This document shows, piece by piece, positions 1 through 64,000 of a DNA stretch of 64,000 bases. The notes below the pieces were generated by a model that saw only the letters and a program-made list of their open reading frames with translations, ran no database searches and was not told the origin of the DNA. Positions within the stretch are counted from its first letter, which is position 1. Every line of letters begins with the position of its first letter. The position numbers were made by a program, and so were the translations under genes. The DNA comes from Candidatus Saccharimonadota bacterium (GTDB lineage: Bacteria; Patescibacteriota; Saccharimonadia; Saccharimonadales; UBA10212), in the NCBI GenBank assembly GCA_013815775.1, contig JACDFN010000002.1, forward strand, positions 64,717 to 128,716, read 5' to 3'.

Positions 1-843
1 ACGCAAAGCGTAGATTCCACGTCCTATTAAAACAAATCGTTTATCTTTTATAAGCTCGTTATGGATTGCTTGAGTGGTTACGTCTTTGCGCTTAAAGTCA
101 CTATCTTTAATGGCGCCTGCAATTTCACTAAAGTGCATGGGCTTACTGTGGTCATGCAAAATGACATAGATCTTATCGCGGATATTCTTAGGGTTAACCA
201 TTGGCCACTTAGTGAGCCCCCAGCGGTTATGAAGATTGGCTATATTTTTAGAGATACTTGCCAGCGCCTCCACGTGCTTCTTATCTTTATTACCAACTTT
301 TTCGGCAATGGCTTCAATACTGGTTGGTTCTCCAAGCTTTTTTACGGCTTCTATGATTTTACTTACATGCTCTCTGATAGTTTTTTCCGTATGCTCGGCG
401 GCTAGTCCCACGGAATGGAAAAAATGATCATTATCGTCTAATACCGCAACGGCCGGGCTTAAGTTTGCTAAAAAAGCTACTCTTGATTGATCAATTTTAG
501 AGTTCTCTTTCGTCAAACGTCCTGTAATATCGGTAATCCTAGCTACCTTACCCATTTCTACCAAGTGATTACTTAGTACTAAAGCAACCTGCTTCATGTA
601 GGGTAGATCTTCCTTAGCGGCCAACCTAAGTTTTGTGATCACGGCCTTTTCTAGTTGCCTAACCCGCTCACGGGTAATACCAAGTAGTTCACCGATCTGC
701 TCTAGTGTCTCCCTGCGATCGAACAGGCCAAATCGGCGAGCAATAATCTCTCGTTCTCTTTCACGCTCGATTGTACCAAGAATATCTTTTATTACTTTCT
801 CAATATCAAGCTGTTCTGGTTGTGCGGCGGAAGATTCTTCCAT
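1..843 (-). CDS. sigma-70 region-4-like HTH protein with C-terminal winged-helix (HARE-HTH-like) domain; 3' end cut by window edge
   Basis: Not in the ORF track because it runs off the left edge. My translation of the minus strand from the ATG (complement of 843-841) is open to position 1 (281 codons). It reads MEESSAAQPEQLDIEKV...RETLEQIGELLGITRERVRQLEKAVITKL (sigma region 4-type HTH), then ...IYVILHDHSKPMHFSEIAGAI...RFVLIGRGIYALR. The three + strand track ORFs here are low-complexity antisense shadows. Confidence 0.6.
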   Translation of the reverse strand, partial: MEESSAAQPEQLDIEKVIKDILGTIEREREREIIARRFGLFDRRETLEQIGELLGITRERVRQLEKAVITKLRLAAKEDLPYMKQVALVLSNHLVEMGKVARITDITGRLTKENSKIDQSRVAFLANLSPAVAVLDDNDHFFHSVGLAAEHTEKTIREHVSKIIEAVKKLGEPTSIEAIAEKVGNKDKKHVEALASISKNIANLHNRWGLTKWPMVNPKNIRDKIYVILHDHSKPMHFSEIAGAIKDSDFKRKDVTTQAIHNELIKDKRFVLIGRGIYALR

Positions 844-1055
844 GACTTATTGGTACCTGTTACAGAAATAATTTCTGTTGTTAAATTATGTATAACTATA
901 TAACTTATAGTTAGAAAAGTCAACACCTAGTTAACTAGGCTTATTGTATCACGTATTAGACGTAATGGCACAATCCGTTTATGTATATTTAACCTAGTAT
1001 TATTTTGTCAATCTGGAAATATTGTGGATAAATAGTGACAATTTCACAAAGTATA

Positions 1056-3335
1056 TTACCGGCGCTTTTTTCTAGGCGGGTTGGCTAATAATTTAAGGGC
1101 ATCTTTTTCGGTAATCTTCTTAGGGTCTGTAGCTTTTGGTATTTTTACGTTAATTTTACCGTCGGTAACATATGGACCGTAGGGGCCATTTAAAACCTGT
1201 ACCTCGCCGTAGTCGGCGAGTAGTTTTTTGCTATCAGCTTTTTGCTTAGAGATAATAACTTTTCGAGCCTCGGCCTCAGAAATTTTTAGGGGATCGTGTT
1301 CCTTGAGGCTAATAAAAGCAGATCCCACCTTGAGGTAAGGCCCAAAACGACCTATATTAGTTGTAATTTCTTCGTCTTTTAGGGTGTTGCCCACAATTCT
1401 CGGTAAGGCAAACATTGGTATTGCTTGCATCAAGGTAACATCGTCTAAAGTAGTCCCCTCAGGAAGAGGTGCAAAGTGGGGTTTTGGTGCCTCTTTGTCT
1501 TTTTTATCTTTCGGGGCCTCTCCGAGTTGCAGCACTGGACCGTACCGTCCGTAACGTACAAATACATTTTTGCCAGATTTGGGATCCTTTCCAAGTTTCC
1601 GCTCCTGGGATGCTTCTGCTCGGCTGACATTTTCAGACTTTTTAATTAGCGGATGAAAGTGCTTATAAAATTTGTCTAACATCTCCTTCCAGGTCAATTT
1701 ACCGTCGGCTATATCATCTAATTCACCCTCGGCATTAGCTGTAAAATCATAATCGATGACTGAGGCAAAGTTTTTTACTAAAAAGTCAGTTACAACTTCG
1801 GCGAGCTGGGTGGGTAGCAGCTTCGACTTATCGGCGCCAACTGTAGACATCTGAGAAAGTTCATCGACTTTTCCATTTTTAAGCACCAATTGATTCACCT
1901 TTCGGGGCTCGCCGTCCAAATCTTTCTTCTCTATGTATCCTCTGTCCTGGATAGTTCCAATAGTGGGTGCGTAGGTGCTGGGGCGGCCAATTCCTAGCTC
2001 TTCTAATTTTTTAACTAGGCTAGCTTCGGAGTAACGACTAGCGGGCCTAGTAAACGTTTCTAGAGCTTCCATTGACTTTAGAGGTAACTGTTGACCCTTT
2101 TCAATAGATGGCAGTATTTTATCGTCCTTGCCACCTCCATAAACCTTGAAGTAGCCGTCAAACACCAAGATCTCGCCGGTAGCTATAAACTTGTCTGTCC
2201 GGTCACTCATGGCAATAGTAGCCTCTGTACGCTGAACAGATGCTGGAGTCATTTGGCTAGCCAATGCCCGGCGCCATATTAGCTCGTATAGCTTTTTTTG
2301 ACCCGAGTCTGTACCAGCGCTTGGCTTATTAAAGTGCGTAGGCCTAATAGCTTCATGGGCCTGTTGAGCGGACTTACTCTTGGTTTTGTATTGGGTTGGC
2401 CGGCTATATTTTTCACCGTAGGTAGCAACTACGTATTCCTTAGCAGCGTTTACTGCCAGCTGAGACAGGTTGGTACTATCGGTACGCATATACGTTATAT
2501 GGCCATGCTCATACAACTTCTGGGCCACTGTCATGGTTTGTCTTACACTGTAGCCGAGCCTGCGGGAGGCTTCCTGTTGAAGGGTGCTAGTTGTAAAAGG
2601 CGCACCTGGTGATCTGCTGCCGGGTTTTTGTACAATGTCGTCGACTTGGAAAGTTGCTTTATTTGCAGAGAGGAGAAATTCGCGGGCATTTTTAGTGTTC
2701 CTAAGTTTCTTTTCTAGCTCAGCTTCTAGATTGTGTCCCCCGGCGTTAAACACTGCTGAAACTTTGAATGAACTCGCATGCTTAAAGTCCTTAATTTCTC
2801 GCTCACGCTCAACAATTAGACGAACAGCTACACTCTGTACCCTTCCAGCGCTAAGGCCTGTTCGAACCTTTTTCCACAGAACCGGACTAAGTTCATAACC
2901 GACCAGTCTGTCCAATATTCTGCGTGCTTGCTGGGCGTGTACAAGCTTAAGGTCAATAGTTCGGGGATTGGCTACAGCAGCAGTAATAGCTGGCTCTGTT
3001 ATTTCGTGAAAAACGATTCGCTTAGTTTTTTCCGGATCAATATCCAGTACCGCACAGACATGCCAAGCAATTGCTTCACCCTCCCGGTCTTCATCACTTG
3101 CCAGCCATACCGTGGCTGACTTGCTAGCTTTTCGCAGTTCAGCAGCTACCTTCTCCTTATCTTGACTTATCTGGTAAGTGGGCTTGAAGCCATTAGATAC
3201 ATCAACTCCTATATCTTTTTTGGGCAGGTCTCTAATGTGACCAAAACTGCTCATAACAGCAAAGTCCTTACCCAAATAGCGGGCTATAGTTTTGGCTTTA
3301 GCTGGGCTTTCTACGATAACAAGGTTTTTAGGCAT
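1056..3335 (-). CDS. topA: DNA topoisomerase I
   Basis: 759-aa ORF. TOPRIM N-terminus (LVIVESPAKAKTIARYLG, SDEDREGEAIAWH), type IA core with the ITYMRTDS active-site Tyr context, and a Lys-rich C-terminal tail. Confidence 0.95.
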   Translation of the reverse strand: MPKNLVIVESPAKAKTIARYLGKDFAVMSSFGHIRDLPKKDIGVDVSNGFKPTYQISQDKEKVAAELRKASKSATVWLASDEDREGEAIAWHVCAVLDIDPEKTKRIVFHEITEPAITAAVANPRTIDLKLVHAQQARRILDRLVGYELSPVLWKKVRTGLSAGRVQSVAVRLIVEREREIKDFKHASSFKVSAVFNAGGHNLEAELEKKLRNTKNAREFLLSANKATFQVDDIVQKPGSRSPGAPFTTSTLQQEASRRLGYSVRQTMTVAQKLYEHGHITYMRTDSTNLSQLAVNAAKEYVVATYGEKYSRPTQYKTKSKSAQQAHEAIRPTHFNKPSAGTDSGQKKLYELIWRRALASQMTPASVQRTEATIAMSDRTDKFIATGEILVFDGYFKVYGGGKDDKILPSIEKGQQLPLKSMEALETFTRPASRYSEASLVKKLEELGIGRPSTYAPTIGTIQDRGYIEKKDLDGEPRKVNQLVLKNGKVDELSQMSTVGADKSKLLPTQLAEVVTDFLVKNFASVIDYDFTANAEGELDDIADGKLTWKEMLDKFYKHFHPLIKKSENVSRAEASQERKLGKDPKSGKNVFVRYGRYGPVLQLGEAPKDKKDKEAPKPHFAPLPEGTTLDDVTLMQAIPMFALPRIVGNTLKDEEITTNIGRFGPYLKVGSAFISLKEHDPLKISEAEARKVIISKQKADSKKLLADYGEVQVLNGPYGPYVTDGKINVKIPKATDPKKITEKDALKLLANPPRKKRR

Positions 3336-3427
3336 AGGTTAGCTACGGTGCTTAATTTAATAATGATAAACGAAAAGCCGTTCAGACACCAAGACTACGC
3401 TACTTTAGGTGATTTTGGCAAAACAAA

Positions 3428-4297
3428 TCAAGCCTTTATCCATCGTCCATTTCCTTGGGCTCTAATATATCCGGATACTTCAAGAGTCGTTAGGGCCGAG
3501 TTAACCGAGGAACTAGTTAGTTTAGATTCTAACGCCAACTCCTCCTGTGAATGTGTACCTTTTGATATTAATTTAAACACTAACTCTATATGCGGAGCTC
3601 CACGAAAGACTTTTTGCTGCTTTCTTTCAGGATTTATACCTAAAGCAAAAAATACATCAGCGGCAGAGGTGACTGGTATGGCACCACTTTTTATTAAATT
3701 ATTGCAGCCTTCGCTCATAGCACTATTTATATTGCCGGGTACAGCCATGACTGTTTTGCCCTGTTCTAGAGCGAATTGAGCAGTATGGAGCGTACCACTG
3801 TTAGCCGCAGCCTCTGTGATCAGCAACAAGTCTGCCAAACCACTGACTATCCGATTTCGGGCTATAAAATTAACTTTAAAGACTTCAGAACCGGCTTGGC
3901 ACTCACTCGTTAGAGTACCTCCATTTGTTAAAATTGATTTCGCTAAGTTGTAATGAGCAGCAGGATATACTCGGTCTAGTCCAGTAGGTAACACAGCTAC
4001 GGTTGTTGCTCGTGCTTCCAGAGCAGCCCAGTGGGCTGTGGCATCAATCCCGTAAGCTAAACCGCTAATAATTGTCACGCCGGCTCTTCCTAGTTCACCA
4101 ACAAGATCCTGCGTAATTAATCGGCCATAAGAGCTAATTTTTCGGCTGCCAACAACCGCTACTTTAGGGCTGTTCATCCACTCACTAGGTGCCTTACCAA
4201 TATAGAACAAAGGATTTGGGGGTTTGTGGAGGTTAATTAAGCCAGGTGGGTAGCCGGGATCTTTAACCGTAAGTGCATTGACTTTATAAGGAAACAT
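3428..4297 (-). CDS. dprA: DNA processing protein DprA (Smf)
   Basis: 289 aa. DprA Rossmann-like core (VAVVGSRKISSYG, GLAYGIDATAH, GTLHTAQFALEQGKTVMAVPG) and a C-terminal winged-helix-like tail. Lies upstream of topA, a common arrangement. Confidence 0.9.
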   Translation of the reverse strand: MFPYKVNALTVKDPGYPPGLINLHKPPNPLFYIGKAPSEWMNSPKVAVVGSRKISSYGRLITQDLVGELGRAGVTIISGLAYGIDATAHWAALEARATTVAVLPTGLDRVYPAAHYNLAKSILTNGGTLTSECQAGSEVFKVNFIARNRIVSGLADLLLITEAAANSGTLHTAQFALEQGKTVMAVPGNINSAMSEGCNNLIKSGAIPVTSAADVFFALGINPERKQQKVFRGAPHIELVFKLISKGTHSQEELALESKLTSSSVNSALTTLEVSGYIRAQGNGRWIKA

Positions 4298-4306
4298 GTA
4301 AATATA

Positions 4307-4335
4307 TTGACTTTATGTAATTTTTTTGCTAAAAT
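4307..4335 (+). promoter_or_regulatory. sigma-70-type promoter (TTGACT-17 nt-TAAAAT)
   Basis: TTGACT at 4307-4312, exact 17-nt spacer, TAAAAT at 4330-4335. Points rightwards, away from dprA. Confidence 0.5.
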
Positions 4336-4341
4336 AGCAAT

Positions 4342-4721
4342 CCGTAAGCATGATTACCATGCTTGCCGCACCTTATACCCCCAAATCTAACAACATTGTT
4401 AGATTGTTTAAGAGCAGTTGGCTGTTCTTTAAGTTGTACCCTCCACTTAATCAGCCAAATACGATACCTGTACTCCTAAAAGTATACCTCGTGTAAATGC
4501 TCTTAAACAAACTAACCCCTTTAACTCGCCCAGCCAGTTTTTTTGAACTACGGTTGGGGTCCCCCAAGTGGGTAGCGGGTTCCATGTGAATGGAATGGTT
4601 TAGTTCTCGAACTACGACCGGCTCGAATGTACTTGCTTTTTCGCAGACTTCGCAGCTCCAGCAACGGTGGGTTGAAGGGTGTAATAGGCTCCGGCGGTGC
4701 CCACCCCCTCCGGAGCCTTTT
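4342..4721 (+). ncRNA. unclassified structured RNA or long cis-regulatory leader (candidate)
   Basis: Bounded by the promoter above and a GC hairpin plus T-run. No credible ORF. Local hairpins at 4346-4364 and 4384-4405. Long-range complementarity between CCCCCAA (4378-4384) and TTGGGG (4554-4559), and between CCACTT (4443-4448) and AAGTGG (4566-4571). Family not recognised. Confidence 0.4.
4687..4721 (+). terminator. rho-independent terminator-like hairpin
   Basis: GGCTCCGG (4687-4694), 15-nt loop, CCGGAGCC (4710-4717), then TTTT (4718-4721). The T-run exists only on the + strand. Confidence 0.55.
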
Positions 4722-4741
4722 AGGTTAGAATAGTAATTAGA

Positions 4742-5503
4742 ATGAACAGTAAAGAATTTACTCAGAATGCTTTTAAGGTTGCAGCTGAAGCAAAAACCCG
4801 CTCTGTTTCGCAGATGCTGGAAATTCGTCAACACCAGCCCCTAGTCAGCCGTCTCGGAAAAATTGCACTGGGTAAAAGTTTAGCAGCGTTTTATCCTCCT
4901 ACGCTTAACGGATACCCTATGCTTGGAGGAGGCTGTGAGCAAGTTGTGTACGCTTCTGATACCGAAGTACTTAAAGTGATAGGCCCGTCAGTAACTTTCA
5001 GTAAAAGAGAAGCCCGACAACAAGCAACCAAATCGCAACTAATTTTCGACGGGTCTCGCTCATATCTGGGCGGGCATTTACTAGAGACATCCTTTGAACC
5101 AATCGAACTTCGTGGCCTTTCAGCTACAATGGCAATTCAGCCCAGAATAACCGAAGGCCATGGTTATCAAAGTTCAGAAGAGGTTGCAGAAATGCTGGAC
5201 GAAGAATATAATTACGAACAACTATCCAGTCTTTATGAATCAATTTCCGAACTTCATAAAGACACCTCACTTTATCCAGATATCATTGGTCCAAATAACA
5301 TATATTTAACTACGGCAAATAATCAAGCGGAGTTAGTTATAGTCGACACTGAACTCATTACTCGAGAAGTTCAGTCCCGGCCTCTAGGCAAAACAGGAAA
5401 GACGGCGGGTGGAATCATTTTATCTAAGCTAATTTTTTGGCAAAGTAAATTACAAAACTCTAACCCAACACGTTCCTGGTCTGGGGAATCAATTTACCAC
5501 TAA
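4742..5503 (+). CDS. hypothetical protein with protein-kinase-like (PKL) fold motifs
   Basis: 253 aa. Gly-rich loop LGGGCEQVVY, candidate Lys in EVLKVIG, catalytic-loop-like YPDIIGPNNIYL (D..(+5)N), DFG-position IVDTEL. The start is uncertain; internal Met codons at 4814 and 4916 are possible. The 3' end overlaps pth convergently by 44 nt. Confidence 0.5.
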   Translation: MNSKEFTQNAFKVAAEAKTRSVSQMLEIRQHQPLVSRLGKIALGKSLAAFYPPTLNGYPMLGGGCEQVVYASDTEVLKVIGPSVTFSKREARQQATKSQLIFDGSRSYLGGHLLETSFEPIELRGLSATMAIQPRITEGHGYQSSEEVAEMLDEEYNYEQLSSLYESISELHKDTSLYPDIIGPNNIYLTTANNQAELVIVDTELITREVQSRPLGKTGKTAGGIILSKLIFWQSKLQNSNPTRSWSGESIYH

Positions 5504-6098
5504 AAATAAATTCATTAATAAACTCATTCGCCTCCCGATATATAAGTGTTAGGTTTTCTTGCTCTTGTTTAGTGAATTTACCAAGAACGAAATTTGTAGG
5601 CTCGGCTTTGTCGCTTGTCTCGCTTCCGATTCCTATACGCAGACGGTTAAAATCATCCCCTATATGCTGTATGAGAGACCCTACTCCATTGTGGCCAGCG
5701 TCGCTACCTCCTACCCTAGTCCTGAGCTGACCGAATTTAACAGCTAACTCGTCATAGATTGCCAGCGCACTAGAATTATAAACTCGGTAGAAATGTTGAA
5801 TCGCAACTGCTGCTTCCCCGCTATTGTTCATATATGTGGTCGGTTTGCATAAGATTACTCTAGTATGGCCCAGCGTCTTCACACTCATATGACATTTTAA
5901 GTCTTTTTTCGACACCCAGTCTGGGAAGTCGTTTGATTCGGCAAAGAAGTTCAGTGTTGCAAAACCGATATTATGCCTCGTCTCATTGTACTTAGCCTCT
6001 GGGTTGCCCAAACCGATGAGCAGTACGGTTTTATTAGCTCCTAGAGAGTAAAGTGGCAAAGAGTCACTAACTATTGGTTTCTTTTGAAATAGTGCCAT
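5460..6098 (-). CDS. pth: peptidyl-tRNA hydrolase
   Basis: 212 aa. Pth signature LLIGLGNPEAKYNETRHNIGF, plus ...GGSDAGHNGVGS... Confidence 0.9.
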   Translation of the reverse strand: MALFQKKPIVSDSLPLYSLGANKTVLLIGLGNPEAKYNETRHNIGFATLNFFAESNDFPDWVSKKDLKCHMSVKTLGHTRVILCKPTTYMNNSGEAAVAIQHFYRVYNSSALAIYDELAVKFGQLRTRVGGSDAGHNGVGSLIQHIGDDFNRLRIGIGSETSDKAEPTNFVLGKFTKQEQENLTLIYREANEFINEFIFSGKLIPQTRNVLG

Positions 6099-6116
6099 AT
6101 GTCTATTCTAGTCCCT

Positions 6117-7433
6117 TTAGTGTTTCTCTATAAACCAAAACATAATTGGCGTACCAGCCAGTGGCCAAACCTCTCGGAATTTACGCTCTAAATAGCGTCT
6201 ATAACTCCAATGCAAAAACTTAGTATGAGCCCCAAATATCTTAAAGCTAGGTAATCCGGTACCATCTTCTTGAACCATATAATTAAGTTTGGGCTGATAA
6301 CTTTTTAGGCCTGCCGGGGGGTGTTGGTCTACTACCTGGCGTAACCAACGGTTTAGCTCGGGAGTCGAAAACCGAGTTTTACGAGCAATATCAATTTCCA
6401 TAACCAAGTCGTAAATTTTGGGAACGTTTTGTCCTGTCACTGCGCTAGTGAAAACTAGTGGAGCCCAAGGGGCGAATGAATAATGGTAGGCAATTTGTGG
6501 TGCCAGGCGGTCCCGGCTAAAGCTATCCTTATCAAAATCGTCCCACTTGCTTACAATTAGTATCAAGCCCTTGCCGGCATCCTTAACCATGCCGGCGATT
6601 TTTTGGTCTAACTGAACATTTAATTCATTGGCGTCCATAAGCAGAAGCCCTATATCTGCTTGCTCTATGGCAGCAAGTGACCTAAGAACACTAAATTGCT
6701 CTACGCCGCGCTCTATCTTGCCGCTACGCCTTATGCCGGCCGTATCCATAAGTTCTATCTCTCGGTCATGATAGCGAATTACCGCTCTATTAACGTCCCG
6801 AGTAGTACCAGCATGCTGAGCAACAAGGGCTTGCTGTTTATGGCCCAAAGCATTAAAGAGTGATGATTTTCCAACATTCGGTCGACCCAGAAGGGCTATA
6901 CGTATTCTATCTTCATCTTCGGTTATTTTAGCGGTTGGAAGTTGCTTAATAATGATGTCAAGAAGATCATCGATTCCCCTTCTTTGTGTCGTACTAGTGG
7001 CTATTAGCGGTCTTATTCCTAGCTTTAGCCACTCCGTCAAGTCAGCCCTTCGATTCTTGTCAATTTTATTAACTACTAGCAGTACTGGCTTTTTACTTTT
7101 TAAGGCCATTTTAGCTACTTTGCGGTCTTCGTCTGTTATCTGAACATCCGCTTCCACTACAACTAAAATTAAATCGGCGCTTTCAGCAGACTGAGTAATC
7201 TGGTCTTGGATAGTTAATTCAAAATCATCTGCTGCTTGCTTCAACCCGGCGGTATCTACTAACCAAAAATTTTTAGATCCCCAGTTTGCTTTAGACGTCA
7301 CACTATCTCTGGTAGTACCAGGCTCGTCTGCAACAATCGCTTCTCGCCGCCCCAAAATAGAATTAAAAAGGCTGGATTTACCAACGTTGGCTCGGCCGAC
7401 TATAGCCACTATCGGGGCTGATTTAGTACTCAT
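6117..7433 (-). CDS. der: ribosome-associated GTPase Der (EngA)
   Basis: Two tandem P-loop GTPase domains (GRANVGKSSLFN and GRPNVGKSSLFN, DTAG motifs, NKID/SKWD) plus a KH-like C-terminus. The track start at 7472 lies inside the upstream terminator hairpin, so I prefer the ATG at 7433, which has TATAAT (7444-7449) 10 nt upstream. Confidence 0.9.
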   Translation of the reverse strand: MSTKSAPIVAIVGRANVGKSSLFNSILGRREAIVADEPGTTRDSVTSKANWGSKNFWLVDTAGLKQAADDFELTIQDQITQSAESADLILVVVEADVQITDEDRKVAKMALKSKKPVLLVVNKIDKNRRADLTEWLKLGIRPLIATSTTQRRGIDDLLDIIIKQLPTAKITEDEDRIRIALLGRPNVGKSSLFNALGHKQQALVAQHAGTTRDVNRAVIRYHDREIELMDTAGIRRSGKIERGVEQFSVLRSLAAIEQADIGLLLMDANELNVQLDQKIAGMVKDAGKGLILIVSKWDDFDKDSFSRDRLAPQIAYHYSFAPWAPLVFTSAVTGQNVPKIYDLVMEIDIARKTRFSTPELNRWLRQVVDQHPPAGLKSYQPKLNYMVQEDGTGLPSFKIFGAHTKFLHWSYRRYLERKFREVWPLAGTPIMFWFIEKH

Positions 7434-7459
7434 TACTTCGGTTATTATAGCTGGGCTAC

Positions 7460-7494
7460 AAAAAAACCGCACTCTTTAAAAGTTTAGTGCGGTT
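7460..7494 (-). terminator. rho-independent terminator after the response-regulator gene
   Basis: On the minus strand: AACCGCACT / AGTGCGGTT 9-bp stem (7465-7473 / 7486-7494), followed by a T7 run (complement of the A-run at 7460-7466). Lies 20 nt after the stop at 7514. Confidence 0.6.
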
Positions 7495-7513
7495 TTTAAT
7501 GGGTTATTTGCTG

Positions 7514-8347
7514 TTAGGCTTGAGTGTTGTCACCAGACCCTTGTGCGGGTCCAGTAGGGTTTTGAGAACCATCATCGGCGTGGCCGTCATCACCTGCTCC
7601 GTCAGTTGGAGGTGAACTCACTGGTGCATCGGTCCCTGGGACAGAAGTTCCTAGTCCGCCTTCACTGTTCGAGCTTGAATCTGAAGAAGAATCCTCATCT
7701 CCGGCTGGGGGTGATGACATTGTGGGTGCGCCACCTGCAAAATCGTTGACTTGCTGAGTTACTGTATCCTTTTCTTCCTCGGTGCTCTGTTGTTCATTGG
7801 CGTTTGCCGAGTCGCCGCTAGCTGGATTGCTGGACGGAGCATCTGCGCCGTCTGCTGGCTGATTAGTTGGTTGAGTGTTGTCGTCTTGCATAGTTCGCTC
7901 TCTTTCTTGCTTATTAATTATTGGCGAGGTCTCACCCGAATCCGTGGCGGGTGCAGGGGGCGTCCCTGCATCTGCCTGATCCGGCTGTAGTACCTCGCGT
8001 ACTACGCGGACGAAATCCTCCAGTGTTACCTGGGATTTCACTAAATACTTTATCACGCCAAGACTCTCGCCGCGAGTCCTATCTTCAGCCTGCCCCAGAG
8101 CGGTCATCATCACAACCTTGGTATCGCCCATTTCTGGGGCTGCCCTTAGAGTTTCTAGCATTTCAAACCCGCTCAATTTAGGCATCATTACGTCGGCGAT
8201 GATTAGATCTGGTTTTTCCTTCATAGCGACCACCAGTGCTTCTTCACCATCGCTAGCAGTTACAGTTTTATAGTTCTCTGCTTGCAGACGCATTTCAAAA
8301 ATTTCACGCAGGTTGTTATCGTCTTCTACTAACAGTATTTTAGGCAT
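7514..8347 (-). CDS. response regulator: REC domain fused to a ~150-aa low-complexity acidic Pro/Ser/Gly/Thr-rich tail
   Basis: 277 aa. Residues 1-120 are a canonical receiver (ILLVEDD, DLIIADVMMP, VVMMTALG). The remainder (QPDQADAGTPPAPATDSGETS...SSSDSSSNSEGG...) has no recognisable output domain. Confidence 0.8.
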   Translation of the reverse strand: MPKILLVEDDNNLREIFEMRLQAENYKTVTASDGEEALVVAMKEKPDLIIADVMMPKLSGFEMLETLRAAPEMGDTKVVMMTALGQAEDRTRGESLGVIKYLVKSQVTLEDFVRVVREVLQPDQADAGTPPAPATDSGETSPIINKQERERTMQDDNTQPTNQPADGADAPSSNPASGDSANANEQQSTEEEKDTVTQQVNDFAGGAPTMSSPPAGDEDSSSDSSSNSEGGLGTSVPGTDAPVSSPPTDGAGDDGHADDGSQNPTGPAQGSGDNTQA

Positions 8348-8420
8348 GTAAATGTTTAGAACTCTCGGTTATTTTATGCTTATGCTAAATATAATTGTAG
8401 CATATTCTCATTAGACTTAA

Positions 8421-9743
8421 TTAACTATCCAAAGGGCTAGTTGTGATGGCTTGCTTCTTCTGTATCTCTAATGCCTGGTTTGTTGTCAACCTAGGGATGT
8501 TAATAAAAAAAGTACTGCCTTTGTCAAGCTCGCTTTCCACCCAAATACGACCATTGTACAGTTCAATAATCTTTTTACTTATAAACAGGCCCAGTCCTGT
8601 ACCGCCAACACTTCTAGTCATGGAATTATCAACTCTGTAAAATTTTTGAAACAAGTGTGACACGTCTTCGGCTGGAATGCCCGGACCAGTGTCTTGAATT
8701 TGAATTTGGGCTACCGAAGCGTCGCCTGTAAGACGAATCGTTACGGTGCCTTCGGCAGTGTACTTAACTGCGTTGTCTATTATGTTTTGAAGGACTTCGC
8801 GCATTCGGTTAGGGTCAATGTATGTATAATAAAGCGGTCTAATTACCTTTCCCCCGCCCGTCCCGTCGCTAGAGCTCATGATAAATTTTAATTCTAAGCC
8901 TTTTTCCTTGGCGTGGAAACGGCCTGCTTCTGCCACTTGCTCTACAATCTCTCCTAACTCAACAACCGCAGGGTAGCTTGCCAGGCGTCCGTCCTCAGCC
9001 TTGGAGCTTGTTAATAAATCTCTAAACAATACGCTGAGGTGTTGAGTAGCCACCGTGGCTTTCTCTAAGTATTTACGGGCGTTAGCGTCCACCTTGCTAA
9101 TCTTTTCGTTTAGTGCCAAAGCAAGATAGCCATCTATAGCCGCTAAAGGTGTTCGCATTTCATGGCTGGCAGTACTAATAAACTCTGATCGCTGAGCCTC
9201 TTCTTGTCGCTCTGCAGTGATGTCTCTAAAAACGCCAACCACACTTTCCGCACCCTTACTTCCGCCAGATACAACGGGCGATACTATTAAAGAAATTGGT
9301 ATACGTTTACCCCCTCGTGTGGCTAACCAGCTATTGCTGTCACGGACTGGTTGGGCGGTAGCTAAGGCTTTAGCGAAGGCGTGGTCAAGGAGCGCACATG
9401 GCTCACCCTTTTCGTTCACTAAATTCAAAATATTATGAAAATCAAGCCCAACTGCTTCGCTGGGCGGCCAACCAGTGATGTCGCTAGCGGCGGGGTTTAG
9501 TAAATGAATTTTATTATCTTTGCCCACCATAACTACTCCGTCAGCAATAGCGCTCAGGATAAAGTCTGAATTCCATTTTTGATCTCTAGTTATTTCTTGA
9601 CTTCTGGCTAAGCCGCCGGTAACAGTGACTTTTTTAGTATTAACTCTGGGTTTTCGGGAGCTCCAAATAGCTAAACCAATACATGCAAATACAACCGTCA
9701 AACTAAGTGCGACTAATAAGTATGTAGAGTTGATATAGCCCAC
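8421..9743 (-). CDS. PAS-domain sensor histidine kinase
   Basis: 440 aa. N-terminal TM, PAS-like segment (ILSAIADGVVMV...), HisKA H-box FISTASHEMRTPL, HATPase_c N/G boxes (NIIDNAVKYT, DTGPGI, GGTGLGL). Confidence 0.85.
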   Translation of the reverse strand: MGYINSTYLLVALSLTVVFACIGLAIWSSRKPRVNTKKVTVTGGLARSQEITRDQKWNSDFILSAIADGVVMVGKDNKIHLLNPAASDITGWPPSEAVGLDFHNILNLVNEKGEPCALLDHAFAKALATAQPVRDSNSWLATRGGKRIPISLIVSPVVSGGSKGAESVVGVFRDITAERQEEAQRSEFISTASHEMRTPLAAIDGYLALALNEKISKVDANARKYLEKATVATQHLSVLFRDLLTSSKAEDGRLASYPAVVELGEIVEQVAEAGRFHAKEKGLELKFIMSSSDGTGGGKVIRPLYYTYIDPNRMREVLQNIIDNAVKYTAEGTVTIRLTGDASVAQIQIQDTGPGIPAEDVSHLFQKFYRVDNSMTRSVGGTGLGLFISKKIIELYNGRIWVESELDKGSTFFINIPRLTTNQALEIQKKQAITTSPLDS

Positions 9744-9820
9744 ATCATTTCTTTAATAACAAATGCCAATGCTTTTATTATCTGTTTTATTGGTTTTTTT
9801 TTCAATCTAAGCTAAAATGC

Positions 9821-11098
9821 TTACGCTCGGCTACACAAAAGCTCAAAGTAACGGGTGCTACCAAATGGTATCTTCTGCTTTACTACAGCTTCGGAGCCTA
9901 AGCTGCTGGCATGGGTTACCGTGAATTCACCGAATTGACTGTTAATGCGGTCCACAGCTTCCGTTAGCCAAACTTCTTTATTTACTTCGTCGAGCAGGCT
10001 AACCTGGTTCATACTGGATGGTTCTAAGCCGTAACAACTCACACCAATCTCTAGAGCATAAGCGTCTAACGGGCGACGATTGAATAAGAGTGTTGCGCGC
10101 CTGTATACTTCTGCATTGGAAAAAAAGTTGCTTTTAAACTTTTTACGGTCGTACCAGTAGTCCCCGTTGGCGTAGCGTATGTATAAAAATATGCCACGAG
10201 CGGACATGCATTTATAGCGTAGTTTCATCGCAGTAGTCTCACATAAATAGCTAAGCCGAGATCTTAGCACTTCTTCGCTGGGCTGGCGATCCTCTAAAAC
10301 ATATTGTCGGCCTATGCTCTTAGTGGCCCATTCCTGACTGTCTACCTCCCAACCTCGCAGGCGGTGATGCCAATCCTCTCCGCAAACACTTTTAAACACT
10401 CTTCTTTTAAGAAGTTCCGCAGATGCGTCTAAAAACTGTAGGGGGGTGTATATCCCCGCCGAGTTTAGCCGGGCTTGATTGCGTTCTGCAATACCGCTTA
10501 AGTCCGTTAGCTCCAATGTCGACAAAATCTGGCGAAGATTTTTGTGGTTTATGGTGTCCAGGCCATCAGGTTTATGTAATGAGGCAGCCAGCTTGGCTAA
10601 AAAGCGGTTAGGTGCGATACCAATGTTGCAGCTCATCCAGGTTCCCACCTCATCCTTGAGACGAGCTTTTATTTCGCTACCAATTTCGGGTAATGGCCGG
10701 CGGTTAATGTGTTCTATAGTACCGCTAAAATCCACAACTCCTTCATCGATGCTCTTCATGGTTACGTTTGGAGAATAAGAACGCATAATCTCAACCAACT
10801 TTTGATAAACCCAGTGGTATTTGGGCGGGTCAGTTTCCACCAGAATTAGGCCGGGCGCCAGACTAGTAGCTTCAGAAAAAGTCATGCCTACCTTTACGCC
10901 CAAATTCTTAGCTTCATAACTAGCGGCTACTACACAAGCGTTGGCTGTTTTGCGATTAGTGACTCCTACCGGTCGGCCTCGCAGCAAAGGTCTGGCTTGT
11001 TGTTCAACCATAGCAAAACAACTATTCAAATCTATATGCATTACCTCCGCAGAGGCGCAGTTAACTGGCAAATGCAGGCTTGATTGAGGGTGTGGCAT
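9821..11098 (-). CDS. Y-family (DinB/UmuC-like) translesion DNA polymerase
   Basis: 425 aa. Y-family N-terminus HIDLNSCFAMVEQ...RGRPVGV, palm/fingers and little-finger length. The ATG at 11041 (MHIDLNS...) is a likely alternative start and would remove the 38-nt overlap with the upstream small ORF. Confidence 0.8.
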   Translation of the reverse strand: MPHPQSSLHLPVNCASAEVMHIDLNSCFAMVEQQARPLLRGRPVGVTNRKTANACVVAASYEAKNLGVKVGMTFSEATSLAPGLILVETDPPKYHWVYQKLVEIMRSYSPNVTMKSIDEGVVDFSGTIEHINRRPLPEIGSEIKARLKDEVGTWMSCNIGIAPNRFLAKLAASLHKPDGLDTINHKNLRQILSTLELTDLSGIAERNQARLNSAGIYTPLQFLDASAELLKRRVFKSVCGEDWHHRLRGWEVDSQEWATKSIGRQYVLEDRQPSEEVLRSRLSYLCETTAMKLRYKCMSARGIFLYIRYANGDYWYDRKKFKSNFFSNAEVYRRATLLFNRRPLDAYALEIGVSCYGLEPSSMNQVSLLDEVNKEVWLTEAVDRINSQFGEFTVTHASSLGSEAVVKQKIPFGSTRYFELLCSRA

Positions 11099-11366
11099 AA
11101 TGCATATCCGCTATTGAAACTAAGGTCCAGGATAGACTTTCGGCGTCAAACTCCAACCGGTAATCTGCCTGTCCGTCGGTCATATCAAAGACGTGGATCA
11201 TACGGTTGCCCTTCTTAGTGGGGTGACGTAGGCCGGTTTTGGTGAATGTAACACTTTTGCCCTCGTACTCCATCTTTTTGGGGAAACACTTTAGCAGGCT
11301 ACCGCGGTTATGAAAATAGTAAGCTACTATGCTGACATCTTTATTGAGAGTGACTATATCTTCCAT
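11061..11366 (-). CDS. hypothetical 101-aa protein immediately upstream of the Y-family polymerase
   Basis: The ORF has a good SD (AAAGGAGCTTGAA-ATG on the minus strand). It is tightly coupled to, or overlaps, the polymerase gene. No motif recognised. Confidence 0.5.
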   Translation of the reverse strand: MEDIVTLNKDVSIVAYYFHNRGSLLKCFPKKMEYEGKSVTFTKTGLRHPTKKGNRMIHVFDMTDGQADYRLEFDAESLSWTLVSIADMHYATPSIKPAFAS

Positions 11367-11813
11367 TTCAAGCTCCTTTACTTCAAGCTTTAAAGTTATA
11401 AAAAGACTGCCGGTGAAGGTTTAATCCTTGACGGCGAACGGCATTGAAGTTTAGTGGCTGCCTGGAAAAGAAAACTTAACCGTTCATCGAGGTTTCCGTT
11501 TACCGGGGAAGCTGATTTGAAATGGAGGTTAACAGGGACGCCTGGCCAGTGGCCGGTGTGTATATTTACCCAAAAGTTTAAATGAGTCTACGCGGAGGAA
11601 GTCGTCGTGGCGACAGCCCACGTAAGGCTAAGCGAATTATATGTAAGAAACATTAGTTTTTCAATCTTGATAAATCTGCAGCTTGATAGTTTGGCAATAA
11701 CGGAAAACTGCTATCAGTAAAGATGCATACAATATGGTAGTGAATAACTTCCTAGAAGTGGTTTAGGCAAAGGAGTAGCATGAAAGTTGCCAATTTAAAT
11801 AAAGGAGGAGTCT

Positions 11814-11942
11814 ATGGCAGATAAAAAACGCGGTTTAGCCGCAGCAAATAAGAGTACCAGAAAAAGAGTAGCAAAAGCTGGGGGCGAAGCGAGCCACGGC
11901 GGCGGTCGGCCTAGCAGGCAACACTCGCTAGGTACCAAGTAA
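11814..11942 (+). CDS. 42-aa KGG-repeat-type small stress protein (candidate)
   Basis: Below the track size cut-off. Strong SD AAAGGAGGAG 3 nt before the ATG. Translation MADKKRGLAAANKSTRKRVAKAGGEASHGGGRPSRQHSLGTK resembles the KGG 'stress-induced acidophilic repeat' pattern (..A.KAGG..SHGGG). Followed directly by a terminator. Confidence 0.55.
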   Translation: MADKKRGLAAANKSTRKRVAKAGGEASHGGGRPSRQHSLGTK

Positions 11943-11949
11943 GTTTAAA

Positions 11950-11980
11950 AGAGGGCTCATTTACGTGCCCTCTTTTTATT
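11950..11980 (+). terminator. rho-independent terminator
   Basis: AGAGGGC (11950-11956), 10-nt loop, GCCCTCT (11967-11973), then TTTTATT. Confidence 0.65.
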
Positions 11981-11994
11981 TAATCTAAGATGCC

Positions 11995-12071
11995 TGGTGA
12001 CCCCTGCGGGATTCGAACCCGCGATCTTCTGGATGAGAACCAGATATCCTGAACCGCTAGACGAAGGGGCC
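11995..12071 (-). tRNA. tRNA-Glu (anticodon CUC), CCA encoded
   Basis: The reverse complement is GGCCCCTTCGTCTAGCGGTTCAGGATATCTGGTTCTCATCCAGAAGATCGCGGGTTCGAATCCCGCAGGGGTCACCA. It folds as a cloverleaf: anticodon stem TCTGG/CCAGA, loop TT-CTC-AT, T-arm GCGGG-TTCGAAT-CCCGC. Confidence 0.9.
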
Positions 12072-12111
12072 GCAGTTGGCAATTGTACCAAACGGGGGTA
12101 GCTTCAGTCTA

Positions 12112-13407
12112 CTAAGGCTTATAGCTAACTTTACTGGCTGCCGCCAGTGGAGTTATCCAAGTCTGGCCGGCATTTAGAGCCAGTGGTTTTCCTGCTAAAT
12201 CGGTAAATGTAAACTGGCTGGCCCGGTCCGCCTTGTTCCACTTCCCCTCGGTAGCTGTACCATCTTGGAAGACATACATTACTCCGCTGCCGTTGGTGCC
12301 ATAAACGCTATATTTACCAGCAGTACTATATGGCATTATCAGTACCAGCACTACTTTTGGTCGAAGCTGTTGTCCGGCGGGGTCTGCTTCTGCGTTTGTA
12401 GCAATATGCGGTCGTCCCCCTTCGCTGCGTAAATAGCTGTTAGTCGCCGCATCGTAATCGTAATGTGAATTGTAATTAACGCTAGATATAGCTATGTCGA
12501 TAGATTTGGCGGTTGGTACTGTTACCGCTTTATCTTCTTTACGCGGCCAGCTCACGAACTTACTACTTATGTAACCTTTCTTTTGATTAAGCGCGTCAAG
12601 CCTTTCAAAGCTGGTGTACATATTATGGGGAGCTCTGCGGCTTCCTACTCTCCAATAGCTACCTGCGTTGAAGAACTGATCTAAATCTTTTCCACCACTA
12701 CGTATCTGAGCCAATGCCTCAGGGCTTCCGCCAACATGGGCTATCCCTGCATCAAAGGGAGCCGCAAAATCGATGTAATAAGGTCTTAGACTACGTACGG
12801 GGCCGATATAGCCGGGGGTTGTGTCCTGAAAAAGCGCCATAAATCGAGTAATCCCTCCTTCTGCTATAGCCTCGAATACAACACCAGCGTCCTGGAGCCC
12901 CGATTGAGGGCGGGCATCAAGACTATTCTCTATCATTATTCCGGTTACCGGCCTAGTAGCCAATTCTGGAGTAACCTGCACACCAGATAGCGGCGAAGCA
13001 ACAGTCTTTGGTTTGGGCGGTGGTTCGGCTTGGACCTTAAGTGCAACCTTCTCAATGTCTGGAGCTGACGATTTTTGAATAAAAGTAACGTAACCAATTC
13101 CTACCCCGCCCACCAGAAGAATAATCGAAGAAATAGAGGTCACTAACTTTCGCCTTTTACTCCAGTTTTGCCAAAACCCAAGCTTTCGCCCAACCTTGCC
13201 AGTATTTTGGCCGATAGGAAGGATTGGGTGGATGGTGGCACTTGCTTCCAGAGAGGGCAAGTCATCACTACCAGCTATTTCTTTATAACCAAGCAGTCTT
13301 CTTCGGGCGTCGTTTATAGAATGCCCAAGCAGTCTCTCGCTGCGCATTGTTTGTCTGTTAAGCTTTTTGTTTGGCCCCATTGTAGGCGGCGCGATATCGC
13401 TTTGCAT
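12112..13407 (-). CDS. DUF3048 (YerB-like) domain protein, membrane anchored
   Basis: 431 aa. One TM (LVTSISSIILLVGGVGIGYV), then PVTGIMIENSLDARPQSGLQDAGVVFEAIAEGGITRFMALF and RSLRPYYIDFA, which are typical of the DUF3048 family. Confidence 0.75.
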   Translation of the reverse strand: MQSDIAPPTMGPNKKLNRQTMRSERLLGHSINDARRRLLGYKEIAGSDDLPSLEASATIHPILPIGQNTGKVGRKLGFWQNWSKRRKLVTSISSIILLVGGVGIGYVTFIQKSSAPDIEKVALKVQAEPPPKPKTVASPLSGVQVTPELATRPVTGIMIENSLDARPQSGLQDAGVVFEAIAEGGITRFMALFQDTTPGYIGPVRSLRPYYIDFAAPFDAGIAHVGGSPEALAQIRSGGKDLDQFFNAGSYWRVGSRRAPHNMYTSFERLDALNQKKGYISSKFVSWPRKEDKAVTVPTAKSIDIAISSVNYNSHYDYDAATNSYLRSEGGRPHIATNAEADPAGQQLRPKVVLVLIMPYSTAGKYSVYGTNGSGVMYVFQDGTATEGKWNKADRASQFTFTDLAGKPLALNAGQTWITPLAAASKVSYKP

Positions 13408-13434
13408 CGGCTTATATTGTAACAGCCCTTATGC

Positions 13435-14889
13435 TTACTTTTCCAGTAGAGCTATGGCAGACTTTAAACGGTCTAATACTTCAGCTTTACCCAAAACGCT
13501 GAGTGTACCAAAAAGTTCGGGTGAAATTTGACTTCCGCTTACGGCTATTCGCAGTACAGGAAACAAGATAGCTGGTTTCGATTCAAGTTTCTCGAGAAGA
13601 TTGTTAAGTCGGTGGGCGAGGTCTTCCTCGTCAAAACTACTTTGGTCCAGTTCCCTTAGCCCTGCCCGTAAAAGTTTTACATAATCCTGATTTTGATACT
13701 TTAGTTTTACAAGTTGCTTGTCTTGAGGGTGAGTGTATAGGTCAAGTATCTTCTGCGCTTCTGGTTCTTTGAAGAAAAAAACTGTAAGTTCGGGCAGCTC
13801 TGCAAAGCATTTCAGTCTTTGCCGGACTAAGCCCAAAACACTACTCCGGTATTGGCCGTTGACACCTTGAGCCCCCGGAGGCCAAAAATCCTGGGCTTGC
13901 TTTTCTAATTCTTCGATGGGCAATTGCCGAATAAAATAACCATCGACCCATTTAAGACGTGTCTCATCAAACTGAGCGCCGCTTTTTTGGACTTTTGAGA
14001 GTTTGAACTTTTCAACCAACTCGTAAACTGAAAAAATTTCTTGGTCTGTGCCATCGTTCCATCCTAGGGTAGCCAAAAAACTAACAAGGGCCTCCGGTAA
14101 GAACCCCTGATTTTTATAACTTAGAACGTCCTTGGCTCCGTCGCGCTTGGATAATTTTTTTCTACCCTCAGCACCCAGTACATACGGTAGAGTCGCCAAC
14201 TTAGGTTGATTTATTTCAAGTGCTTCGTAAAGGTTTAAGAACTTAGGAACTGAAGCCAAGAATTCTTGGGAACGTATGACATGGCTGACCTCCATTAGAT
14301 AATCGTCTATAACATGAGCGAAGTTGTAGGTGGGGTAACCGTCGGATTTGATAATAATAAAATCATCTACTGATTCTGGCCCAGCAGATAAGTCGCCCAT
14401 AACCTCATCTTGCCACTGGTAAGATTTGGGGTTGGATTTAAATCGAAGCGGAAGTTTTCCATCCCATGCGGGTGGATTATTTGGCCTATGATTGCGAAAA
14501 AGAAAGGGCTTTTTCTGCTGGACTGCCTGAGTTCGCAAACTATTAAGCTCTTCCACAGTAAAGTGGTCGGCATACGCCCTGCCCGCAGCCACCAGAGTTT
14601 CTGCCCATTCTTTATAAATATGCAGTCGTTCGCTCTGTCTGTAGGGGCCAAAAGATCCGGACTTGTCAGGCCCTTCGTCCCATTGCAGTCCAAGCCATCG
14701 CAAAGAGTCTTGAATATGTTTTTCAGACCCCGCTATCTCCCTAGCCTTGTCGGTGTCCTCGATTCGAAGTATAAATTGCCCTTTACCTTGGCGGGCTACC
14801 AACCAAGCGAAAAGAGCGGTTCGTACCCCGCCCACGTGTAAAAAGCCTGTGGGGCTGGGGGCAAACCGTGTCCTCGCTTTCTGTGACAT
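13435..14889 (-). CDS. gltX: glutamyl-tRNA synthetase
   Basis: 484 aa. Class I signature PSPTGFLHVGGVRTALF, KMSKS-type KLSKRDG, GluRS anticodon-binding C-terminus. Confidence 0.95.
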   Translation of the reverse strand: MSQKARTRFAPSPTGFLHVGGVRTALFAWLVARQGKGQFILRIEDTDKAREIAGSEKHIQDSLRWLGLQWDEGPDKSGSFGPYRQSERLHIYKEWAETLVAAGRAYADHFTVEELNSLRTQAVQQKKPFLFRNHRPNNPPAWDGKLPLRFKSNPKSYQWQDEVMGDLSAGPESVDDFIIIKSDGYPTYNFAHVIDDYLMEVSHVIRSQEFLASVPKFLNLYEALEINQPKLATLPYVLGAEGRKKLSKRDGAKDVLSYKNQGFLPEALVSFLATLGWNDGTDQEIFSVYELVEKFKLSKVQKSGAQFDETRLKWVDGYFIRQLPIEELEKQAQDFWPPGAQGVNGQYRSSVLGLVRQRLKCFAELPELTVFFFKEPEAQKILDLYTHPQDKQLVKLKYQNQDYVKLLRAGLRELDQSSFDEEDLAHRLNNLLEKLESKPAILFPVLRIAVSGSQISPELFGTLSVLGKAEVLDRLKSAIALLEK

Positions 14890-15007
14890 AGCCCTAGTAT
14901 ATAGCGCCTAACGACATCTATAAAGTTTCGGGAAGAGCAGCCCTATTTGGGAAATTCATTCTGCTGCCTGTCTATCAGAAAACCTAAAAGGGGGTGCTTA
15001 ACGATTC

Positions 15008-16138
15008 TTACATGCTACCTGCAATTTTGATAATCTGGTCCGAGGTTAAGTTCGCCTTGTCTTTAATACTATACATAACACCCTGGTTGACCCACTTTGC
15101 GTCATTGCTTGAGCCGTAAATATAAACAGTAGTGCCATTCTGTGATAATTGAACCTTGGAGTTAACTAAGCTTTCATTTTCCGGTAGCGACTGGCTGTTC
15201 CAAGCAGTTTTGCTTTGAGTTATTGTGAAGTTACGTAGGTGATCGCTGTTAGCTTTGAATTTTATGCTCACTTCGCCATTGGAGTAGCCAATTGGGCCGC
15301 TAAAACTGAAACCCGGAGGCGTATAACTAGGTACACTAGCAGGAATACTAGCCCTGCTTGCAGCTAGCTTCATGGAAACCTGAGGAACATTTTGCCAAGT
15401 AAAGAACCCTCCTAGAAGGAAAACTATCAACAGGCAAGCTCCTAAGCTTACCCATCTAGGGGTTGCAGTGGCCCGCCAGCGGGAAGTACTTTTAGATTCG
15501 TGAGACCTAGAAATTTTTTTGTGTGAATCTGCCGTTAGCAAAGCTTGGTCCAATAAACGCTCCAGTTGATTAGAAGATAAGTGCTTTGTAATATCCGTTT
15601 TGGGCTGTTGCTTAACCAGATTAGGTAATTTTTGTTTATGCACGGATCCCGTGCCCCCAACATCATGTTTAGAGTTTTGGCTTATCTGAAGTTTGGGAGA
15701 TAAACTAGTACCGAAGCGCTGAATGTTAGTATTTTTCACTACTCTTTGAGCCCTTTCTTCGCGGCTAGTATCTACTACAGACTTACGGGTAATAGGGGGC
15801 GTTGGTCTCGATGTAGAAGCTGTGGACTTATTCTTGGGCTTCGAAACTGCACCACGCATTAAAGCTTGCGATCTTTGTAAATTTTTATGTACAGACTGAG
15901 CTTTGTGTCCAGACCTCTTAGCGTAAACCTTTTCAAATTGCTTCTCAGACAAAACCTTTACCCGACGGTTTTCAATTGGAGTTGAGGAAATTATCTGTTG
16001 ACGCGTGAAACCATCCATTATTCTTGGCGGTGATTTCTCGAGAGAATTAGTTGATTTTTTTATTAAATCTGTCGTTCGTCCCATACCAACGTTGTATCGA
16101 TAGCCATTTATCTCGATAACACTGTTTGTTTTAGCCAC
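15008..16138 (-). CDS. hypothetical membrane-anchored protein (basic N-terminal region, one TM, extracytoplasmic C-terminal domain)
   Basis: 376 aa. Lys/Arg/Ser-rich first 220 aa, TM WVSLGACLLIVFLLGGFF, beta-rich C-terminal ~130 aa. No family recognised. Confidence 0.6.
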   Translation of the reverse strand: MAKTNSVIEINGYRYNVGMGRTTDLIKKSTNSLEKSPPRIMDGFTRQQIISSTPIENRRVKVLSEKQFEKVYAKRSGHKAQSVHKNLQRSQALMRGAVSKPKNKSTASTSRPTPPITRKSVVDTSREERAQRVVKNTNIQRFGTSLSPKLQISQNSKHDVGGTGSVHKQKLPNLVKQQPKTDITKHLSSNQLERLLDQALLTADSHKKISRSHESKSTSRWRATATPRWVSLGACLLIVFLLGGFFTWQNVPQVSMKLAASRASIPASVPSYTPPGFSFSGPIGYSNGEVSIKFKANSDHLRNFTITQSKTAWNSQSLPENESLVNSKVQLSQNGTTVYIYGSSNDAKWVNQGVMYSIKDKANLTSDQIIKIAGSM

Positions 16139-16280
16139 TAGTCGCTACCTTCATGTTTATGGGTTAAATATTACACCCATAACCATAAGCATGGCAAGGT
16201 GGCAATTACTTAGCTACCAATCAATTAAATGGATAACGTTGAAGCAGAAAATTCTTACTTGGTTTAAAATAAACATTAGT

Positions 16281-17774
16281 ATGGATTTTCTCGACCCGCG
16301 CAAACGACGATCGCACCGGCTTCGTCTAATAGTGGGTTACGGTTTGATCACAATCGCAATAGGTCTAGCTACGGTCATTCTTGTTTACGGTGCGTATGGT
16401 TATAGTATCGACAGAAAAACTGGAGGAATTGTCCAAAACGGCCTGCTTTTTGTAGATTCTAAGCCTGGTAACACCAACATTTACCTAAATGGGAAATCTA
16501 TAAACAGCGCAACTGCTGCTCGGCTCATCTTACCGGCAGCGGATTATGAACTAATCTTAAAGAAAACTGGATATCGCGACTGGAAACGCAGTTTCACACT
16601 CTATGAGCATTCTATTGCCCGTTTTGTTTATCCATACCTCTTTCCGGTTAAGCTAGTTACTGCGTCTCTTAAATCTTACGCTTCTCTCCCGGTGCTAGTG
16701 ACTCAAAGCCCTGATCGACGTTGGCTATTACTCCAAAACCCTGCAGCCACCTCAAGAGTAGTAAGTTTCGATGAATTTGACACATCTGATCCCCGAAAGC
16801 CGGCTCGGCCACTTTTGCTACCTTCCAACCTATTGACTGGTGGTTCTGAGGGTACTCTAACCGAAGTGGAGTGGTCGGCCGACAACAATCATTTACTGAT
16901 CAAGCATGATTACCAGGGAGCGAGTGAGTTTATATTAATTGACCGCCGGGAGCCCAGCCGGTCTATGAATTTAAATCGAGTATTTGCCTTTAATCCTACC
17001 CAGATTCAGCTATACGATAAGAAAGTTGATAAATTGTATTTTTACGATCGCTCCACTTCCACCCTTAGACTAGCAAATGTCCGGGAGGCAGCTCTTGAAC
17101 CCGTACTACTTAATCGTGTCCTAGCATTTAAACCGTACGGGACAGACCTTATTAGCTACATTACCGATAATCAAATGCCACCGGGCCAGGTATCAGCTCG
17201 TATATGGGATAAACAGCAAAGTCATCAGTTAACTTCATTCCCTGTTGGTGATACATATCTAATTGATGCCGTCCAGTTCCAGAGCAATTGGTACTATGTC
17301 GCTGGGAGTAACACTTCAGATCGACTAAGCATTTTTAAAAATCCTCTAAATGATTTAAAAAACATTACAGTCGGCCGAGCTAGGCCAATGACGACATTCC
17401 TTATTACGGGCGCTAAAATGGTCAAATTTTCCACAAACACAAGATTTCTGGCTTTCCAAGGTGCACAAAAATTAGTAGTTTACGATTTTGAAGAGAGTAA
17501 ACGTTACCAATATAATTCTCCTTCTGCTAGCGAATCACCGTTAAGATGGATGGATGGGCACCGGCTAATAGGCGTTTCAGAGGGACAGGTATTGGTGTGG
17601 GATTATGATGCAACCAACCGTCAGTCTTTAGTGCCAACACTTCTGCCTACCGGTGGATATTACAGCAGTGATTTTAATCGTCTTTATACGGTTGCAACAG
17701 TTACAGGATCGGAAAGTAAAACTCTGCAAACTACCGAAATGCGTGCAGGAGTTGATCTACCGGCCAACCCCTAA
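16281..17774 (+). CDS. PEGA-domain membrane protein with beta-propeller-like C-terminal region
   Basis: The track ORF starts at 16191, but MDFLDPRKRR... (ATG 16281) is preceded by TAAAAT (16265-16270). TM, then PEGA-like GNTNIYLNGKSIN...YELILKKTGYRDWKRSF. Confidence 0.7.
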   Translation: MDFLDPRKRRSHRLRLIVGYGLITIAIGLATVILVYGAYGYSIDRKTGGIVQNGLLFVDSKPGNTNIYLNGKSINSATAARLILPAADYELILKKTGYRDWKRSFTLYEHSIARFVYPYLFPVKLVTASLKSYASLPVLVTQSPDRRWLLLQNPAATSRVVSFDEFDTSDPRKPARPLLLPSNLLTGGSEGTLTEVEWSADNNHLLIKHDYQGASEFILIDRREPSRSMNLNRVFAFNPTQIQLYDKKVDKLYFYDRSTSTLRLANVREAALEPVLLNRVLAFKPYGTDLISYITDNQMPPGQVSARIWDKQQSHQLTSFPVGDTYLIDAVQFQSNWYYVAGSNTSDRLSIFKNPLNDLKNITVGRARPMTTFLITGAKMVKFSTNTRFLAFQGAQKLVVYDFEESKRYQYNSPSASESPLRWMDGHRLIGVSEGQVLVWDYDATNRQSLVPTLLPTGGYYSSDFNRLYTVATVTGSESKTLQTTEMRAGVDLPANP

Positions 17775-17780
17775 ATTTAC

Positions 17781-18995
17781 TTAACGCGATAAGATGGCGA
17801 ATATTCGCGACCATAACGTGGGTGCGTTGCTCGGTATAACTTTAGCGCTGGTTGCCAGTGTGCTTTCTTCCGAGCGGGCTAAGTTTGTACTGGGATCGGG
17901 GCTTATCTGTTGACCTATAACAACCAAACGGTTTGTGCTTGTGCCTGGCGGATCACAGGTTATTAGCGTTACGGTGGATGGTTTGGCCTGCTCACCTAAC
18001 ACTGATAGTTCGGTGGGTTTAACTACCCGCTTTTCATATACTTCGTAAGTATAGCGTTTGCCATCTTTCTCCAAGTAAAATATATCTTTATTTTCCAATC
18101 GACTAAGTAGTACGAAAGCAAATTTATATTTACCGCCATTAAATATATTGTTGCTAGAGTGCCCCACAATTACAGCGTTACCCTGTTCACCCGGCTTGGC
18201 GGTGTTTGCATAGTGAACAACACCCCTTTCCAGAGCCTGCTGAACTTTACTCTCTTCAACCGTACTTACACCGTAAACAACTGGTATCTCGACGTTTATT
18301 TTTGGGATAATTATCTCAGGGTCGATGCCCGAAGCTGTGTTACTGCTGATAATCGGCGTGCCTGTGACAGATCGGCTTGGTTGAATAAAAGGAGCAACAA
18401 AACGTTCATTAAAGAAACCAAAAAGGAAAAACATAACAACAATCGAACCTACACCTATTCCAAACAACAAGGACTGGGCGTGCTGAAGAGGCTTTAGTTT
18501 ACGTTGCTGAGAAGGTAAATTCTTAGTAATTGAATTTCTTAAATCTCCTAGGCTACGAACATTAATTTGCTGTTGGTCGGTGATAGGAGAGGGATTTGCC
18601 GATATACCAACAGCCGCCGCGCCTCCATAGCTAGAAGTTTGAGCATGCGAACTGTAGAACTCTTGCCAAACCTGATGTTTTTGTTGATCCGGAAGCCCGG
18701 TATAGTATTCGTGCCAGGCTGCTTGGATTTCTGGAAGTGATTTGCCGGACCCGGTCAAATCATAAATAAATTGTTGATGTCGGGAATGGGGTATTATGCT
18801 CCCCAGCTCTTGCAAATCAAGTGCTTCTTCGGCCACATCGGGCTCATCTTTGTAAGCTGCACTTACCTTTTGGCGAATTAAATCGGCAGCAAGATTAGCT
18901 TGCTGCTCGGGTGGGTCCGGGGTATGTGCTGGTTCGTCCGGCAGGGGCAAAGACTGGTTGCTGCCACTTGAATTGTGAGAACTACTGGTATCCAT
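17781..18995 (-). CDS. sortase family transpeptidase
   Basis: 404 aa. Long N-terminal region, TM, then a sortase core with catalytic His (AVIVGHSS), TLITCDP (TLxTC Cys) and Arg (STNRLVV). Confidence 0.85.
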   Translation of the reverse strand: MDTSSSHNSSGSNQSLPLPDEPAHTPDPPEQQANLAADLIRQKVSAAYKDEPDVAEEALDLQELGSIIPHSRHQQFIYDLTGSGKSLPEIQAAWHEYYTGLPDQQKHQVWQEFYSSHAQTSSYGGAAAVGISANPSPITDQQQINVRSLGDLRNSITKNLPSQQRKLKPLQHAQSLLFGIGVGSIVVMFFLFGFFNERFVAPFIQPSRSVTGTPIISSNTASGIDPEIIIPKINVEIPVVYGVSTVEESKVQQALERGVVHYANTAKPGEQGNAVIVGHSSNNIFNGGKYKFAFVLLSRLENKDIFYLEKDGKRYTYEVYEKRVVKPTELSVLGEQAKPSTVTLITCDPPGTSTNRLVVIGQQISPDPSTNLARSEESTLATSAKVIPSNAPTLWSRIFAILSR

Positions 18996-19064
18996 AATGG
19001 TTAAATACTACTGGTTTATTGTACAATAACAGCGTTCATCGTGCTGTGAGCAAATAGTCGCAAT

Positions 19065-19149
19065 GGGCAAGTGGCGGAACTGGTATACGCGCACGACTCA
19101 AAATCGTGTTCCTCCGGGAGTGAGGGTTCGATTCCCTCCTTGCCCACCA
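19065..19149 (+). tRNA. tRNA-Leu (anticodon CAA), type II with long variable arm, CCA encoded
   Basis: GGGCAAGTGGCGGAACTGGTATACGCGCACGACTCAAAATCGTGTTCCTCCGGGAGTGAGGGTTCGATTCCCTCCTTGCCCACCA. Anticodon stem CACGA/TCGTG, loop CT-CAA-AA. Confidence 0.9.
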
Positions 19150-19156
19150 TACTTAG

Positions 19157-19957
19157 TCAATTTTTCATCCTATATTCATATAAGGCTGTAGTTAGCGCTT
19201 CAAAAAGCTTTTTGGGCTGCTGGAGCCACCAAACGCTCACGTAAGCGGCTAACTCTATCTGCCAGTCGCTCTCTGTAGCTTGAGGAGTAGTGCTTACCTT
19301 GCCCCCGCAAGCAACGATTAGATTATCGGCATGTTTAGTGCCGATAATAATTGGCGAGCTACTAGACCAGTCGGCTAAAGTTGTAACTAGCTCCATTAAA
19401 TTCATATTGTGCAAAATTGGGGTACTGGGGCGGTTATTTTTAGCTAATTTTTGAAGCTTACCTAGATTGATGACTAAGGCGCTGTTATCTCTCCGTAATA
19501 AAGTGCTATTTGGGTTTAAGAAGTAATCTATGCTATCTTGGGCGGCACTAAGCTGTCCATCATATTTTTTTGCCAGTGATTCAAGCAAAATTGCCGTTTC
19601 TGAATTACGGCCAAAATCACCTGCCAGCAGTACGCCGTCAGACCGCTCCGCAGCTTCTAAGATTTGAGCCAGAGAACTTCTGGCGAAGCTGCCGCTAGGG
19701 GTGCTGGGGGCAAATTCTGCTTCCACAAACGATTTCCCTAGGACCTTGCGCGTGCTGTCCGGTAAGATTACCCGTGCTACTCCAATTCCAGCTGCTAACG
19801 CAGCACCAAAGGCCAATGCAGGCGCCCTAAACCCACCAGAGTTCCCTCCCACAATCAACAACTTTCCTTGCGAGCGCTTGTTCTCAGGTCGCTCCCACAA
19901 CATATTTGGAAACAAGGGCTTATCTGGTATTTGCTTTTGCCAAGTTGTATTTTCCAT
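19157..19957 (-). CDS. YjeF C-terminal / carbohydrate-kinase-like protein (NAD(P)HX dehydratase-like)
   Basis: 266 aa. LLIVGGNSGGFRAPALAFGAALAAGIGVARVILP, which is typical of the YjeF_C family. Confidence 0.65.
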   Translation of the reverse strand: MENTTWQKQIPDKPLFPNMLWERPENKRSQGKLLIVGGNSGGFRAPALAFGAALAAGIGVARVILPDSTRKVLGKSFVEAEFAPSTPSGSFARSSLAQILEAAERSDGVLLAGDFGRNSETAILLESLAKKYDGQLSAAQDSIDYFLNPNSTLLRRDNSALVINLGKLQKLAKNNRPSTPILHNMNLMELVTTLADWSSSSPIIIGTKHADNLIVACGGKVSTTPQATESDWQIELAAYVSVWWLQQPKKLFEALTTALYEYRMKN

Positions 19958-20645
19958 TATGGTTCTCCAGTTCGTATATCACATTTTTTCGTTCGATAAC
20001 AACCATCCAGCCTTTAACTTTAGCGTGCTCAAACAGTTCTTTCTCTGGGTTAAAAGCAATTGGGTTATCTACTATCTGCAGCATCTTAATATCCGAATAA
20101 CTGTCGCCCACCCCGTAACTGCCATCAACCACAGCTCCGTGCCTCTTTACAAGCTTCCTAAGAGCCGCATCTTTATTAAAAATGGGCGTGGTGGATTTAC
20201 CTGTAAATCTTCCGTTTTTATGTTCATCTACTCGACCCACGAAATCATCGAAGCCATAGTGTATTGCCAGTTTCTTCACAATTTCTTCCTGTGATCCCGA
20301 TATCGCAAACATAAGGTAGCCTTCTGCTTTAAGATTATCTATCAAATCCCGAGTATAGGTATAAACTTGGTCTTTGTATTCATCGAACACCAAATCCGCC
20401 GCTTCTTTGAATTGGGTAACTGCTAGGCTTAAGAGTATGTTGGTGTAAAGTCCCACCAGCTGTAATTCATAATTACGGAAGGATGCTCCATGTTCGCGGC
20501 GTTTCCAAGTCATTCTAGCTTTATGGACATCTTCAAACACGTGCGGTTTTATGTAACCCAAGTGGACCAGTCTATCCGCTACTGCGTGATAAAGCTGCCA
20601 TCTTACTAATGTCCCATCAATATCAAAAACTGCAAACTTCCTCAT
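19920..20645 (-). CDS. HAD-superfamily (IB-like) phosphatase
   Basis: 241 aa. Motif I FDIDGTL, motif III/IV ...VGDSYSD. TACAAT (20655-20660) sits 9 nt upstream of the ATG. Confidence 0.8.
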   Translation of the reverse strand: MRKFAVFDIDGTLVRWQLYHAVADRLVHLGYIKPHVFEDVHKARMTWKRREHGASFRNYELQLVGLYTNILLSLAVTQFKEAADLVFDEYKDQVYTYTRDLIDNLKAEGYLMFAISGSQEEIVKKLAIHYGFDDFVGRVDEHKNGRFTGKSTTPIFNKDAALRKLVKRHGAVVDGSYGVGDSYSDIKMLQIVDNPIAFNPEKELFEHAKVKGWMVVIERKNVIYELENHNGKYNLAKANTR

Positions 20646-20669
20646 CTGAGCTTAATTGTACTACCTAAA

Positions 20670-21467
20670 TTACAAATCCAGGGTGATGCTTACCGGACAA
20701 TGGTCTGAACCCATTACGTCGGCATGTATTTGAGCGTCTTTAACCTTATTTTTAAGGGATTTAGAGGCAAGAAAATAGTCTATCCGCCAGCCAACATTGC
20801 GTTCTCTGGCTTTTGCCCAATGTGTCCACCAGCTGTAGTGCCCGTTACCCTTGTGGAATAGGCGAAATGTGTCTATAAAGCCAGCATCGATAAAGTTTTG
20901 AAAGCCTTCACGCTCCTCACTAGTGAAGCCCTTTTTACCTTCGTTTTCCTTTGGTCTGGCTAAGTCCTCTGGAGTGTGAGCTACATTTAAATCACCACTA
21001 AAGATTACTGGTTTATTTTTTTCTAACTCTTTCACATAAGCAAGAAATGCCGGGTCCCAGTGCTTGTGTCTAAGAGGTATGCGACTTAAATCACCTTTCG
21101 AATTAGGCGTATAGACTGTTACCAGCCAGAATCTTTCAAATTCGGCGGCAATAACTCGACCTTCTTTGGCTGAATCGCGAGTCTGTTCGTCAACAAATTT
21201 ATATTTTTTAGCAAAACTCTCCGGGAAGCCGTTAATAACTTTAAGTGGTTTTATCTTGGTAAAAATAGCAGTCCCTGAGTAGCCTTTTTTTTCGGCCGAG
21301 TGCCAATACTCCTCGTAACCCGAAAAATTTATCCCCGCTTCTCCCTGCTGAGCCTTGGTTTCCTGCAGAGTTAAAATATCCGGTTGGTGTTTAGCCATGA
21401 ACTCTTGCAAAGCGCCTTTTTTTACCACCGCCCTAATACCGTTTACATTCCAGGAATAAATTTTCAT
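20670..21467 (-). CDS. xth: exodeoxyribonuclease III (AP endonuclease)
   Basis: 265 aa. YSWNVNGIR, LQETK, ...DYFL..., MGSDHCPV. Confidence 0.9.
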   Translation of the reverse strand: MKIYSWNVNGIRAVVKKGALQEFMAKHQPDILTLQETKAQQGEAGINFSGYEEYWHSAEKKGYSGTAIFTKIKPLKVINGFPESFAKKYKFVDEQTRDSAKEGRVIAAEFERFWLVTVYTPNSKGDLSRIPLRHKHWDPAFLAYVKELEKNKPVIFSGDLNVAHTPEDLARPKENEGKKGFTSEEREGFQNFIDAGFIDTFRLFHKGNGHYSWWTHWAKARERNVGWRIDYFLASKSLKNKVKDAQIHADVMGSDHCPVSITLDL

Positions 21468-21488
21468 TTTTTTATTGTAGCTTAAAAT

Positions 21489-21950
21489 CTAGACCCTTGC
21501 CCTACGGGCAATGTCGCGTTCTTGTTGGCGGCGCTTTAGTGTCTCACGCTTATCGTATCGTTTTTTTCCTTTCCCAACCGCTATACGGAGCTTGATATAA
21601 CGTCCTGCCGTCAACAGCTCGAGTGGAACAATAGAATTTCCTTCTTGCCTGGACTCTATCAGTTTGCCTATCTCCTTACTATGAGCCAAAAGTTTACGGC
21701 TCCTCAGTTGTTCACTCTCCGTGATAGGTACTCCCTGACTGCTGTTAATTCTTGCCCCCACTAACCACAGCTCACTATTTTTGACCATTACGTATGCTCC
21801 GCGCAGTTGGCCGTGTCCAAAACGGAGAGCCTTAGTTTCGGCTCCTGTAAGTTGAATACCAACAAGCAAACTATCACCTAGTTCATAGTCAAAACGGGCT
21901 CTTCGATTTGATATTTTACCCTGATCAGATTTTTTTCCTGATTTGCTCAT
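21489..21950 (-). CDS. smpB: SsrA-binding protein
   Basis: 153 aa. SmpB beta-barrel signature (NRRARFDY..., LTGAETKALR, NSELWLVGARI) and a basic C-terminal tail. Confidence 0.95.
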   Translation of the reverse strand: MSKSGKKSDQGKISNRRARFDYELGDSLLVGIQLTGAETKALRFGHGQLRGAYVMVKNSELWLVGARINSSQGVPITESEQLRSRKLLAHSKEIGKLIESRQEGNSIVPLELLTAGRYIKLRIAVGKGKKRYDKRETLKRRQQERDIARRARV

Positions 21951-21987
21951 AACTTAGATTAATTGTACTTGCCTGGCCAACAGTTTT

Positions 21988-23130
21988 CTATTTTTGTAGC
22001 GCCTGGTTACTTAGCTTTGCTTTATTAACCTCTTGAGCAACTACATCCCAGACAGACGAATCGCCCTTCTTTTGCTTTAGCCAGTACCACCACTCAGCTC
22101 CCCACAGGTCCAAGGTTCGCATACCCGTTGCTTTTCCATACTCAATTCTGGTTTTCATCCTTTCCGAGTTCATTGATTTAAACTGCTCTTCAACGGGTGT
22201 ATTGGTTATGTATAGGTCACGAGGGGTCCAGGGCTCCGCTTGTAACTCATGTAGGAACATACTTTTACCAGTAACAATCTCTCCACCACCGGCCAGCATG
22301 GCATAAAACCAGGCCGGCAAGGGGTATTCAAAGTACCTCTTAGTTATGTTTTTATCCCAAACTCTTTTATAAACCGATATTCCAAAAACATCAGGCGTTG
22401 GCTTGCCCACCGGAAGTCCAATCCAGTTGTTGCTGCGACTAATAGCCACTGGGTGGTTTGAGTCAAGGCGTTTTACCATTTTGAATTCTTCAACAAGGCG
22501 GTTACGATCAAAATCTCGGCACTCGCCAAAAACAGTCATAAAAAACTCATTCTCAAGCTGGTATTCGGCTAGTGCTGGGTGAGATTTATACCGATTAACC
22601 ACCGCACCCATATAGTCATAAAGTCTTGGCTGCCATTCTTTCTTTTCCATGGCAAGCGCCCATTTAGGCTCATGACACTCCGGCCACCTCGGTTGCCGTA
22701 GGCCCACGGCCAGAGAAACTTTTGCACCGTAGGTGCTGGCCATGGCAAACTGCCAGTCCAATTCGGTAAAATCATACGTCCCTTGGCTAGCTTCTATTTC
22801 TTTCCAGTAGCTCACTAGTCTGATTCTTTTGATTTCTAAATCGCCCAAAATAGCGGCCATCGTCTGCTTAGGGTCTAAACCAAAGCTCTCGGCATAATTA
22901 GATATAAAAGTAGTACCAAATACTAAGGGCTCACTTTTGTGTTTGTTGATATACCACTGGCCGATGCCATAACCCGTCCCTGTAAATAAAATTGAGATTG
23001 CAAAAAAAACTATTAAAATCCTATGCCAAAGCGACCTTTTCCATAGAAAATTCCAGACAACCAACCGGTTGGTTTTAGGTTGCTTTTTATTGTTTTTGAA
23101 CCTACTGGGGCGGTTCGGTTTTTTACCCAT
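21988..23130 (-). CDS. putative glycoside hydrolase (TIM-barrel, GH5/GH42-like), N-terminal membrane anchor
   Basis: 380 aa. TM after a basic N-terminus. Candidate acid/base YQLENEFF. Aromatic-rich barrel strands. The family assignment is tentative. Confidence 0.5.
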   Translation of the reverse strand: MGKKPNRPSRFKNNKKQPKTNRLVVWNFLWKRSLWHRILIVFFAISILFTGTGYGIGQWYINKHKSEPLVFGTTFISNYAESFGLDPKQTMAAILGDLEIKRIRLVSYWKEIEASQGTYDFTELDWQFAMASTYGAKVSLAVGLRQPRWPECHEPKWALAMEKKEWQPRLYDYMGAVVNRYKSHPALAEYQLENEFFMTVFGECRDFDRNRLVEEFKMVKRLDSNHPVAISRSNNWIGLPVGKPTPDVFGISVYKRVWDKNITKRYFEYPLPAWFYAMLAGGGEIVTGKSMFLHELQAEPWTPRDLYITNTPVEEQFKSMNSERMKTRIEYGKATGMRTLDLWGAEWWYWLKQKKGDSSVWDVVAQEVNKAKLSNQALQK

Positions 23131-23158
23131 ATGTTGCTATTCTAAATAAACCCACATT

Positions 23159-23971
23159 ATGCCTAGTAAATCGCTAAAGCTTAGTATAGTTATACCAGTC
23201 TATAATGAACAAAGCCACCTTAAAGCCTGTCTGGACAGAGTCGCTAGACAGACCGAAAAACCCTTCGAAGTAATTATTGTAGATAATAGCTCTACAGACG
23301 ATACTGTGCGCATTGCTAAAGGCTACTCTTTTGTGAGCGTAATAAAAGAAGTCCGTCAGTCTCAAGTCTTTGCTCAAAAGACCGGCTTCGATGCTGCCAG
23401 GGGTGACATCATTGGCCGCATAGATGCCGACACTCACTTGCCACCAGACTGGACTAGTAAACTCTTAGAATATTTTTCGAAAAACCCGGATGTTGTAGGA
23501 ATCAAAGGAGAAGCAATGCCCTACGATATATACATGAAGCGTACCGGAAAGTTCATTGAACTTTTTTATCACACTCTAGCTGATTTAATTTCCGGCAAAA
23601 AAATGCTCTGGGGGGCCAATTGCGCTCTGAGGAAATCAGCATGGCTGAAAATCTCAGACAAAGTTCTGCAACGTCCTGATATTTGGGAAGATTACGATAT
23701 ATCATTCCCCCTTGCAGCTCAAGGCAAGGTACGGTCCATTTCCGGGATTGAAGTAGGTTTGTCGTTTAGAGCTGTTCAGAAGCCATTTAAGCAACAGTTT
23801 CAATACCAGTTTAGAGCGGTTCGAACCTTTGCTTTGCGCACTAATGTACTTAGGACAATCATTTTTGCTGTCGTTTGGAGCACAGAAGTCCTCATTTACC
23901 CACTAACGGTTTTAGACCAGTATATTTTAAGCCCCTTACTATTAAAAGATAGACCTACATCGCCGGATTAG
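23159..23971 (+). CDS. glycosyltransferase family 2
   Basis: 270 aa. LSIVIPVYNE, VDNSSTDDT, DxD-type RIDADT, C-terminal TM. Confidence 0.85.
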   Translation: MPSKSLKLSIVIPVYNEQSHLKACLDRVARQTEKPFEVIIVDNSSTDDTVRIAKGYSFVSVIKEVRQSQVFAQKTGFDAARGDIIGRIDADTHLPPDWTSKLLEYFSKNPDVVGIKGEAMPYDIYMKRTGKFIELFYHTLADLISGKKMLWGANCALRKSAWLKISDKVLQRPDIWEDYDISFPLAAQGKVRSISGIEVGLSFRAVQKPFKQQFQYQFRAVRTFALRTNVLRTIIFAVVWSTEVLIYPLTVLDQYILSPLLLKDRPTSPD

Positions 23972-24536
23972 TTCGCTCAAGCCCGCTTTCAGATATGGTT
24001 ACCTGGCAGACACCCCATAATCCTTTTTTACCTTCTTTGGCTTGCTGTTCATACTCATTGAATTCTCTTTTTCTCTCAAATGGAAATTGGGTATACGAGA
24101 ATCCATACCCTTCTGTTATTAATTCTTGTTCAACAAGGCGTCCATCTTGCGTAAATACATATCTCAGCAATCTATCGTAACGGTCTCGGTTGGTATTTAA
24201 CGGATCGACTTGCAGGCGAACCTTCTGGCCGGTCAAAAGCCTCCGAGTATATTCGCTTGCCTGGGCCGCGTAGCATTCGAGTGGCCTATCCGGGTGCTGA
24301 GTTTCGGGTGTATCTACACCAATGAGCCTTATTATTTCCCGGATGCCATTCATGTTCACGATAATAGTATCGCCGTCTGAAACCTCTTCGACTTCATACA
24401 ACCCGGGTTGGCTTTTTTGGGCGGTCTCTAATCCATCTTTAATAATTTTCGGCTGTAAATAAGTAACTAATGCCGCTATTAAAAAAACCAGTGCAGTAAT
24501 AAGTTGTTTTATTTCGCGTTTACTCAGGCTTTTCAT
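23955..24536 (-). CDS. thermonuclease (staphylococcal nuclease family), membrane anchored
   Basis: 193 aa. N-terminal TM. SNase motifs VSDGDTI, RLIGVDTPE, DRYDRLLRYV. Confidence 0.85.
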   Translation of the reverse strand: MKSLSKREIKQLITALVFLIAALVTYLQPKIIKDGLETAQKSQPGLYEVEEVSDGDTIIVNMNGIREIIRLIGVDTPETQHPDRPLECYAAQASEYTRRLLTGQKVRLQVDPLNTNRDRYDRLLRYVFTQDGRLVEQELITEGYGFSYTQFPFERKREFNEYEQQAKEGKKGLWGVCQVTISESGLERTNPAM

Positions 24537-24552
24537 GAAAGTTAGGACCAGG

Positions 24553-25122
24553 CTAAAAGTCTATACCTTTGTTGGCCAGAAACTTATCGTCAAAGTGGTG
24601 TTTTATTTTCATCATATTTGTAGCTATATCAGCCAGTGGCAGTAAGTCTCTTGGAAAATTTCTTCCGGTCAAGCACAGACTGGTTTTCGGGGATTTCGAT
24701 TTAATTAGTTTCTTCATGGCTGTTTCAGTAATCAAGCCATGGTAGACCGCGTTACTTATTTCGTCGCAAATTACCAGGTCGTATTCACCGCTAGTGGCTG
24801 CGTCTAGGGCCACTTTAAAAGTGTGCCGCGCGGCTTTTTTATGCTGTGCCTCTGATACATTTTCGGCCGACAGGGCTCGGGCGTCATAAAAACCCTTCCC
24901 CCCTTTATGGAATAGTAGTTTATCTTTAAAAATTGGCTCAATTTTGTTTATAAAATCGTGTTCGCTTACGTTCCAATGCTTAATGAATTGAACATAAGCT
25001 ACCTTCCAGCCGTTGCCCAAAGCTCGGGCCAATAGCCCTACGCTGGCACTGGTTTTGCCCTTGCCCTCACCCGTATAAACAACCACGACGGAATCTTTAG
25101 TCTTATAGTCTTCAAACGCCAT
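24553..25122 (-). CDS. cobA: cob(I)yrinic acid a,c-diamide / cob(I)alamin adenosyltransferase (CobA/CobO/BtuR family)
   Basis: 189 aa. P-loop VVVYTGEGKGKTSA, WKVAYVQFIK, DLVICDEI. Confidence 0.85.
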   Translation of the reverse strand: MAFEDYKTKDSVVVVYTGEGKGKTSASVGLLARALGNGWKVAYVQFIKHWNVSEHDFINKIEPIFKDKLLFHKGGKGFYDARALSAENVSEAQHKKAARHTFKVALDAATSGEYDLVICDEISNAVYHGLITETAMKKLIKSKSPKTSLCLTGRNFPRDLLPLADIATNMMKIKHHFDDKFLANKGIDF

Positions 25123-25128
25123 AGCTCT

Positions 25129-25752
25129 TTATTCTACAGGTTTTACGTATCTAGATTGTGGTAATTCTAATCCTACTTCTTTAGCTATTAAGACTCGTAG
25201 CATGGCCTCGCCTATCCAAGCCGTCGTTGGTTCGATCATAGACTGCATATTCCTAGTTTTAGTACCCCCACTGGGGTCGGTCATATAGCGTAACTCTTTT
25301 AAAACCGGTACCTTTTTGAATGTGTAATGTTTTGTGTTTTCGCGGAGCTCTTCCATCTGGGTCTGGGTGTAGTCGAAGCAGATGTCTCTGGCTAGGACCA
25401 CTGCTTCATAAATGTGCCGAGCCAGCTCCTGATCGGAATTGAAATTTGTTATAACTTCACTATCCGCGTCTCTATTAAAAAGCGTAGTTTCTGTATCATC
25501 ATTAAAATGTTCTAGGGACTTGGCCACTTCAGAGGAGTTTTTAACAACTCCTGCTAACTCCATGCAGTGCATAACAACCTCTACAGAATTTTGGGACAAA
25601 GACGGATTTTCTAAATTCATAATTGTAATGTAAGAAGAGTTTGGAGGTGTATATTCTCCACCAAGAATTGACCACATAGGGCCTTTATGAGTTTCTGAGG
25701 TATCATATAGGCATTCAATTTCGGTTGATTTCTGACCGTTCAAATATTCCAT
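25129..25752 (-). CDS. hypothetical protein
   Basis: 207-aa ORF, 6 nt upstream of cobA on the same strand. No motif recognised. Confidence 0.55.
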   Translation of the reverse strand: MEYLNGQKSTEIECLYDTSETHKGPMWSILGGEYTPPNSSYITIMNLENPSLSQNSVEVVMHCMELAGVVKNSSEVAKSLEHFNDDTETTLFNRDADSEVITNFNSDQELARHIYEAVVLARDICFDYTQTQMEELRENTKHYTFKKVPVLKELRYMTDPSGGTKTRNMQSMIEPTTAWIGEAMLRVLIAKEVGLELPQSRYVKPVE

Positions 25753-25834
25753 AATGCTGCATTGTAATTATAACATTACAGCGACGGTAACACTATATGT
25801 GGCGCTTAGACAACCATAAACACACTAGATATGC

Positions 25835-26101
25835 TTAAATTAATTTTTTATCACGGAGAGCAAGATCTATACGCTGCCGGTCAAAACCTAAAATAGTCTC
25901 ATTGCCGATTTCAATTACCGGCACACCCATTTGATTAGTTCTGTCTACTAAGGCCTGTGCAGCGGCTTGGTCTTCATCAACGTTTATTTCCTTAAAAGCA
26001 ACATTCTTGTTATTCAAATATTCTTTAACCATCTTGCAAAAAACACACCAAGGCGCGCTATATACGGTAACAACGGACGGTTTGCTCATAGGGGCTTCCA
26101 T
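25835..26101 (-). CDS. glutaredoxin-like (NrdH/Grx) redoxin
   Basis: CxxC motif PWCVFCK, cis-Pro region GVPVIEI. The track start at 26146 adds a hydrophobic 15 aa, so Met at 26101 or 26089 is more plausible. Confidence 0.75.
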   Translation of the reverse strand: MEAPMSKPSVVTVYSAPWCVFCKMVKEYLNNKNVAFKEINVDEDQAAAQALVDRTNQMGVPVIEIGNETILGFDRQRIDLALRDKKLI

Positions 26102-26230
26102 ATCGACCCTTAGTATATCAAAATACTGGAGCAGGCTTATATACATTGGAGGCTAGGTTTGCTTTTTTGGCGCCTCGTACTATAGTTAGCTTAAATGTAA
26201 AATAACTTTTTTAGAAAGGTGCAGTAAAAA

Positions 26231-26869
26231 ATGTTTACAAGATTTAGATTAGCCAGCACGCTTGCGGAATTCTTAGGTACAGCAGCCTTGGTATTGATAG
26301 CCCTTGTTCTATCAGAGATTACCCCCGTGTCTTATTTTGTCGCCACCAGCTTGGCCATAACGCTAGCAGCCATTGTATTTATTTTTGGACCCATTTCAGG
26401 CGCTCACTTTAATCCGGCTATAACTTTTGGTATGTGGACTGCACGCAGAATTGGCACCCTTAGAGCCACTGCTTACGTGGCCGCCCAAATGCTCGGCGGC
26501 CTGGGGGCTTGGCAGCTCTACCAATACCTCAACGATAAAGCTGTTCCAGCCCAAAGCGTTACCTTCAATACTACTATATGGCTAGCCGAAGCCGTCGGTG
26601 CCTTTGTGTTAGCTCTTGGTATAACTGCCGCTATCTCGCGCGCTGTTGATAGCCTGCAATGGGCAGTTACAGCCGGTGCCACTTATTTTGTTGGCATTAT
26701 GATAGCCTCAACAGCTTCCGCCGGCTACCTGAATCCAGCCGTTGCCGTAGGACTTCGTAGCTGGAATGCAGCTTACGTGCTCGGACCTCTTGTGGGCGCC
26801 TTGGTGGCCGTCAATCTCTACCACCTGCTATTCTCTCCTTCCGCTGTCCCGGTTAAGCGCAAACGCTAA
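26231..26869 (+). CDS. MIP-family channel (aquaporin/glycerol facilitator-like)
   Basis: 212 aa. Six TM segments and two NPA boxes (SGAHFNPAITF; GYLNPAVAV). Confidence 0.9.
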   Translation: MFTRFRLASTLAEFLGTAALVLIALVLSEITPVSYFVATSLAITLAAIVFIFGPISGAHFNPAITFGMWTARRIGTLRATAYVAAQMLGGLGAWQLYQYLNDKAVPAQSVTFNTTIWLAEAVGAFVLALGITAAISRAVDSLQWAVTAGATYFVGIMIASTASAGYLNPAVAVGLRSWNAAYVLGPLVGALVAVNLYHLLFSPSAVPVKRKR

Positions 26870-29800
26870 ATTAAGTTCGCCAAGTCATTCTCGAAAGATT
26901 TTATGCCTGGCATAGTGACGGGATAGCCAGATGCGTCGGGAAAGTCCAACTTCTGTATCTTTACCCAGACCGCCTGCACCAGCCTTTCGAACTTAGCCAT
27001 CTCTGTCGGCTCGTAGCTCAGCTCTAGTCGCGTGACTTTTCCTTCTTCGTTGGGCTCAACGAACTCTATAACGCCCTTTTCTATTTTGTATCCCTTGTAG
27101 GTAGAACTATTTTCTACTAAAAGCTTATAAAACATTAATTGCTGACGGAACTTATGACCTTTGGGTTCGGAACCGAACTTGTCCAGGGCTTTTCCGGTCT
27201 TGAAATCAATAACAGTTACCGTCCGTTGCTTGTGGTCGGCCACTAACCGGTCAATCTTTCCGCTCAGGTGCACACCATCTAAAACCGAAGACTCCTTAGC
27301 GAAGTTAAATTCGTACCTGTCTCTAGCAGATAAATCGCGGGCTCGCTGAGGTATCCAGATCTTCAATGCCTCCTTGCCCCTCTGTACCTGGCGTTCAAAT
27401 TCATTTTCTGTCAGCCAGGCTGGCACAAGTTCGGTAGAAAAATGGTTAAGTATTTCATTTTCTGTCGGAAGCTTACCAGTCCGCACCAACTGGTTGCCTG
27501 TCCAGCTTAAGGTCGCGTGCATGGCGCTACCGAAAGTTGAAGTTACGGTTGGGGCCCTAGGAAACCCAAGCAGGTTATGGATAAAAAAATCTTCAGGTCC
27601 GGCGTCAATCAAGTCCACAAACGCATTTAAGTGGGTGGCTGACAACTTGTAGTTATCCAATCGCTTTTCTAAGAGGTGTTTCAGCTTTGGTTTGAAAGGT
27701 GGCAGGTGTTTGTTTGTCCAGTAATCTCGAACCGCTTCGGGTTCCAGGAAGTCGGCATCGTTTTTAACGGGTTTTGGTCCTTCGGCCAGAAAGGATAGCG
27801 GTCGCATGGCTTTACCATCCAGGGTTTTTTCATAACTTGTCAGATAAAGTTGAGTTTTGGCGCGAGTGATAGCTACATAGAATAGTTTCAGCCGCTCGTT
27901 CTCACTCATTCCCTGATATCTTATTTGTTCTAGATTAGCCGGCAGCTTAACCTTTGCTCCTTGGCTACGGCTGGCACTGCCCCACACCTCGTCTAGGCAG
28001 GCCACCACGAACACCGCTTCAAATTCTTTACCCTTTGCGCCGTAAGCCGTAAGTACGTTAACGGCCTCGGCGTTTTCGAAGTAAGGGCTTCTATCCAAGA
28101 TATTAATATCAGCTTGACGATGGGCTTCTGTAAAATCAATGAAATCTGTTAGGTTAGCCGGTCGGTTGTTGGATCTTTGACGAATTCTTAGACTGGCACG
28201 CAGCAGGCTCAGGTTGCTAATTAAGTCCGTAAAATCTGCAGGATGCTGCATGCGGGAATCTTTACCGAAGTAATATTCGTATAATGGGCTTTTAATCGGC
28301 AGTTTTAACCTCTGCTTTGCTCCAAGCATGCCTATAAGGGCGTCAAGTTGCTCCTCCAAAGTCGTCAGGTTTAAAAGATCCTTCAGCCTTAGAAAGAACT
28401 TAGCAATGTCGGCTGTTTTCGAGTTTTTCAGCAGTAACGCAGTCCATGGCTGAACTGTCCTCTTGGCTTCCCAGCTGATTTCCCATAACTCTTCGGTCGG
28501 TATATTCCAGAAATCATAACTAAGTACCTCTGCCCATAAATAATTCGCAGCGTTAGTGCTTTGGTTGCTAAGGGTTACAACCAATAGCGCCATTTGTTCC
28601 AATTGTCGCAGCACTGGCTTATCAAGTACGTTCTCGCGCTTTTCGTAACTTACCGGCAGCTTTTGGGTAGCCAAATATGGAAGTATAGGCTTCAGATACT
28701 TGTGCTTAGGAGCTATTACGGCTATTTCGCTGGCTGGGATGCCCTGCCTAACTAGCTTCTTGATTTGAAGGGCGATCCATTGGTATTGAGCGGCGTCGGA
28801 CTTAAATTCCGGCAGAGTGATTTCCAACGGGTATTTCAGGTTTTTGTTGGCGGCCACGATTGTTTTTTCTATACCCTCAATAGATTCATGCAGTCGGTTG
28901 GTCATATTATTTGCAATCATTTCAGATAGGCTTACAAGCTGCGGATGAGCCCTGTAGTTCTCGGCTAACGAAATAACCCGTATCTCTCTATATAAATTGA
29001 TAAAGTGCGCCATATTGCCGTAATTAGCGCCTTGGAAGGCATAAATCGCCTGATCATCGTCCCCGACAGCCATGACGTTAGGCCGGCTTTCGTGCACCGG
29101 GTGGTCAGACAGTAATTCAATTAGCTTCATTTGGGCAGCGTTGGTGTCCTGAAATTCATCGAGCATTATGTATTGGTATCGTTCAGCTAAGCTGTATTTG
29201 AAGTTAGGATGGGCTTCCAGTACCTCAATAGCTCGTAGTATCATGTCGTCGTAGTCATAGAGCCGTCCGATAGCTAGGCGTTTTTGGTAATTCTCATAGA
29301 CAGTGGCTGCTGCTTGAAGGCGTTTATTTAGCCTTTGTCCGTCAACAACAAATCTCCCCTCCGTGTCCTTAGCCAGCCAGGCGTTTTTCCAGGCAGTTAG
29401 TGGTGTCGTCTTACCGTTTTGGGCATAATTATCCAGAGCATCCCCTAGGCTTTCAATAAAATGTTTTTGGAGCGGTTCTATACCTTCAAGGGGTTTCTCC
29501 GAGGCCGCAGCGGCCACATTCAATAAACTTTCGAAGAGTGATCCGCTATCTTTACTTATGCGGTTGGTTTTTGTCAGCTGTCCTAACTCATCTTTGGCCA
29601 ATTGTGTCAGGCCGGTAATAAATTTAATGTTGTTCTTAGCAATCGCTCTTATATGGGTTGGCTTCAAAAGCGCCCGCTTAGCCTCTGATATGAATTGCAG
29701 TAAATCTCGTTGGTAAAATTCGGCAAACTTGAATGGGCTAGAGTACGGTAGTTCTTCTATTACTGCCCGGAGGGCTGTTATTTGCCCCAGCTCGTCCAGC

Positions 29801-30141
29801 GGCTCGGCCTCCAGACCTTCAAAGTATTCCAGATTATTCCTTATTAACTCGCTGCCGAAACTGTGATAGGTAGTAATATTGACCTTGTAGCTTTCCTTTG
29901 GAATTAACGTGTCAAGGCGCTGCCGAAGGGCATCTACACCCGCATCGGTGAAGGTTAAGGCAAGAATGTTGCTGGGGTCGGTGTCGGTAGTGTTTAAAAT
30001 ATGGCCAATGCGGGTACCCAGTAGCTGGGTTTTACCAGTGCCTGGACCGGCAATTACCAAAACAGGGCCGTCAATTTCTTCGACGGCCTCAAGCTGTCGC
30101 TTGTTTAGGCTTCCAAAAGCCTCCTCAAAAGCTGTTTTCAT
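26866..30141 (-). CDS. UvrD/PcrA-type SF1 helicase fused to a C-terminal PD-(D/E)XK (RecB/AddB-like) nuclease
   Basis: 1091 aa. Walker A AGPGTGKTQ, DEFQDTN, YRAHPQ. C-terminal nuclease motifs GKIDRL ... VIDFKTGK ... QQLMFYKLL. Confidence 0.85.
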   Translation of the reverse strand: MKTAFEEAFGSLNKRQLEAVEEIDGPVLVIAGPGTGKTQLLGTRIGHILNTTDTDPSNILALTFTDAGVDALRQRLDTLIPKESYKVNITTYHSFGSELIRNNLEYFEGLEAEPLDELGQITALRAVIEELPYSSPFKFAEFYQRDLLQFISEAKRALLKPTHIRAIAKNNIKFITGLTQLAKDELGQLTKTNRISKDSGSLFESLLNVAAAASEKPLEGIEPLQKHFIESLGDALDNYAQNGKTTPLTAWKNAWLAKDTEGRFVVDGQRLNKRLQAAATVYENYQKRLAIGRLYDYDDMILRAIEVLEAHPNFKYSLAERYQYIMLDEFQDTNAAQMKLIELLSDHPVHESRPNVMAVGDDDQAIYAFQGANYGNMAHFINLYREIRVISLAENYRAHPQLVSLSEMIANNMTNRLHESIEGIEKTIVAANKNLKYPLEITLPEFKSDAAQYQWIALQIKKLVRQGIPASEIAVIAPKHKYLKPILPYLATQKLPVSYEKRENVLDKPVLRQLEQMALLVVTLSNQSTNAANYLWAEVLSYDFWNIPTEELWEISWEAKRTVQPWTALLLKNSKTADIAKFFLRLKDLLNLTTLEEQLDALIGMLGAKQRLKLPIKSPLYEYYFGKDSRMQHPADFTDLISNLSLLRASLRIRQRSNNRPANLTDFIDFTEAHRQADINILDRSPYFENAEAVNVLTAYGAKGKEFEAVFVVACLDEVWGSASRSQGAKVKLPANLEQIRYQGMSENERLKLFYVAITRAKTQLYLTSYEKTLDGKAMRPLSFLAEGPKPVKNDADFLEPEAVRDYWTNKHLPPFKPKLKHLLEKRLDNYKLSATHLNAFVDLIDAGPEDFFIHNLLGFPRAPTVTSTFGSAMHATLSWTGNQLVRTGKLPTENEILNHFSTELVPAWLTENEFERQVQRGKEALKIWIPQRARDLSARDRYEFNFAKESSVLDGVHLSGKIDRLVADHKQRTVTVIDFKTGKALDKFGSEPKGHKFRQQLMFYKLLVENSSTYKGYKIEKGVIEFVEPNEEGKVTRLELSYEPTEMAKFERLVQAVWVKIQKLDFPDASGYPVTMPGIKSFENDLANLI

Positions 30142-30219
30142 TAGGAATATTATCTCACGAAAAACTTCTACCTTCCTCTCAGCAAGCCCAGTAGATGACT
30201 TTTATTATTCTTGGCAACC

Positions 30220-30591
30220 TTAAGTAGGGCTAGCTTGGGAGAGGCTTTTGGCTGTCATTAAAACAAAAAATTCAATGTATAACCGGGCGTCGGGATCCGA
30301 CTTTAACTCTTCCGCACCTGTTTCACTACTAAACGAGGGCTCCAGTCCGTCTCGGTGCGATGAGCTTTTTAGGCTAATTAAATCCTTTCTATAACCGTTG
30401 TTGATAGTAATTGTAGGATTTCGAAGCATTACAGCCAGCTCAGACTCTGGGTGGGCCAGCCATAGTTCTTGGCAGGTTCCATCACGTTCATACCATGCCG
30501 AAACCCTAACCTCGTTGGGCTGACCTTCGTCAATCGCAACCTTGTAAGGTCTTTTGGATGGTTCGAAATGGCCGTCCATTTGTTCGAACAT
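30220..30591 (-). CDS. hypothetical protein
   Basis: 123-aa ORF. I checked the upstream frame: an in-frame stop lies about 75 nt above the ATG and there is no alternative start. No motif recognised. Confidence 0.45.
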   Translation of the reverse strand: MFEQMDGHFEPSKRPYKVAIDEGQPNEVRVSAWYERDGTCQELWLAHPESELAVMLRNPTITINNGYRKDLISLKSSSHRDGLEPSFSSETGAEELKSDPDARLYIEFFVLMTAKSLSQASPT

Positions 30592-30766
30592 GGCAATAAC
30601 CTCGGGATTGTTGGCAACCCGCTGAGCCCATTGCTCGTATCCTTCCTGGCCGGCATTGGCTTCCCTACCTTTTATATACTACCCGCTTGCTCATAACTTT
30701 CTATTTAAGAGGCTTACGAAAATAATGCAAGCATAAGCAATAACTGAAATTAAGAAACATCAAGAA

Positions 30767-31906
30767 TTAGTTGCGGAATAATATAGGGTTAAAGCGAATT
30801 ATTCTATCATCGTCTGGACTTGGCTTACCGCGGCCATCGGTATTTGAAGTGCTGATGTAAAGAAAACGACCACTGTCAGAGGCTACAGCCCGTAGCCGGC
30901 CGAACTCACCACGGTAGTGGTTTTTGAGACTAACATTATCGCCGCTGATAGTCGCTTCATAAAGAGACTCACCGCGCAGTCCCCCAAAGAATAGCGAACC
31001 GTCCAAGTATGCCAATCCAGCCGGCGCCCAAGTCTCGTTGGCGCCGGACTGAGCCACCGGACTTTCCATACCCGTTCCTTTCTGGTCGCCTTCTATGAGC
31101 GGCCAACCATAGTTAGAGCCCTTTTTAATTAAATTAAGCTCGTCAAAGCCGGACTCTAGGCCGGAACGCCCGTGCTCAGTGGCCCACAGGCGTCCTTTGT
31201 CATCCCAAGCAATACCCTGGGGGTTGCGGTGACCGTAAGAATAAACAGCATTACCGAAAGGATTATCGGCCGGCAAATTACCGTCACCTTTTAGACGCAG
31301 TATTTTACCGGCTAACGAGTTGGTGTCCTGGGCTGCATCCTCCTGGCCGGCATCGCCCGTAGTTATATACAGTAGTTTGTCCGGCCCAAATGCTAGCCGT
31401 CCCCCGTCGTGGTTAGGAGCACCGGTGATATTGTCAATAATCGTAAATTTTTCACTTAGGCCGGATTCGGAGTAACGGTAACGATCAACTCTGTTGACTA
31501 AACCGCCCCCGGCTTTAGTGGTTTGGTATATATAAATATAACGATTCTGAGCAAACTCAGGATGGATAGCCAACCCAAGAAGGCCGCCTTCGCCTACGTG
31601 TTCAACACCGGACACGTTGTAAACTTGATTGCTGCCACCTATTCTCTTCAATGTTCCGGAGCGTTCGGTGACTAGTTTATCTCCTCCCGGTAAGAAGGCT
31701 ATTTCCCACGGCACAGTTAGATTTTGAGCAACGGTTTGGGGAGGTTGGCTAGGATCCGATTTTAGTCCCTGCTCCAGCTTGGTTCCGGTTGGTTCAAAAA
31801 ATCTACGCTCGAAATAATTGCGGCTAAGGAACCCGGCTGAGCTCAACAATAATATCGTTGCTCCAATTAGTACTACTCTTCTGTTCTTTGAGATACGGTG
31901 TTTCAT
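30767..31906 (-). CDS. PQQ-dependent soluble sugar (glucose/sorbosone) dehydrogenase family beta-propeller
   Basis: 379 aa. N-terminal anchor/signal. GLLGLAIHPEF, HDGGRLAFGPDKLLYITTGD, GHRNPQGIAWD. Confidence 0.85.
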   Translation of the reverse strand: MKHRISKNRRVVLIGATILLLSSAGFLSRNYFERRFFEPTGTKLEQGLKSDPSQPPQTVAQNLTVPWEIAFLPGGDKLVTERSGTLKRIGGSNQVYNVSGVEHVGEGGLLGLAIHPEFAQNRYIYIYQTTKAGGGLVNRVDRYRYSESGLSEKFTIIDNITGAPNHDGGRLAFGPDKLLYITTGDAGQEDAAQDTNSLAGKILRLKGDGNLPADNPFGNAVYSYGHRNPQGIAWDDKGRLWATEHGRSGLESGFDELNLIKKGSNYGWPLIEGDQKGTGMESPVAQSGANETWAPAGLAYLDGSLFFGGLRGESLYEATISGDNVSLKNHYRGEFGRLRAVASDSGRFLYISTSNTDGRGKPSPDDDRIIRFNPILFRN

Positions 31907-31918
31907 ATATCTTGGTAA

Positions 31919-32506
31919 CTATTTTCTGTCAGCATGTTTACGGATGAACGCAGCTATAGAAGGCCCACCAAAGATTACAGCAAAAAATATCCCCGAAATG
32001 TGCCCAAAGCCGAATATTTTTCTATTAACTCCACTAAGTACTTGCGAATCGAATGGCGGGACGGTTCTATCTGCGGGGGTGTATAAAGATAATATACGCG
32101 CTCTCTCTGCTTCTCCGAGTTTATCTAGACTGCTCGCCACTAAATACATCGATTCTTTAAAAGCCGGATTAATTTTATAGATGGTACCTCCAATAGTTTG
32201 GGGGTTATGTATTTTACCGACAATAGATACCACAGCACCTAAATTTTTACGATTGGAATAAGCATTTAAAACAGCGCTGGCCCCAGCGCTGACACCAACA
32301 AGGGATACGGGGTGATCCTGCTGGCTAAGTTCGTCAATTTTACTCAACAAACGATCAATCTTTAAACTAAGCTTTTCTTTATCGGCCCACCTTAGCGGGA
32401 AGTAGTGAGGAGTTAAGCCATAAAGACGCCAAAGCTGGATGGCCAAATTTTGACCGTTCGGCGTGCGGTCTCCCAGACCCGGTACATAGATTACGTGATG
32501 CGTCAT
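31919..32506 (-). CDS. alpha/beta hydrolase (small serine hydrolase)
   Basis: 195 aa. VIYVPGLGD and nucleophile elbow GVSAG. Confidence 0.6.
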   Translation of the reverse strand: MTHHVIYVPGLGDRTPNGQNLAIQLWRLYGLTPHYFPLRWADKEKLSLKIDRLLSKIDELSQQDHPVSLVGVSAGASAVLNAYSNRKNLGAVVSIVGKIHNPQTIGGTIYKINPAFKESMYLVASSLDKLGEAERARILSLYTPADRTVPPFDSQVLSGVNRKIFGFGHISGIFFAVIFGGPSIAAFIRKHADRK

Positions 32507-32536
32507 CGGACTATCATACCAAAAATATTTTTAAGA

Positions 32537-33022
32537 TTATGCGCGCTCCCATACAGTAAATTCGTAGTCGTATTTATTGTTTTCGTCTTTTTTGTGCTTT
32601 TCTGAAAATGTCTGACGCCACCTTTGCTCATCAAATTCAAAAAATTTATCCCCTTCAATATTTGCAGATACCTTAGTAAGGTAAATCTTATCAACTTTCG
32701 TAAGCGCTTGACTATATATCTCTGCTCCGCCGATAATAAAGACCTCATTCGATCCGGCCACCGCTTTGAACGCATCACCTAGCGAATTTACAGCAGTAGC
32801 CCCTTCAGAGACTTGGTAACTTTTATCACGCGTAACAACAATATTAGTTCTGCCCGGTAACGCCCGGCCAATGGATTCATGAGTTTTGCGGCCCATGATA
32901 ATCGGGTGGCTCATTGTAGTTTTCTTAAAGTAGGCCAGTTCTGCTGGAAGGTACCACGGTAGACCTCCGGTTCTACCAATCACACCACTTTTAGCCGAAG
33001 CCACAATTATAGAAATAATCAT
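32537..33022 (-). CDS. folA: dihydrofolate reductase
   Basis: 161 aa. IVASAKSGVIG...GLPW, MGRKT, PGRTNIVVTR, FIIGGAEIY. Lies directly downstream of thyA. Confidence 0.9.
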   Translation of the reverse strand: MIISIIVASAKSGVIGRTGGLPWYLPAELAYFKKTTMSHPIIMGRKTHESIGRALPGRTNIVVTRDKSYQVSEGATAVNSLGDAFKAVAGSNEVFIIGGAEIYSQALTKVDKIYLTKVSANIEGDKFFEFDEQRWRQTFSEKHKKDENNKYDYEFTVWERA

Positions 33023-33029
33023 AGATTTT

Positions 33030-33947
33030 CTACACTGCTATTGGAGCCCATATTGCCGGGTGGGGGTCATAGCCAATTAATTCAAAATCGTCAATCGAGA
33101 ACCTGTCAATGGATTTAACCTTAGGATTAATTTTCATTTTCGGCAGGGGCTTGGGCTTACGAGACCGCTGCTCCTCTACCTGATTTAAATGATTAACGTA
33201 TAAGTGAGTGTCGCCGAAGGTATGAACAAAATCTCCTGGCTTTAGCCCGGTTACCTGGGCAAGCATCATGGTCAAAAGCGAGTAACTGGCAATATTAAAA
33301 GGAACGCCCAAAAACGTGTCGGCACTTCGTTGGTACATCTGGCAGCTAAGTTTACCGTTCGATACATAGAATTGAAACAGCAAATGACATGGGGGGATTC
33401 CAGCCTTAGCCATCTCTTCTATATCGGCTACGTTCCATGCCGATACTACCATTCGGCGCGAATCAGGGTTATTTTTTATTGTCTCCACAATGTTTTTAAT
33501 CTGGTCTATGTGCCCACCACGTGGAGTAGGCCAATTGCGCCACTGATAGCCATAGACAGGTCCTAGTTCTCCCCATTTCTTGGCGAACTCATCATCCGTC
33601 TTTATTTTTTCAGTAAACTCTTTAATCCCATTTTTCCATTCATGGCTAGCGGAATCAGGAACATCTTGCTTGCTAGTAATTAAATAATGTCTATATGGCC
33701 ACTCATCCCAGATATGGATATCGTTATCAACCAAATACTTTATATTTGTGCTGCCTCGCAAAAACCAAATAAGCTCGTGAATAATGCCGCGCATAAATAA
33801 CTTCTTAGTAGTCATTGCCGGAAAGCCTTGACCTAAATCGAAGCGCATCTGACGTCCAAAAACGCTAATAGTCCCCACGCCTGTACGGTCGGATTTTTTG
33901 ACTCCGTTAGTCTTAATGTCCTCCAACAACTCCAAATATTGCCTCAT
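33030..33947 (-). CDS. thyA: thymidylate synthase (ThyA type)
   Basis: 305 aa. DRTGVGT, WDEWP, active-site PPCH, DTHLY. Confidence 0.95.
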
Positions 33948-34015
33948 CGTGCTATTTATTATAACCTCAAGCCGCAGCTTGCTTGTTGTATTTTACTCCA
34001 GTAAGCTTAAGAGTA

Positions 34016-35671
34016 ATGGACGATTTTAGCGAGGCTTTAAAAAACTCGGGCTTTGAAGGCGACATTGACTCAAGTGATATGACCCGGCAAGCCTACTCGC
34101 ATGATGCTTCGCTCTTCGAACTTATACCTCAGCTGGTGGTATATCCCAAGCATGAGCGGGACCTCCAGCGGCTGGTTTTAGAAGTTAATAAAAGCCGTCG
34201 TAAATTGCCTGGGCTTAATCTTACCGCTAGGGCTGCCGGTACTGACATGTCTGGGGGGTCTATTGGTGACTCTATCATTGTTGATTTTAGGCGTTATTTT
34301 ACCAAGATTAGTTCGGTAACCGATTCCTGGGCACACACTCAACCAGGTGTACTTTACCGCGACCTAGAAAAGCAAACACTAAAACATCACAGAGCCTTAC
34401 TCCCCAGCTTTCCTGCTTCGCGCGAGCTGGCTAGCGTTGGTGGGATGGTTGCTAATAACTCGGGCGGCGAAAAATCATTGCAGTACGGCAAGACCGAAAA
34501 TTTTGTAAAAAAGCTCGACGTAGTACTGTCTGATGGGAATGTATATAGCATGGGGCCACTAAAAACCGAAGAGTTGATTGCCAAAACACATCAGCAGGAT
34601 TTTGAGGGCCAAATTTACCGTCATATGTTCGGCTTGCTTGATAAAAACTACAAGAAAATTAAAGCCGCCAAGCCGAAAGTTACCAAAAACTCTACGGGTT
34701 ACAATTTGTGGGATGTTTGGGATAAAGAAGAGGGCGTCTTTGACTTAACTAAACTATTCGTTGGTTCCCAGGGGACGCTTGGACTAATAAGCGAGATTCA
34801 TTTTAGGCTTATTCAGGACAAGCCGCACTCCGGAGTGCTAGTTGCTTTCATGAGGGATATTAAACCCCTGGGTCAAATTATTAATGTAGTGATGGCTGAG
34901 AAGCCAGCCAGCTTCGAGGCATTTGATAACTACACACTAAAACTATCCATAAAGTTCTTTCCATACTTTAGAAAAACTCTGGGCTGGAAGGGTTTAATAA
35001 AATTGGGTTTGCAACTGATACCAGACGCCTTTATTCTGCTGGGCGGCATACCCAAAATGATTCTTTTGATTGAGTTTACAGGCGAATCAGCCGAAGAAGT
35101 TAACCGAAAAGTTAAGAAAATGCACCACATATTAAGGCCCTACAAGCTGGAGGCCATAGAAGAAGACTCAACTGAGGAAAAAGCATGGAAATTTCGAATT
35201 ATGCGCCGTGAAAGTTTTAACCTATTGCGTAAAAAAGTAAAAGACAAACACACTGCACCATTTATTGATGACCTGGTGGTACCTACCGTACACTTAGTGG
35301 AGTTTTTACCAAAACTGAGAGCTATAATTCAAAAATATAAACTGCTTGCAACTGTAGCCGGCCACATGGGAGACGGCAATTTCCACGTTATTCCATTAAT
35401 GAAGATAGAAAACCCCAAGGAGAGGGCCAAACTAGAACCGGTAATGCGTGAGGTCAACAAGTTAGTGCTGAGTTACGGCGGTAGTTTGTCTGGTGAGCAT
35501 AATGATGGAATGATTCGCGGTCCTTGGTTAGAGCAGATGTACGGTAAGGAGATGGTCGACCTGTTTCGGCAAACTAAACATATATTTGACCCAGACAATA
35601 TTTTTAATCCTCACAAAAAAACAGATGCCAACTGGGGCTACTCAATGTCCCACATAAGGAAAGAGTTTTAG
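34016..35671 (+). CDS. FAD-linked oxidase (GlcD / D-lactate dehydrogenase-like)
   Basis: FAD_binding_4-type N-terminus (LTARAAGTDMSGGS) and FAD-oxidase C-terminal region (GSLSGEHNDGM). The track ORF begins at a TTG (33983), so I prefer the ATG at 34016 (MDDFSEALK). Confidence 0.85.
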   Translation: MDDFSEALKNSGFEGDIDSSDMTRQAYSHDASLFELIPQLVVYPKHERDLQRLVLEVNKSRRKLPGLNLTARAAGTDMSGGSIGDSIIVDFRRYFTKISSVTDSWAHTQPGVLYRDLEKQTLKHHRALLPSFPASRELASVGGMVANNSGGEKSLQYGKTENFVKKLDVVLSDGNVYSMGPLKTEELIAKTHQQDFEGQIYRHMFGLLDKNYKKIKAAKPKVTKNSTGYNLWDVWDKEEGVFDLTKLFVGSQGTLGLISEIHFRLIQDKPHSGVLVAFMRDIKPLGQIINVVMAEKPASFEAFDNYTLKLSIKFFPYFRKTLGWKGLIKLGLQLIPDAFILLGGIPKMILLIEFTGESAEEVNRKVKKMHHILRPYKLEAIEEDSTEEKAWKFRIMRRESFNLLRKKVKDKHTAPFIDDLVVPTVHLVEFLPKLRAIIQKYKLLATVAGHMGDGNFHVIPLMKIENPKERAKLEPVMREVNKLVLSYGGSLSGEHNDGMIRGPWLEQMYGKEMVDLFRQTKHIFDPDNIFNPHKKTDANWGYSMSHIRKEF

Positions 35672-35673
35672 GT

Positions 35674-36123
35674 ATGGAACTTAGTAAAATTGATCTTAAG
35701 CTCATAGGCTGGTTTAGGCGCTTCTTTCAGCCCACTGCAAGAGTTGCCCTCTTTGTAATCTTTTTTTGGTTCGGCGCACTAAAGTTGTTTGACCTTAGCC
35801 CAGCGGGCCCGTTGGGAATAGCCCTGGTTGCTCAGACTTTTGGAGTGGACCATTTTAACTTTTTATATAAAATCCTGGCTGTCTATGAATGCTTAATTGG
35901 AGTATTGTTTTTGTTTCCTAAGTTAACTCGGCTGGTTATTCCGCTGCTACTGCTACATATGATAATTGTATCGGCACCACTCTTAATTGTTCCTGAGTTG
36001 GCCTGGACGGGGTATCTTGTGCCGACCCTTGAAGGACAATACATTATTAAAAATCTGGCAATAGTAGCTCTAGGAATTGGCATCGCAGCTCAAACCAACC
36101 CATTAGGTAAAAATACTAACTAG
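35674..36123 (+). CDS. small integral membrane protein (DoxX/DUF417-like, tentative)
   Basis: 149 aa, four predicted TM. Starts 2 nt after the oxidase stop. Confidence 0.55.
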   Translation: MELSKIDLKLIGWFRRFFQPTARVALFVIFFWFGALKLFDLSPAGPLGIALVAQTFGVDHFNFLYKILAVYECLIGVLFLFPKLTRLVIPLLLLHMIIVSAPLLIVPELAWTGYLVPTLEGQYIIKNLAIVALGIGIAAQTNPLGKNTN

Positions 36124-36162
36124 TATTCAGACCAATCCTAAACTTTCATTTTGCCTCAAGGT

Positions 36163-36429
36163 CTATTTCCTTGAAAAAGAACTTTCCAGAGCCAATTTCC
36201 TGTGTGCCAAAAAAATAAGGTAAGTAACAATAGTTAAATAAACCAATCCAACGGCACAGACGCGCAGAAGATTTACCTGCAAACTAAATATTAAGTATGT
36301 GCCAGTTACCAAAGTCGCAGCCACCAAGAATTTTGATAGCCTCAACGCGTTCTTAGAAGGGTTTAAGTATAAGTATCCAGCAGCTAATATACTGCTCAGA
36401 GCTACCCCAATATGAATAATAAGCATCAT
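36163..36429 (-). CDS. hypothetical 88-aa membrane protein (3 TM)
   Basis: Hydrophobic ORF 7 nt downstream of the 589-aa gene on the same strand. Confidence 0.5.
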   Translation of the reverse strand: MMLIIHIGVALSSILAAGYLYLNPSKNALRLSKFLVAATLVTGTYLIFSLQVNLLRVCAVGLVYLTIVTYLIFLAHRKLALESSFSRK

Positions 36430-36436
36430 AAAAAGA

Positions 36437-38206
36437 TTATACCGGTTTACTAGCCATTTGTAGCTGCGAATAAAGACGAAGTGCGGACTTGCCGATGTAG
36501 TAAGCGTGGAGGACAGCCTTCTTAATATTGCTGATGGTAACCAACAGCTGTCTTATGACTTCATGTGTTCCCTTGTCTTTAGAGTTGTTTTCTTCTTCAT
36601 CTTGTCCGGTTTTTAAAATCAGTTCGGGCAACCCCTCTTTTAAAGCAAGCTTAAGGCAAGAGTCAATTAATTTAGGGTCGTATTCTATCCTTGCGTGCTC
36701 GAAAAGTTGCATAAATAGCGCTTTTATTTCTTGTTCTACCTTCTCGGCAGTTATAATTTCATTCTTGTTCTCTATACTCGCTTCCATTACCTTATCTTCC
36801 AAACCGGGTTCGTAGTCGTTTTTGAGAACTTTCACGGAGTTTTGAACCCCCTCTACCCTAATACCAATTTCATCTAATAGGTAGTGAACAGTCTTAACGT
36901 CTTCCTCGTCCATCACTTCAACTCGCTGGGCTAACTGATGAATAGCTTGCTCTGTTTGTTCTACCGGCAAGCTTAGCCTGGGTACACTCTCAAGGCTACT
37001 GTCTGAATATTCAAGAGTCCGAACGGAAACAGGGCGAATATTTTTTATATCTAGAATAAAATCCTCATCAAAACCGGCACTCATAGCCTCATCGGTTGAT
37101 ACATCTTCCGTCAGTTGCCAACTTTCGCGTAGGTCTACTTCTTGCTCAATCGCGACACCTCCGTCGTATTTAATAAGAGGTTCTAATTCTAAATCGATAG
37201 CTTCAGGTTGTGGGCTTGGCGTAGAATGTTGCCCCTTCTCTGTCAGATAATTTTCTAAGGTTTCCTCCGACGATTTACCTGCGCGGCTAGTTTTAACTTC
37301 AAGCTCCGGAGTTTCGTATTCGGTTGGTTTAACAGAACTTTCTGTTAAAATTTCTCTTTTTGTGTAAGGGGTTTCAAAAAAGGTATTCTCAACCATCTGT
37401 TGTTCAGAGGTTTCACTAATCATTAGTGTGTCTTTGGACGCTTCATGTACTTCGGCGTAGACCGTCTCTGTAAAGGCCGCCGCCCTGACCTCTGGACGAA
37501 TCACTTCATTAGTTGTAATAGCTTCCGAAACTACGTTCGGAGAAGTGGTTTTGAAGGTCTGAGTATAATTTTCTACAACTGAAACCGCCGGTTCTGGCTG
37601 AGGAGCTATCTCCGTCACATTAATCTTTTCAGCCCGAGGTTGCTGCGGTGTACCCATCCTTGTTTCTGTAGTAACAGAATCCGAAATAACTTCAGGTATT
37701 TCCACTACCCTTTGTACATAGACAGGCTGAGAGTTCTCTTGCTCAGTAGAGTTAGCTACAGCGGTTTGTTTAGCCGGCTGCGTTACTTCTTTAGTAACTT
37801 CAACTTCTTGCTTATCTCCCTCGGTTGAGTTGTTGTGGGCAATTCTTTCGTCTGCTTGCTGCTGTTCAGAAGCATCGTTCTCAAAGCTTTTTGTAACTTC
37901 TTTTTCATCATCTTCTTTTGTCTCATCCTCTACTTCTATACGTGTTGCGGCAGTTACGCCCAGCGCACCTTCACCCAGGGTCATTACTAGCATTCTCAAC
38001 CCGGAACATCCCATAGCTTCATGATAGGTTACTAGTTCTCCATCATGGTCGCGGGTAAACTCATGGCCGTGCTTTTCTAAAAATGATGCAATTGGGTCAG
38101 AAACTAGACCATTCTCTATTTCTAAACTGCCAGTAACGGTTTCAGAGGTTTCTTGGTCTAGTGAATAAGTCTGTTGGTACTCGGTCGGAGATAAAAGCCC
38201 ACTCAT
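36437..38206 (-). CDS. hypothetical 589-aa highly acidic protein (Glu/Thr/Ser/Val-rich, largely low complexity, helical C-terminal ~150 aa)
   Basis: Long uninterrupted ORF. Its N-terminal ~80 aa resembles the preceding 99-aa protein. No known domain recognised. Confidence 0.6.
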   Translation of the reverse strand: MSGLLSPTEYQQTYSLDQETSETVTGSLEIENGLVSDPIASFLEKHGHEFTRDHDGELVTYHEAMGCSGLRMLVMTLGEGALGVTAATRIEVEDETKEDDEKEVTKSFENDASEQQQADERIAHNNSTEGDKQEVEVTKEVTQPAKQTAVANSTEQENSQPVYVQRVVEIPEVISDSVTTETRMGTPQQPRAEKINVTEIAPQPEPAVSVVENYTQTFKTTSPNVVSEAITTNEVIRPEVRAAAFTETVYAEVHEASKDTLMISETSEQQMVENTFFETPYTKREILTESSVKPTEYETPELEVKTSRAGKSSEETLENYLTEKGQHSTPSPQPEAIDLELEPLIKYDGGVAIEQEVDLRESWQLTEDVSTDEAMSAGFDEDFILDIKNIRPVSVRTLEYSDSSLESVPRLSLPVEQTEQAIHQLAQRVEVMDEEDVKTVHYLLDEIGIRVEGVQNSVKVLKNDYEPGLEDKVMEASIENKNEIITAEKVEQEIKALFMQLFEHARIEYDPKLIDSCLKLALKEGLPELILKTGQDEEENNSKDKGTHEVIRQLLVTISNIKKAVLHAYYIGKSALRLYSQLQMASKPV

Positions 38207-38216
38207 TCTTTTTAAC

Positions 38217-38516
38217 CTACCCTACTTTATAAATATCAACCATTGCCTGCAGCTGTTCCGGACTTGATGCCCGCAGCAGGGCTGATATCAAGGGTGGACA
38301 TTTTAATTGTGCTTCAGTGAGAGTCATTATTTCAACATCGTGCCCGGGTTTCCCGTAATCTGGATCTTTAAACAATATGTTCCCGTATTCTGTTAATAGG
38401 TTTTCTAATGAAGATTTCTGCCCTGCTTCTCCCACTTTTTCGACTGACCCGCCGAGATTATTTGAGCCCGGGTTATTGGCATCACCTCTAATAAATTCTC
38501 CAGACTCCATGCTCAT
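38217..38516 (-). CDS. hypothetical 99-aa protein sharing an N-terminal module with the 589-aa protein
   Basis: SLENLLTEYGNILFKDPDYGKPGHDVEIMTLTEAQLKCPPL here, against IASFLEKHGHEFTRDHDGELVTYHEAMGCSGL in the next gene. Lies 21 nt downstream of cyoE. Confidence 0.55.
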   Translation of the reverse strand: MSMESGEFIRGDANNPGSNNLGGSVEKVGEAGQKSSLENLLTEYGNILFKDPDYGKPGHDVEIMTLTEAQLKCPPLISALLRASSPEQLQAMVDIYKVG

Positions 38517-38537
38517 GTACCCCTTATTATATACACT

Positions 38538-39392
38538 TTAAGGTAACCACGCATCCAACGAAATAGTTAGAGATAGCAGAGTAATAACCAGTAGAGAAGA
38601 TTTAAACATTTTCTTTGCCCAAGCGCGGTCATCCGCTGCACCGAATCCTTGCAGTCCCAGTCGCAACCAAAAAAATCCCAACGCCAAAACGACCAAGAGA
38701 TAAGTAAAACCCGTATATCCGAAGATGCCAAGCGCCAGGCAAGTAAATATAAAAGCAACTATGTATACGAACATATTAATTTTGGTATTTAGTAGACCCT
38801 TTTTTACTGGTAAGACAGGAATCCCTGCTGTCCTGTAATCTTTAAAGCGATAAATAGCAATAGCAAAGAAATGCGGCATCTGCCACATTACTAAAATTAG
38901 AAAGAGTATAGCCGCAGCAAGGTCTATACTTCCAGATACGGACGTGTAGCCGACGACGGGTGGCACCGCACCAGAAATACTACCAACAAGAGTTCCGTAG
39001 ACTGAATGCCTCTTAAAGTAGCCGTAAGCCACAACGTAAAAAAATAGGCCTATTAGGGCTATAGCTAATGTTATTAAATTAATGAATAAAGCAAGTAGAG
39101 CAGCTCCAATAATCCCCAATATTAACGCATAAATGAGTGCACTGGTGACAGAAATTGTACCGGAAACAAGTGCTCTCTTCTTGGTCCGTGCCATTTTGGA
39201 ATCTATATCACGGTCTATGTAATTATTGAACACACAGGCCGAAGCAATAGTTAGGGATAAACCCCCAAGCATAGCTATGTATAAACTAAAGTCTATGTTG
39301 CCTTTTGAAGCTAGAAAAAAACCAGCGGTGGCAGTTATGGCGTTACCGCGGATAATTCCCGGCTTTGCCAGAAGATAGTAGGGTTTTAGCAT
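38538..39392 (-). CDS. cyoE: protoheme IX farnesyltransferase (heme O synthase)
   Basis: 284 aa. UbiA-family polytopic protein with NNYIDRDID (NxxxDxxxD). Confidence 0.9.
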   Translation of the reverse strand: MLKPYYLLAKPGIIRGNAITATAGFFLASKGNIDFSLYIAMLGGLSLTIASACVFNNYIDRDIDSKMARTKKRALVSGTISVTSALIYALILGIIGAALLALFINLITLAIALIGLFFYVVAYGYFKRHSVYGTLVGSISGAVPPVVGYTSVSGSIDLAAAILFLILVMWQMPHFFAIAIYRFKDYRTAGIPVLPVKKGLLNTKINMFVYIVAFIFTCLALGIFGYTGFTYLLVVLALGFFWLRLGLQGFGAADDRAWAKKMFKSSLLVITLLSLTISLDAWLP

Positions 39393-39760
39393 TATCTAGG
39401 AATTGCCTCTTCCTCCAGCAACTTCGTCTCAATTTCGGTTGGAGTCATCGTATTATAATCGAGGTTACTCATAATCCATAAGCTACCGCCCACTAAAACT
39501 ACAAGCACCAGCGCCATGAAGCTAAATACAGTTAGATTCCAGCGAGGTTTAGACTCACGGCCTAAGTGTAAAAAGAAAACCAACTGTACTAATAATTGGG
39601 CAACACCCAACCCCATAATTGTTAAAATTAACTGGCGACTTTCTAAAACTCGGTTCACGACCAAAAAATAGGCAGCTAGTGTTAGCTCTAACGACAAGAT
39701 AAAACCAAAAAGATAAGATACTGTTGTCCCCCGCCCGGCTCCGTGTATCCGCTTAACCAT
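39392..39760 (-). CDS. cyoD: cytochrome bo-type quinol oxidase subunit IV
   Basis: 122 aa, 3 TM. Positioned between subunit III and cyoE, with overlapping stop/start codons. Confidence 0.8.
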   Translation of the reverse strand: MVKRIHGAGRGTTVSYLFGFILSLELTLAAYFLVVNRVLESRQLILTIMGLGVAQLLVQLVFFLHLGRESKPRWNLTVFSFMALVLVVLVGGSLWIMSNLDYNTMTPTEIETKLLEEEAIPR

Positions 39761-40343
39761 AGATGTCTCCAGCTAAGTAAACGATGGTAAATATAAATAT
39801 CCAAACAATATCCAAAAAATGCCAGAACAATGAAAGCATTGTTAAGCGTTTTGCGCTAGCAATGGAAATCCCCTGGCGGTAGATTTTTATCATCATTACC
39901 CCCATCCAAAGTAATCCAGTAGTGATATGCAATCCATGAGTACCCACTAGCGTAAAAAAAGCCGATAGAAATCCAGACCTTTGCCAACCGTTACCCTCTT
40001 GGTATAAGTTTGCAAATTCGTATAACTCTAATCCTAAAAAGGATAAACCAAGTGCGAAGGTTATTCCGAACCACGCCAACACCTGATTGTTGTCACGCCG
40101 ATGTACGGCTAGCATAGCTAGTCCAGCGGTAAAACTACTCGTAAGCAGGATCAAAGTCTCTAGCAGGACAAACGGTAGACTGAATAACTCTGCTCCGGAA
40201 GGCCCCCCGAATGTGTTGCCTCTAAGAACCACAAAAACAGCAAACAGTGATGCAAATAGAATGCAGTCGGTCATTAGATAGACCCAAAAACCAAATACAG
40301 TTTTATCAGCTTTCGAATCGGTCGCAGTTAACTGTTCGTTCAT
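39753..40343 (-). CDS. cyoC: cytochrome bo-type quinol oxidase subunit III
   Basis: 196 aa, 5 TM. Heme-copper oxidase subunit III pattern ([31 protein letters not shown]). Confidence 0.9.
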
Positions 40344-42298
40344 ACGTATTGCTCTTCTTCCAACTTTCTAACTTTAGATGCTGGCAAGGTATATTCTGTG
40401 TGCTCATCCGATACACGGATAATGATGGTTACAATCAAGCCCACTAGGCAAGCAACAGCTAACCACCAAATATGCCAAATTAAGGCAAATCCGCCCATAA
40501 TACTAAATGCGGCAATAATCATACCCACGGGACTATTTTTTGGCAGACGAATACTTTCATAATGTAGCTTTTCTGAGCTGGAAGTCTTAGCTTGCTTTAG
40601 AGCCCAAAAAGCGTCGCGGTCGGATACTGGGGGGACGTGGGCAAAATTATATATTTGTGGCGGAGAGCTTGTGGCCCATTCCAGTGTTCTTCCGTCCCAT
40701 GGGTCCCCTGTTAGGTCACTGTTCTCCTCTCGCATCAAGATGCTATAGGCCAGTTGTAATATCTGAAAACCAATTCCGACCATTATGATGGCTCCACCAA
40801 CACCAGCAACAATAAATAACCCCTGCCACCCCATGGACGCATCGTAGTGATCTAACCGGCGAGTAGCACCCATTAAGCCAAGTATATAAAGTGGCACAAA
40901 GGCTAAAATAAACCCGCCAATCCAACAGAAAACAGCGTATCTGCCCAACCTTTCATTTAATTTAAAGCCAAAGATTTTAGGAAACCAGTAGGTAAGACCG
41001 GCAAAGAAACCAAACAGTACCCCTCCGACTACCATTGAGTGAAAATGGGCAACCAAGAATAAGCTATTGTGAACTTGAAAATCTGCCGGTGGCACGGCCA
41101 TCAGCACGCCGGCCATTCCCCCGATGGTAAAAATGATTACAAAGCCCAGAAACCAGAGCATTGGTGTAGCAAATGTAATTTTTCCACGGTACATAGTGAA
41201 AAGCCAGTTAAATACTTTGACACCCGTGGGTATAGCAATAACCATAGTCATTATTCCGAAGAAAGCGTTGACGTTTGCACCTGCCCCCATGGTAAAAAAG
41301 TGATGCAACCAAACAATAAAAGACAAAAAAGTGATAGCAATAAGGGCAATTACCATCGAGGTGTAGCCAAATAGTCTTTTTCGCGAAAAAGTGGCCACTA
41401 CCTCAGAGAAAATCCCAAAAGCCGGCAAAATTAAAATATAAACCTCGGGGTGTCCCCAGGCCCATATAAGGTTTACGTACATCATAGGGTTACCTCCAAA
41501 ATCGGAAGTAAAAAAATGCATGCCAAGTAAGCGGTCCAAAGATAGCATCCCCAGAGTTGCGGTCAAGATTGGGAATGCAAATATTACCAAAATCATACTA
41601 GTTAAAACGCTCCAAGTGAACATTGGCATTTTCATAAGAGTCATACCAGCTCGGCGCATTTTTAAAATAGTTACAAAAAAATTAATACCAGCTAGCAAGC
41701 TCCCAACTCCGGCAATCTGCAGTGCCCATATCCAATAGTCGACACCTACCCCTGGACTGTACTCAAGACCCGACAGTGGTGGGTAAGCAAGCCACCCGGC
41801 AGCCGAAAACTCACCTACGCCAAGCGACACGTTAACCAGTATAGCGCCGGCAGCAAACAGCCAGAAACTTACAGAATTTAAAAACGGAAAGGCTACATCG
41901 CGGGCGCCGATTTGGAGCGGTACAATCCAGTTTATGAGTCCAAACATCAGTCCCATGGCAACGAAAAAAATCATGATGGTACCGTGTGCCGAGAAAACCT
42001 GCTGGAACTGGTCGGCACTCAAAATACCCTGCGAATCCCCTGAAGAAAGAGCCTGTTGGGTGCGCATCATAACAGCATCGGCGGCACCACGCAGCAACAT
42101 CAAAAGAGCAATTACTATGTACATTACTCCTATTCTCTTGGGATCAAGGGAGGTCAACCAGTTTCTATAAAGCCATTTCCAGCGCTTAAAGTAAAATAAA
42201 AGACCAATAACGGTTAAGATCCCTAGGGTACCGGATATAAGACCACCAAGTGTAATAGGGTCGGTGGGAATGGCATCAAGGTTCAGTCTTCCCAGCAT
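40340..42298 (-). CDS. cyoB: cytochrome bo-type quinol oxidase subunit I (heme-copper oxidase catalytic subunit)
   Basis: 652 aa. [34 protein letters not shown]. Confidence 0.95.
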
Positions 42299-42312
42299 TT
42301 TATTTCCGTACC

Positions 42313-43236
42313 TTAATGATGACCATTACTATCATATTCAGAGTAGCTCCCGTCTTGATACCCAGCTTGTCCAAAAACGCCAGGCGCCATGTATTTCATT
42401 ATTACTTTACCCTGTAAATTGTCTTCAGTCGATGAGAAGTAAGTAACCTTGTTATTCTGACTAGGCTTGGCTAACATTTTGTATTGGTCCAAGCTAAGTG
42501 TACTGCCGGTGCTTTTAACCGATTCCACCCAAGAATTAAAATTGCCACGGCTGCTCGAGCGTGCCGTAAAGTCCATGCCAGCAAAACCACGGCCACTAAT
42601 GTTTGCTGACGAGCCTCGGAAATCACCTGCTTCGCCGGCTATTAAGTGTAGTTTTGTTTTCATACCGGCCATAGCATAAACCTGACCTCCAAGCTGAGGA
42701 ATCCAAAAAGAATTCATAGGTGCATCGGAGGTTATTTCAAAGCTTACTGGCGTATCTACCGGAAACTGGACTAAATTAACAGTGGCAATATTTTGTTCTG
42801 GGTATATAAATAGCCATTTCCACTGCAGAGCAACTACTTGAACGGTGATGGGCTTTTTATTAACCGCGATTGGTCTAAAGGGATCAAGTTCGTGCGTGCT
42901 TCGCCAGGTTATTAAACTTAGAACGACTATTATCACTGTGGGAATTGCCCACCAGGTAAATTCAATTAACCGGTTATGGTCCAAATCTGGAGAATATTTT
43001 GCCTTTGTATTACTCGCCCGGTATTTCCAGGCAATAAAAAAGGTAAGAATAAATACGGGAATTACCACAATTAACATAAGCATTGTTGTAGTAATAATTA
43101 GGTCGCGTTCTTTGCTGGCTATGACTCCTTTTGGGTTAAGCACAGCTACATTACTAGTTTTTAGATATAAGATTAAAGCTACTACCGCGGCTGTAGCCAG
43201 TAGAGCGAAAAATAGAACTTTATATTTCCGTTTCAT
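42313..43236 (-). CDS. cyoA: cytochrome bo-type quinol oxidase subunit II
   Basis: 307 aa. N-terminal TMs and a cupredoxin domain. [48 protein letters not shown] follows the quinol-oxidase (CyoA) pattern and lacks the CuA Cys-x3-Cys ligands. Confidence 0.9.
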
Positions 43237-43300
43237 CCCTTATGGCTTAAGCTTACTCAAGTTAATTGATAGTAGCAAGTAAGATTAAACCCTGATGGCT

Positions 43301-43531
43301 CTATGTGGATCTGGGCCTGAAAGATTTTCTATTTTTTACTACCCGGCGTGCTACCTCAAAAAAACCTGCTTGAGCTGCGTTTAGTACTCCCCATCCCGTT
43401 AAAAAAGAGCTTTCAATTGCTATGCCGGGCCCACCAACGGCTATTGCACCAATGGCATTAAAGTTACGCAGCAAACGTAACACTTTTTCGCTTTTACCTT
43501 CGTTAACCGACATTGTTTCGCCTCTGCCCAT
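43301..43531 (-). CDS. hypothetical small protein (70-76 aa, Gly/Ala-rich hydrophobic core)
   Basis: ORF between the histidine kinase and cyoA. Met at 43513 is an alternative start. No motif recognised. Confidence 0.45.
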   Translation of the reverse strand: MGRGETMSVNEGKSEKVLRLLRNFNAIGAIAVGGPGIAIESSFLTGWGVLNAAQAGFFEVARRVVKNRKSFRPRST

Positions 43532-43539
43532 AGTATAAA

Positions 43540-44538
43540 TTATACGCCAGCCGGCAATCGTACGGTAAAGGCAGTTCCTTTGTTGGGTGCGCTCTTAACT
43601 TCTATGGATCCGTTGTGAAGTTCTGTAATTTTTTTAGCTATTGCTAACCCTAGGCCATAACCACCAACTGTGCTTTTAGTTCGTGAAGAATCGGCTCGAT
43701 AAAACCGTTCGAAAATTCTAGGTAATTCCGAAGCCTGAATCCCAATGCCATTGTCAGAGACTTTAATAAAAGAGCTCCTATCTTTTTGATAGATGCTTAC
43801 CGTAACCTCACTACCAGAGGGGCTGTATTTAATAGCATTATCCATGAGAATGGAGACAAGATCTACGAGACTTTCGCGGTCTCCCTTCGCTGGCACATTT
43901 TTAAGCTGTGTTTGAATATTAATATTTTTCTGTTCAGCAATTTTTGTAAATCTTTCCAGGGAGTCGGTTACCACTCCTCGAAGCGACACACTATTTTTAA
44001 TAGCAAGCATATTTTCACCAGACGCTAGCCTCAAGAGTCCCGCAGATAAGTTTTTCAATTTACCCACTTCTTCCAAGTTGCTTTCCAGAAGGTTCTTTGT
44101 CTCATTCTTGCTAAGATTTTTGTCTCTTAGCGCCACTTCTATCTCGGCTTGCATTGCTGTTAGTGGTGTTCGAAGTTCGTGACTGGCATCTGCAGTAAAT
44201 CTTTTTTGAGCTTCCAAAGAAGCCTCTAGCGGGCGTAAAGTTCTTCTTGCCAAAGCGTAACTGCCAGCGCCGCCAGCTGTTAAAACAAAGAAGTTAAAAA
44301 GTATTAAATCAGCTCGAAGACGACCTAAACCTTGATCTAATTGACGCTGGCGCAACCTTGCAAAAGTACTAAAATCTGATGGACTAAGATCTTTGTTGAA
44401 AAAATAAACTTGTCGACGGGTATTATTTGCCAGCTCTTCGCTGGAGAGACGGTAAATGACAAAGCTTAACCCTAAGCTTAGAGTCATGATTACCGATATG
44501 TACCAAATGGTCAGCTTGACAGCGGCAGAACGAAACAT
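43540..44538 (-). CDS. sensor histidine kinase (2 TM, HisKA + HATPase_c)
   Basis: 332 aa. H-box FTADASHELRTPL, N box LMDNAIKYS, G boxes DNGIGI / GGYGLGL. Confidence 0.85.
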   Translation of the reverse strand: MFRSAAVKLTIWYISVIMTLSLGLSFVIYRLSSEELANNTRRQVYFFNKDLSPSDFSTFARLRQRQLDQGLGRLRADLILFNFFVLTAGGAGSYALARRTLRPLEASLEAQKRFTADASHELRTPLTAMQAEIEVALRDKNLSKNETKNLLESNLEEVGKLKNLSAGLLRLASGENMLAIKNSVSLRGVVTDSLERFTKIAEQKNINIQTQLKNVPAKGDRESLVDLVSILMDNAIKYSPSGSEVTVSIYQKDRSSFIKVSDNGIGIQASELPRIFERFYRADSSRTKSTVGGYGLGLAIAKKITELHNGSIEVKSAPNKGTAFTVRLPAGV

Positions 44539-44540
44539 AA

Positions 44541-45230
44541 CTAACTACTAAATTTCCTTTCTCCGAGCCTGTAGCCAAAACCTCGCTGGGTTTGAATTAA
44601 CGGGGGAGCATCAAAGGGCTTGTCAATTTTGTTTCTCAAATAACCGATATATACTTCTACAGTATTTGGAAGAACGTCAGCATCAAAATCCCAAACATGG
44701 GATATTAGGGTGTTTTTACTTAATATGCGGCCAGCATTCCTCATTAAATACTCTAGCAAAGCGAACTCCTTACCGCTGAGTTCAATTAGCTTGTCGGCAC
44801 GTGAGACTTCGTAAGTTACGGTATCTAAACTTAAGTCGGCCACCCGAAGAACCGTTCCCGAAGTGCTCGGAGAACGCCGCAGAAGAGCCCTTATACGAGC
44901 TAGTAGTTCATCAAAAGAAAAGGGCTTTACTAAATAATCATCAGCTCCGGCATCTAAACCTTCTACCCGATCAGCTATTTGGTCTTTAGCTGTTAAAAGC
45001 AGTATTGGCGAATGTATATCGGCGTCTCTGATCTTCCGGCATATATCAGCTCCTTCCATCGACCCGGGAAGCATACGGTCAATTATCATTAAGTCGTACG
45101 GCTCACTTAGTGCTGCACCAAGGCCGCTATCAGAGTCCCCTTCGACATCAACTGCATATTTTTCCTGCATTAAACCGCTCTTAATCGCCCCGGCTATTTT
45201 CGGTTCATCCTCGATGACTAAAATTCTCAT
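44541..45230 (-). CDS. OmpR-family DNA-binding response regulator
   Basis: 229 aa. REC (ILVIEDE, DLMIIDRMLP, LLLTAK) plus a winged helix (LSGKEFALLEYLM, TQRGFGYRL). Confidence 0.9.
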   Translation of the reverse strand: MRILVIEDEPKIAGAIKSGLMQEKYAVDVEGDSDSGLGAALSEPYDLMIIDRMLPGSMEGADICRKIRDADIHSPILLLTAKDQIADRVEGLDAGADDYLVKPFSFDELLARIRALLRRSPSTSGTVLRVADLSLDTVTYEVSRADKLIELSGKEFALLEYLMRNAGRILSKNTLISHVWDFDADVLPNTVEVYIGYLRNKIDKPFDAPPLIQTQRGFGYRLGERKFSS

Positions 45231-45294
45231 ACCTGTATTTTACTTTAAAAGGACTGAGAAGTATCTGAGTAGGCTCTAGTAGTTATTTTCGCTT

Positions 45295-46227
45295 ATGATG
45301 TACAATAAATTCTATAAAATGCAAAAAACAAAAAAATACTTTTTACAAATGCTTGGTGCTGCCGGGGTAGCCACTTGCCTGATCTTGTTTCTTATCAACC
45401 CTAGCTTCCCTACTCCAGACAAGATTTTATTCTTTTTAGTTTTTGTGTTTATGATTTTTAAACAAGCAACGGTGATGCTAAGACGCCTTTTGCCTTTCGT
45501 AGCCGTCCTGCTGGTTTATGAGTCCTTTCGTGGTTTTGCCGACGAGCTTGGGGCTCAGGTGAACTTTACCCTGGCTCCCGCGGCGGATGAATTGTTGTTT
45601 GGGGGTTTACCCACCACCTATTTGCAGAATCTACTATGGACTGGCTCGGTAAGTTGGTATGACTTTGTTTTTTACGGAGCCTATTTACTGCATTTTATAT
45701 TACCGATCGCACTGGTCATTTTGATCTGGAAGACGCGTCCAAAGCACTACTGGAGGTCTGTGGCAAGTTTTACGATAGTGGCTTTTGCGGCTTTTGTTAC
45801 GTATTTTTTAATACCAGCTGCACCGCCGTGGATGGCCGCCGAACAAGGCTACATAGCACCGATCACTCGTATATCTAGCGAAGTTTGGGGAGCTTTTGGT
45901 TTACAAGACTTTCCATCTTTATACAACAGCATAAGCCCCAACCCTGTGGCTGCCATTCCGTCTTTGCACGCCGCCTGGGCAACACTAATTAGTATTATAG
46001 TACTTAGGCTTTACGGTGGAAGATGGGGGCTATTCTCAGCGATATATCCAGTCCTTATTTTCATTGGCACTGTTTACCAAGGCGAGCACTATGTATTCGA
46101 TGTAATTTTAGGTGTTATCTACGCTGCTGCTGGCTATTACTTAACTTACTACGCTGTAAACTTGCTTCAAGCCCGAAAAACTTACCGTCGAAAAGCATTG
46201 AGGCTAAAAACCGCTAAGGCTCATTAA
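45295..46227 (+). CDS. PAP2-superfamily membrane phosphatase/transferase
   Basis: 310 aa, polytopic. C-terminal PAP2 motif region IPSLHAAWA ... GEHYVFDV. Confidence 0.75.
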   Translation: MMYNKFYKMQKTKKYFLQMLGAAGVATCLILFLINPSFPTPDKILFFLVFVFMIFKQATVMLRRLLPFVAVLLVYESFRGFADELGAQVNFTLAPAADELLFGGLPTTYLQNLLWTGSVSWYDFVFYGAYLLHFILPIALVILIWKTRPKHYWRSVASFTIVAFAAFVTYFLIPAAPPWMAAEQGYIAPITRISSEVWGAFGLQDFPSLYNSISPNPVAAIPSLHAAWATLISIIVLRLYGGRWGLFSAIYPVLIFIGTVYQGEHYVFDVILGVIYAAAGYYLTYYAVNLLQARKTYRRKALRLKTAKAH

Positions 46228-46331
46228 AGCCAACCAGGTAGTGTATTTATCTAGCAGGAACTCTTACAAGAGAGCGCTCAGCTACTACTCAGAAAAGAAG
46301 CCTATACTTTTTTAGACATTGTTTGATGCTG

Positions 46332-46366
46332 GGGAATATTCCCTTGCGCCTAAACTGTTGTATACT
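46332..46366 (+). promoter_or_regulatory. candidate promoter with palindromic operator (GGGAATATTCCC - 17 nt - TATACT)
   Basis: Perfect 12-bp palindrome at 46332-46343, exactly where a -35 element would sit relative to TATACT (46361-46366). Lies 48 nt upstream of the small-peptide ORF. Confidence 0.3.
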
Positions 46367-46413
46367 AAATAACGATTTTATCGTAAGACCAACGTAGTCT
46401 AAGGAGATTTATT

Positions 46414-46587
46414 TTGTACGGAATTGAGAATTTTAGTTATCTAGATCCTGGTACTGGGAGCATAATTGTCCAGTCCGTTATTGGTGTTGTGGCTGGCGTT
46501 GGAATATTTGGACGCCGATTATTCACTGGGGTTGGTCACAAGATTAGGTCTGTGCTACCCCGTTCAAGTTCTAATAAATCAGAGTAG
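46414..46587 (+). CDS. 57-aa membrane peptide (TTG start) with YLDPGTGS motif
   Basis: Below the track cut-off. SD AAGGAG 8 nt before the TTG. Translation (M)YGIENFSYLDPGTGSIIVQSVIGVVAGVGIFGRRLFTGVGHKIRSVLPRSSSNKSE. The stop is 3 nt before the next gene's GTG. Confidence 0.5.
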   Translation: MYGIENFSYLDPGTGSIIVQSVIGVVAGVGIFGRRLFTGVGHKIRSVLPRSSSNKSE

Positions 46588-46590
46588 GCT

Positions 46591-47997
46591 GTGAATACCT
46601 CACCCGTTATGCACACTGGATCATTTCGTGATCCAGCTGGCTTTATATTTGAACACGACTCAAATCTATATCGACAGATCAACCTGGCGGGCAAACAGGA
46701 TTACGAGTTTTTTATGAGTAGCGGTCTCTACGAAGTTTTGAGTAGCTCCGGCCTATTAATACCCCACAAAGAAATTAAAGAACTCGCCGGGTTACCAAAC
46801 TCTGCATTACGGCACAAAATTATTAAGCCAAATAAAATTCCATTCATCTCCTACCCCTATGAATGGTCGTTCTCACAGCTGAAGGATGCCGCACTTTTGA
46901 CACTACGCATACAAAAGTTAGCCCTAGATCACGGTATGATCTTAAAAGACGCCAGCGCATTTAATGTGCAATTTATTGGCAGTAAGGCTATTTTTATTGA
47001 TACTTTGTCGTTTAGGATTTATGAGAATAATGTCCCGTGGGACGGGTATAAACAGTTTTGCCAACATTTTATAGCGCCACTTACTCTCGCGTCCTACACT
47101 TCGCCGATAGTAATAAGCACTCTCAAGGTTTTTCTTGATGGTATTCCGCTTAGCCTTGCGACTAAACTTTTGCCAACCGGAACCAAGCGACGGTGGGGGC
47201 TTCTAGCGCACCTTCATCTACACGCCGCTTCACAAAAACGGTACGATAAAGCAAATCTTAACCCAAAAACAAAGTCTAGAAAAGTCAGCCCAACCGCTCT
47301 ACGGGGACTAGTTAGAAGTTTAGAGAAAACGGTCGTTAAATTAAATCGGCCCCAGCACCTTACCGAATGGGGTGATTATTATGACAACACAAACTACTCT
47401 TCTACTGCTTTTACGGCTAAGAAAAGGCTTGTTAAAGAGTTTCTTGAGGATCTATCGCCGACCCCGAAGACGGTCTGGGATATGGGGGCCAACGACGGTA
47501 CCTTCAGCGAACTGGCTGCTAAACTTGGTGCTCAGACAGTGTCATTCGATGTTGATTATCAAGCCGTTGAGAGCAACTACGCTAAAAAAAGATCACCAGA
47601 TTTGGAGAAATTGATTCTGCCCCTTCTTCAAGATTTTTCCAACCCCAGCCCCGCTCTTGGTTGGGCGCATAAAGAAAGGTCGTCGCTAGAGCAGCGTGGC
47701 CCGGCTGATGTTGTTATGGCTCTAGCACTGGTGCACCACCTTGCAATAGGTAATAATTCACCTCTACCAGACATTGCTGCTTTTTTTCGTACGATATCAA
47801 AGCAGCTTATTATCGAATTTATACCCAAGGAGGACTCTAAAGTAGAAATCCTTTTGCGCGGCCGCAACAACATTTTTACTGACTATGACATAGAGCATTT
47901 TGAACAAGCCTTTGCAGAGCACTTTAAGCTTATCCGCAGGGAGACTGTTCTGGGCAGCCAGCGTGTTATATACTTATATAAAGCAAAAGCGTATTAA
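46591..47997 (+). CDS. class I SAM-dependent methyltransferase with large N-terminal domain
   Basis: 468 aa. N-terminal SFRDPAGFIFEHD...YPYEWSF. C-terminal Rossmann MTase motif I VWDMGANDG, plus post-I/II elements. Confidence 0.75.
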   Translation: MNTSPVMHTGSFRDPAGFIFEHDSNLYRQINLAGKQDYEFFMSSGLYEVLSSSGLLIPHKEIKELAGLPNSALRHKIIKPNKIPFISYPYEWSFSQLKDAALLTLRIQKLALDHGMILKDASAFNVQFIGSKAIFIDTLSFRIYENNVPWDGYKQFCQHFIAPLTLASYTSPIVISTLKVFLDGIPLSLATKLLPTGTKRRWGLLAHLHLHAASQKRYDKANLNPKTKSRKVSPTALRGLVRSLEKTVVKLNRPQHLTEWGDYYDNTNYSSTAFTAKKRLVKEFLEDLSPTPKTVWDMGANDGTFSELAAKLGAQTVSFDVDYQAVESNYAKKRSPDLEKLILPLLQDFSNPSPALGWAHKERSSLEQRGPADVVMALALVHHLAIGNNSPLPDIAAFFRTISKQLIIEFIPKEDSKVEILLRGRNNIFTDYDIEHFEQAFAEHFKLIRRETVLGSQRVIYLYKAKAY

Positions 47998-48000
47998 TAT

Positions 48001-49773
48001 ATGAAGAACCAGCCGGATAAGCCGGTAAAAAACAAAAATAAACAATTGACCCTAAAAAAAACTTTTCGCAGAATAGTTAAAAGGGCCTCTGATTCGAGTC
48101 TGCCGGAAATTCTTTTTATTTCTACTTTCATACTGGTTCGCTGGTGGAATAACTCGGACTTTAGCTACCCCTCAGAAATCATTTTTCCGGTAGTAATTTT
48201 TTCTATTCTTGCAACCGCGATTTTTTATATTTATAGGAGAGTTTTGGGTGTTGGACTAGGCGCTCATATAGCAGCGCTTGGTTTAATTTATCTTTTGTAT
48301 GTTTTTAAATTTATAGAAGGTACAAGGTTAGGAAAATTAGTGTATTCCTCAATTCCAGACAGCCTCTCAACAGTCTTTAGTCGAAGTCTTTTTTTGTCGA
48401 TCGTCCTGGGGTTGCTCTGCGGTCTGGTTGGTTGGTATTTCGGTAGAGTCAACAATCGTTCGGCTATACTTAAACAACTGCAATTGTACAAAGTGCTTCT
48501 TTTTTCTATAGTCTTTATTTTCTTAGTCCAAGCCGTTAGGACTGGTGGTAGATTAATTGAGCTAAGACACCAATTAGACTATAAATATCCAGCAACAACC
48601 GATCAGGCTCTTCCGAAAATAAACACCTCCACCAACCCCGACATTTATTATTTGGTGTTTGATCGCTATGCGGGAGCCACCACTTTAAAAAATAACTTTA
48701 ACTATGATAACTCAGAGTTTATGGCCTTCTTGCAGAGCCAAGGCTTTGTAAACCGTGAGGATGCCTTATCCAACTATCCATTTACCATGTCATCGGTTGC
48801 TTCAACCATGGCAATGAATTACTTTCCAGAGTTTGAAAAAATGTTTGGTGGCAATGAACGTTGGCAGTCAGGTTTTCCGTATCGCAGCGTTTTGAACGAT
48901 CCTCCTATAGCTCAAACTTTACGGAGCCACGGCTACAGCTATGAACAAGTCAGTTCATGGTGGGATTTCACCCGCGTAAACATAAAAGCAGACGATAATC
49001 CCACTCAATCGTTTCGATTCAGAATACTAAACAAAGATTTTTATTTGAGCGATCTTCAGCGAGACATTATTTATAAAAGTGTATTATCGCCCTGGTCGAA
49101 GAAAGGCATAACTCTTGGGAATACCGCAGTTATTAAATACGACCTGGACCGACACCCAAGGGAAAACTTCGAGAATCAACTGCAAGCTCTAAAATCTATA
49201 TCTAATCGTTCTAATAAAGCAAAACCGACATTCACCTTTGCCCACGTACTGGCTCCTCACCCCCCTTACGTGTTCGACGCTTTAGGCAATCAACCAAAAT
49301 ATGACAGCGAAAGCAACGACAACGGGGCCGATGAAAGCTTAAAATATACCAACGAGCTAACTTACGTTAACAAGCGATTGAAAGAACTTGTGAATCATAT
49401 AAAGTTATCCTCGCCCAGCTCAGTAATCATTTTGCAAGCTGATGAAGGGCCGTATCCAAAGCAGTTTAGGGGAGCACTTTCAGCGGATAGCTACTATGAT
49501 CCCTCTAAGCTGCCACAGCCGCAGTTACAGCAAAAATTCAGCATACTAGCTAGCTATTCGTTGCCGGGCGTGGCTATCTCAGAGGTAAATAAAATTGACT
49601 CTTCAGTTAACGTTTTTCGCGTTATATTAAACAACTACTTCGGCTACAAACTACCTTTACTGCCGGCCTGTAATCTTTCAATGGGAAATAAGTTCAATGT
49701 TTATAATTATTCACTAATTAATGATAGATTAACCGGAAAAATTGCTCCTGACTCTTGTGCAGAGTATGACTAA
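48001..49773 (+). CDS. polytopic membrane protein with alkaline-phosphatase-superfamily (sulfatase / LTA-synthase-like) domain
   Basis: 590 aa. About 5 N-terminal TMs. PDIYYLVFDRYAG (metal-binding Asp), PFTMSSVAS (candidate nucleophile), HVLAPHPPYVF, IILQADEGP. Confidence 0.65.
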   Translation: MKNQPDKPVKNKNKQLTLKKTFRRIVKRASDSSLPEILFISTFILVRWWNNSDFSYPSEIIFPVVIFSILATAIFYIYRRVLGVGLGAHIAALGLIYLLYVFKFIEGTRLGKLVYSSIPDSLSTVFSRSLFLSIVLGLLCGLVGWYFGRVNNRSAILKQLQLYKVLLFSIVFIFLVQAVRTGGRLIELRHQLDYKYPATTDQALPKINTSTNPDIYYLVFDRYAGATTLKNNFNYDNSEFMAFLQSQGFVNREDALSNYPFTMSSVASTMAMNYFPEFEKMFGGNERWQSGFPYRSVLNDPPIAQTLRSHGYSYEQVSSWWDFTRVNIKADDNPTQSFRFRILNKDFYLSDLQRDIIYKSVLSPWSKKGITLGNTAVIKYDLDRHPRENFENQLQALKSISNRSNKAKPTFTFAHVLAPHPPYVFDALGNQPKYDSESNDNGADESLKYTNELTYVNKRLKELVNHIKLSSPSSVIILQADEGPYPKQFRGALSADSYYDPSKLPQPQLQQKFSILASYSLPGVAISEVNKIDSSVNVFRVILNNYFGYKLPLLPACNLSMGNKFNVYNYSLINDRLTGKIAPDSCAEYD

Positions 49774-49787
49774 AGGCTTGAATTATT

Positions 49788-50603
49788 GTGAAGACCCTTA
49801 CCTCTAAGTGGAATAAGCGACCCCTAATGAAACGTAAAAAAACAATGTTAGTTTTTACAGCAGTCGTTATTGTAGTAAGTCTAATTGCCTGGCAGCCAAA
49901 AAATAAAAATGACAGCTATACCGATTCAAAAACGGATAATATTAACCAGCCAAAAACTAATTCTTTCGATAAAAAACAACATTCGACCGAAGAACCAGAC
50001 AGCTTGTGGGTAATCGTAAACAAGGGTCGTAAGTTATCAAGGGGTTATATACCAAGCGAACTTTTAACGCCTACGGTTCCTTTGAGATTTTCTGCTAGTT
50101 CTGCGGAAATGAAGCTCAAAATGGAGGCCGCCAATGCCCTTGAACGACTTTTCGCATCCGCCGAAGAGCAAAATCTGCAACTGCTACTAGTGAGTGGATA
50201 TCGATCTTACTCATCTCAAGAAGCAATATACAGCCGTAATGTTAAACGAGATGGGCAGGCTAAAACCGATGCCACTAGCGCACGTGCCGGACACAGCGAA
50301 CATCAAACTGGGTTAGCAGTAGATGTCGGTTCTAAAAGTCGAAAGTGCGAGCTTGATAAGTGCTTTGGTTCAACTACTGAGGGGTTATGGGTTGAGGCAA
50401 ACGCCTATAAGTTTGGGTTTATTGTCAGGTATCAAAATGGTAAGCAGAATTTGACCGGATACGACTATGAGCCGTGGCATTTACGCTACGTTGGAACGGA
50501 ATTAGCGTCAGAAATTTATCGGTCAAACCAAACACTTGAACTATTTTTCGGACTTCCAACTTACAGCATTTATTCAACTAACTCGATACAGCTTCGACTT
50601 TAG
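49788..50603 (+). CDS. D-alanyl-D-alanine carboxypeptidase (VanY / peptidase M15B)
   Basis: 271 aa. TM anchor. SGYRSYSSQ, HSEHQTGLAVD, EPWHLRYVG. Confidence 0.85.
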   Translation: MKTLTSKWNKRPLMKRKKTMLVFTAVVIVVSLIAWQPKNKNDSYTDSKTDNINQPKTNSFDKKQHSTEEPDSLWVIVNKGRKLSRGYIPSELLTPTVPLRFSASSAEMKLKMEAANALERLFASAEEQNLQLLLVSGYRSYSSQEAIYSRNVKRDGQAKTDATSARAGHSEHQTGLAVDVGSKSRKCELDKCFGSTTEGLWVEANAYKFGFIVRYQNGKQNLTGYDYEPWHLRYVGTELASEIYRSNQTLELFFGLPTYSIYSTNSIQLRL

Positions 50604-50619
50604 AGCATACTAGCAACTA

Positions 50620-51519
50620 TTAAAGTTCTGGATTTGAGCTATGACCGCCAAACTTATTGCGCATTGCGGCAAGTAGTTTAGTGCTAAAGTTAACATCTCC
50701 GATCTGACTTTTAAGGCGCACGTCGAAAGCCGCTTCAATAGCTGGCAGCGGAATGCCGAGTTCTTTTGCCGTTTCAATAGTCCATCTGGCTTCGCCAGAT
50801 TCTGCTACGCGACCCTCTATACCTTCAAGGTTAGGGTTCTCCGTTAAGGCTTCTACTGTTAACTGGTTTAGAAGTGATTGGATAATGCTACCGTTTTGCC
50901 AAACTCGGCCTGCTGTAGGCAAGTTTAATTTTTTAAAAGGACCTTCTTCTAACATTCGATATCCTTCAGCATAAGATTCCATCATGCCGTATTCGATGGC
51001 GTTGTGAACCATTTTTACGTAGTGGCCACTGCCACTTTCCCCAAAATAATCCCAGCCCTGAGGCGCAGCCAAGCTGTTCAGAACAGGCTTTATTTGCTTA
51101 ACAGCTTTATGATCACCTCCCACCATCATAGAGAAACCATTTTCAAGACCTAGTATTCCCCCGCTGGTTCCTACATCGATTAAAAAATTACCGCTGCTGT
51201 GCACAAATTTTGACAACACCTGGGTATTTCTGAAGTCGGAATTTCCGCCATCAATAAAAATACTACCTTTAGGGGCTAATGGTAGAATCTTTTTAAGATG
51301 TTCGGCAACTATGATGTCGGGGAGCATAAGCCAAACAATAACTGGATCTAGGGCATTTACTAGTTCCTGGGGATTGCTAGCTAACCTAGCGCCTTCTAAC
51401 ACTGCTTTTTGAGCTGGACCGGGACTGCGATTCATAACTATAACTTCGTGGTCGTCTCTTAGAAGCCTTACCACCATTTGGCTGCCCATCTTACCTAGAC
51501 CACTAAATCCTATCTTCAT
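50620..51519 (-). CDS. gnd: 6-phosphogluconate dehydrogenase, short (~300 aa) decarboxylating type
   Basis: 299 aa. NAD(P)-binding IGFSGLGKMGSQM, GGNS, HYVKMVHNAIEYG. Confidence 0.85.
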   Translation of the reverse strand: MKIGFSGLGKMGSQMVVRLLRDDHEVIVMNRSPGPAQKAVLEGARLASNPQELVNALDPVIVWLMLPDIIVAEHLKKILPLAPKGSIFIDGGNSDFRNTQVLSKFVHSSGNFLIDVGTSGGILGLENGFSMMVGGDHKAVKQIKPVLNSLAAPQGWDYFGESGSGHYVKMVHNAIEYGMMESYAEGYRMLEEGPFKKLNLPTAGRVWQNGSIIQSLLNQLTVEALTENPNLEGIEGRVAESGEARWTIETAKELGIPLPAIEAAFDVRLKSQIGDVNFSTKLLAAMRNKFGGHSSNPEL

Positions 51520-52222
51520 AAATATCTCCCCTTTGATCGTTAAAAACAGTAAGGACGGCTGCTTTTTTTAAAATTTGAGCTGGTTGAACTTGCTCGTCAA
51601 CATCTTCTGCCAGCTTACTGAGCATTATACTTTTTTCTTTGCCTACTGCATAAAGTATTGCTTCATCTAAGTTCTCAATGGCTTTCGTGGTACAGGTTAT
51701 TCGATGGAACTCTCCCGCTCGGTAGTGAACCCCGTATAGACTGCTACTAATGGCAGGACTGTTGGGTAGTATTCCGGCGGTATGCCCGTCCACTCCCATC
51801 CCAAAAACACCTATTTTAAAGTCACAGGTAGCAAGCTGGGAATGAAGCTGGCCTGCGAAGTCAATCGTTGTTTGAGCAATATTTTTTCCCACTAGAATAG
51901 GTTCTAATTGAGCGCCTGGCACCCAGAAGCCGGCCTGCATAAGCTTATGCCAGTTTGAGTTTTGGTGCCCTGGTTTACCGTACCTCTCATCTACTAACAT
52001 TACGGTTAATTTGTATATCTCGTTGGATTTATTAAGCCTCCTGGCAACCTCTGCCTCTACTTTTATTGCCGAGCCGCCCGATATTAACCATAAAACCTTA
52101 TTATTGTTTTCGAGCCTTAACTTTATGAGTCGGTGTATGTAATCTATTACTTCGAAGTCTGAATTTATTCTTATTAATCGCATGGTTCTTCTTGTGTCTT
52201 TATAGAGCGTCTGTAGCGCCAA
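51503..52222 (-). CDS. pgl: 6-phosphogluconolactonase
   Basis: 239 aa. WLISGGS, VDERY, GMGVDGHTAGILP. Overlaps gnd by 17 nt. Met at 52183 is a possible true start. Confidence 0.75.
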   Translation of the reverse strand: MALQTLYKDTRRTMRLIRINSDFEVIDYIHRLIKLRLENNNKVLWLISGGSAIKVEAEVARRLNKSNEIYKLTVMLVDERYGKPGHQNSNWHKLMQAGFWVPGAQLEPILVGKNIAQTTIDFAGQLHSQLATCDFKIGVFGMGVDGHTAGILPNSPAISSSLYGVHYRAGEFHRITCTTKAIENLDEAILYAVGKEKSIMLSKLAEDVDEQVQPAQILKKAAVLTVFNDQRGDIYEDRI

Positions 52223-52397
52223 TCTTTCTATAGTAATACTATCGTAACACCTCTAAATAAAGTAGATGCATCAGTCACTGAGAAAAATTTCACAATCATA
52301 AAGTAAAAAAATTACTAATTAATTGAGGCATATATTACAGATACCTCTTCGTATCCGTAATATGATGCTTATGCAATAACGAAGGGGGATGTGATAG

Positions 52398-52580
52398 ATG
52401 AAAAGGGATTACGATTTAAAAAACATAGATGTGAAAAAGTATTATTTAATCCGTAAACCAACTCGAATGACCGATCTTGACTATGATGACATGTATACAG
52501 ACGACTATGACAGCTGGAGGGAAAAGTCTAGACGACTGCAAGCCCGCAGATGGCGTCGTATCAAGCACCAATTAGCCTAA
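52398..52580 (+). CDS. doubtful 60-aa ORF (possibly an artefact overlapping a structured RNA)
   Basis: It has an SD-like GAAGGGGGATG upstream. However, its 3' third (WREKSRRLQARRWRRIKHQLA) is encoded by the segment carrying the RNase P CR-I-like motif. Confidence 0.25.
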   Translation: MKRDYDLKNIDVKKYYLIRKPTRMTDLDYDDMYTDDYDSWREKSRRLQARRWRRIKHQLA

Positions 52581-52800
52581 CCTAAATTGCGAAGGGGAGC
52601 TTAAATGGTAAAGAGCATAACACGTGAAACAGAGCGTTCGCCGCCGCGAAAGCGGTAAGCAGACACAACCAGAGTAAGCTTTAATTTTGTCCAATAACCG
52701 CCCGACACTGAAAGCTTGGGGGTAAGAAGCAATCAGGAACGGGACGGGTTGAAACAGCAGAAACGATTCTAAAGTCTGACACTGTGACTTAAAATTTTTG
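52495..52800 (+). ncRNA. rnpB: candidate RNase P RNA (rnpB-like); ends approximate
   Basis: Ordered motif matches to bacterial RNase P RNA: GGAGGGAAAAGTC (52516-52528; compare GAGGAAAGUCC), GAAACAGAGCG (52626-52636), GNRA hairpin CCGC-GAAA-GCGG followed by GGTAAGC (52644-52660), TGAAAGCTTGGGGGTAAGAAGC (52709-52730; compare GUGAAAGGGUGCGGUAAGAGC), GGAACGGGACGGGTTGAAACAGCAGAAAC (compare GGAACGCGGUAAAC...GAGAAAC), ACACTGTGACTTA (52779-52791; compare ACAGAAnnnGGCUUA, where GACUU can pair with AAGUC of the first motif). P1-P3 and the P15-P18 region could not be traced. Confidence 0.45.
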
Positions 52801-52857
52801 TCCAGTCCAAATGAAAGTTCAGACAATTATGGATCGTTTTTGCGTTTTCAGAGGGAA

Positions 52858-53418
52858 CTAAGAACGCTCGGCAGAATTATTTCGTAAAAATTTCTTCCGT
52901 GAATCGCGGTAGGCAAGCTTACCCCGTAAATCATTCATAAATACAAAATTTTTATCATTATACTCATCAAGCCGTTTAAAGAGGGATGAATAAGTGCTGC
53001 GGTTGGGGATAATAACTCGCTTGAGTTTATTGCCGCCAGCCAAGTGTCTAATAAGTCCTGCAAAATCCCCATCCCCACTAACAATAACAGCTTGGTCATA
53101 GCGGTCTATCTCTACCATGGTTTGAAGGACCATGTCAGCGTCAACATTACCTTTTATAACGCTCTCCTGGTGCCTTATGAGGGGTTTAAAGTGTAAAATA
53201 AAGCCAGCTTCCTGCAAGGCGTTATATAGCGGTTGCTGTTCTTCCATAAAACCAATGAAGAGATATGCTCTTTTTACGTCCAGCTCATCTCGTAAATAGT
53301 CACGGAATTTCTTATGATCTAACTTCCAGCCAAGGGATTCCACGCCGGCATGCAGGTTCTGTCCATCAATAAAGGCGTAATTATTAGCCGAGTTTTTATT
53401 TTTTTCCTCTTCCTTCAT
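52858..53418 (-). CDS. NYN-domain (LabA-like, PIN-fold) predicted RNase
   Basis: 186 aa. YAFIDGQNLH, VDADMVL, VIVSGDGDFAGLIRHL. Confidence 0.85.
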   Translation of the reverse strand: MKEEEKNKNSANNYAFIDGQNLHAGVESLGWKLDHKKFRDYLRDELDVKRAYLFIGFMEEQQPLYNALQEAGFILHFKPLIRHQESVIKGNVDADMVLQTMVEIDRYDQAVIVSGDGDFAGLIRHLAGGNKLKRVIIPNRSTYSSLFKRLDEYNDKNFVFMNDLRGKLAYRDSRKKFLRNNSAERS

Positions 53419-53505
53419 GCTTTAATCATAGCAAAGTAAGGTGAAAATACGACCTTTTACTTTTTTTCTGATGACTAATGAAAAGCTAGACTATATAATA
53501 AATTA

Positions 53506-54189
53506 ATGCCCACTGCACCTAAATCAGTCGAAACATTACTGGAAGAGCGATTTTCTCAGCATAGACTGCTAACTATAAAAAAGGGCAGACCCCTTCTCTA
53601 TCAAGGCGAAATACCGCAAATGGTTTTCTTAATTAAGAGCGGTGTAGTCAAAATGTACAATATCACCAACACCGGTGAGGAAAGAATCGTCGGTTATGAG
53701 TTTAACGGGGGATTGTTGCCAGTTGAGTGGCTATTTGGTCGCTCCCCCGTATCGCTTTATTACAGTGATACGTACACAGACTGCCAACTCTATCGTATTA
53801 CCAGGAGCGAACTTTTAAAATATATAGATTCCGATCTTGAGATGTCCTCTGCTTTACTGCAAAGATCTATATCCATGTACATCGGGGCTACCATCCACCT
53901 CCACGCATTAGAGCAATCTAAGGCGGCTAACAAATTAATTTACATCCTGCAATACTTAGTTATGCGCTTCGGGAAGCCCGTGGACTCTACTCATTCTAAA
54001 ATCGATCTTCGACTTACCCATCAGGACATTGCGAATTTGATAGGTATTACGAGGGAGACCGCAAGTACAGAGATGGGCAAACTTGCTAAAGCGGGCGTAT
54101 TAAAAATAAAAGATTACCACTACGTAGTGAACAATCAAAAAGCTTTGAGAATGCTCGGCGAGAGCGACTTCGAAAGTTTAACTCTTTAG
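53506..54189 (+). CDS. Crp/Fnr-family transcriptional regulator
   Basis: 227 aa. cNMP-binding-like beta-roll (LYQGEIPQMVFLIKSGVVKMY) plus a C-terminal HTH (HQDIANLIGITRETASTEMGKL). TATAAT (53494-53499) sits 6 nt upstream of the ATG. Confidence 0.85.
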   Translation: MPTAPKSVETLLEERFSQHRLLTIKKGRPLLYQGEIPQMVFLIKSGVVKMYNITNTGEERIVGYEFNGGLLPVEWLFGRSPVSLYYSDTYTDCQLYRITRSELLKYIDSDLEMSSALLQRSISMYIGATIHLHALEQSKAANKLIYILQYLVMRFGKPVDSTHSKIDLRLTHQDIANLIGITRETASTEMGKLAKAGVLKIKDYHYVVNNQKALRMLGESDFESLTL

Positions 54190-54191
54190 GA

Positions 54192-54569
54192 TTATTTATC
54201 GCTAGAAGCTAAGGTTTCTCGGACTACTTTAACTAGTTCCTTGGGGGACGACCAGGCCTTTAGTATATATCTGCTAGCACCGTGCTCAAAAGCCGCATCT
54301 ATTTCTTTCTGGTCGTCGTAATTGCTAAAAATAATAATTTTCGTTTTAGGAAAGTTTTTAGAAGGGTTAGCCTTTTGAAGAAATTCAACCCCGCTCATTT
54401 TGGGCATTCTAAGGTCTAACAATACTAAATCGGGCTTTTGCTCCGCAAACATCTCAAGTGCCTTAGCTCCATCAAAAGCAACGCAAACTTTATGTCCTTC
54501 TTTTTTTAAGATAAGTTCATAAGCTTCATTTAATACCTTTTCATCTTCAACAATTAAAATCTTTGCCAT
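54192..54569 (-). CDS. single-domain (CheY-like) response regulator
   Basis: 125 aa. ILIVEDE, DLVLLDLRMP, IIIFSN...K. Confidence 0.9.
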   Translation of the reverse strand: MAKILIVEDEKVLNEAYELILKKEGHKVCVAFDGAKALEMFAEQKPDLVLLDLRMPKMSGVEFLQKANPSKNFPKTKIIIFSNYDDQKEIDAAFEHGASRYILKAWSSPKELVKVVRETLASSDK

Positions 54570-54637
54570 CTATAACTCCATGCTTACTTCACTTGACGAC
54601 ATAGTATAACGCATAAGAAAAAAAATGTATGTAAAAA

Positions 54638-55852
54638 TCATGCCCGTTTGGAAGCCTTATTTTTTTTAGGAATACTTATTGTGAAGCTACTGCCCTTGCC
54701 AACTTTAGATTCAACCGTTATGTCCCCCTTGTGCAGTTGCACGACCTTTCGAGCCCAGTATAGACCTAAACCAGTTCCACCCGCTTCGACAGATAATGGA
54801 TTGGGTATTCGAGAAAATTTTTGAAATAATTTGGAAAAATCGGAGCTGTCTATCCCTACTCCCTCATCTGTGATTTTAATATTCACCACAGATTCCACAT
54901 CTTCTAAAGTAACAGCTATTTTCCTCCCTTCATAGCTGTATTGAGAGGCGTTCTCTAAGGTGTTTTCTATAGCAGTTCGCAAATGTTCCACATCAACAAA
55001 TGCTTTCACAATGCTGGGGGGTTTTTTAATGAAGATTTTCTGTTGCTTACTGCGAAAGTTATTTTGCAGGGCATCCACTGCCTCGTCGACCACCTTGGAG
55101 ATATTTACAATTTTTGGCCGGAGTTGTACTTTATCAAGATCTAGTTGGGTAATTTTTAATATTTCGTCAACGATGTGCAGCTGTCTTTCGTTATTTTCGT
55201 AGGCAAGGTCCAAGAAAACTTTTTGGCCCTCCGTTACTTTGTCGGTGTAACCCTCAAGTAACAATCCCAGATATTGCTTAACAGCTGTTGCTGGAGTGCG
55301 AAGTTGATGTGATGTAATTGCTACAAACTCATCTTTAGAGGTGTTTAAGGCCACAAGCTCCGTGGTTAGTTTTAACAGGTCTTCCTCTGTCTTTTTACGC
55401 TTGGTAATATCCATTGAAACGTTAACAATTTGCTCCACTTTTCCTTTCGAAGTGCGGCTGTATACCATACCGTCGGTGTGTAGCCATACCCAGGATCCAT
55501 TTTTGTGAAGCATACGATACTCGAAGCTAACAATAGGATCGCTGTCGTTGGTTGTCTGGCCGACAGAATTAGCTCGTTTTAAAGCTTCATCATTTTTCTT
55601 TATAATTTTCGGCAGATCAATGGGGTGAACTAGCGATGCCACAAACTCGATGCCCTTTTCCATAAAATCATTAGGACTATAGCCTAGAATTTTCTTAATT
55701 GATTGATTTACATATATATATTCACCAGTGCGGATGTTATATAAAGCAACCATCCCGGGTACTAGTTCGGTTAAATTATGCATCAACGGTAAGCTGATTT
55801 TCGAATAATTTTTCACTACCTTCGCCCTTTTGGTCACCTTCTTATAATACAT
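54638..55852 (-). CDS. cytoplasmic PAS-domain histidine kinase
   Basis: 404 aa with no TM. PAS (VALYNIRTGEYIYVNQSIKKILGY ... WVWLHTDG), H-box FVAITSHQLRTPA, HATPase_c (LENASQYS, DEGVGI, GGTGLGL). Confidence 0.85.
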   Translation of the reverse strand: MYYKKVTKRAKVVKNYSKISLPLMHNLTELVPGMVALYNIRTGEYIYVNQSIKKILGYSPNDFMEKGIEFVASLVHPIDLPKIIKKNDEALKRANSVGQTTNDSDPIVSFEYRMLHKNGSWVWLHTDGMVYSRTSKGKVEQIVNVSMDITKRKKTEEDLLKLTTELVALNTSKDEFVAITSHQLRTPATAVKQYLGLLLEGYTDKVTEGQKVFLDLAYENNERQLHIVDEILKITQLDLDKVQLRPKIVNISKVVDEAVDALQNNFRSKQQKIFIKKPPSIVKAFVDVEHLRTAIENTLENASQYSYEGRKIAVTLEDVESVVNIKITDEGVGIDSSDFSKLFQKFSRIPNPLSVEAGGTGLGLYWARKVVQLHKGDITVESKVGKGSSFTISIPKKNKASKRA

Positions 55853-55944
55853 AAATCAAATAATATACCATTGTACATTTACTTTTTTCCTAAACGCCTA
55901 TCTGTAATATTTACAAATTAGCCTAAAGATGTCAAAATAATTCT

Positions 55945-57213
55945 ATGATTGAGAGGCTTTCTTACTCTTTTGAGGAAGATATCTACCACAACTTACCCGA
56001 ACATCTTGCAACTCAGGAATTTGGACAGCTTCAAGGTCTTTTTGACAATCTAGAGGCCTGGACGGCTCATCCCACCGGTGGAGATGCTCGGATTAGAGAA
56101 TTTGCGTTTGCTGGGCGGTATTTAATTGCAACCGACGACCGTGTAAGAGCTTCATTGGGGTTTATGTTAGACTTTCGGAACGAACGCAACAGGCCAACTA
56201 CACCACTCTATGCCATTAATCACTGGCTAAGAACTACTCAACACCATTTGAGAGACAGAGCCGATTATGCAGAACTGTCGACCACTGCCGAAGGTTGGGC
56301 GGAGGGGATTCAAGAGCTGTTGAATAATAAATGGAATCATGATGCCTATGACTCAGATTTAGCCCTACGTGAAGTGCAAACTAATGTTCCAGCGAGATAC
56401 AAAGGACCTCAGCTAATTTTGGCATTATATGGCAATAGGTTCGATCGCCCCATTAATTATCTAGACATTGGAACTAGCATAGGTGCTGGCGCTAAAGGCC
56501 TTATGACAAACAAGCTAGAAAAGGACATAAGAGTAGTTATACCGGTACCGGGTGACGTTCCAAATAGTGCAAAGGCTAACCTTGAAGAATCATTACCGCT
56601 AACCACACATATCAATAGGCTACTTGGTAGTCCATTGGAATTCGGGCCAAGTGCAGCTGTTGATATTATGGGAGTACAAGACACAGGTCAAGGCAAATGG
56701 ATAAAAAGCTGTTTTTATCCAAGCGAAATAGCAGAAAATACCGATGCTATTAAAGATTTTGACGAGTTAACCCAGGAGTCTGTACCTAATTTGATTTTAT
56801 CAACCTTAGATTTTACAGATAATGATGGAGTTGATGATTTTATTAAAGTAAAGTCACCAGTAGAAAAGTACGATGTAATTACAATCCTTACCATGTTACA
56901 TCAACTTCGCGAAGATGAGGTAGCCTCCGTTCTCGCCAATGCAAAGAAAGCATTAGCTCCCGATGGCCTAATAATAGTTCAAGACTTTGCCCGTACGAAC
57001 CCTAAAGCAGCCAACGGACTTGAGTTTCCTGAGAAGTGGCACCCCTATAGTTATAGATCAATACTCATAGATCCCGGAAGCGGATCCGATGACCCGGTTG
57101 AACTGCTGTGGTGGCAGAGCGGAAGATGCCGAGAAGTAATTATTGCCCCTTCCGCAACTTTTTTTGCTGCTCGCCCATCGCTAGAAAATAATAATTTAAA
57201 ATATGGAGTTTAA
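55945..57213 (+). CDS. hypothetical protein with class I methyltransferase-like C-terminal half
   Basis: 422 aa. Motif-I-like YLDIGTSIGAGAKG, later ITILTMLHQL and LAPDGLIIVQDF. The N-terminal ~170 aa is unassigned. Confidence 0.5.
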   Translation: MIERLSYSFEEDIYHNLPEHLATQEFGQLQGLFDNLEAWTAHPTGGDARIREFAFAGRYLIATDDRVRASLGFMLDFRNERNRPTTPLYAINHWLRTTQHHLRDRADYAELSTTAEGWAEGIQELLNNKWNHDAYDSDLALREVQTNVPARYKGPQLILALYGNRFDRPINYLDIGTSIGAGAKGLMTNKLEKDIRVVIPVPGDVPNSAKANLEESLPLTTHINRLLGSPLEFGPSAAVDIMGVQDTGQGKWIKSCFYPSEIAENTDAIKDFDELTQESVPNLILSTLDFTDNDGVDDFIKVKSPVEKYDVITILTMLHQLREDEVASVLANAKKALAPDGLIIVQDFARTNPKAANGLEFPEKWHPYSYRSILIDPGSGSDDPVELLWWQSGRCREVIIAPSATFFAARPSLENNNLKYGV

Positions 57214-57223
57214 GCTACACTCG

Positions 57224-57784
57224 CTACTTCTTTTCCAGTACTGCCGATACTAGCTTGGCATATCTGTACATAAAATCTCGGTGCTTAGTATTGATTCTAT
57301 CTAGCATTATGAAGTAGCTAAAAATTAACGCTCCACCATCGCGGGCCTGGTTTAGGGGGTAAACAAAACTGCAACCAACACCGGCACCTGATTGGTTTAG
57401 TCTAGCTTCTTCTGGGGATAGGTCGGGCGCAAATAAGTATTGCCAGTCGCTGGTCTGCTGATATCTTCCACTTCTGATAGCCTCGGCAATAAAATTACCC
57501 TTAAAATCCACTGGTATCACAATTTCCTTAAATGGCTTTACCGAATAATCAACGGCCCCTTTAGCCGGCTCGGTTTCAGATAAAGCTATTCGTCGAATAA
57601 GGTTCTGTTGCTTGTCTACAAGCAGCAATACCACAATGCCAAGTCCCATAAGGGTCGTATTGGGGCGGTTATGAAAAGGCGCATTAACTATGGCTTGAAA
57701 TAATTGAGAATCAGCCCTAGGTAATTTTAAGAGACTCTCCAGCTTCTTGAAGTAAGCTTCCGTCTCTGCCCCAGATAGAAACAT
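57224..57784 (-). CDS. hypothetical protein (possibly GAF-like small-molecule-binding fold)
   Basis: 186 aa. The alpha/beta pattern and size suggest GAF, but no diagnostic motif was found. Confidence 0.45.
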   Translation of the reverse strand: MFLSGAETEAYFKKLESLLKLPRADSQLFQAIVNAPFHNRPNTTLMGLGIVVLLLVDKQQNLIRRIALSETEPAKGAVDYSVKPFKEIVIPVDFKGNFIAEAIRSGRYQQTSDWQYLFAPDLSPEEARLNQSGAGVGCSFVYPLNQARDGGALIFSYFIMLDRINTKHRDFMYRYAKLVSAVLEKK

Positions 57785-57825
57785 AATGGCAGTATAGCAA
57801 CCACTAACCCAATTATGAAGTTATC

Positions 57826-58611
57826 TTATTGATATGTTCTACTTTGGTTTCTGGTCCGCTCTATAAAGTTTGCCACCAAAGAGCTCACTTGGTTAACAAT
57901 CTTAGGGTGGCGTCTATAGTGATGTCCAGAATTAACTTCATAATATTCCTTAGGCTCAGGAGCGACTTCAAATGTTTCTTTGACCAACGATGGACTTACC
58001 ACACTATCATATCTACCAGCGATATAAAACTTAGGAATTGTGAGTGTATCAAGTCCTTCTCTGGCGTTGTATTGCTGTGCGTCAGCTGAAAAAGAATAGG
58101 GTAGCTCTAATTCGCTAGTCCGTCGAGGATCTTCGGGCATATCGACGCTAAAAGACTTAGAGCCGTTATTTTGCCATTCCTCCACTCTTTCATAAAAATT
58201 ATCTTCGCGGGCAAAAGTGTCACCCGACATAGCAGGCACTACTCCAATTACTTGTGGGGTTTCTGCTGCGTGGTCCTCTATGGCCACCACAGTAGCAACT
58301 CTCCCGCCCAAACTATGCCCCATAATAATCGTCTTTCTGTTGTAGTATTTAATAAGTTCTTTAACAGACTGTATGTAGTTGGTCGTGGTGTAATTTTCAG
58401 TATTTTCCCCACTCCCCCATATACCAGGTGGGTCAGGAGCAACCGCAAGACAGCCAAGCCTAGCGGCGGTTTCTACGTGGTGTTTTATATGAGGGTGGTC
58501 TTTTGATTCAACCAAGCCAGCTAGACACAAAAAAAGTATATCAGCATCCGGTTTTCCTCTCTCAGTTGTAGCAATTTCAAAATTTTTGGTCTCCACTCTC
58601 AAGATATTCAC
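57826..58611 (-). CDS. alpha/beta hydrolase
   Basis: 261 aa. Nucleophile elbow GHSLGG and a C-terminal His region (NSGHHY). Confidence 0.75.
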   Translation of the reverse strand: MNILRVETKNFEIATTERGKPDADILFLCLAGLVESKDHPHIKHHVETAARLGCLAVAPDPPGIWGSGENTENYTTTNYIQSVKELIKYYNRKTIIMGHSLGGRVATVVAIEDHAAETPQVIGVVPAMSGDTFAREDNFYERVEEWQNNGSKSFSVDMPEDPRRTSELELPYSFSADAQQYNAREGLDTLTIPKFYIAGRYDSVVSPSLVKETFEVAPEPKEYYEVNSGHHYRRHPKIVNQVSSLVANFIERTRNQSRTYQ

Positions 58612-58744
58612 CTCAGCAGTTCGTATTTAATTTTTTGGTATTAACCCTAAACCAGGCATGCCTGAAAAGCCTACTTCTTAACCTAAGATTGCATGTTTAC
58701 CGCAATGATTCAGTAAAATATTTAACAATTGCTGTTTTCTTTTA

Positions 58745-59308
58745 TCATTGCTCTTTTGAGCTAGGTGAAACGGCTGCTAGTAGAAGCCAAGCAATAACAA
58801 AAAAAATGGCGCTGTAGAACCCTACTTCACCATATAGCTCTACTCGAAAACTTTCTCCGTAATGAGCATAAAAGTAACGGACAGCTGATATTGAATATGC
58901 AGCTGCAGACAGTGCCGCTGTCGCCATAAGCATTGTTCGGCTTCGAAGGGCAGCGGCTGTAATAATAGGCACCGCAAACAACGCTACTGCATTGCTTGCC
59001 AGTCCGCGTTGCCAGTAGACAACTAAAGAAGCAAACACTATGTCGGCAAGAACTAGAATCTGCACAGAGCTGATATATATTAAATCCTTAGAAAACTTAA
59101 TTCTTGAGATGTACCAAAGCAAAGTGTTTAAAACAAGCAAAGCTCCTCCTACTGTCCAGAACTTAATAACTGCTTCGTTGGTTAGCAAATTCCAAGAGTC
59201 AAAGACAATGATCGACCCAAGAAAAGCAGCAATATAATAAAAATGTATCCTAGTTACTCTAATTGCCGTGGATTGAAGCCAAGATAAAGTGTCGATTTTT
59301 TTCGCCAT
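58745..59308 (-). CDS. hypothetical polytopic membrane protein (5-6 TM)
   Basis: 187 aa, hydrophobic throughout. No motif recognised. Confidence 0.55.
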   Translation of the reverse strand: MAKKIDTLSWLQSTAIRVTRIHFYYIAAFLGSIIVFDSWNLLTNEAVIKFWTVGGALLVLNTLLWYISRIKFSKDLIYISSVQILVLADIVFASLVVYWQRGLASNAVALFAVPIITAAALRSRTMLMATAALSAAAYSISAVRYFYAHYGESFRVELYGEVGFYSAIFFVIAWLLLAAVSPSSKEQ

Positions 59309-59376
59309 GTTTACGGGTGTTTATTTTAAATATTACTTGTTGTTTATTTTGATCAGCCAGGCTGTATTTAGCAGAC

Positions 59377-59937
59377 TTATCTTATATTATATTTTCCACC
59401 GATGGTTTGAGACAATATGTCTTTGTTGTCCGTAGACCTAACTACGGCAGAGCCGTCGGTAAATGTTACCTGGGTTGAGCCCTTGGCCAGGGCTGTAAAT
59501 GTAATCTTAGACACTTCTTGCTGGCCAGATAATGATCCTACATGACCTCTGGCTATTTTAACTACCCCGTTACCCCCGGTTGATTGGGCCTGAACCTCAA
59601 AGGGACTTGTAGAGCTGTTAATGCTAACAAATTGTAACTTATCAGCTGAGTATAAAATATTAGCCTGTACGGCGTTAATAGGCTCAGAAAATGAATTTAC
59701 GTATACCGTGACTGTTAGAACTTCACCTCTTTTTAGGTTTTTAGAGGTAGGATTGACTATAAACCCTGGGCTTGTAAGCACCGAAGGTGTCCTTGAGCTG
59801 GGAAGTGCCTCGGAGCGATAAAGCACATAAAAACCAATTAGACCAAACAATACTGCAAAAACAAGTAGTCCAAATTTATCAAATCTGACGCGCTGTTTAA
59901 GGTTTAAGGTATCGTTTTTTAAAACTTTTTTTTGCAT
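59377..59937 (-). CDS. membrane-anchored secreted protein with cohesin-like beta-sandwich domain (tentative)
   Basis: 186 aa. TM anchor, then LTVTVYVNS...INAVQANILYSADKLQFVSI..., a pattern typical of cohesin-domain proteins. Confidence 0.5.
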   Translation of the reverse strand: MQKKVLKNDTLNLKQRVRFDKFGLLVFAVLFGLIGFYVLYRSEALPSSRTPSVLTSPGFIVNPTSKNLKRGEVLTVTVYVNSFSEPINAVQANILYSADKLQFVSINSSTSPFEVQAQSTGGNGVVKIARGHVGSLSGQQEVSKITFTALAKGSTQVTFTDGSAVVRSTDNKDILSQTIGGKYNIR

Positions 59938-60109
59938 AATCTACGCTATCTAGAAAATAGTGTATTAATTGATAATTCAAGCTTATGTTTTATTTGCTTG
60001 TTAGTCAAGGCTGCCCATTCAGCTATTCGACCATGGCTCAGGCCTAGGTTGTTGCATGAAAGTCCGAGTTTTTTGCGGCTGAGCATGTCGGTCTAGGACT
60101 ATTTTAGTT

Positions 60110-60922
60110 TTAAAGAGCTACCGTTACGCGTAAAAAGGTTGCAGGAATAGAAGTGGCATCCTTGTTAGAACTTTTGTTTTGACTTGTGAACAGAACTTCC
60201 AGCTCCTTTTGTAGATCGGTTGCACGGCCGTTCTTTTCGGCAGCTTCAAATGCATTCATGGTTGGCCCGTAGTATTTTCTGAATTCAGCAACGAGCTCTG
60301 ATGGTGTGCCGGGAGAATTAAAGGTATAGGTGTCTCTGATAAATGATATTTTCTCTTTTGACACACCCGCACCTGCAAATCGCTCAACCACGTTGCTTTC
60401 AATCCCCCACGTCATAGGGCTAATAAACCCTTCCGGTGGTGGTGGCGAATATGTGGAACTGATTTTCAAGATCTGTGCCACCAATGTTGGATCATTGGGA
60501 ATCCAGTTTCCCATGATAATCCGACCTCCAGGTCGTGTCACACGCACCATCTCCTTGGCCACCTCAAACGGCTTTGGCGCGAACATGGCGCCAAAGATAC
60601 TAACGACAAGATCAAATGTATTATCATTCAGCTCGTGCAAATTGGACGCATCGCCTTCCTGAAACCTACAGTTCGTGAGACCCTCATCTTCGGCACGCTT
60701 TCTACCGGCCTCAATAAGATTGCTCGCGATATCGACCCCCAACACATCCGCCCCTAGCCTTGCCTCCGGCAGAGCCGTCGTTCCATCGCCGCAGCCAAGA
60801 TCCAAAACTTTAAGTCCTTTGATGATTCCAAGTCCATTGACGAGCAGCTCACCGCTCTCTTGCATACCCTTAGCAATATGTGTGAAGTCGCCTTTTTCCC
60901 AAAGTGCTTTATTTGGATTCAT
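60110..60922 (-). CDS. class I SAM-dependent methyltransferase
   Basis: 270 aa. Motif I VLDLGCGDGT, post-I VLGVDIA, motif II/III DLVVSIFG, RPGGRII. Confidence 0.85.
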   Translation of the reverse strand: MNPNKALWEKGDFTHIAKGMQESGELLVNGLGIIKGLKVLDLGCGDGTTALPEARLGADVLGVDIASNLIEAGRKRAEDEGLTNCRFQEGDASNLHELNDNTFDLVVSIFGAMFAPKPFEVAKEMVRVTRPGGRIIMGNWIPNDPTLVAQILKISSTYSPPPPEGFISPMTWGIESNVVERFAGAGVSKEKISFIRDTYTFNSPGTPSELVAEFRKYYGPTMNAFEAAEKNGRATDLQKELEVLFTSQNKSSNKDATSIPATFLRVTVAL

Positions 60923-61037
60923 AATTATCCCTTCTACTTAAGAATATATATGTTATCAATTTTATATATTTTTTTCAGTGCGAAAGTTCATACCATCTCA
61001 AATCCGCAGCATAGCAGTAGGGTCTATCTCTGTTAGT

Positions 61038-61062
61038 CGAAGACTGGCTGGGACGGTAGGAT
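61038..61062. repeat. direct repeat copy A: duplicate of the 3' end of tRNA-Gln plus 7 flanking nt
   Basis: The 18-nt core TGGCTGGGACGGTAGGAT (61045-61062) is identical to 61226-61243. The flank CGAAGAC compares with CGAAGGA in copy B (23/25 identity overall). Confidence 0.85.
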
Positions 61063-61218
61063 AGCGGACTTCGTCCTTTTTCCGCTCAAGCATGCTCGGT
61101 GCAAGCACCGGCGCGTGCTTTCACTTCACCGAACCTTTCCGTTCGCTAACGCTCACTAGACGGTTCTTCAACCTAGCCGGTCAATAATCCTTCATAGCCC
61201 AGGCTAAAGTCTGAGCGA

Positions 61219-61243
61219 CGAAGGATGGCTGGGACGGTAGGAT
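61219..61243. repeat. direct repeat copy B (overlaps the 3' end of the intact tRNA-Gln)
   Basis: See copy A. The repeat period is 181 bp and the repeats enclose a unique 156-nt segment (61063-61218). Confidence 0.85.
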
Positions 61244-61300
61244 TCGAACCTACGAATGCTGGTACCAAAAACCAGTGCCTTACCACTTGGCCACGTCCCA
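61226..61300 (-). tRNA. tRNA-Gln (anticodon UUG), CCA encoded
   Basis: The reverse complement is TGGGACGTGGCCAAGTGGTAAGGCACTGGTTTTTGGTACCAGCATTCGTAGGTTCGAATCCTACCGTCCCAGCCA. Anticodon stem CTGGT/ACCAG, loop TT-TTG-GT, T-arm GTAGG-TTCGAAT-CCTAC. Confidence 0.9.
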
Positions 61301-61386
61301 GTACCTGTAATATTGTATCCCGAGCACCATGTGAAGTCTACAGGGGTTCTCAGGTGATAAAAATAATCGTATAATCTGTTATAGAA

Positions 61387-62307
61387 ATGGCCGAAACCGT
61401 AAAAAAGCCGGCAGATTACATTCTGCCGTTATATATGAATGGACTTCAGGGGCGGATGCTTCGTATTCCTCCTAAGCGTGGTAAAAAACGCGAGATTCTA
61501 TTCATTTACGGCCATCACTCCAGCTTAGAAAGAGTCTATGGGGTTGCAGAGTATTTGAATAAATACGGCGGGGTGACTATCCCTGATTTACCCGGTTTCG
61601 GGGGGATGCAATCATTTTATAAAATTGGCGAAGAACCCACCCTAGATAACATGGCAGATTATTTAGCGGCCTTTATTAAGTTACGATATCGCAACAAAAG
61701 ACTAACTATGGCAGGCACCAGCCTGGGTTTTATGATAGTTACCAGAATGCTTCAAAAATACCCTGAACTGGCTAAAAAAATTGACCTTTTGGTTAGCATG
61801 GCCGGCTTTACTAACAAAAAAGATTTTATATTTAAAAGATCTACCTTTTTACTGTTTCGTTCGGCAGCACCCTTTTTATCAGGTAGGATCATGTCTAGCT
61901 TTATTCGGCATATCTTATTCCGAAAAATATTTATCCGCTTCGCCTACCGTTTGGTTGAAAGTAAACACTCCAAACTTCGCCAGCACGGCAAGCAGGCTCG
62001 CCGGGAACGTATAGATTTCGAGATAAACCTTTGGCAAAGTAACGACGTAAGAACCTATATGAAAATGGGCGAAACAATGCTTAATCTTAATTTGCGAGGA
62101 AAGCATATAGATCTGCCTGTGTATCATGTATCCATAGCCAACGATAGATATTTTGATAACGTACGAGTAGAACAACACATGCGCGAAATATACAAAGACT
62201 TTCATCATCTATGGGCACATGTACCGGCACACTCACCATCTGTAGTCGCTACTGCAAAAGAAGCCGAACCCTACATTCCCATAACTCTTCGGCGTCTGCT
62301 TAAGTAA
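61387..62307 (+). CDS. alpha/beta hydrolase
   Basis: 306 aa. ILFIYGHHSS, nucleophile elbow GTSLG, C-terminal His region. Confidence 0.7.
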   Translation: MAETVKKPADYILPLYMNGLQGRMLRIPPKRGKKREILFIYGHHSSLERVYGVAEYLNKYGGVTIPDLPGFGGMQSFYKIGEEPTLDNMADYLAAFIKLRYRNKRLTMAGTSLGFMIVTRMLQKYPELAKKIDLLVSMAGFTNKKDFIFKRSTFLLFRSAAPFLSGRIMSSFIRHILFRKIFIRFAYRLVESKHSKLRQHGKQARRERIDFEINLWQSNDVRTYMKMGETMLNLNLRGKHIDLPVYHVSIANDRYFDNVRVEQHMREIYKDFHHLWAHVPAHSPSVVATAKEAEPYIPITLRRLLK

Positions 62308-62330
62308 TATGAGTTAACTAAAGTATAATA

Positions 62331-63476
62331 ATGACTATGAGAATCGGATTAGTCTGCCCATATAATATTTTTAGTGGTGGTGGAGTCCAAGAACAAGTAC
62401 TAACACTGCAAAAGACTTTTGAAAAACGCGGTCATTACGTCCGTATTTTGACACCCCTTCCGCGGGAGTACGAAGGCCAGGTACCCAAGGAAATTATTAC
62501 CCTGGGCGTATCTATGAACACGACCGCTTTTGCTGGTACAAACTGGCAATGGTCTGTGTCGGTAGATACCGACGCAATTGACGAAGTTTTTGAGCGAGAA
62601 AAATTTGATTTACTTCACTTTCATGAGCCCTGGGTTCCGGTATGGGGGCGCCAGCTTCTGATGCGGTCAAAGTCGGCAAACGTAGCAACTATGCATGCTC
62701 GTTTCTTAGACACCTTGACAGCCAAGACAGTCAGCAACGTATTTATTCCTTATACCAAGCCGCAAATAAAGTATTTTGACGCATTTACGGCAGTGTCTGT
62801 GCCAGCAATGGAATATCTTCTCAGTTTAAAAAAAGTTCCTATTACCGTAGTACCCAACGGGATAGACTTTAAGAAATATTCTCGCCGCCCGGCGCGGGCC
62901 ATTCGCAACCCCGGCATGAAAACTATTTTATATATTGGCCGACTTGAAGAAAGAAAAGGAGTAAAATTTTTACTTAAGGCCTTCTCGGAAATTGCCCACA
63001 GAAACGAGTACATTCAACTGCTGATAGCCGGCCAAGGACCAGACAGCCAAAAACTACGTCGCTACGTGGCAACAAACGAAATTCCCCGCGTTACCTTCCT
63101 GGGTTTTATTAGTGAAGATGAAAAAATTCATCATTTGCACCGGGCTGATGTTTTTTGCTCGCCTGCTTATTTCGGGGAAAGCTTTGGAGTTGTACTGCTT
63201 GAGGCAATGGCTGCCGACCTGCCGGTAGTTGCTGGGGATAATCCAGGCTATCAGTCGGTGATGGTCGACCGGGGGGCATTGTCGCTAGTGAACCCCCAAG
63301 ACACTATTGATTTTGCCCGCCGGCTAGAACTTATGACTTTTGATGAAGGCCTTAGGCGTCTGTGGAGCAAGTGGGCAAACAAGCGCGTAAAAGAGTTCGA
63401 TTTTCCCAAAGTAGCCGACCAGTATATGAAGGTGTATGAGGATGCAATTAAAAAATCCAAACAGCGAAAAACTTAA
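62331..63476 (+). CDS. glycosyltransferase family 4 (GT-B, PimA-like)
   Basis: 381 aa. N-terminal IGLVCPY...GGVQE. C-terminal EX7E-type region (PAYFGESFGVVLLEAMA). Confidence 0.85.
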   Translation: MTMRIGLVCPYNIFSGGGVQEQVLTLQKTFEKRGHYVRILTPLPREYEGQVPKEIITLGVSMNTTAFAGTNWQWSVSVDTDAIDEVFEREKFDLLHFHEPWVPVWGRQLLMRSKSANVATMHARFLDTLTAKTVSNVFIPYTKPQIKYFDAFTAVSVPAMEYLLSLKKVPITVVPNGIDFKKYSRRPARAIRNPGMKTILYIGRLEERKGVKFLLKAFSEIAHRNEYIQLLIAGQGPDSQKLRRYVATNEIPRVTFLGFISEDEKIHHLHRADVFCSPAYFGESFGVVLLEAMAADLPVVAGDNPGYQSVMVDRGALSLVNPQDTIDFARRLELMTFDEGLRRLWSKWANKRVKEFDFPKVADQYMKVYEDAIKKSKQRKT

Positions 63477-64000
63477 GATAGGTTTAGTTTTTGACGACAG
63501 TTTGGACCGGCCTGACGGAGTTTCTCAATATGTAAAGACACTAGGTAAATGGCTTAGTGCTCAAGGTCACGAGGTTAGATATTTGGTGGGGCAGACTACC
63601 CTAGAGCAATGGCAAGGCGGTAGAGTGTATAGTTTGTCAAAAAACATTCCAGTTTCATTTAACGGTAATCGACTTACTACACCTCTTCCAGTTAAAAAAA
63701 GTAGGGTTCGAGAAATTTTAAGTTTTGAAGAATTTGACGTGCTCCACATACAAATTCCTTACTCCCCTTTCATGGCAAAAACTGTAATTAATAACTCAGC
63801 GGCCCTCACAGCCGTAGTTGGAACTTTTCATATTTTACCGGCGGGCTGGATGGCCAGCTGGGGCACAAAACTGCTGAGACTGACATATGGAAGAAGCTTG
63901 AAGCGGGTAGATAAGATGCTAAGCGTCAGTACGTCAGCTGCTGAGTTTGCACAGCAAACCCTAAAGCGCGAATCATCAGTGTTGCCGAATGTGGTGGAAT
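63442..64000 (+). CDS. glycosyltransferase family 4, N-terminal part (3' end beyond window)
   Basis: Not in the track because there is no stop in the window. My translation from the ATG at 63442 is open to 64000: MQLKNPNSEKLKIGLVFDDSLDRPDGVSQYVKTLGKWLSAQGHEVRYLVGQT... This is a GT4 N-terminal domain pattern. Overlaps the previous GT4 gene by 35 nt. Confidence 0.75.
   Translation, partial: MQLKNPNSEKLKIGLVFDDSLDRPDGVSQYVKTLGKWLSAQGHEVRYLVGQTTLEQWQGGRVYSLSKNIPVSFNGNRLTTPLPVKKSRVREILSFEEFDVLHIQIPYSPFMAKTVINNSAALTAVVGTFHILPAGWMASWGTKLLRLTYGRSLKRVDKMLSVSTSAAEFAQQTLKRESSVLPNVVE

Follow-up and report, generated by a model that had tools for sequence, protein, structure and literature searches.

A predicted stand-alone structured RNA of a new family at the pth-dprA/topA locus of Saccharibacteria

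Few bacterial RNAs are known that are both large and intricately folded and have no assigned function; OLE, GOLLD, ROOL and raiA serve as structural and functional targets, and several large orphan RNAs assemble into homo-oligomers. Saccharibacteria live as ultra-small epibionts and have reduced genomes of some 1 Mb. We analysed a stretch of 64,000 nucleotides from a Candidatus Saccharimonadota bacterium (assembly GCA_013815775.1, contig JACDFN010000002.1, positions 64,717 to 128,716), called the window below and numbered from its first letter. Judging from comparative sequence analysis, positions ~4342-4721 of its plus strand very probably constitute an independent gene for a structured RNA, one that belongs to a new family. 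Such a gene had been one of two readings offered in the initial annotation, and it agrees with a promoter and terminator at the conservation borders, covarying helices, G-U pairs on the plus strand and clade-wide occurrence. The general kind, a stand-alone structured non-coding RNA, is familiar; what would be new is the family, which lies outside Rfam 15. In the literature searched on ncRNA, tmRNA and RNase P in Saccharibacteria, Patescibacteria and CPR bacteria we found no description of this RNA. Its sequence is given here together with a structural model, the 116 homologs and a hypothesis of two-state folding; the RNA could point to CPR-specific biology and would add a marker gene for genome annotation.

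Comparison with described RNAs

We compared the element with OLE, ROOL, GOLLD, raiA and HEARO, with which it shares a length of several hundred nucleotides, an ornate multi-helix fold supported by covariation, and invariant single-stranded motifs. It is likewise a stand-alone gene of one lineage whose context is silent on biochemical function. It differs in lacking any similarity to their models in Rfam 15, at gathering or even at E ≤ 10, and in belonging to Saccharibacteria (CPR) rather than to Bacillota, Actinomycetota or phages. It also occupies one fixed chromosomal locus, is carried by only one of the public viral contigs and has no evident associated protein gene.

CsrB/RsmZ, 6S RNA and RsaE/RoxS are also stand-alone genes with a strong promoter, an intrinsic terminator and a short motif repeated in single-stranded loops. 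In RsaE/RoxS, C-rich motifs of the CCUCC and CCCCC type pair with G-rich target sites, which recalls the RNA described here. Compared with all of these, the element has three motif copies only, is far larger and has a conserved long-range architecture. Unlike CsrB/RsmZ and 6S RNA, it has neither GGA motifs nor a 6S-like rod with a central bubble, and the window genome seems to have almost no Shine-Dalgarno sites that could be targets.

No family of Rfam 15 matched the RNA element at gathering, nor at E ≤ 10 with permissive filters when ten copies (the window copy and nine homologs) were searched, which answers the Rfam check proposed in the initial annotation. That annotation had seen no tmRNA, SRP RNA, RNase P RNA or T-box; Rfam and ARAGORN were negative as well, and the motifs that typify RNase P, tmRNA and SRP RNA were almost absent. 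We nevertheless considered an extremely divergent universal RNA (RNase P RNA, tmRNA, 6S RNA or SRP RNA) that escapes covariance models, and find this very unlikely. In its favour, the size, the presence in every sampled relative, the strong promoter and the variable periphery resemble RNase P RNA and tmRNA. The translation-rescue gene pth is adjacent, and prophage-like genes stand beside the RNA gene on one contig, as they do at tmRNA genes.

RNase P RNA is similar in length, and the element, clade-wide in our sample, resembles it in having a conserved core with helices that grow, shrink or vanish, long-range helices and candidate pseudoknots. It differs in having no P4, no CR-I/CR-V and no apparent P1 pairing of its ends. 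Of the two conserved regions that make up the P4 helix, CR-I (GGAAAGUCC, at most one mismatch) occurred in 2 of the 116 copies and CR-V (ACAGAAnnCGGCUUA, at most three mismatches) in 2 of 116. RF00010, RF00011 and their clan stayed without a match, both at gathering and, for ten copies, at E ≤ 10. Diverged CPR RNase P RNAs found only below noise cut-offs are on record (Lui et al. 2021, PMC8172020), which favours the divergent-RNA reading; yet those forms could still be found at lowered thresholds, and all 35 circular CPR genomes of that study, two of them Saccharimonadia, gave an RNase P RNA recognisable by Rfam models.

tmRNA, too, resembles the element in length, in its strong promoter and in having several long-range pairings, and the likeness extends to the pth neighbour and to the prophage-like island beside the gene on one contig. 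In contrast to tmRNA, the element has no tRNA-like domain, T-loop, CCA end or conserved tag frame. ARAGORN, run on the window and on 72 homolog loci, detected no tmRNA; the three genes that it reported in the window are all tRNAs outside the RNA element, and on the homolog flanks it reported tRNAs only, a result that carries no weight as an exclusion. None of the 116 copies has the T-loop motif (GUUCRAWUC), and six have CCACCA. No frame or start for a tag is conserved, the conserved blocks being helices or bearing stops in most frames. For 6S RNA there was no RF00013 match (E ≤ 10, ten copies), and the structure has several domains, with 5' and 3' hairpins that are independent of each other, and no rod. 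SRP RNA models likewise gave no match (E ≤ 10, ten copies), and three of the 116 copies contain the domain IV (helix 8) pattern. The supported structure opens with a separate 5' hairpin and closes with the terminator hairpin; a rough duplex calculation between nt 5-20 and 22 nt close to the 3' end came to a median of only -4.3 kcal/mol. On this structure the two ends do not pair with each other, which would leave no P1, acceptor stem or closing stem and again speaks against a universal RNA.

Locus, transcript borders and coding potential

Homologs were collected by DprA similarity and by an exact motif pattern; among the matches listed, 112 of 120 metagenome matches to the pattern were full homologs. 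The element was found in 30 Saccharibacteria species genomes and at least 112 metagenome contigs. All 30 DprA-anchored Saccharibacteria loci with sufficient upstream DNA carried it, and 0 of 11 DprA-anchored loci from non-Saccharibacteria did. Our comparison set holds 116 non-redundant copies (<95% identity) of 314-574 nt, with a median pairwise identity of 62% and 71 columns at least 97% identical. Relatives whose DprA is just 37-62% identical still match the RNA element, with E down to 1e-94. The dprA-flanking regions of relatives had been named as the place to look for conservation, and the interval is indeed conserved there. The window holds a single copy, with a profile match at 4337-4729. 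One viral contig in IMG/VR carries the element, and no blastn match was obtained in GenBank phages or PLSDB plasmids; a phage or plasmid origin was therefore set aside.

Across the sampled Saccharibacteria the locus is conserved, the RNA element being flanked by convergent pth-der and divergent dprA/topA. The genes der, pth, dprA and topA all lie on the minus strand, and the RNA block stands directly upstream of dprA or topA; loci that have no dprA keep the block, 174-370 nt from topA. The translation-rescue gene pth is thus a neighbour of the RNA gene, and on one contig prophage-like genes adjoin it.

The near-consensus promoter reported earlier at 4307-4335 was recovered at these positions. 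It is of the sigma-70 type and consists of the -35 hexamer TTGACT (4307-4312) and the extended -10 TGCTAAAAT (4327-4335; TG at 4327-4328, TAAAAT at 4330-4335), separated by a 17-nt spacer, and with a score of 10/12 it is the best site within 3300-6200. In the homologs the -35 reads TTGACA in 94/114 and TTGACT in 20/114. A combination of TTGAC[AT], a 16-18 nt spacer and TAnnnT was present in 114/114 testable copies, with an extended -10 (TGnTAnnnT) in 112/114 and a spacer of exactly 17 nt in 103/114.

At the other border lies the terminal hairpin (4686-4718), with a stem of 9 bp (4686-4694/4710-4718) and an invariant 15-nt loop, CGGUGCCCACCCCCU (4695-4709), whose columns are at least 97% identical across copies. 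The stem runs into the intrinsic-terminator U-run UUUU (4718-4721), and at least three T follow the stem in 114/116 homologs. Our terminator scan accepts loops of at most 8 nt and missed the hairpin because of its 15-nt loop. In the covariation test the stem had both-side changes at 9/10 pairs and 98.8% of cells paired (at 4693:4711, for instance, 86 copies have AU and 30 have GC). The minus strand has no T-run after the hairpin, and the terminator is therefore strand-specific, as had been noted together with the GC-rich hairpin and TTTT; the stem proved to be 9 bp long.

Promoter and terminator coincide with the borders of the conserved block, which runs from promoter to U-run. The resulting unit (4307-4721, plus strand) holds no conserved ORF, and its predicted transcript is ~380 nt long (4342-4721). 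From the spacing of these signals the transcript would start about 7 nt past the -10 (4340-4344) and end within the U-run.

We also searched the 116 homologs for a protein-coding signal, which the initial annotation had said would count against an RNA, and found no conserved frame. The view of the unit as free of ORFs thus held. The plus strand of the window does contain ORFs of 30-48 aa, which might suggest a small protein, and the longest plus-strand ORFs of the homologs have a median of 41 aa. None of the window ORF start codons is conserved in the homologs, copy lengths (314-574 nt) fall into all three residues modulo 3, and the conserved blocks have stop codons in two of three frames. Base-pairing, not codon position, governs the variation. 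We place the probability that the element encodes a small protein close to nil.

Covarying core and functional strand

Covariation was tested on 41 core pairs in five helices with 50 diverse sequences, 500 shuffles and slid controls. Paired cells amounted to 93.0% (81.9% in shuffles), double changes to 221 (68.5 in shuffles) and the covariation score to 0.353 (0.151 in shuffles; slid controls at most 0.123), and for each of these 0/500 shuffles reached the observed value. All five whole-structure measures beat the shuffles (0-2/500) and the slid controls. Aligned relatives had been proposed as a check of the structure, and in them the five core helices covary beyond shuffles. Helices were screened by APC-corrected mutual information in place of pair-'type' counts, which were dropped because G/U-rich columns swamped them; RNAalifold on the raw gapped alignment recovered three helices. 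The RNA core consists of a 5' hairpin, Pext and H3 capped by B3, H5 closing a variable domain, and the terminator hairpin.

The 5' hairpin H1 (4344-4366, plus strand as for all features below) pairs 4344-4352 with 4358-4366, giving 9 bp and a 5-nt loop. Its region forms a single hairpin of 6-13 bp in 114/114 testable homologs despite sequence differences, so that the local hairpin first seen at 4346-4364 exists. Conservation marks the following segment A1 (4368-4383, GCACCUUAUACCCCCA), which is near-invariant, C-rich and formally single-stranded. Next comes the hairpin H2 (4387-4402, CUAACA/UGUUAG), enlarged by inserted hairpins in many homologs and missing in L121 and L141. A hairpin at 4384-4405 had been described here; it is present, but its 3' arm, common to H2 and Pext, has a second partner supported by covariation (4512-4516).

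In Pext, GUUAG (4398-4402) pairs with CUAAC (4512-4516) and extends H3 across a 2x2 internal loop. Independent compensatory variants of it include AAGU:ACUU, GGAAUAA:UUAUUCC, AUGAA:UUUAU, AAUC:GAUU and GAAUAG:UUAUUC, and pair 4402:4512 is GC in 102, AU in 7 and GU in 4 copies. The strands of H3 are 4405-4416 and 4498-4509, the latter being followed by AA and the Pext 3' strand (4498-4516 in all). H3 together with pair 4402:4512 shows both-side changes at 9/13 pairs; at 4410:4504, for example, 74 copies have UA and 35 have AU, and 4414:4500 is GC in 71, AU in 18, GU in 10 and UA in 5. Within H3 lies the B3 hairpin (4430-4449), with the stem 4430-4434/4445-4449 and an invariant 10-nt loop, UGUACCCUCC (4435-4444), whose columns are at least 97% identical. 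Its stem pair 4431:4448 varies (AU 81, GU 9, UA 6, GC 4), and the helix count of B3 in the covariation test was lowered because of a 1-nt alignment shift in window-like sequences. The remaining apical part of the H3 domain (4450-4497) is variable, measuring 30-130 nt in homologs; many of them carry the motifs UAGUAUA and GGCAAUUGCUUAAGCUA there, neither of which occurs in the window copy.

H5 pairs CCCUUUAAC (4517-4525) with GUUGAAGGG (4671-4679), the 3' strand being assigned by covariation. Pair 4525:4671 is CG in 107, GC in 6 and AU in 3 copies, and 4522:4674 is U-G in 113/116. H5 closes domain 3 (4527-4665), whose architecture varies: copies of the window type have several hairpins there, H7 (4621-4627 with 4649-4656) among them, and a second subfamily has a different hairpin set. 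H7 pair 4621:4656 is GC in 90, AU in 9 and GU in 5 copies, and 4625:4651 is GC in 45, AU in 21, UA in 5 and CG in 4.

Directly 5' of the H5 3' strand stands a near-invariant GGUGG (4666-4670; 4667-4670 at least 97% identical, 4666 lower). Across homologs the terminal loop forms its best duplex with this region (median -13 to -15 kcal/mol), and GGUGG may form a pseudoknot with CCACC at 4701-4705, both strands being without variation. A1 has two candidate partners: its GCACC (4368-4372) might pair with GGUGC of the terminal loop (4696-4700), and in the alternative fold discussed below A1 would pair with the B5 strand. The invariant parts of the RNA are three C-rich single-stranded motifs, with the common core UACCC[CU]C, and the 15-nt terminator loop.

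Other pairings did not withstand comparison. Two long-range pairs had been pointed out at first, and the complementarity is present in both. For 4378-4384/4554-4559 the second strand falls in a non-conserved part. In 4443-4448/4566-4571, positions 4445-4448 belong to the stem of the conserved B3 hairpin with 4431-4434; moreover about 42 homologs have GUGAGUCC at the domain 3 partner with the B3 loop unchanged, by which we rejected both this pair and a pseudoknot of the B3-loop CCAC with GUGG of domain 3. Pairing of UUAUA in A1 (4373-4377) with UGUAA (4680-4684) was rejected too, since variants at 4375 are uncompensated and the 3' partner is gone in copies with an extra hairpin.

We then weighed a functional minus strand, on which the block would serve dprA-topA as a long 5' leader or separate cistrons within a der-pth-dprA-topA transcript. 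All four genes lie on that strand, with the block immediately ahead of dprA or topA; the hairpin lacks a T-run there, so that pth transcripts could read through, and the minus strand also folds beyond chance (z = -3.23). The plus strand folds far better (z = -8.07, with 0/100 shuffles equally good). In the homologs G-U pairs outnumber A-C (447 vs 132), and the near-invariant U4522-G4674 would become a C-A mismatch on the other strand; from both we conclude that plus is the functional strand. A minus-strand element would also have to accommodate a plus-strand promoter and U-run kept exactly at the conservation borders, and the block's retention in loci without dprA. We regard it as highly improbable.

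Equally improbable in our estimate is that the act of transcription is what matters, with a promoter back to back with that of dprA causing occlusion, or collision with pth read-through. The geometry would suit this: the -35 lies 10 nt from the dprA start codon, and a leaderless dprA would have no -10/-35-like elements other than ones that appear to overlap the RNA promoter on the opposite strand. It would leave unexplained the covarying helices and 71 invariant columns over 380 nt, the invariant terminator loop, and the retention of the block 174-370 nt from topA without dprA. An effect of transcription on dprA/topA would be an additional one at best.

Alternative folds and proposed role

The structured RNA appears to have two competing folds. 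The 5' segment (A1 and CUAAC) would mimic the internal strand B4 (CUAAC and CCCUUUAAC) and could replace it in pairing with GUUAG and the G-rich strand. We found that forcing B4:B5, relative to blocking B4, changes the energy by a median of -2.1 kcal/mol, and that with B4 blocked A1:B5 forms in 56/59 copies. Without constraints, 41 copies had B4:B5 in their minimum free energy structure and 17 had A1:B5. RNAalifold and the window copy's own minimum free energy structure chose A1:B5; 4525:4671, the only variable position of the A1/B4/B5 region, supports B4:B5 and not A1:B5. A1 was therefore rejected as the main partner of B5 and kept as an alternative state, which could be an incidental attraction of C-rich and G-rich strands. 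Two such near-isoenergetic folds might act as a conformational switch or as a folding guide.

From the strong promoter, the presence in every sampled relative, the modular periphery and the invariant single-stranded motifs we infer an abundant trans-acting RNA; abundance in the cell is probable on these sequence features. The RNA would act in trans as an RNP core or scaffold, or possibly as a ribozyme, and its C-rich motifs might be binding surfaces for a protein or a G-rich nucleic acid. This mechanism as a whole, a trans-acting RNP or scaffold RNA with C-rich binding loops and a two-fold switch, is the one that we favour, but we offer it tentatively and as less likely than not. Every sampled relative keeps this 400-nt gene, its promoter is near-perfect and 71 of its positions are invariant; in genomes so reduced, this makes it very likely to be important to Saccharibacteria. 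That it is an essential, lineage-wide RNA machine, a ribozyme or RNP core with a strand-mimic switch, is more doubtful still and we think it unlikely. If true, it would fill a role done elsewhere by proteins or universal RNAs, for example in translation, RNA processing or DNA uptake, and would be a new functional class beyond a regulatory sRNA. SD-like motifs upstream of the window genes are at background level, and mimicry of the anti-Shine-Dalgarno as the main mechanism was downgraded on this result; as the genome appears to make almost no use of Shine-Dalgarno sequences, CCUCC loops acting on ribosome-binding sites are less likely.

A strand with two exclusive, near-isoenergetic pairings and a 3' terminator is also what riboswitch and attenuator leaders have. 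The second reading of the initial annotation was of this kind, a terminator-based leader of the downstream gene of 253 aa, then labelled PKL-fold or kinase-like; the protein had no Pfam match, which leaves that label without support there. The ATG of the gene (4742) is 21 nt past the U-run, and the RNA does have competing folds. However, the alternatives here leave the terminator stem uninvolved, unlike those of such leaders, and no downstream gene is conserved. Homologs of the 253-aa gene follow the RNA only in the window and five loci (L005, L049, L068, L072 and L092); most other loci have the convergent pth as next recognised gene, ~20 of them within some 10 nt of the RNA 3' end. With a co-directional gene in just six loci the cis-acting reading is refuted, and we give a terminator that controls the 253-aa gene barely any credence. 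That gene has a -10-like box of its own, TAGAAT at 4726-4731, 10 nt before its ATG.

Gene context and distribution

The RNA, a predicted structured transcript of about 380 nt (~4342-4721, plus strand), lies in the intergenic region 4300-4745. On one side are dprA (3428-4297, minus; Pfam DprA) and, beyond it, topA (1056-3335, minus; Pfam TopA). On the other are a 253-aa ORF (4742-5503, plus), pth (5460-6098, minus; Pfam Pth) and der/engA (6117-7472, minus; Pfam Der). The window holds a single copy (4337-4729).

A DprA-guided scan, with one genome per GTDB species, gave 43 loci, of which the 32 closest were from Saccharibacteria MAGs (DprA 46-62% identical). With the window intergenic DNA as nhmmer query, 30/30 Saccharibacteria loci with enough upstream sequence showed the element upstream of dprA (E down to 7e-41), and none of 11 loci from other phyla did. 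Metagenomes were scanned with a pattern of two invariant blocks (GAAGGGTG, 14-44 nt, GGTGCCCACCCCC), which matched at least 120 contigs; among the 120 matches listed, 112 have the RNA and the other 8 match by chance. The collection comprises at least 122 full-length copies, 314-574 nt long (median 404). The 116 of these below 95% identity have a median pairwise identity of 62%, with 71 columns at least 97% identical.

Where flanks were available, the gene order was der-pth (convergent with the RNA), the RNA, and dprA-topA (divergent from it). About 13 loci lack dprA; in these, the RNA has topA 174-870 nt upstream, and within 370 nt in eleven. The usual next recognised gene downstream is pth, on the opposite strand and, in about twenty loci, at most some 10 nt from the RNA 3' end. 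A same-strand downstream gene was found only in the window and in loci L005, L049, L068, L072 and L092: the 253-aa ORF family (28-32% identity), whose sporadic members sit between the RNA and pth. This context across loci refutes one option of the initial annotation, a leader or riboswitch of the 253-aa gene, and identifies the RNA as a stand-alone gene. The description of that ORF as kinase-like found no backing either, as Pfam gave no match. The antisense ORF at 4451-4834 (minus, 127 aa), regarded as noise in the initial annotation, runs through RNA sequence that is not conserved and into the sporadic 253-aa gene; relatives without that gene cannot have it conserved.

Several loci were unusual. 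L022 and L028 are labelled Limnocylindrales/Limnocylindria (Chloroflexota), yet carry the Saccharibacteria RNA with dprA-topA, and L028 also der-pth; these contigs are probably mis-binned. One metagenome contig (L122) has two divergent copies, at 976-1377 (minus) and 2907-3311 (plus). The second has lost single G residues from both the G-rich strand and the terminal loop, and may be either a duplicate in decay or an artefact of assembly. On a Patescibacteria contig (L023), a c-di-GMP-II riboswitch (1075-1157; 54 bits, gathering threshold 53.5) lies a few kb from the RNA locus.

Promoter, terminator and coding potential

The near-consensus promoter noted earlier was confirmed by a promoter scan (TTGACT and TAAAAT 17 nt apart at 4307-4335, with TG ahead of the -10). 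With 10/12 matches it ranked first among sites in 3300-6200. Upstream sequence is available for 114 copies, and each of them has TTGAC[AT], a 16-18 nt spacer (17 nt in 103) and TAnnnT; 112 have the extended -10 TG. At the other end, the GC-rich hairpin and T-run are also present: a 9-bp stem (4686-4694 with 4710-4718, plus) closes a 15-nt loop and is followed by UUUU (4718-4721). Our terminator scan missed this terminal hairpin because it allows loops of up to 8 nt. At least three T follow the stem in 114/116 copies.

Homologs do not share the start codons of the small ORFs in the window, copy lengths vary freely modulo 3, and stops occur in most frames within conserved blocks. Judged by these sequence patterns, the RNA region is not coding.

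Genes of the window look leaderless; examples are pth (upstream stretch 6099-6112) and the 253-aa ORF (4726-4741). Of 55 ORFs with 150 aa or more, only 3 have an SD-like tetramer at -16 to -5, where the background rate per 12-mer is 4.3%, and many start codons are preceded, 5-12 nt upstream, by a TAnAAT -10-like box. Shine-Dalgarno sites appear to be almost unused in this genome. At 4295-4340 the RNA promoter overlaps, back to back, the sole plausible promoter of a leaderless dprA. The dprA ATG is 10 nt from the -35 of the RNA, and TTAGCA and CAATAT on the minus strand read as the reverse complement of segments within the extended -10 and the -35 of the RNA. Because of this overlap, RNA polymerase binding at the two promoters could be mutually exclusive.

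A covarying core structure

Folding of 4340-4725 gave -143.6 kcal/mol on the plus strand (shuffles -101.5 ± 5.2, z = -8.07) and z = -3.23 on the minus strand. Across the helices, 447 G-U pairs were counted against 132 A-C, and U4522-G4674 is U-G in 113/116 copies, where the minus strand would show a conserved C-A mismatch. Together with the promoter and U-run, these results fix the plus strand as that of the RNA.

The core structure, all on the plus strand, was derived from anchor-guided and profile alignments, mutual information and inspection of variants. It starts with H1 (4344-4352 with 4358-4366), a single hairpin of 6-13 bp in 114/114 copies with differing sequences, and A1 (4368-4383, GCACCUUAUACCCCCA), which is near-invariant and formally single-stranded. 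H2 (4387-4392 with 4397-4402) is often enlarged by inserted hairpins and is missing in L121 and L141. H1 and H2 correspond to the local hairpins previously placed at 4346-4364 and 4384-4405. Pext pairs GUUAG (4398-4402) with CUAAC (4512-4516) and has independent compensatory versions (AAGU:ACUU, GGAAUAA:UUAUUCC, AUGAA:UUUAU, AAUC:GAUU, GAAUAG:UUAUUC). H3 (4405-4416 with 4498-4509) also varies on both sides, for instance at 4410:4504 (UA in 74 copies, AU in 35), and the B3 hairpin (4430-4434 with 4445-4449) presents an invariant loop, UGUACCCUCC.

H5 pairs CCCUUUAAC (4517-4525) with GUUGAAGGG (4671-4679); 4525:4671 is CG in 107 copies, GC in 6 and AU in 3. It encloses domain 3 (4527-4665), which has at least two architectures among subfamilies; in helix H7 of the window type, 4621:4656 is GC in 90, AU in 9 and GU in 5. 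About half of the copies have an optional extra hairpin before the terminator. In the terminal stem all pairs except the innermost covary (4693:4711, AU 86, GC 30); the sequence of the 15-nt loop above it (CGGUGCCCACCCCCU) does not vary. Insertions in L028 (~190 nt) and L115 (~35 nt) fall exactly between the Pext 3' and H5 5' strands (equivalent to 4516/4517), which marks Pext and H5 as separate modules.

A formal test was carried out on 50 diverse copies, with three contiguous core segments joined by NNNNN, aligned with MAFFT and scored at 41 pairs. Paired cells amounted to 93.0%, compared with 81.9 ± 0.4 in shuffles (0/500), and double-change cells to 221, compared with 68.5 ± 8.4 (0/500). 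Both sides change in 24 of the 41 core pairs (2/500 shuffles). The covariation score was 0.353 against 0.151 in shuffles (0/500), and at most 0.123 with partners slid by 1-3 columns. The B3 helix reached 69% pairing, a low value due to a 1-nt loop-length difference that shifts window-like sequences in MAFFT; its four inner pairs showed 89-100% pairing in a profile-based count. With its conserved strong promoter and terminator, its covarying structure and its presence in every sampled relative, the element is a stand-alone gene for a structured RNA, the other option first proposed.

Known families, C-rich motifs and alternative folds

At gathering thresholds, Rfam 15 returned three tRNAs only in the 64-kb window, and a single unrelated c-di-GMP-II riboswitch in 17 homolog loci. 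At E ≤ 10, one chance lncRNA match was obtained in 4250-4800 (permissive filters) and four chance matches in nine homolog loci. ARAGORN found no tmRNA in the window or in any of 72 homolog loci, and counts of the hallmark motifs of RNase P (CR-I, CR-V), tmRNA (T-loop, CCACCA) and SRP RNA range from 0 to 6 among 116 copies. The earlier failure to fit tmRNA, SRP RNA or RNase P RNA was upheld, and by these searches the RNA belongs to no known family. CPR RNase P RNAs can be diverged, and a lowered-threshold Rfam model recovered them in 35/35 circular CPR genomes, two Saccharimonadia included (Lui et al. 2021, PMC8172020). For this reason, RNase P RNA is an unlikely identity for an RNA without any Rfam score.

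We found no description of the RNA in the searchable literature and no match in GenBank phages or PLSDB plasmids. One IMG/VR contig, L164 (IMGVR_UViG_3300049064_000004, 1-8444), has a full copy at 7973-8370, with genes for a RecT-like protein (5738-6670), a PD-(D/E)XK-FtsK/SpoIIIE nuclease (3814-5748), Dcm (1524-2603) and Dam (718-1617), and no dprA or topA within 8 kb. The RNA gene there appears to have an island or prophage inserted next to it, and we do not regard the RNA as phage-borne; two further motif scans of the viral collection gave no additional carriers.

From its sequence, the RNA would be abundant and act in trans, with the invariant C-rich loops as its putative working surfaces. 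A role in an RNP or as a scaffold (or ribozyme) seems to us more likely than classical regulation by base-pairing, since the large, modular architecture resembles RNase P RNA or orphan large RNAs and the apparent near-absence of Shine-Dalgarno sites removes the obvious G-rich targets.

UACCC[CU]C is common to three conserved single-stranded motifs (A1 and the loops of B3 and the terminal hairpin), and the best duplex partner of each is the G-rich strand at 4660-4682; the terminal loop with 4660-4677 gives a median duplex of -13 to -15 kcal/mol. This suggests two candidate pseudoknots, GGUGG (4666-4670) with CCACC (4701-4705), stacked on H5, and GCACC (4368-4372) with GGUGC (4696-4700), where the base at 4369, C or U, faces G. 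Either would account for the invariant terminal loop.

A1 plus CUAAC (4387-4391) repeats the motifs of B4, the internal strand comprising CUAAC of Pext and CCCUUUAAC, and can take its place. Pext then has a competitor in the hairpin CUAACA:UGUUAG, and H5 has one in A1:B5, a pairing of 11-12 bp between A1 and the G-rich partner of B4. Over 59 homologs, the median energy difference between B4:B5 enforced and B4 blocked was only -2.1 kcal/mol, and A1:B5 formed in 56/59 when B4 was blocked. Without constraints, the MFE fold had B4:B5 in 41 copies; in 17, with the window among them, it had A1:B5. The alternation could be incidental; the two predicted folds are also consistent with a conformational switch or folding guide, and may be part of how the RNA operates. 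In L026 (3550-3966) a plain hairpin replaces the conserved terminal loop, and ACCCCC of A1 and GUGGG of domain 3 are missing; their joint loss hints that the three interact.
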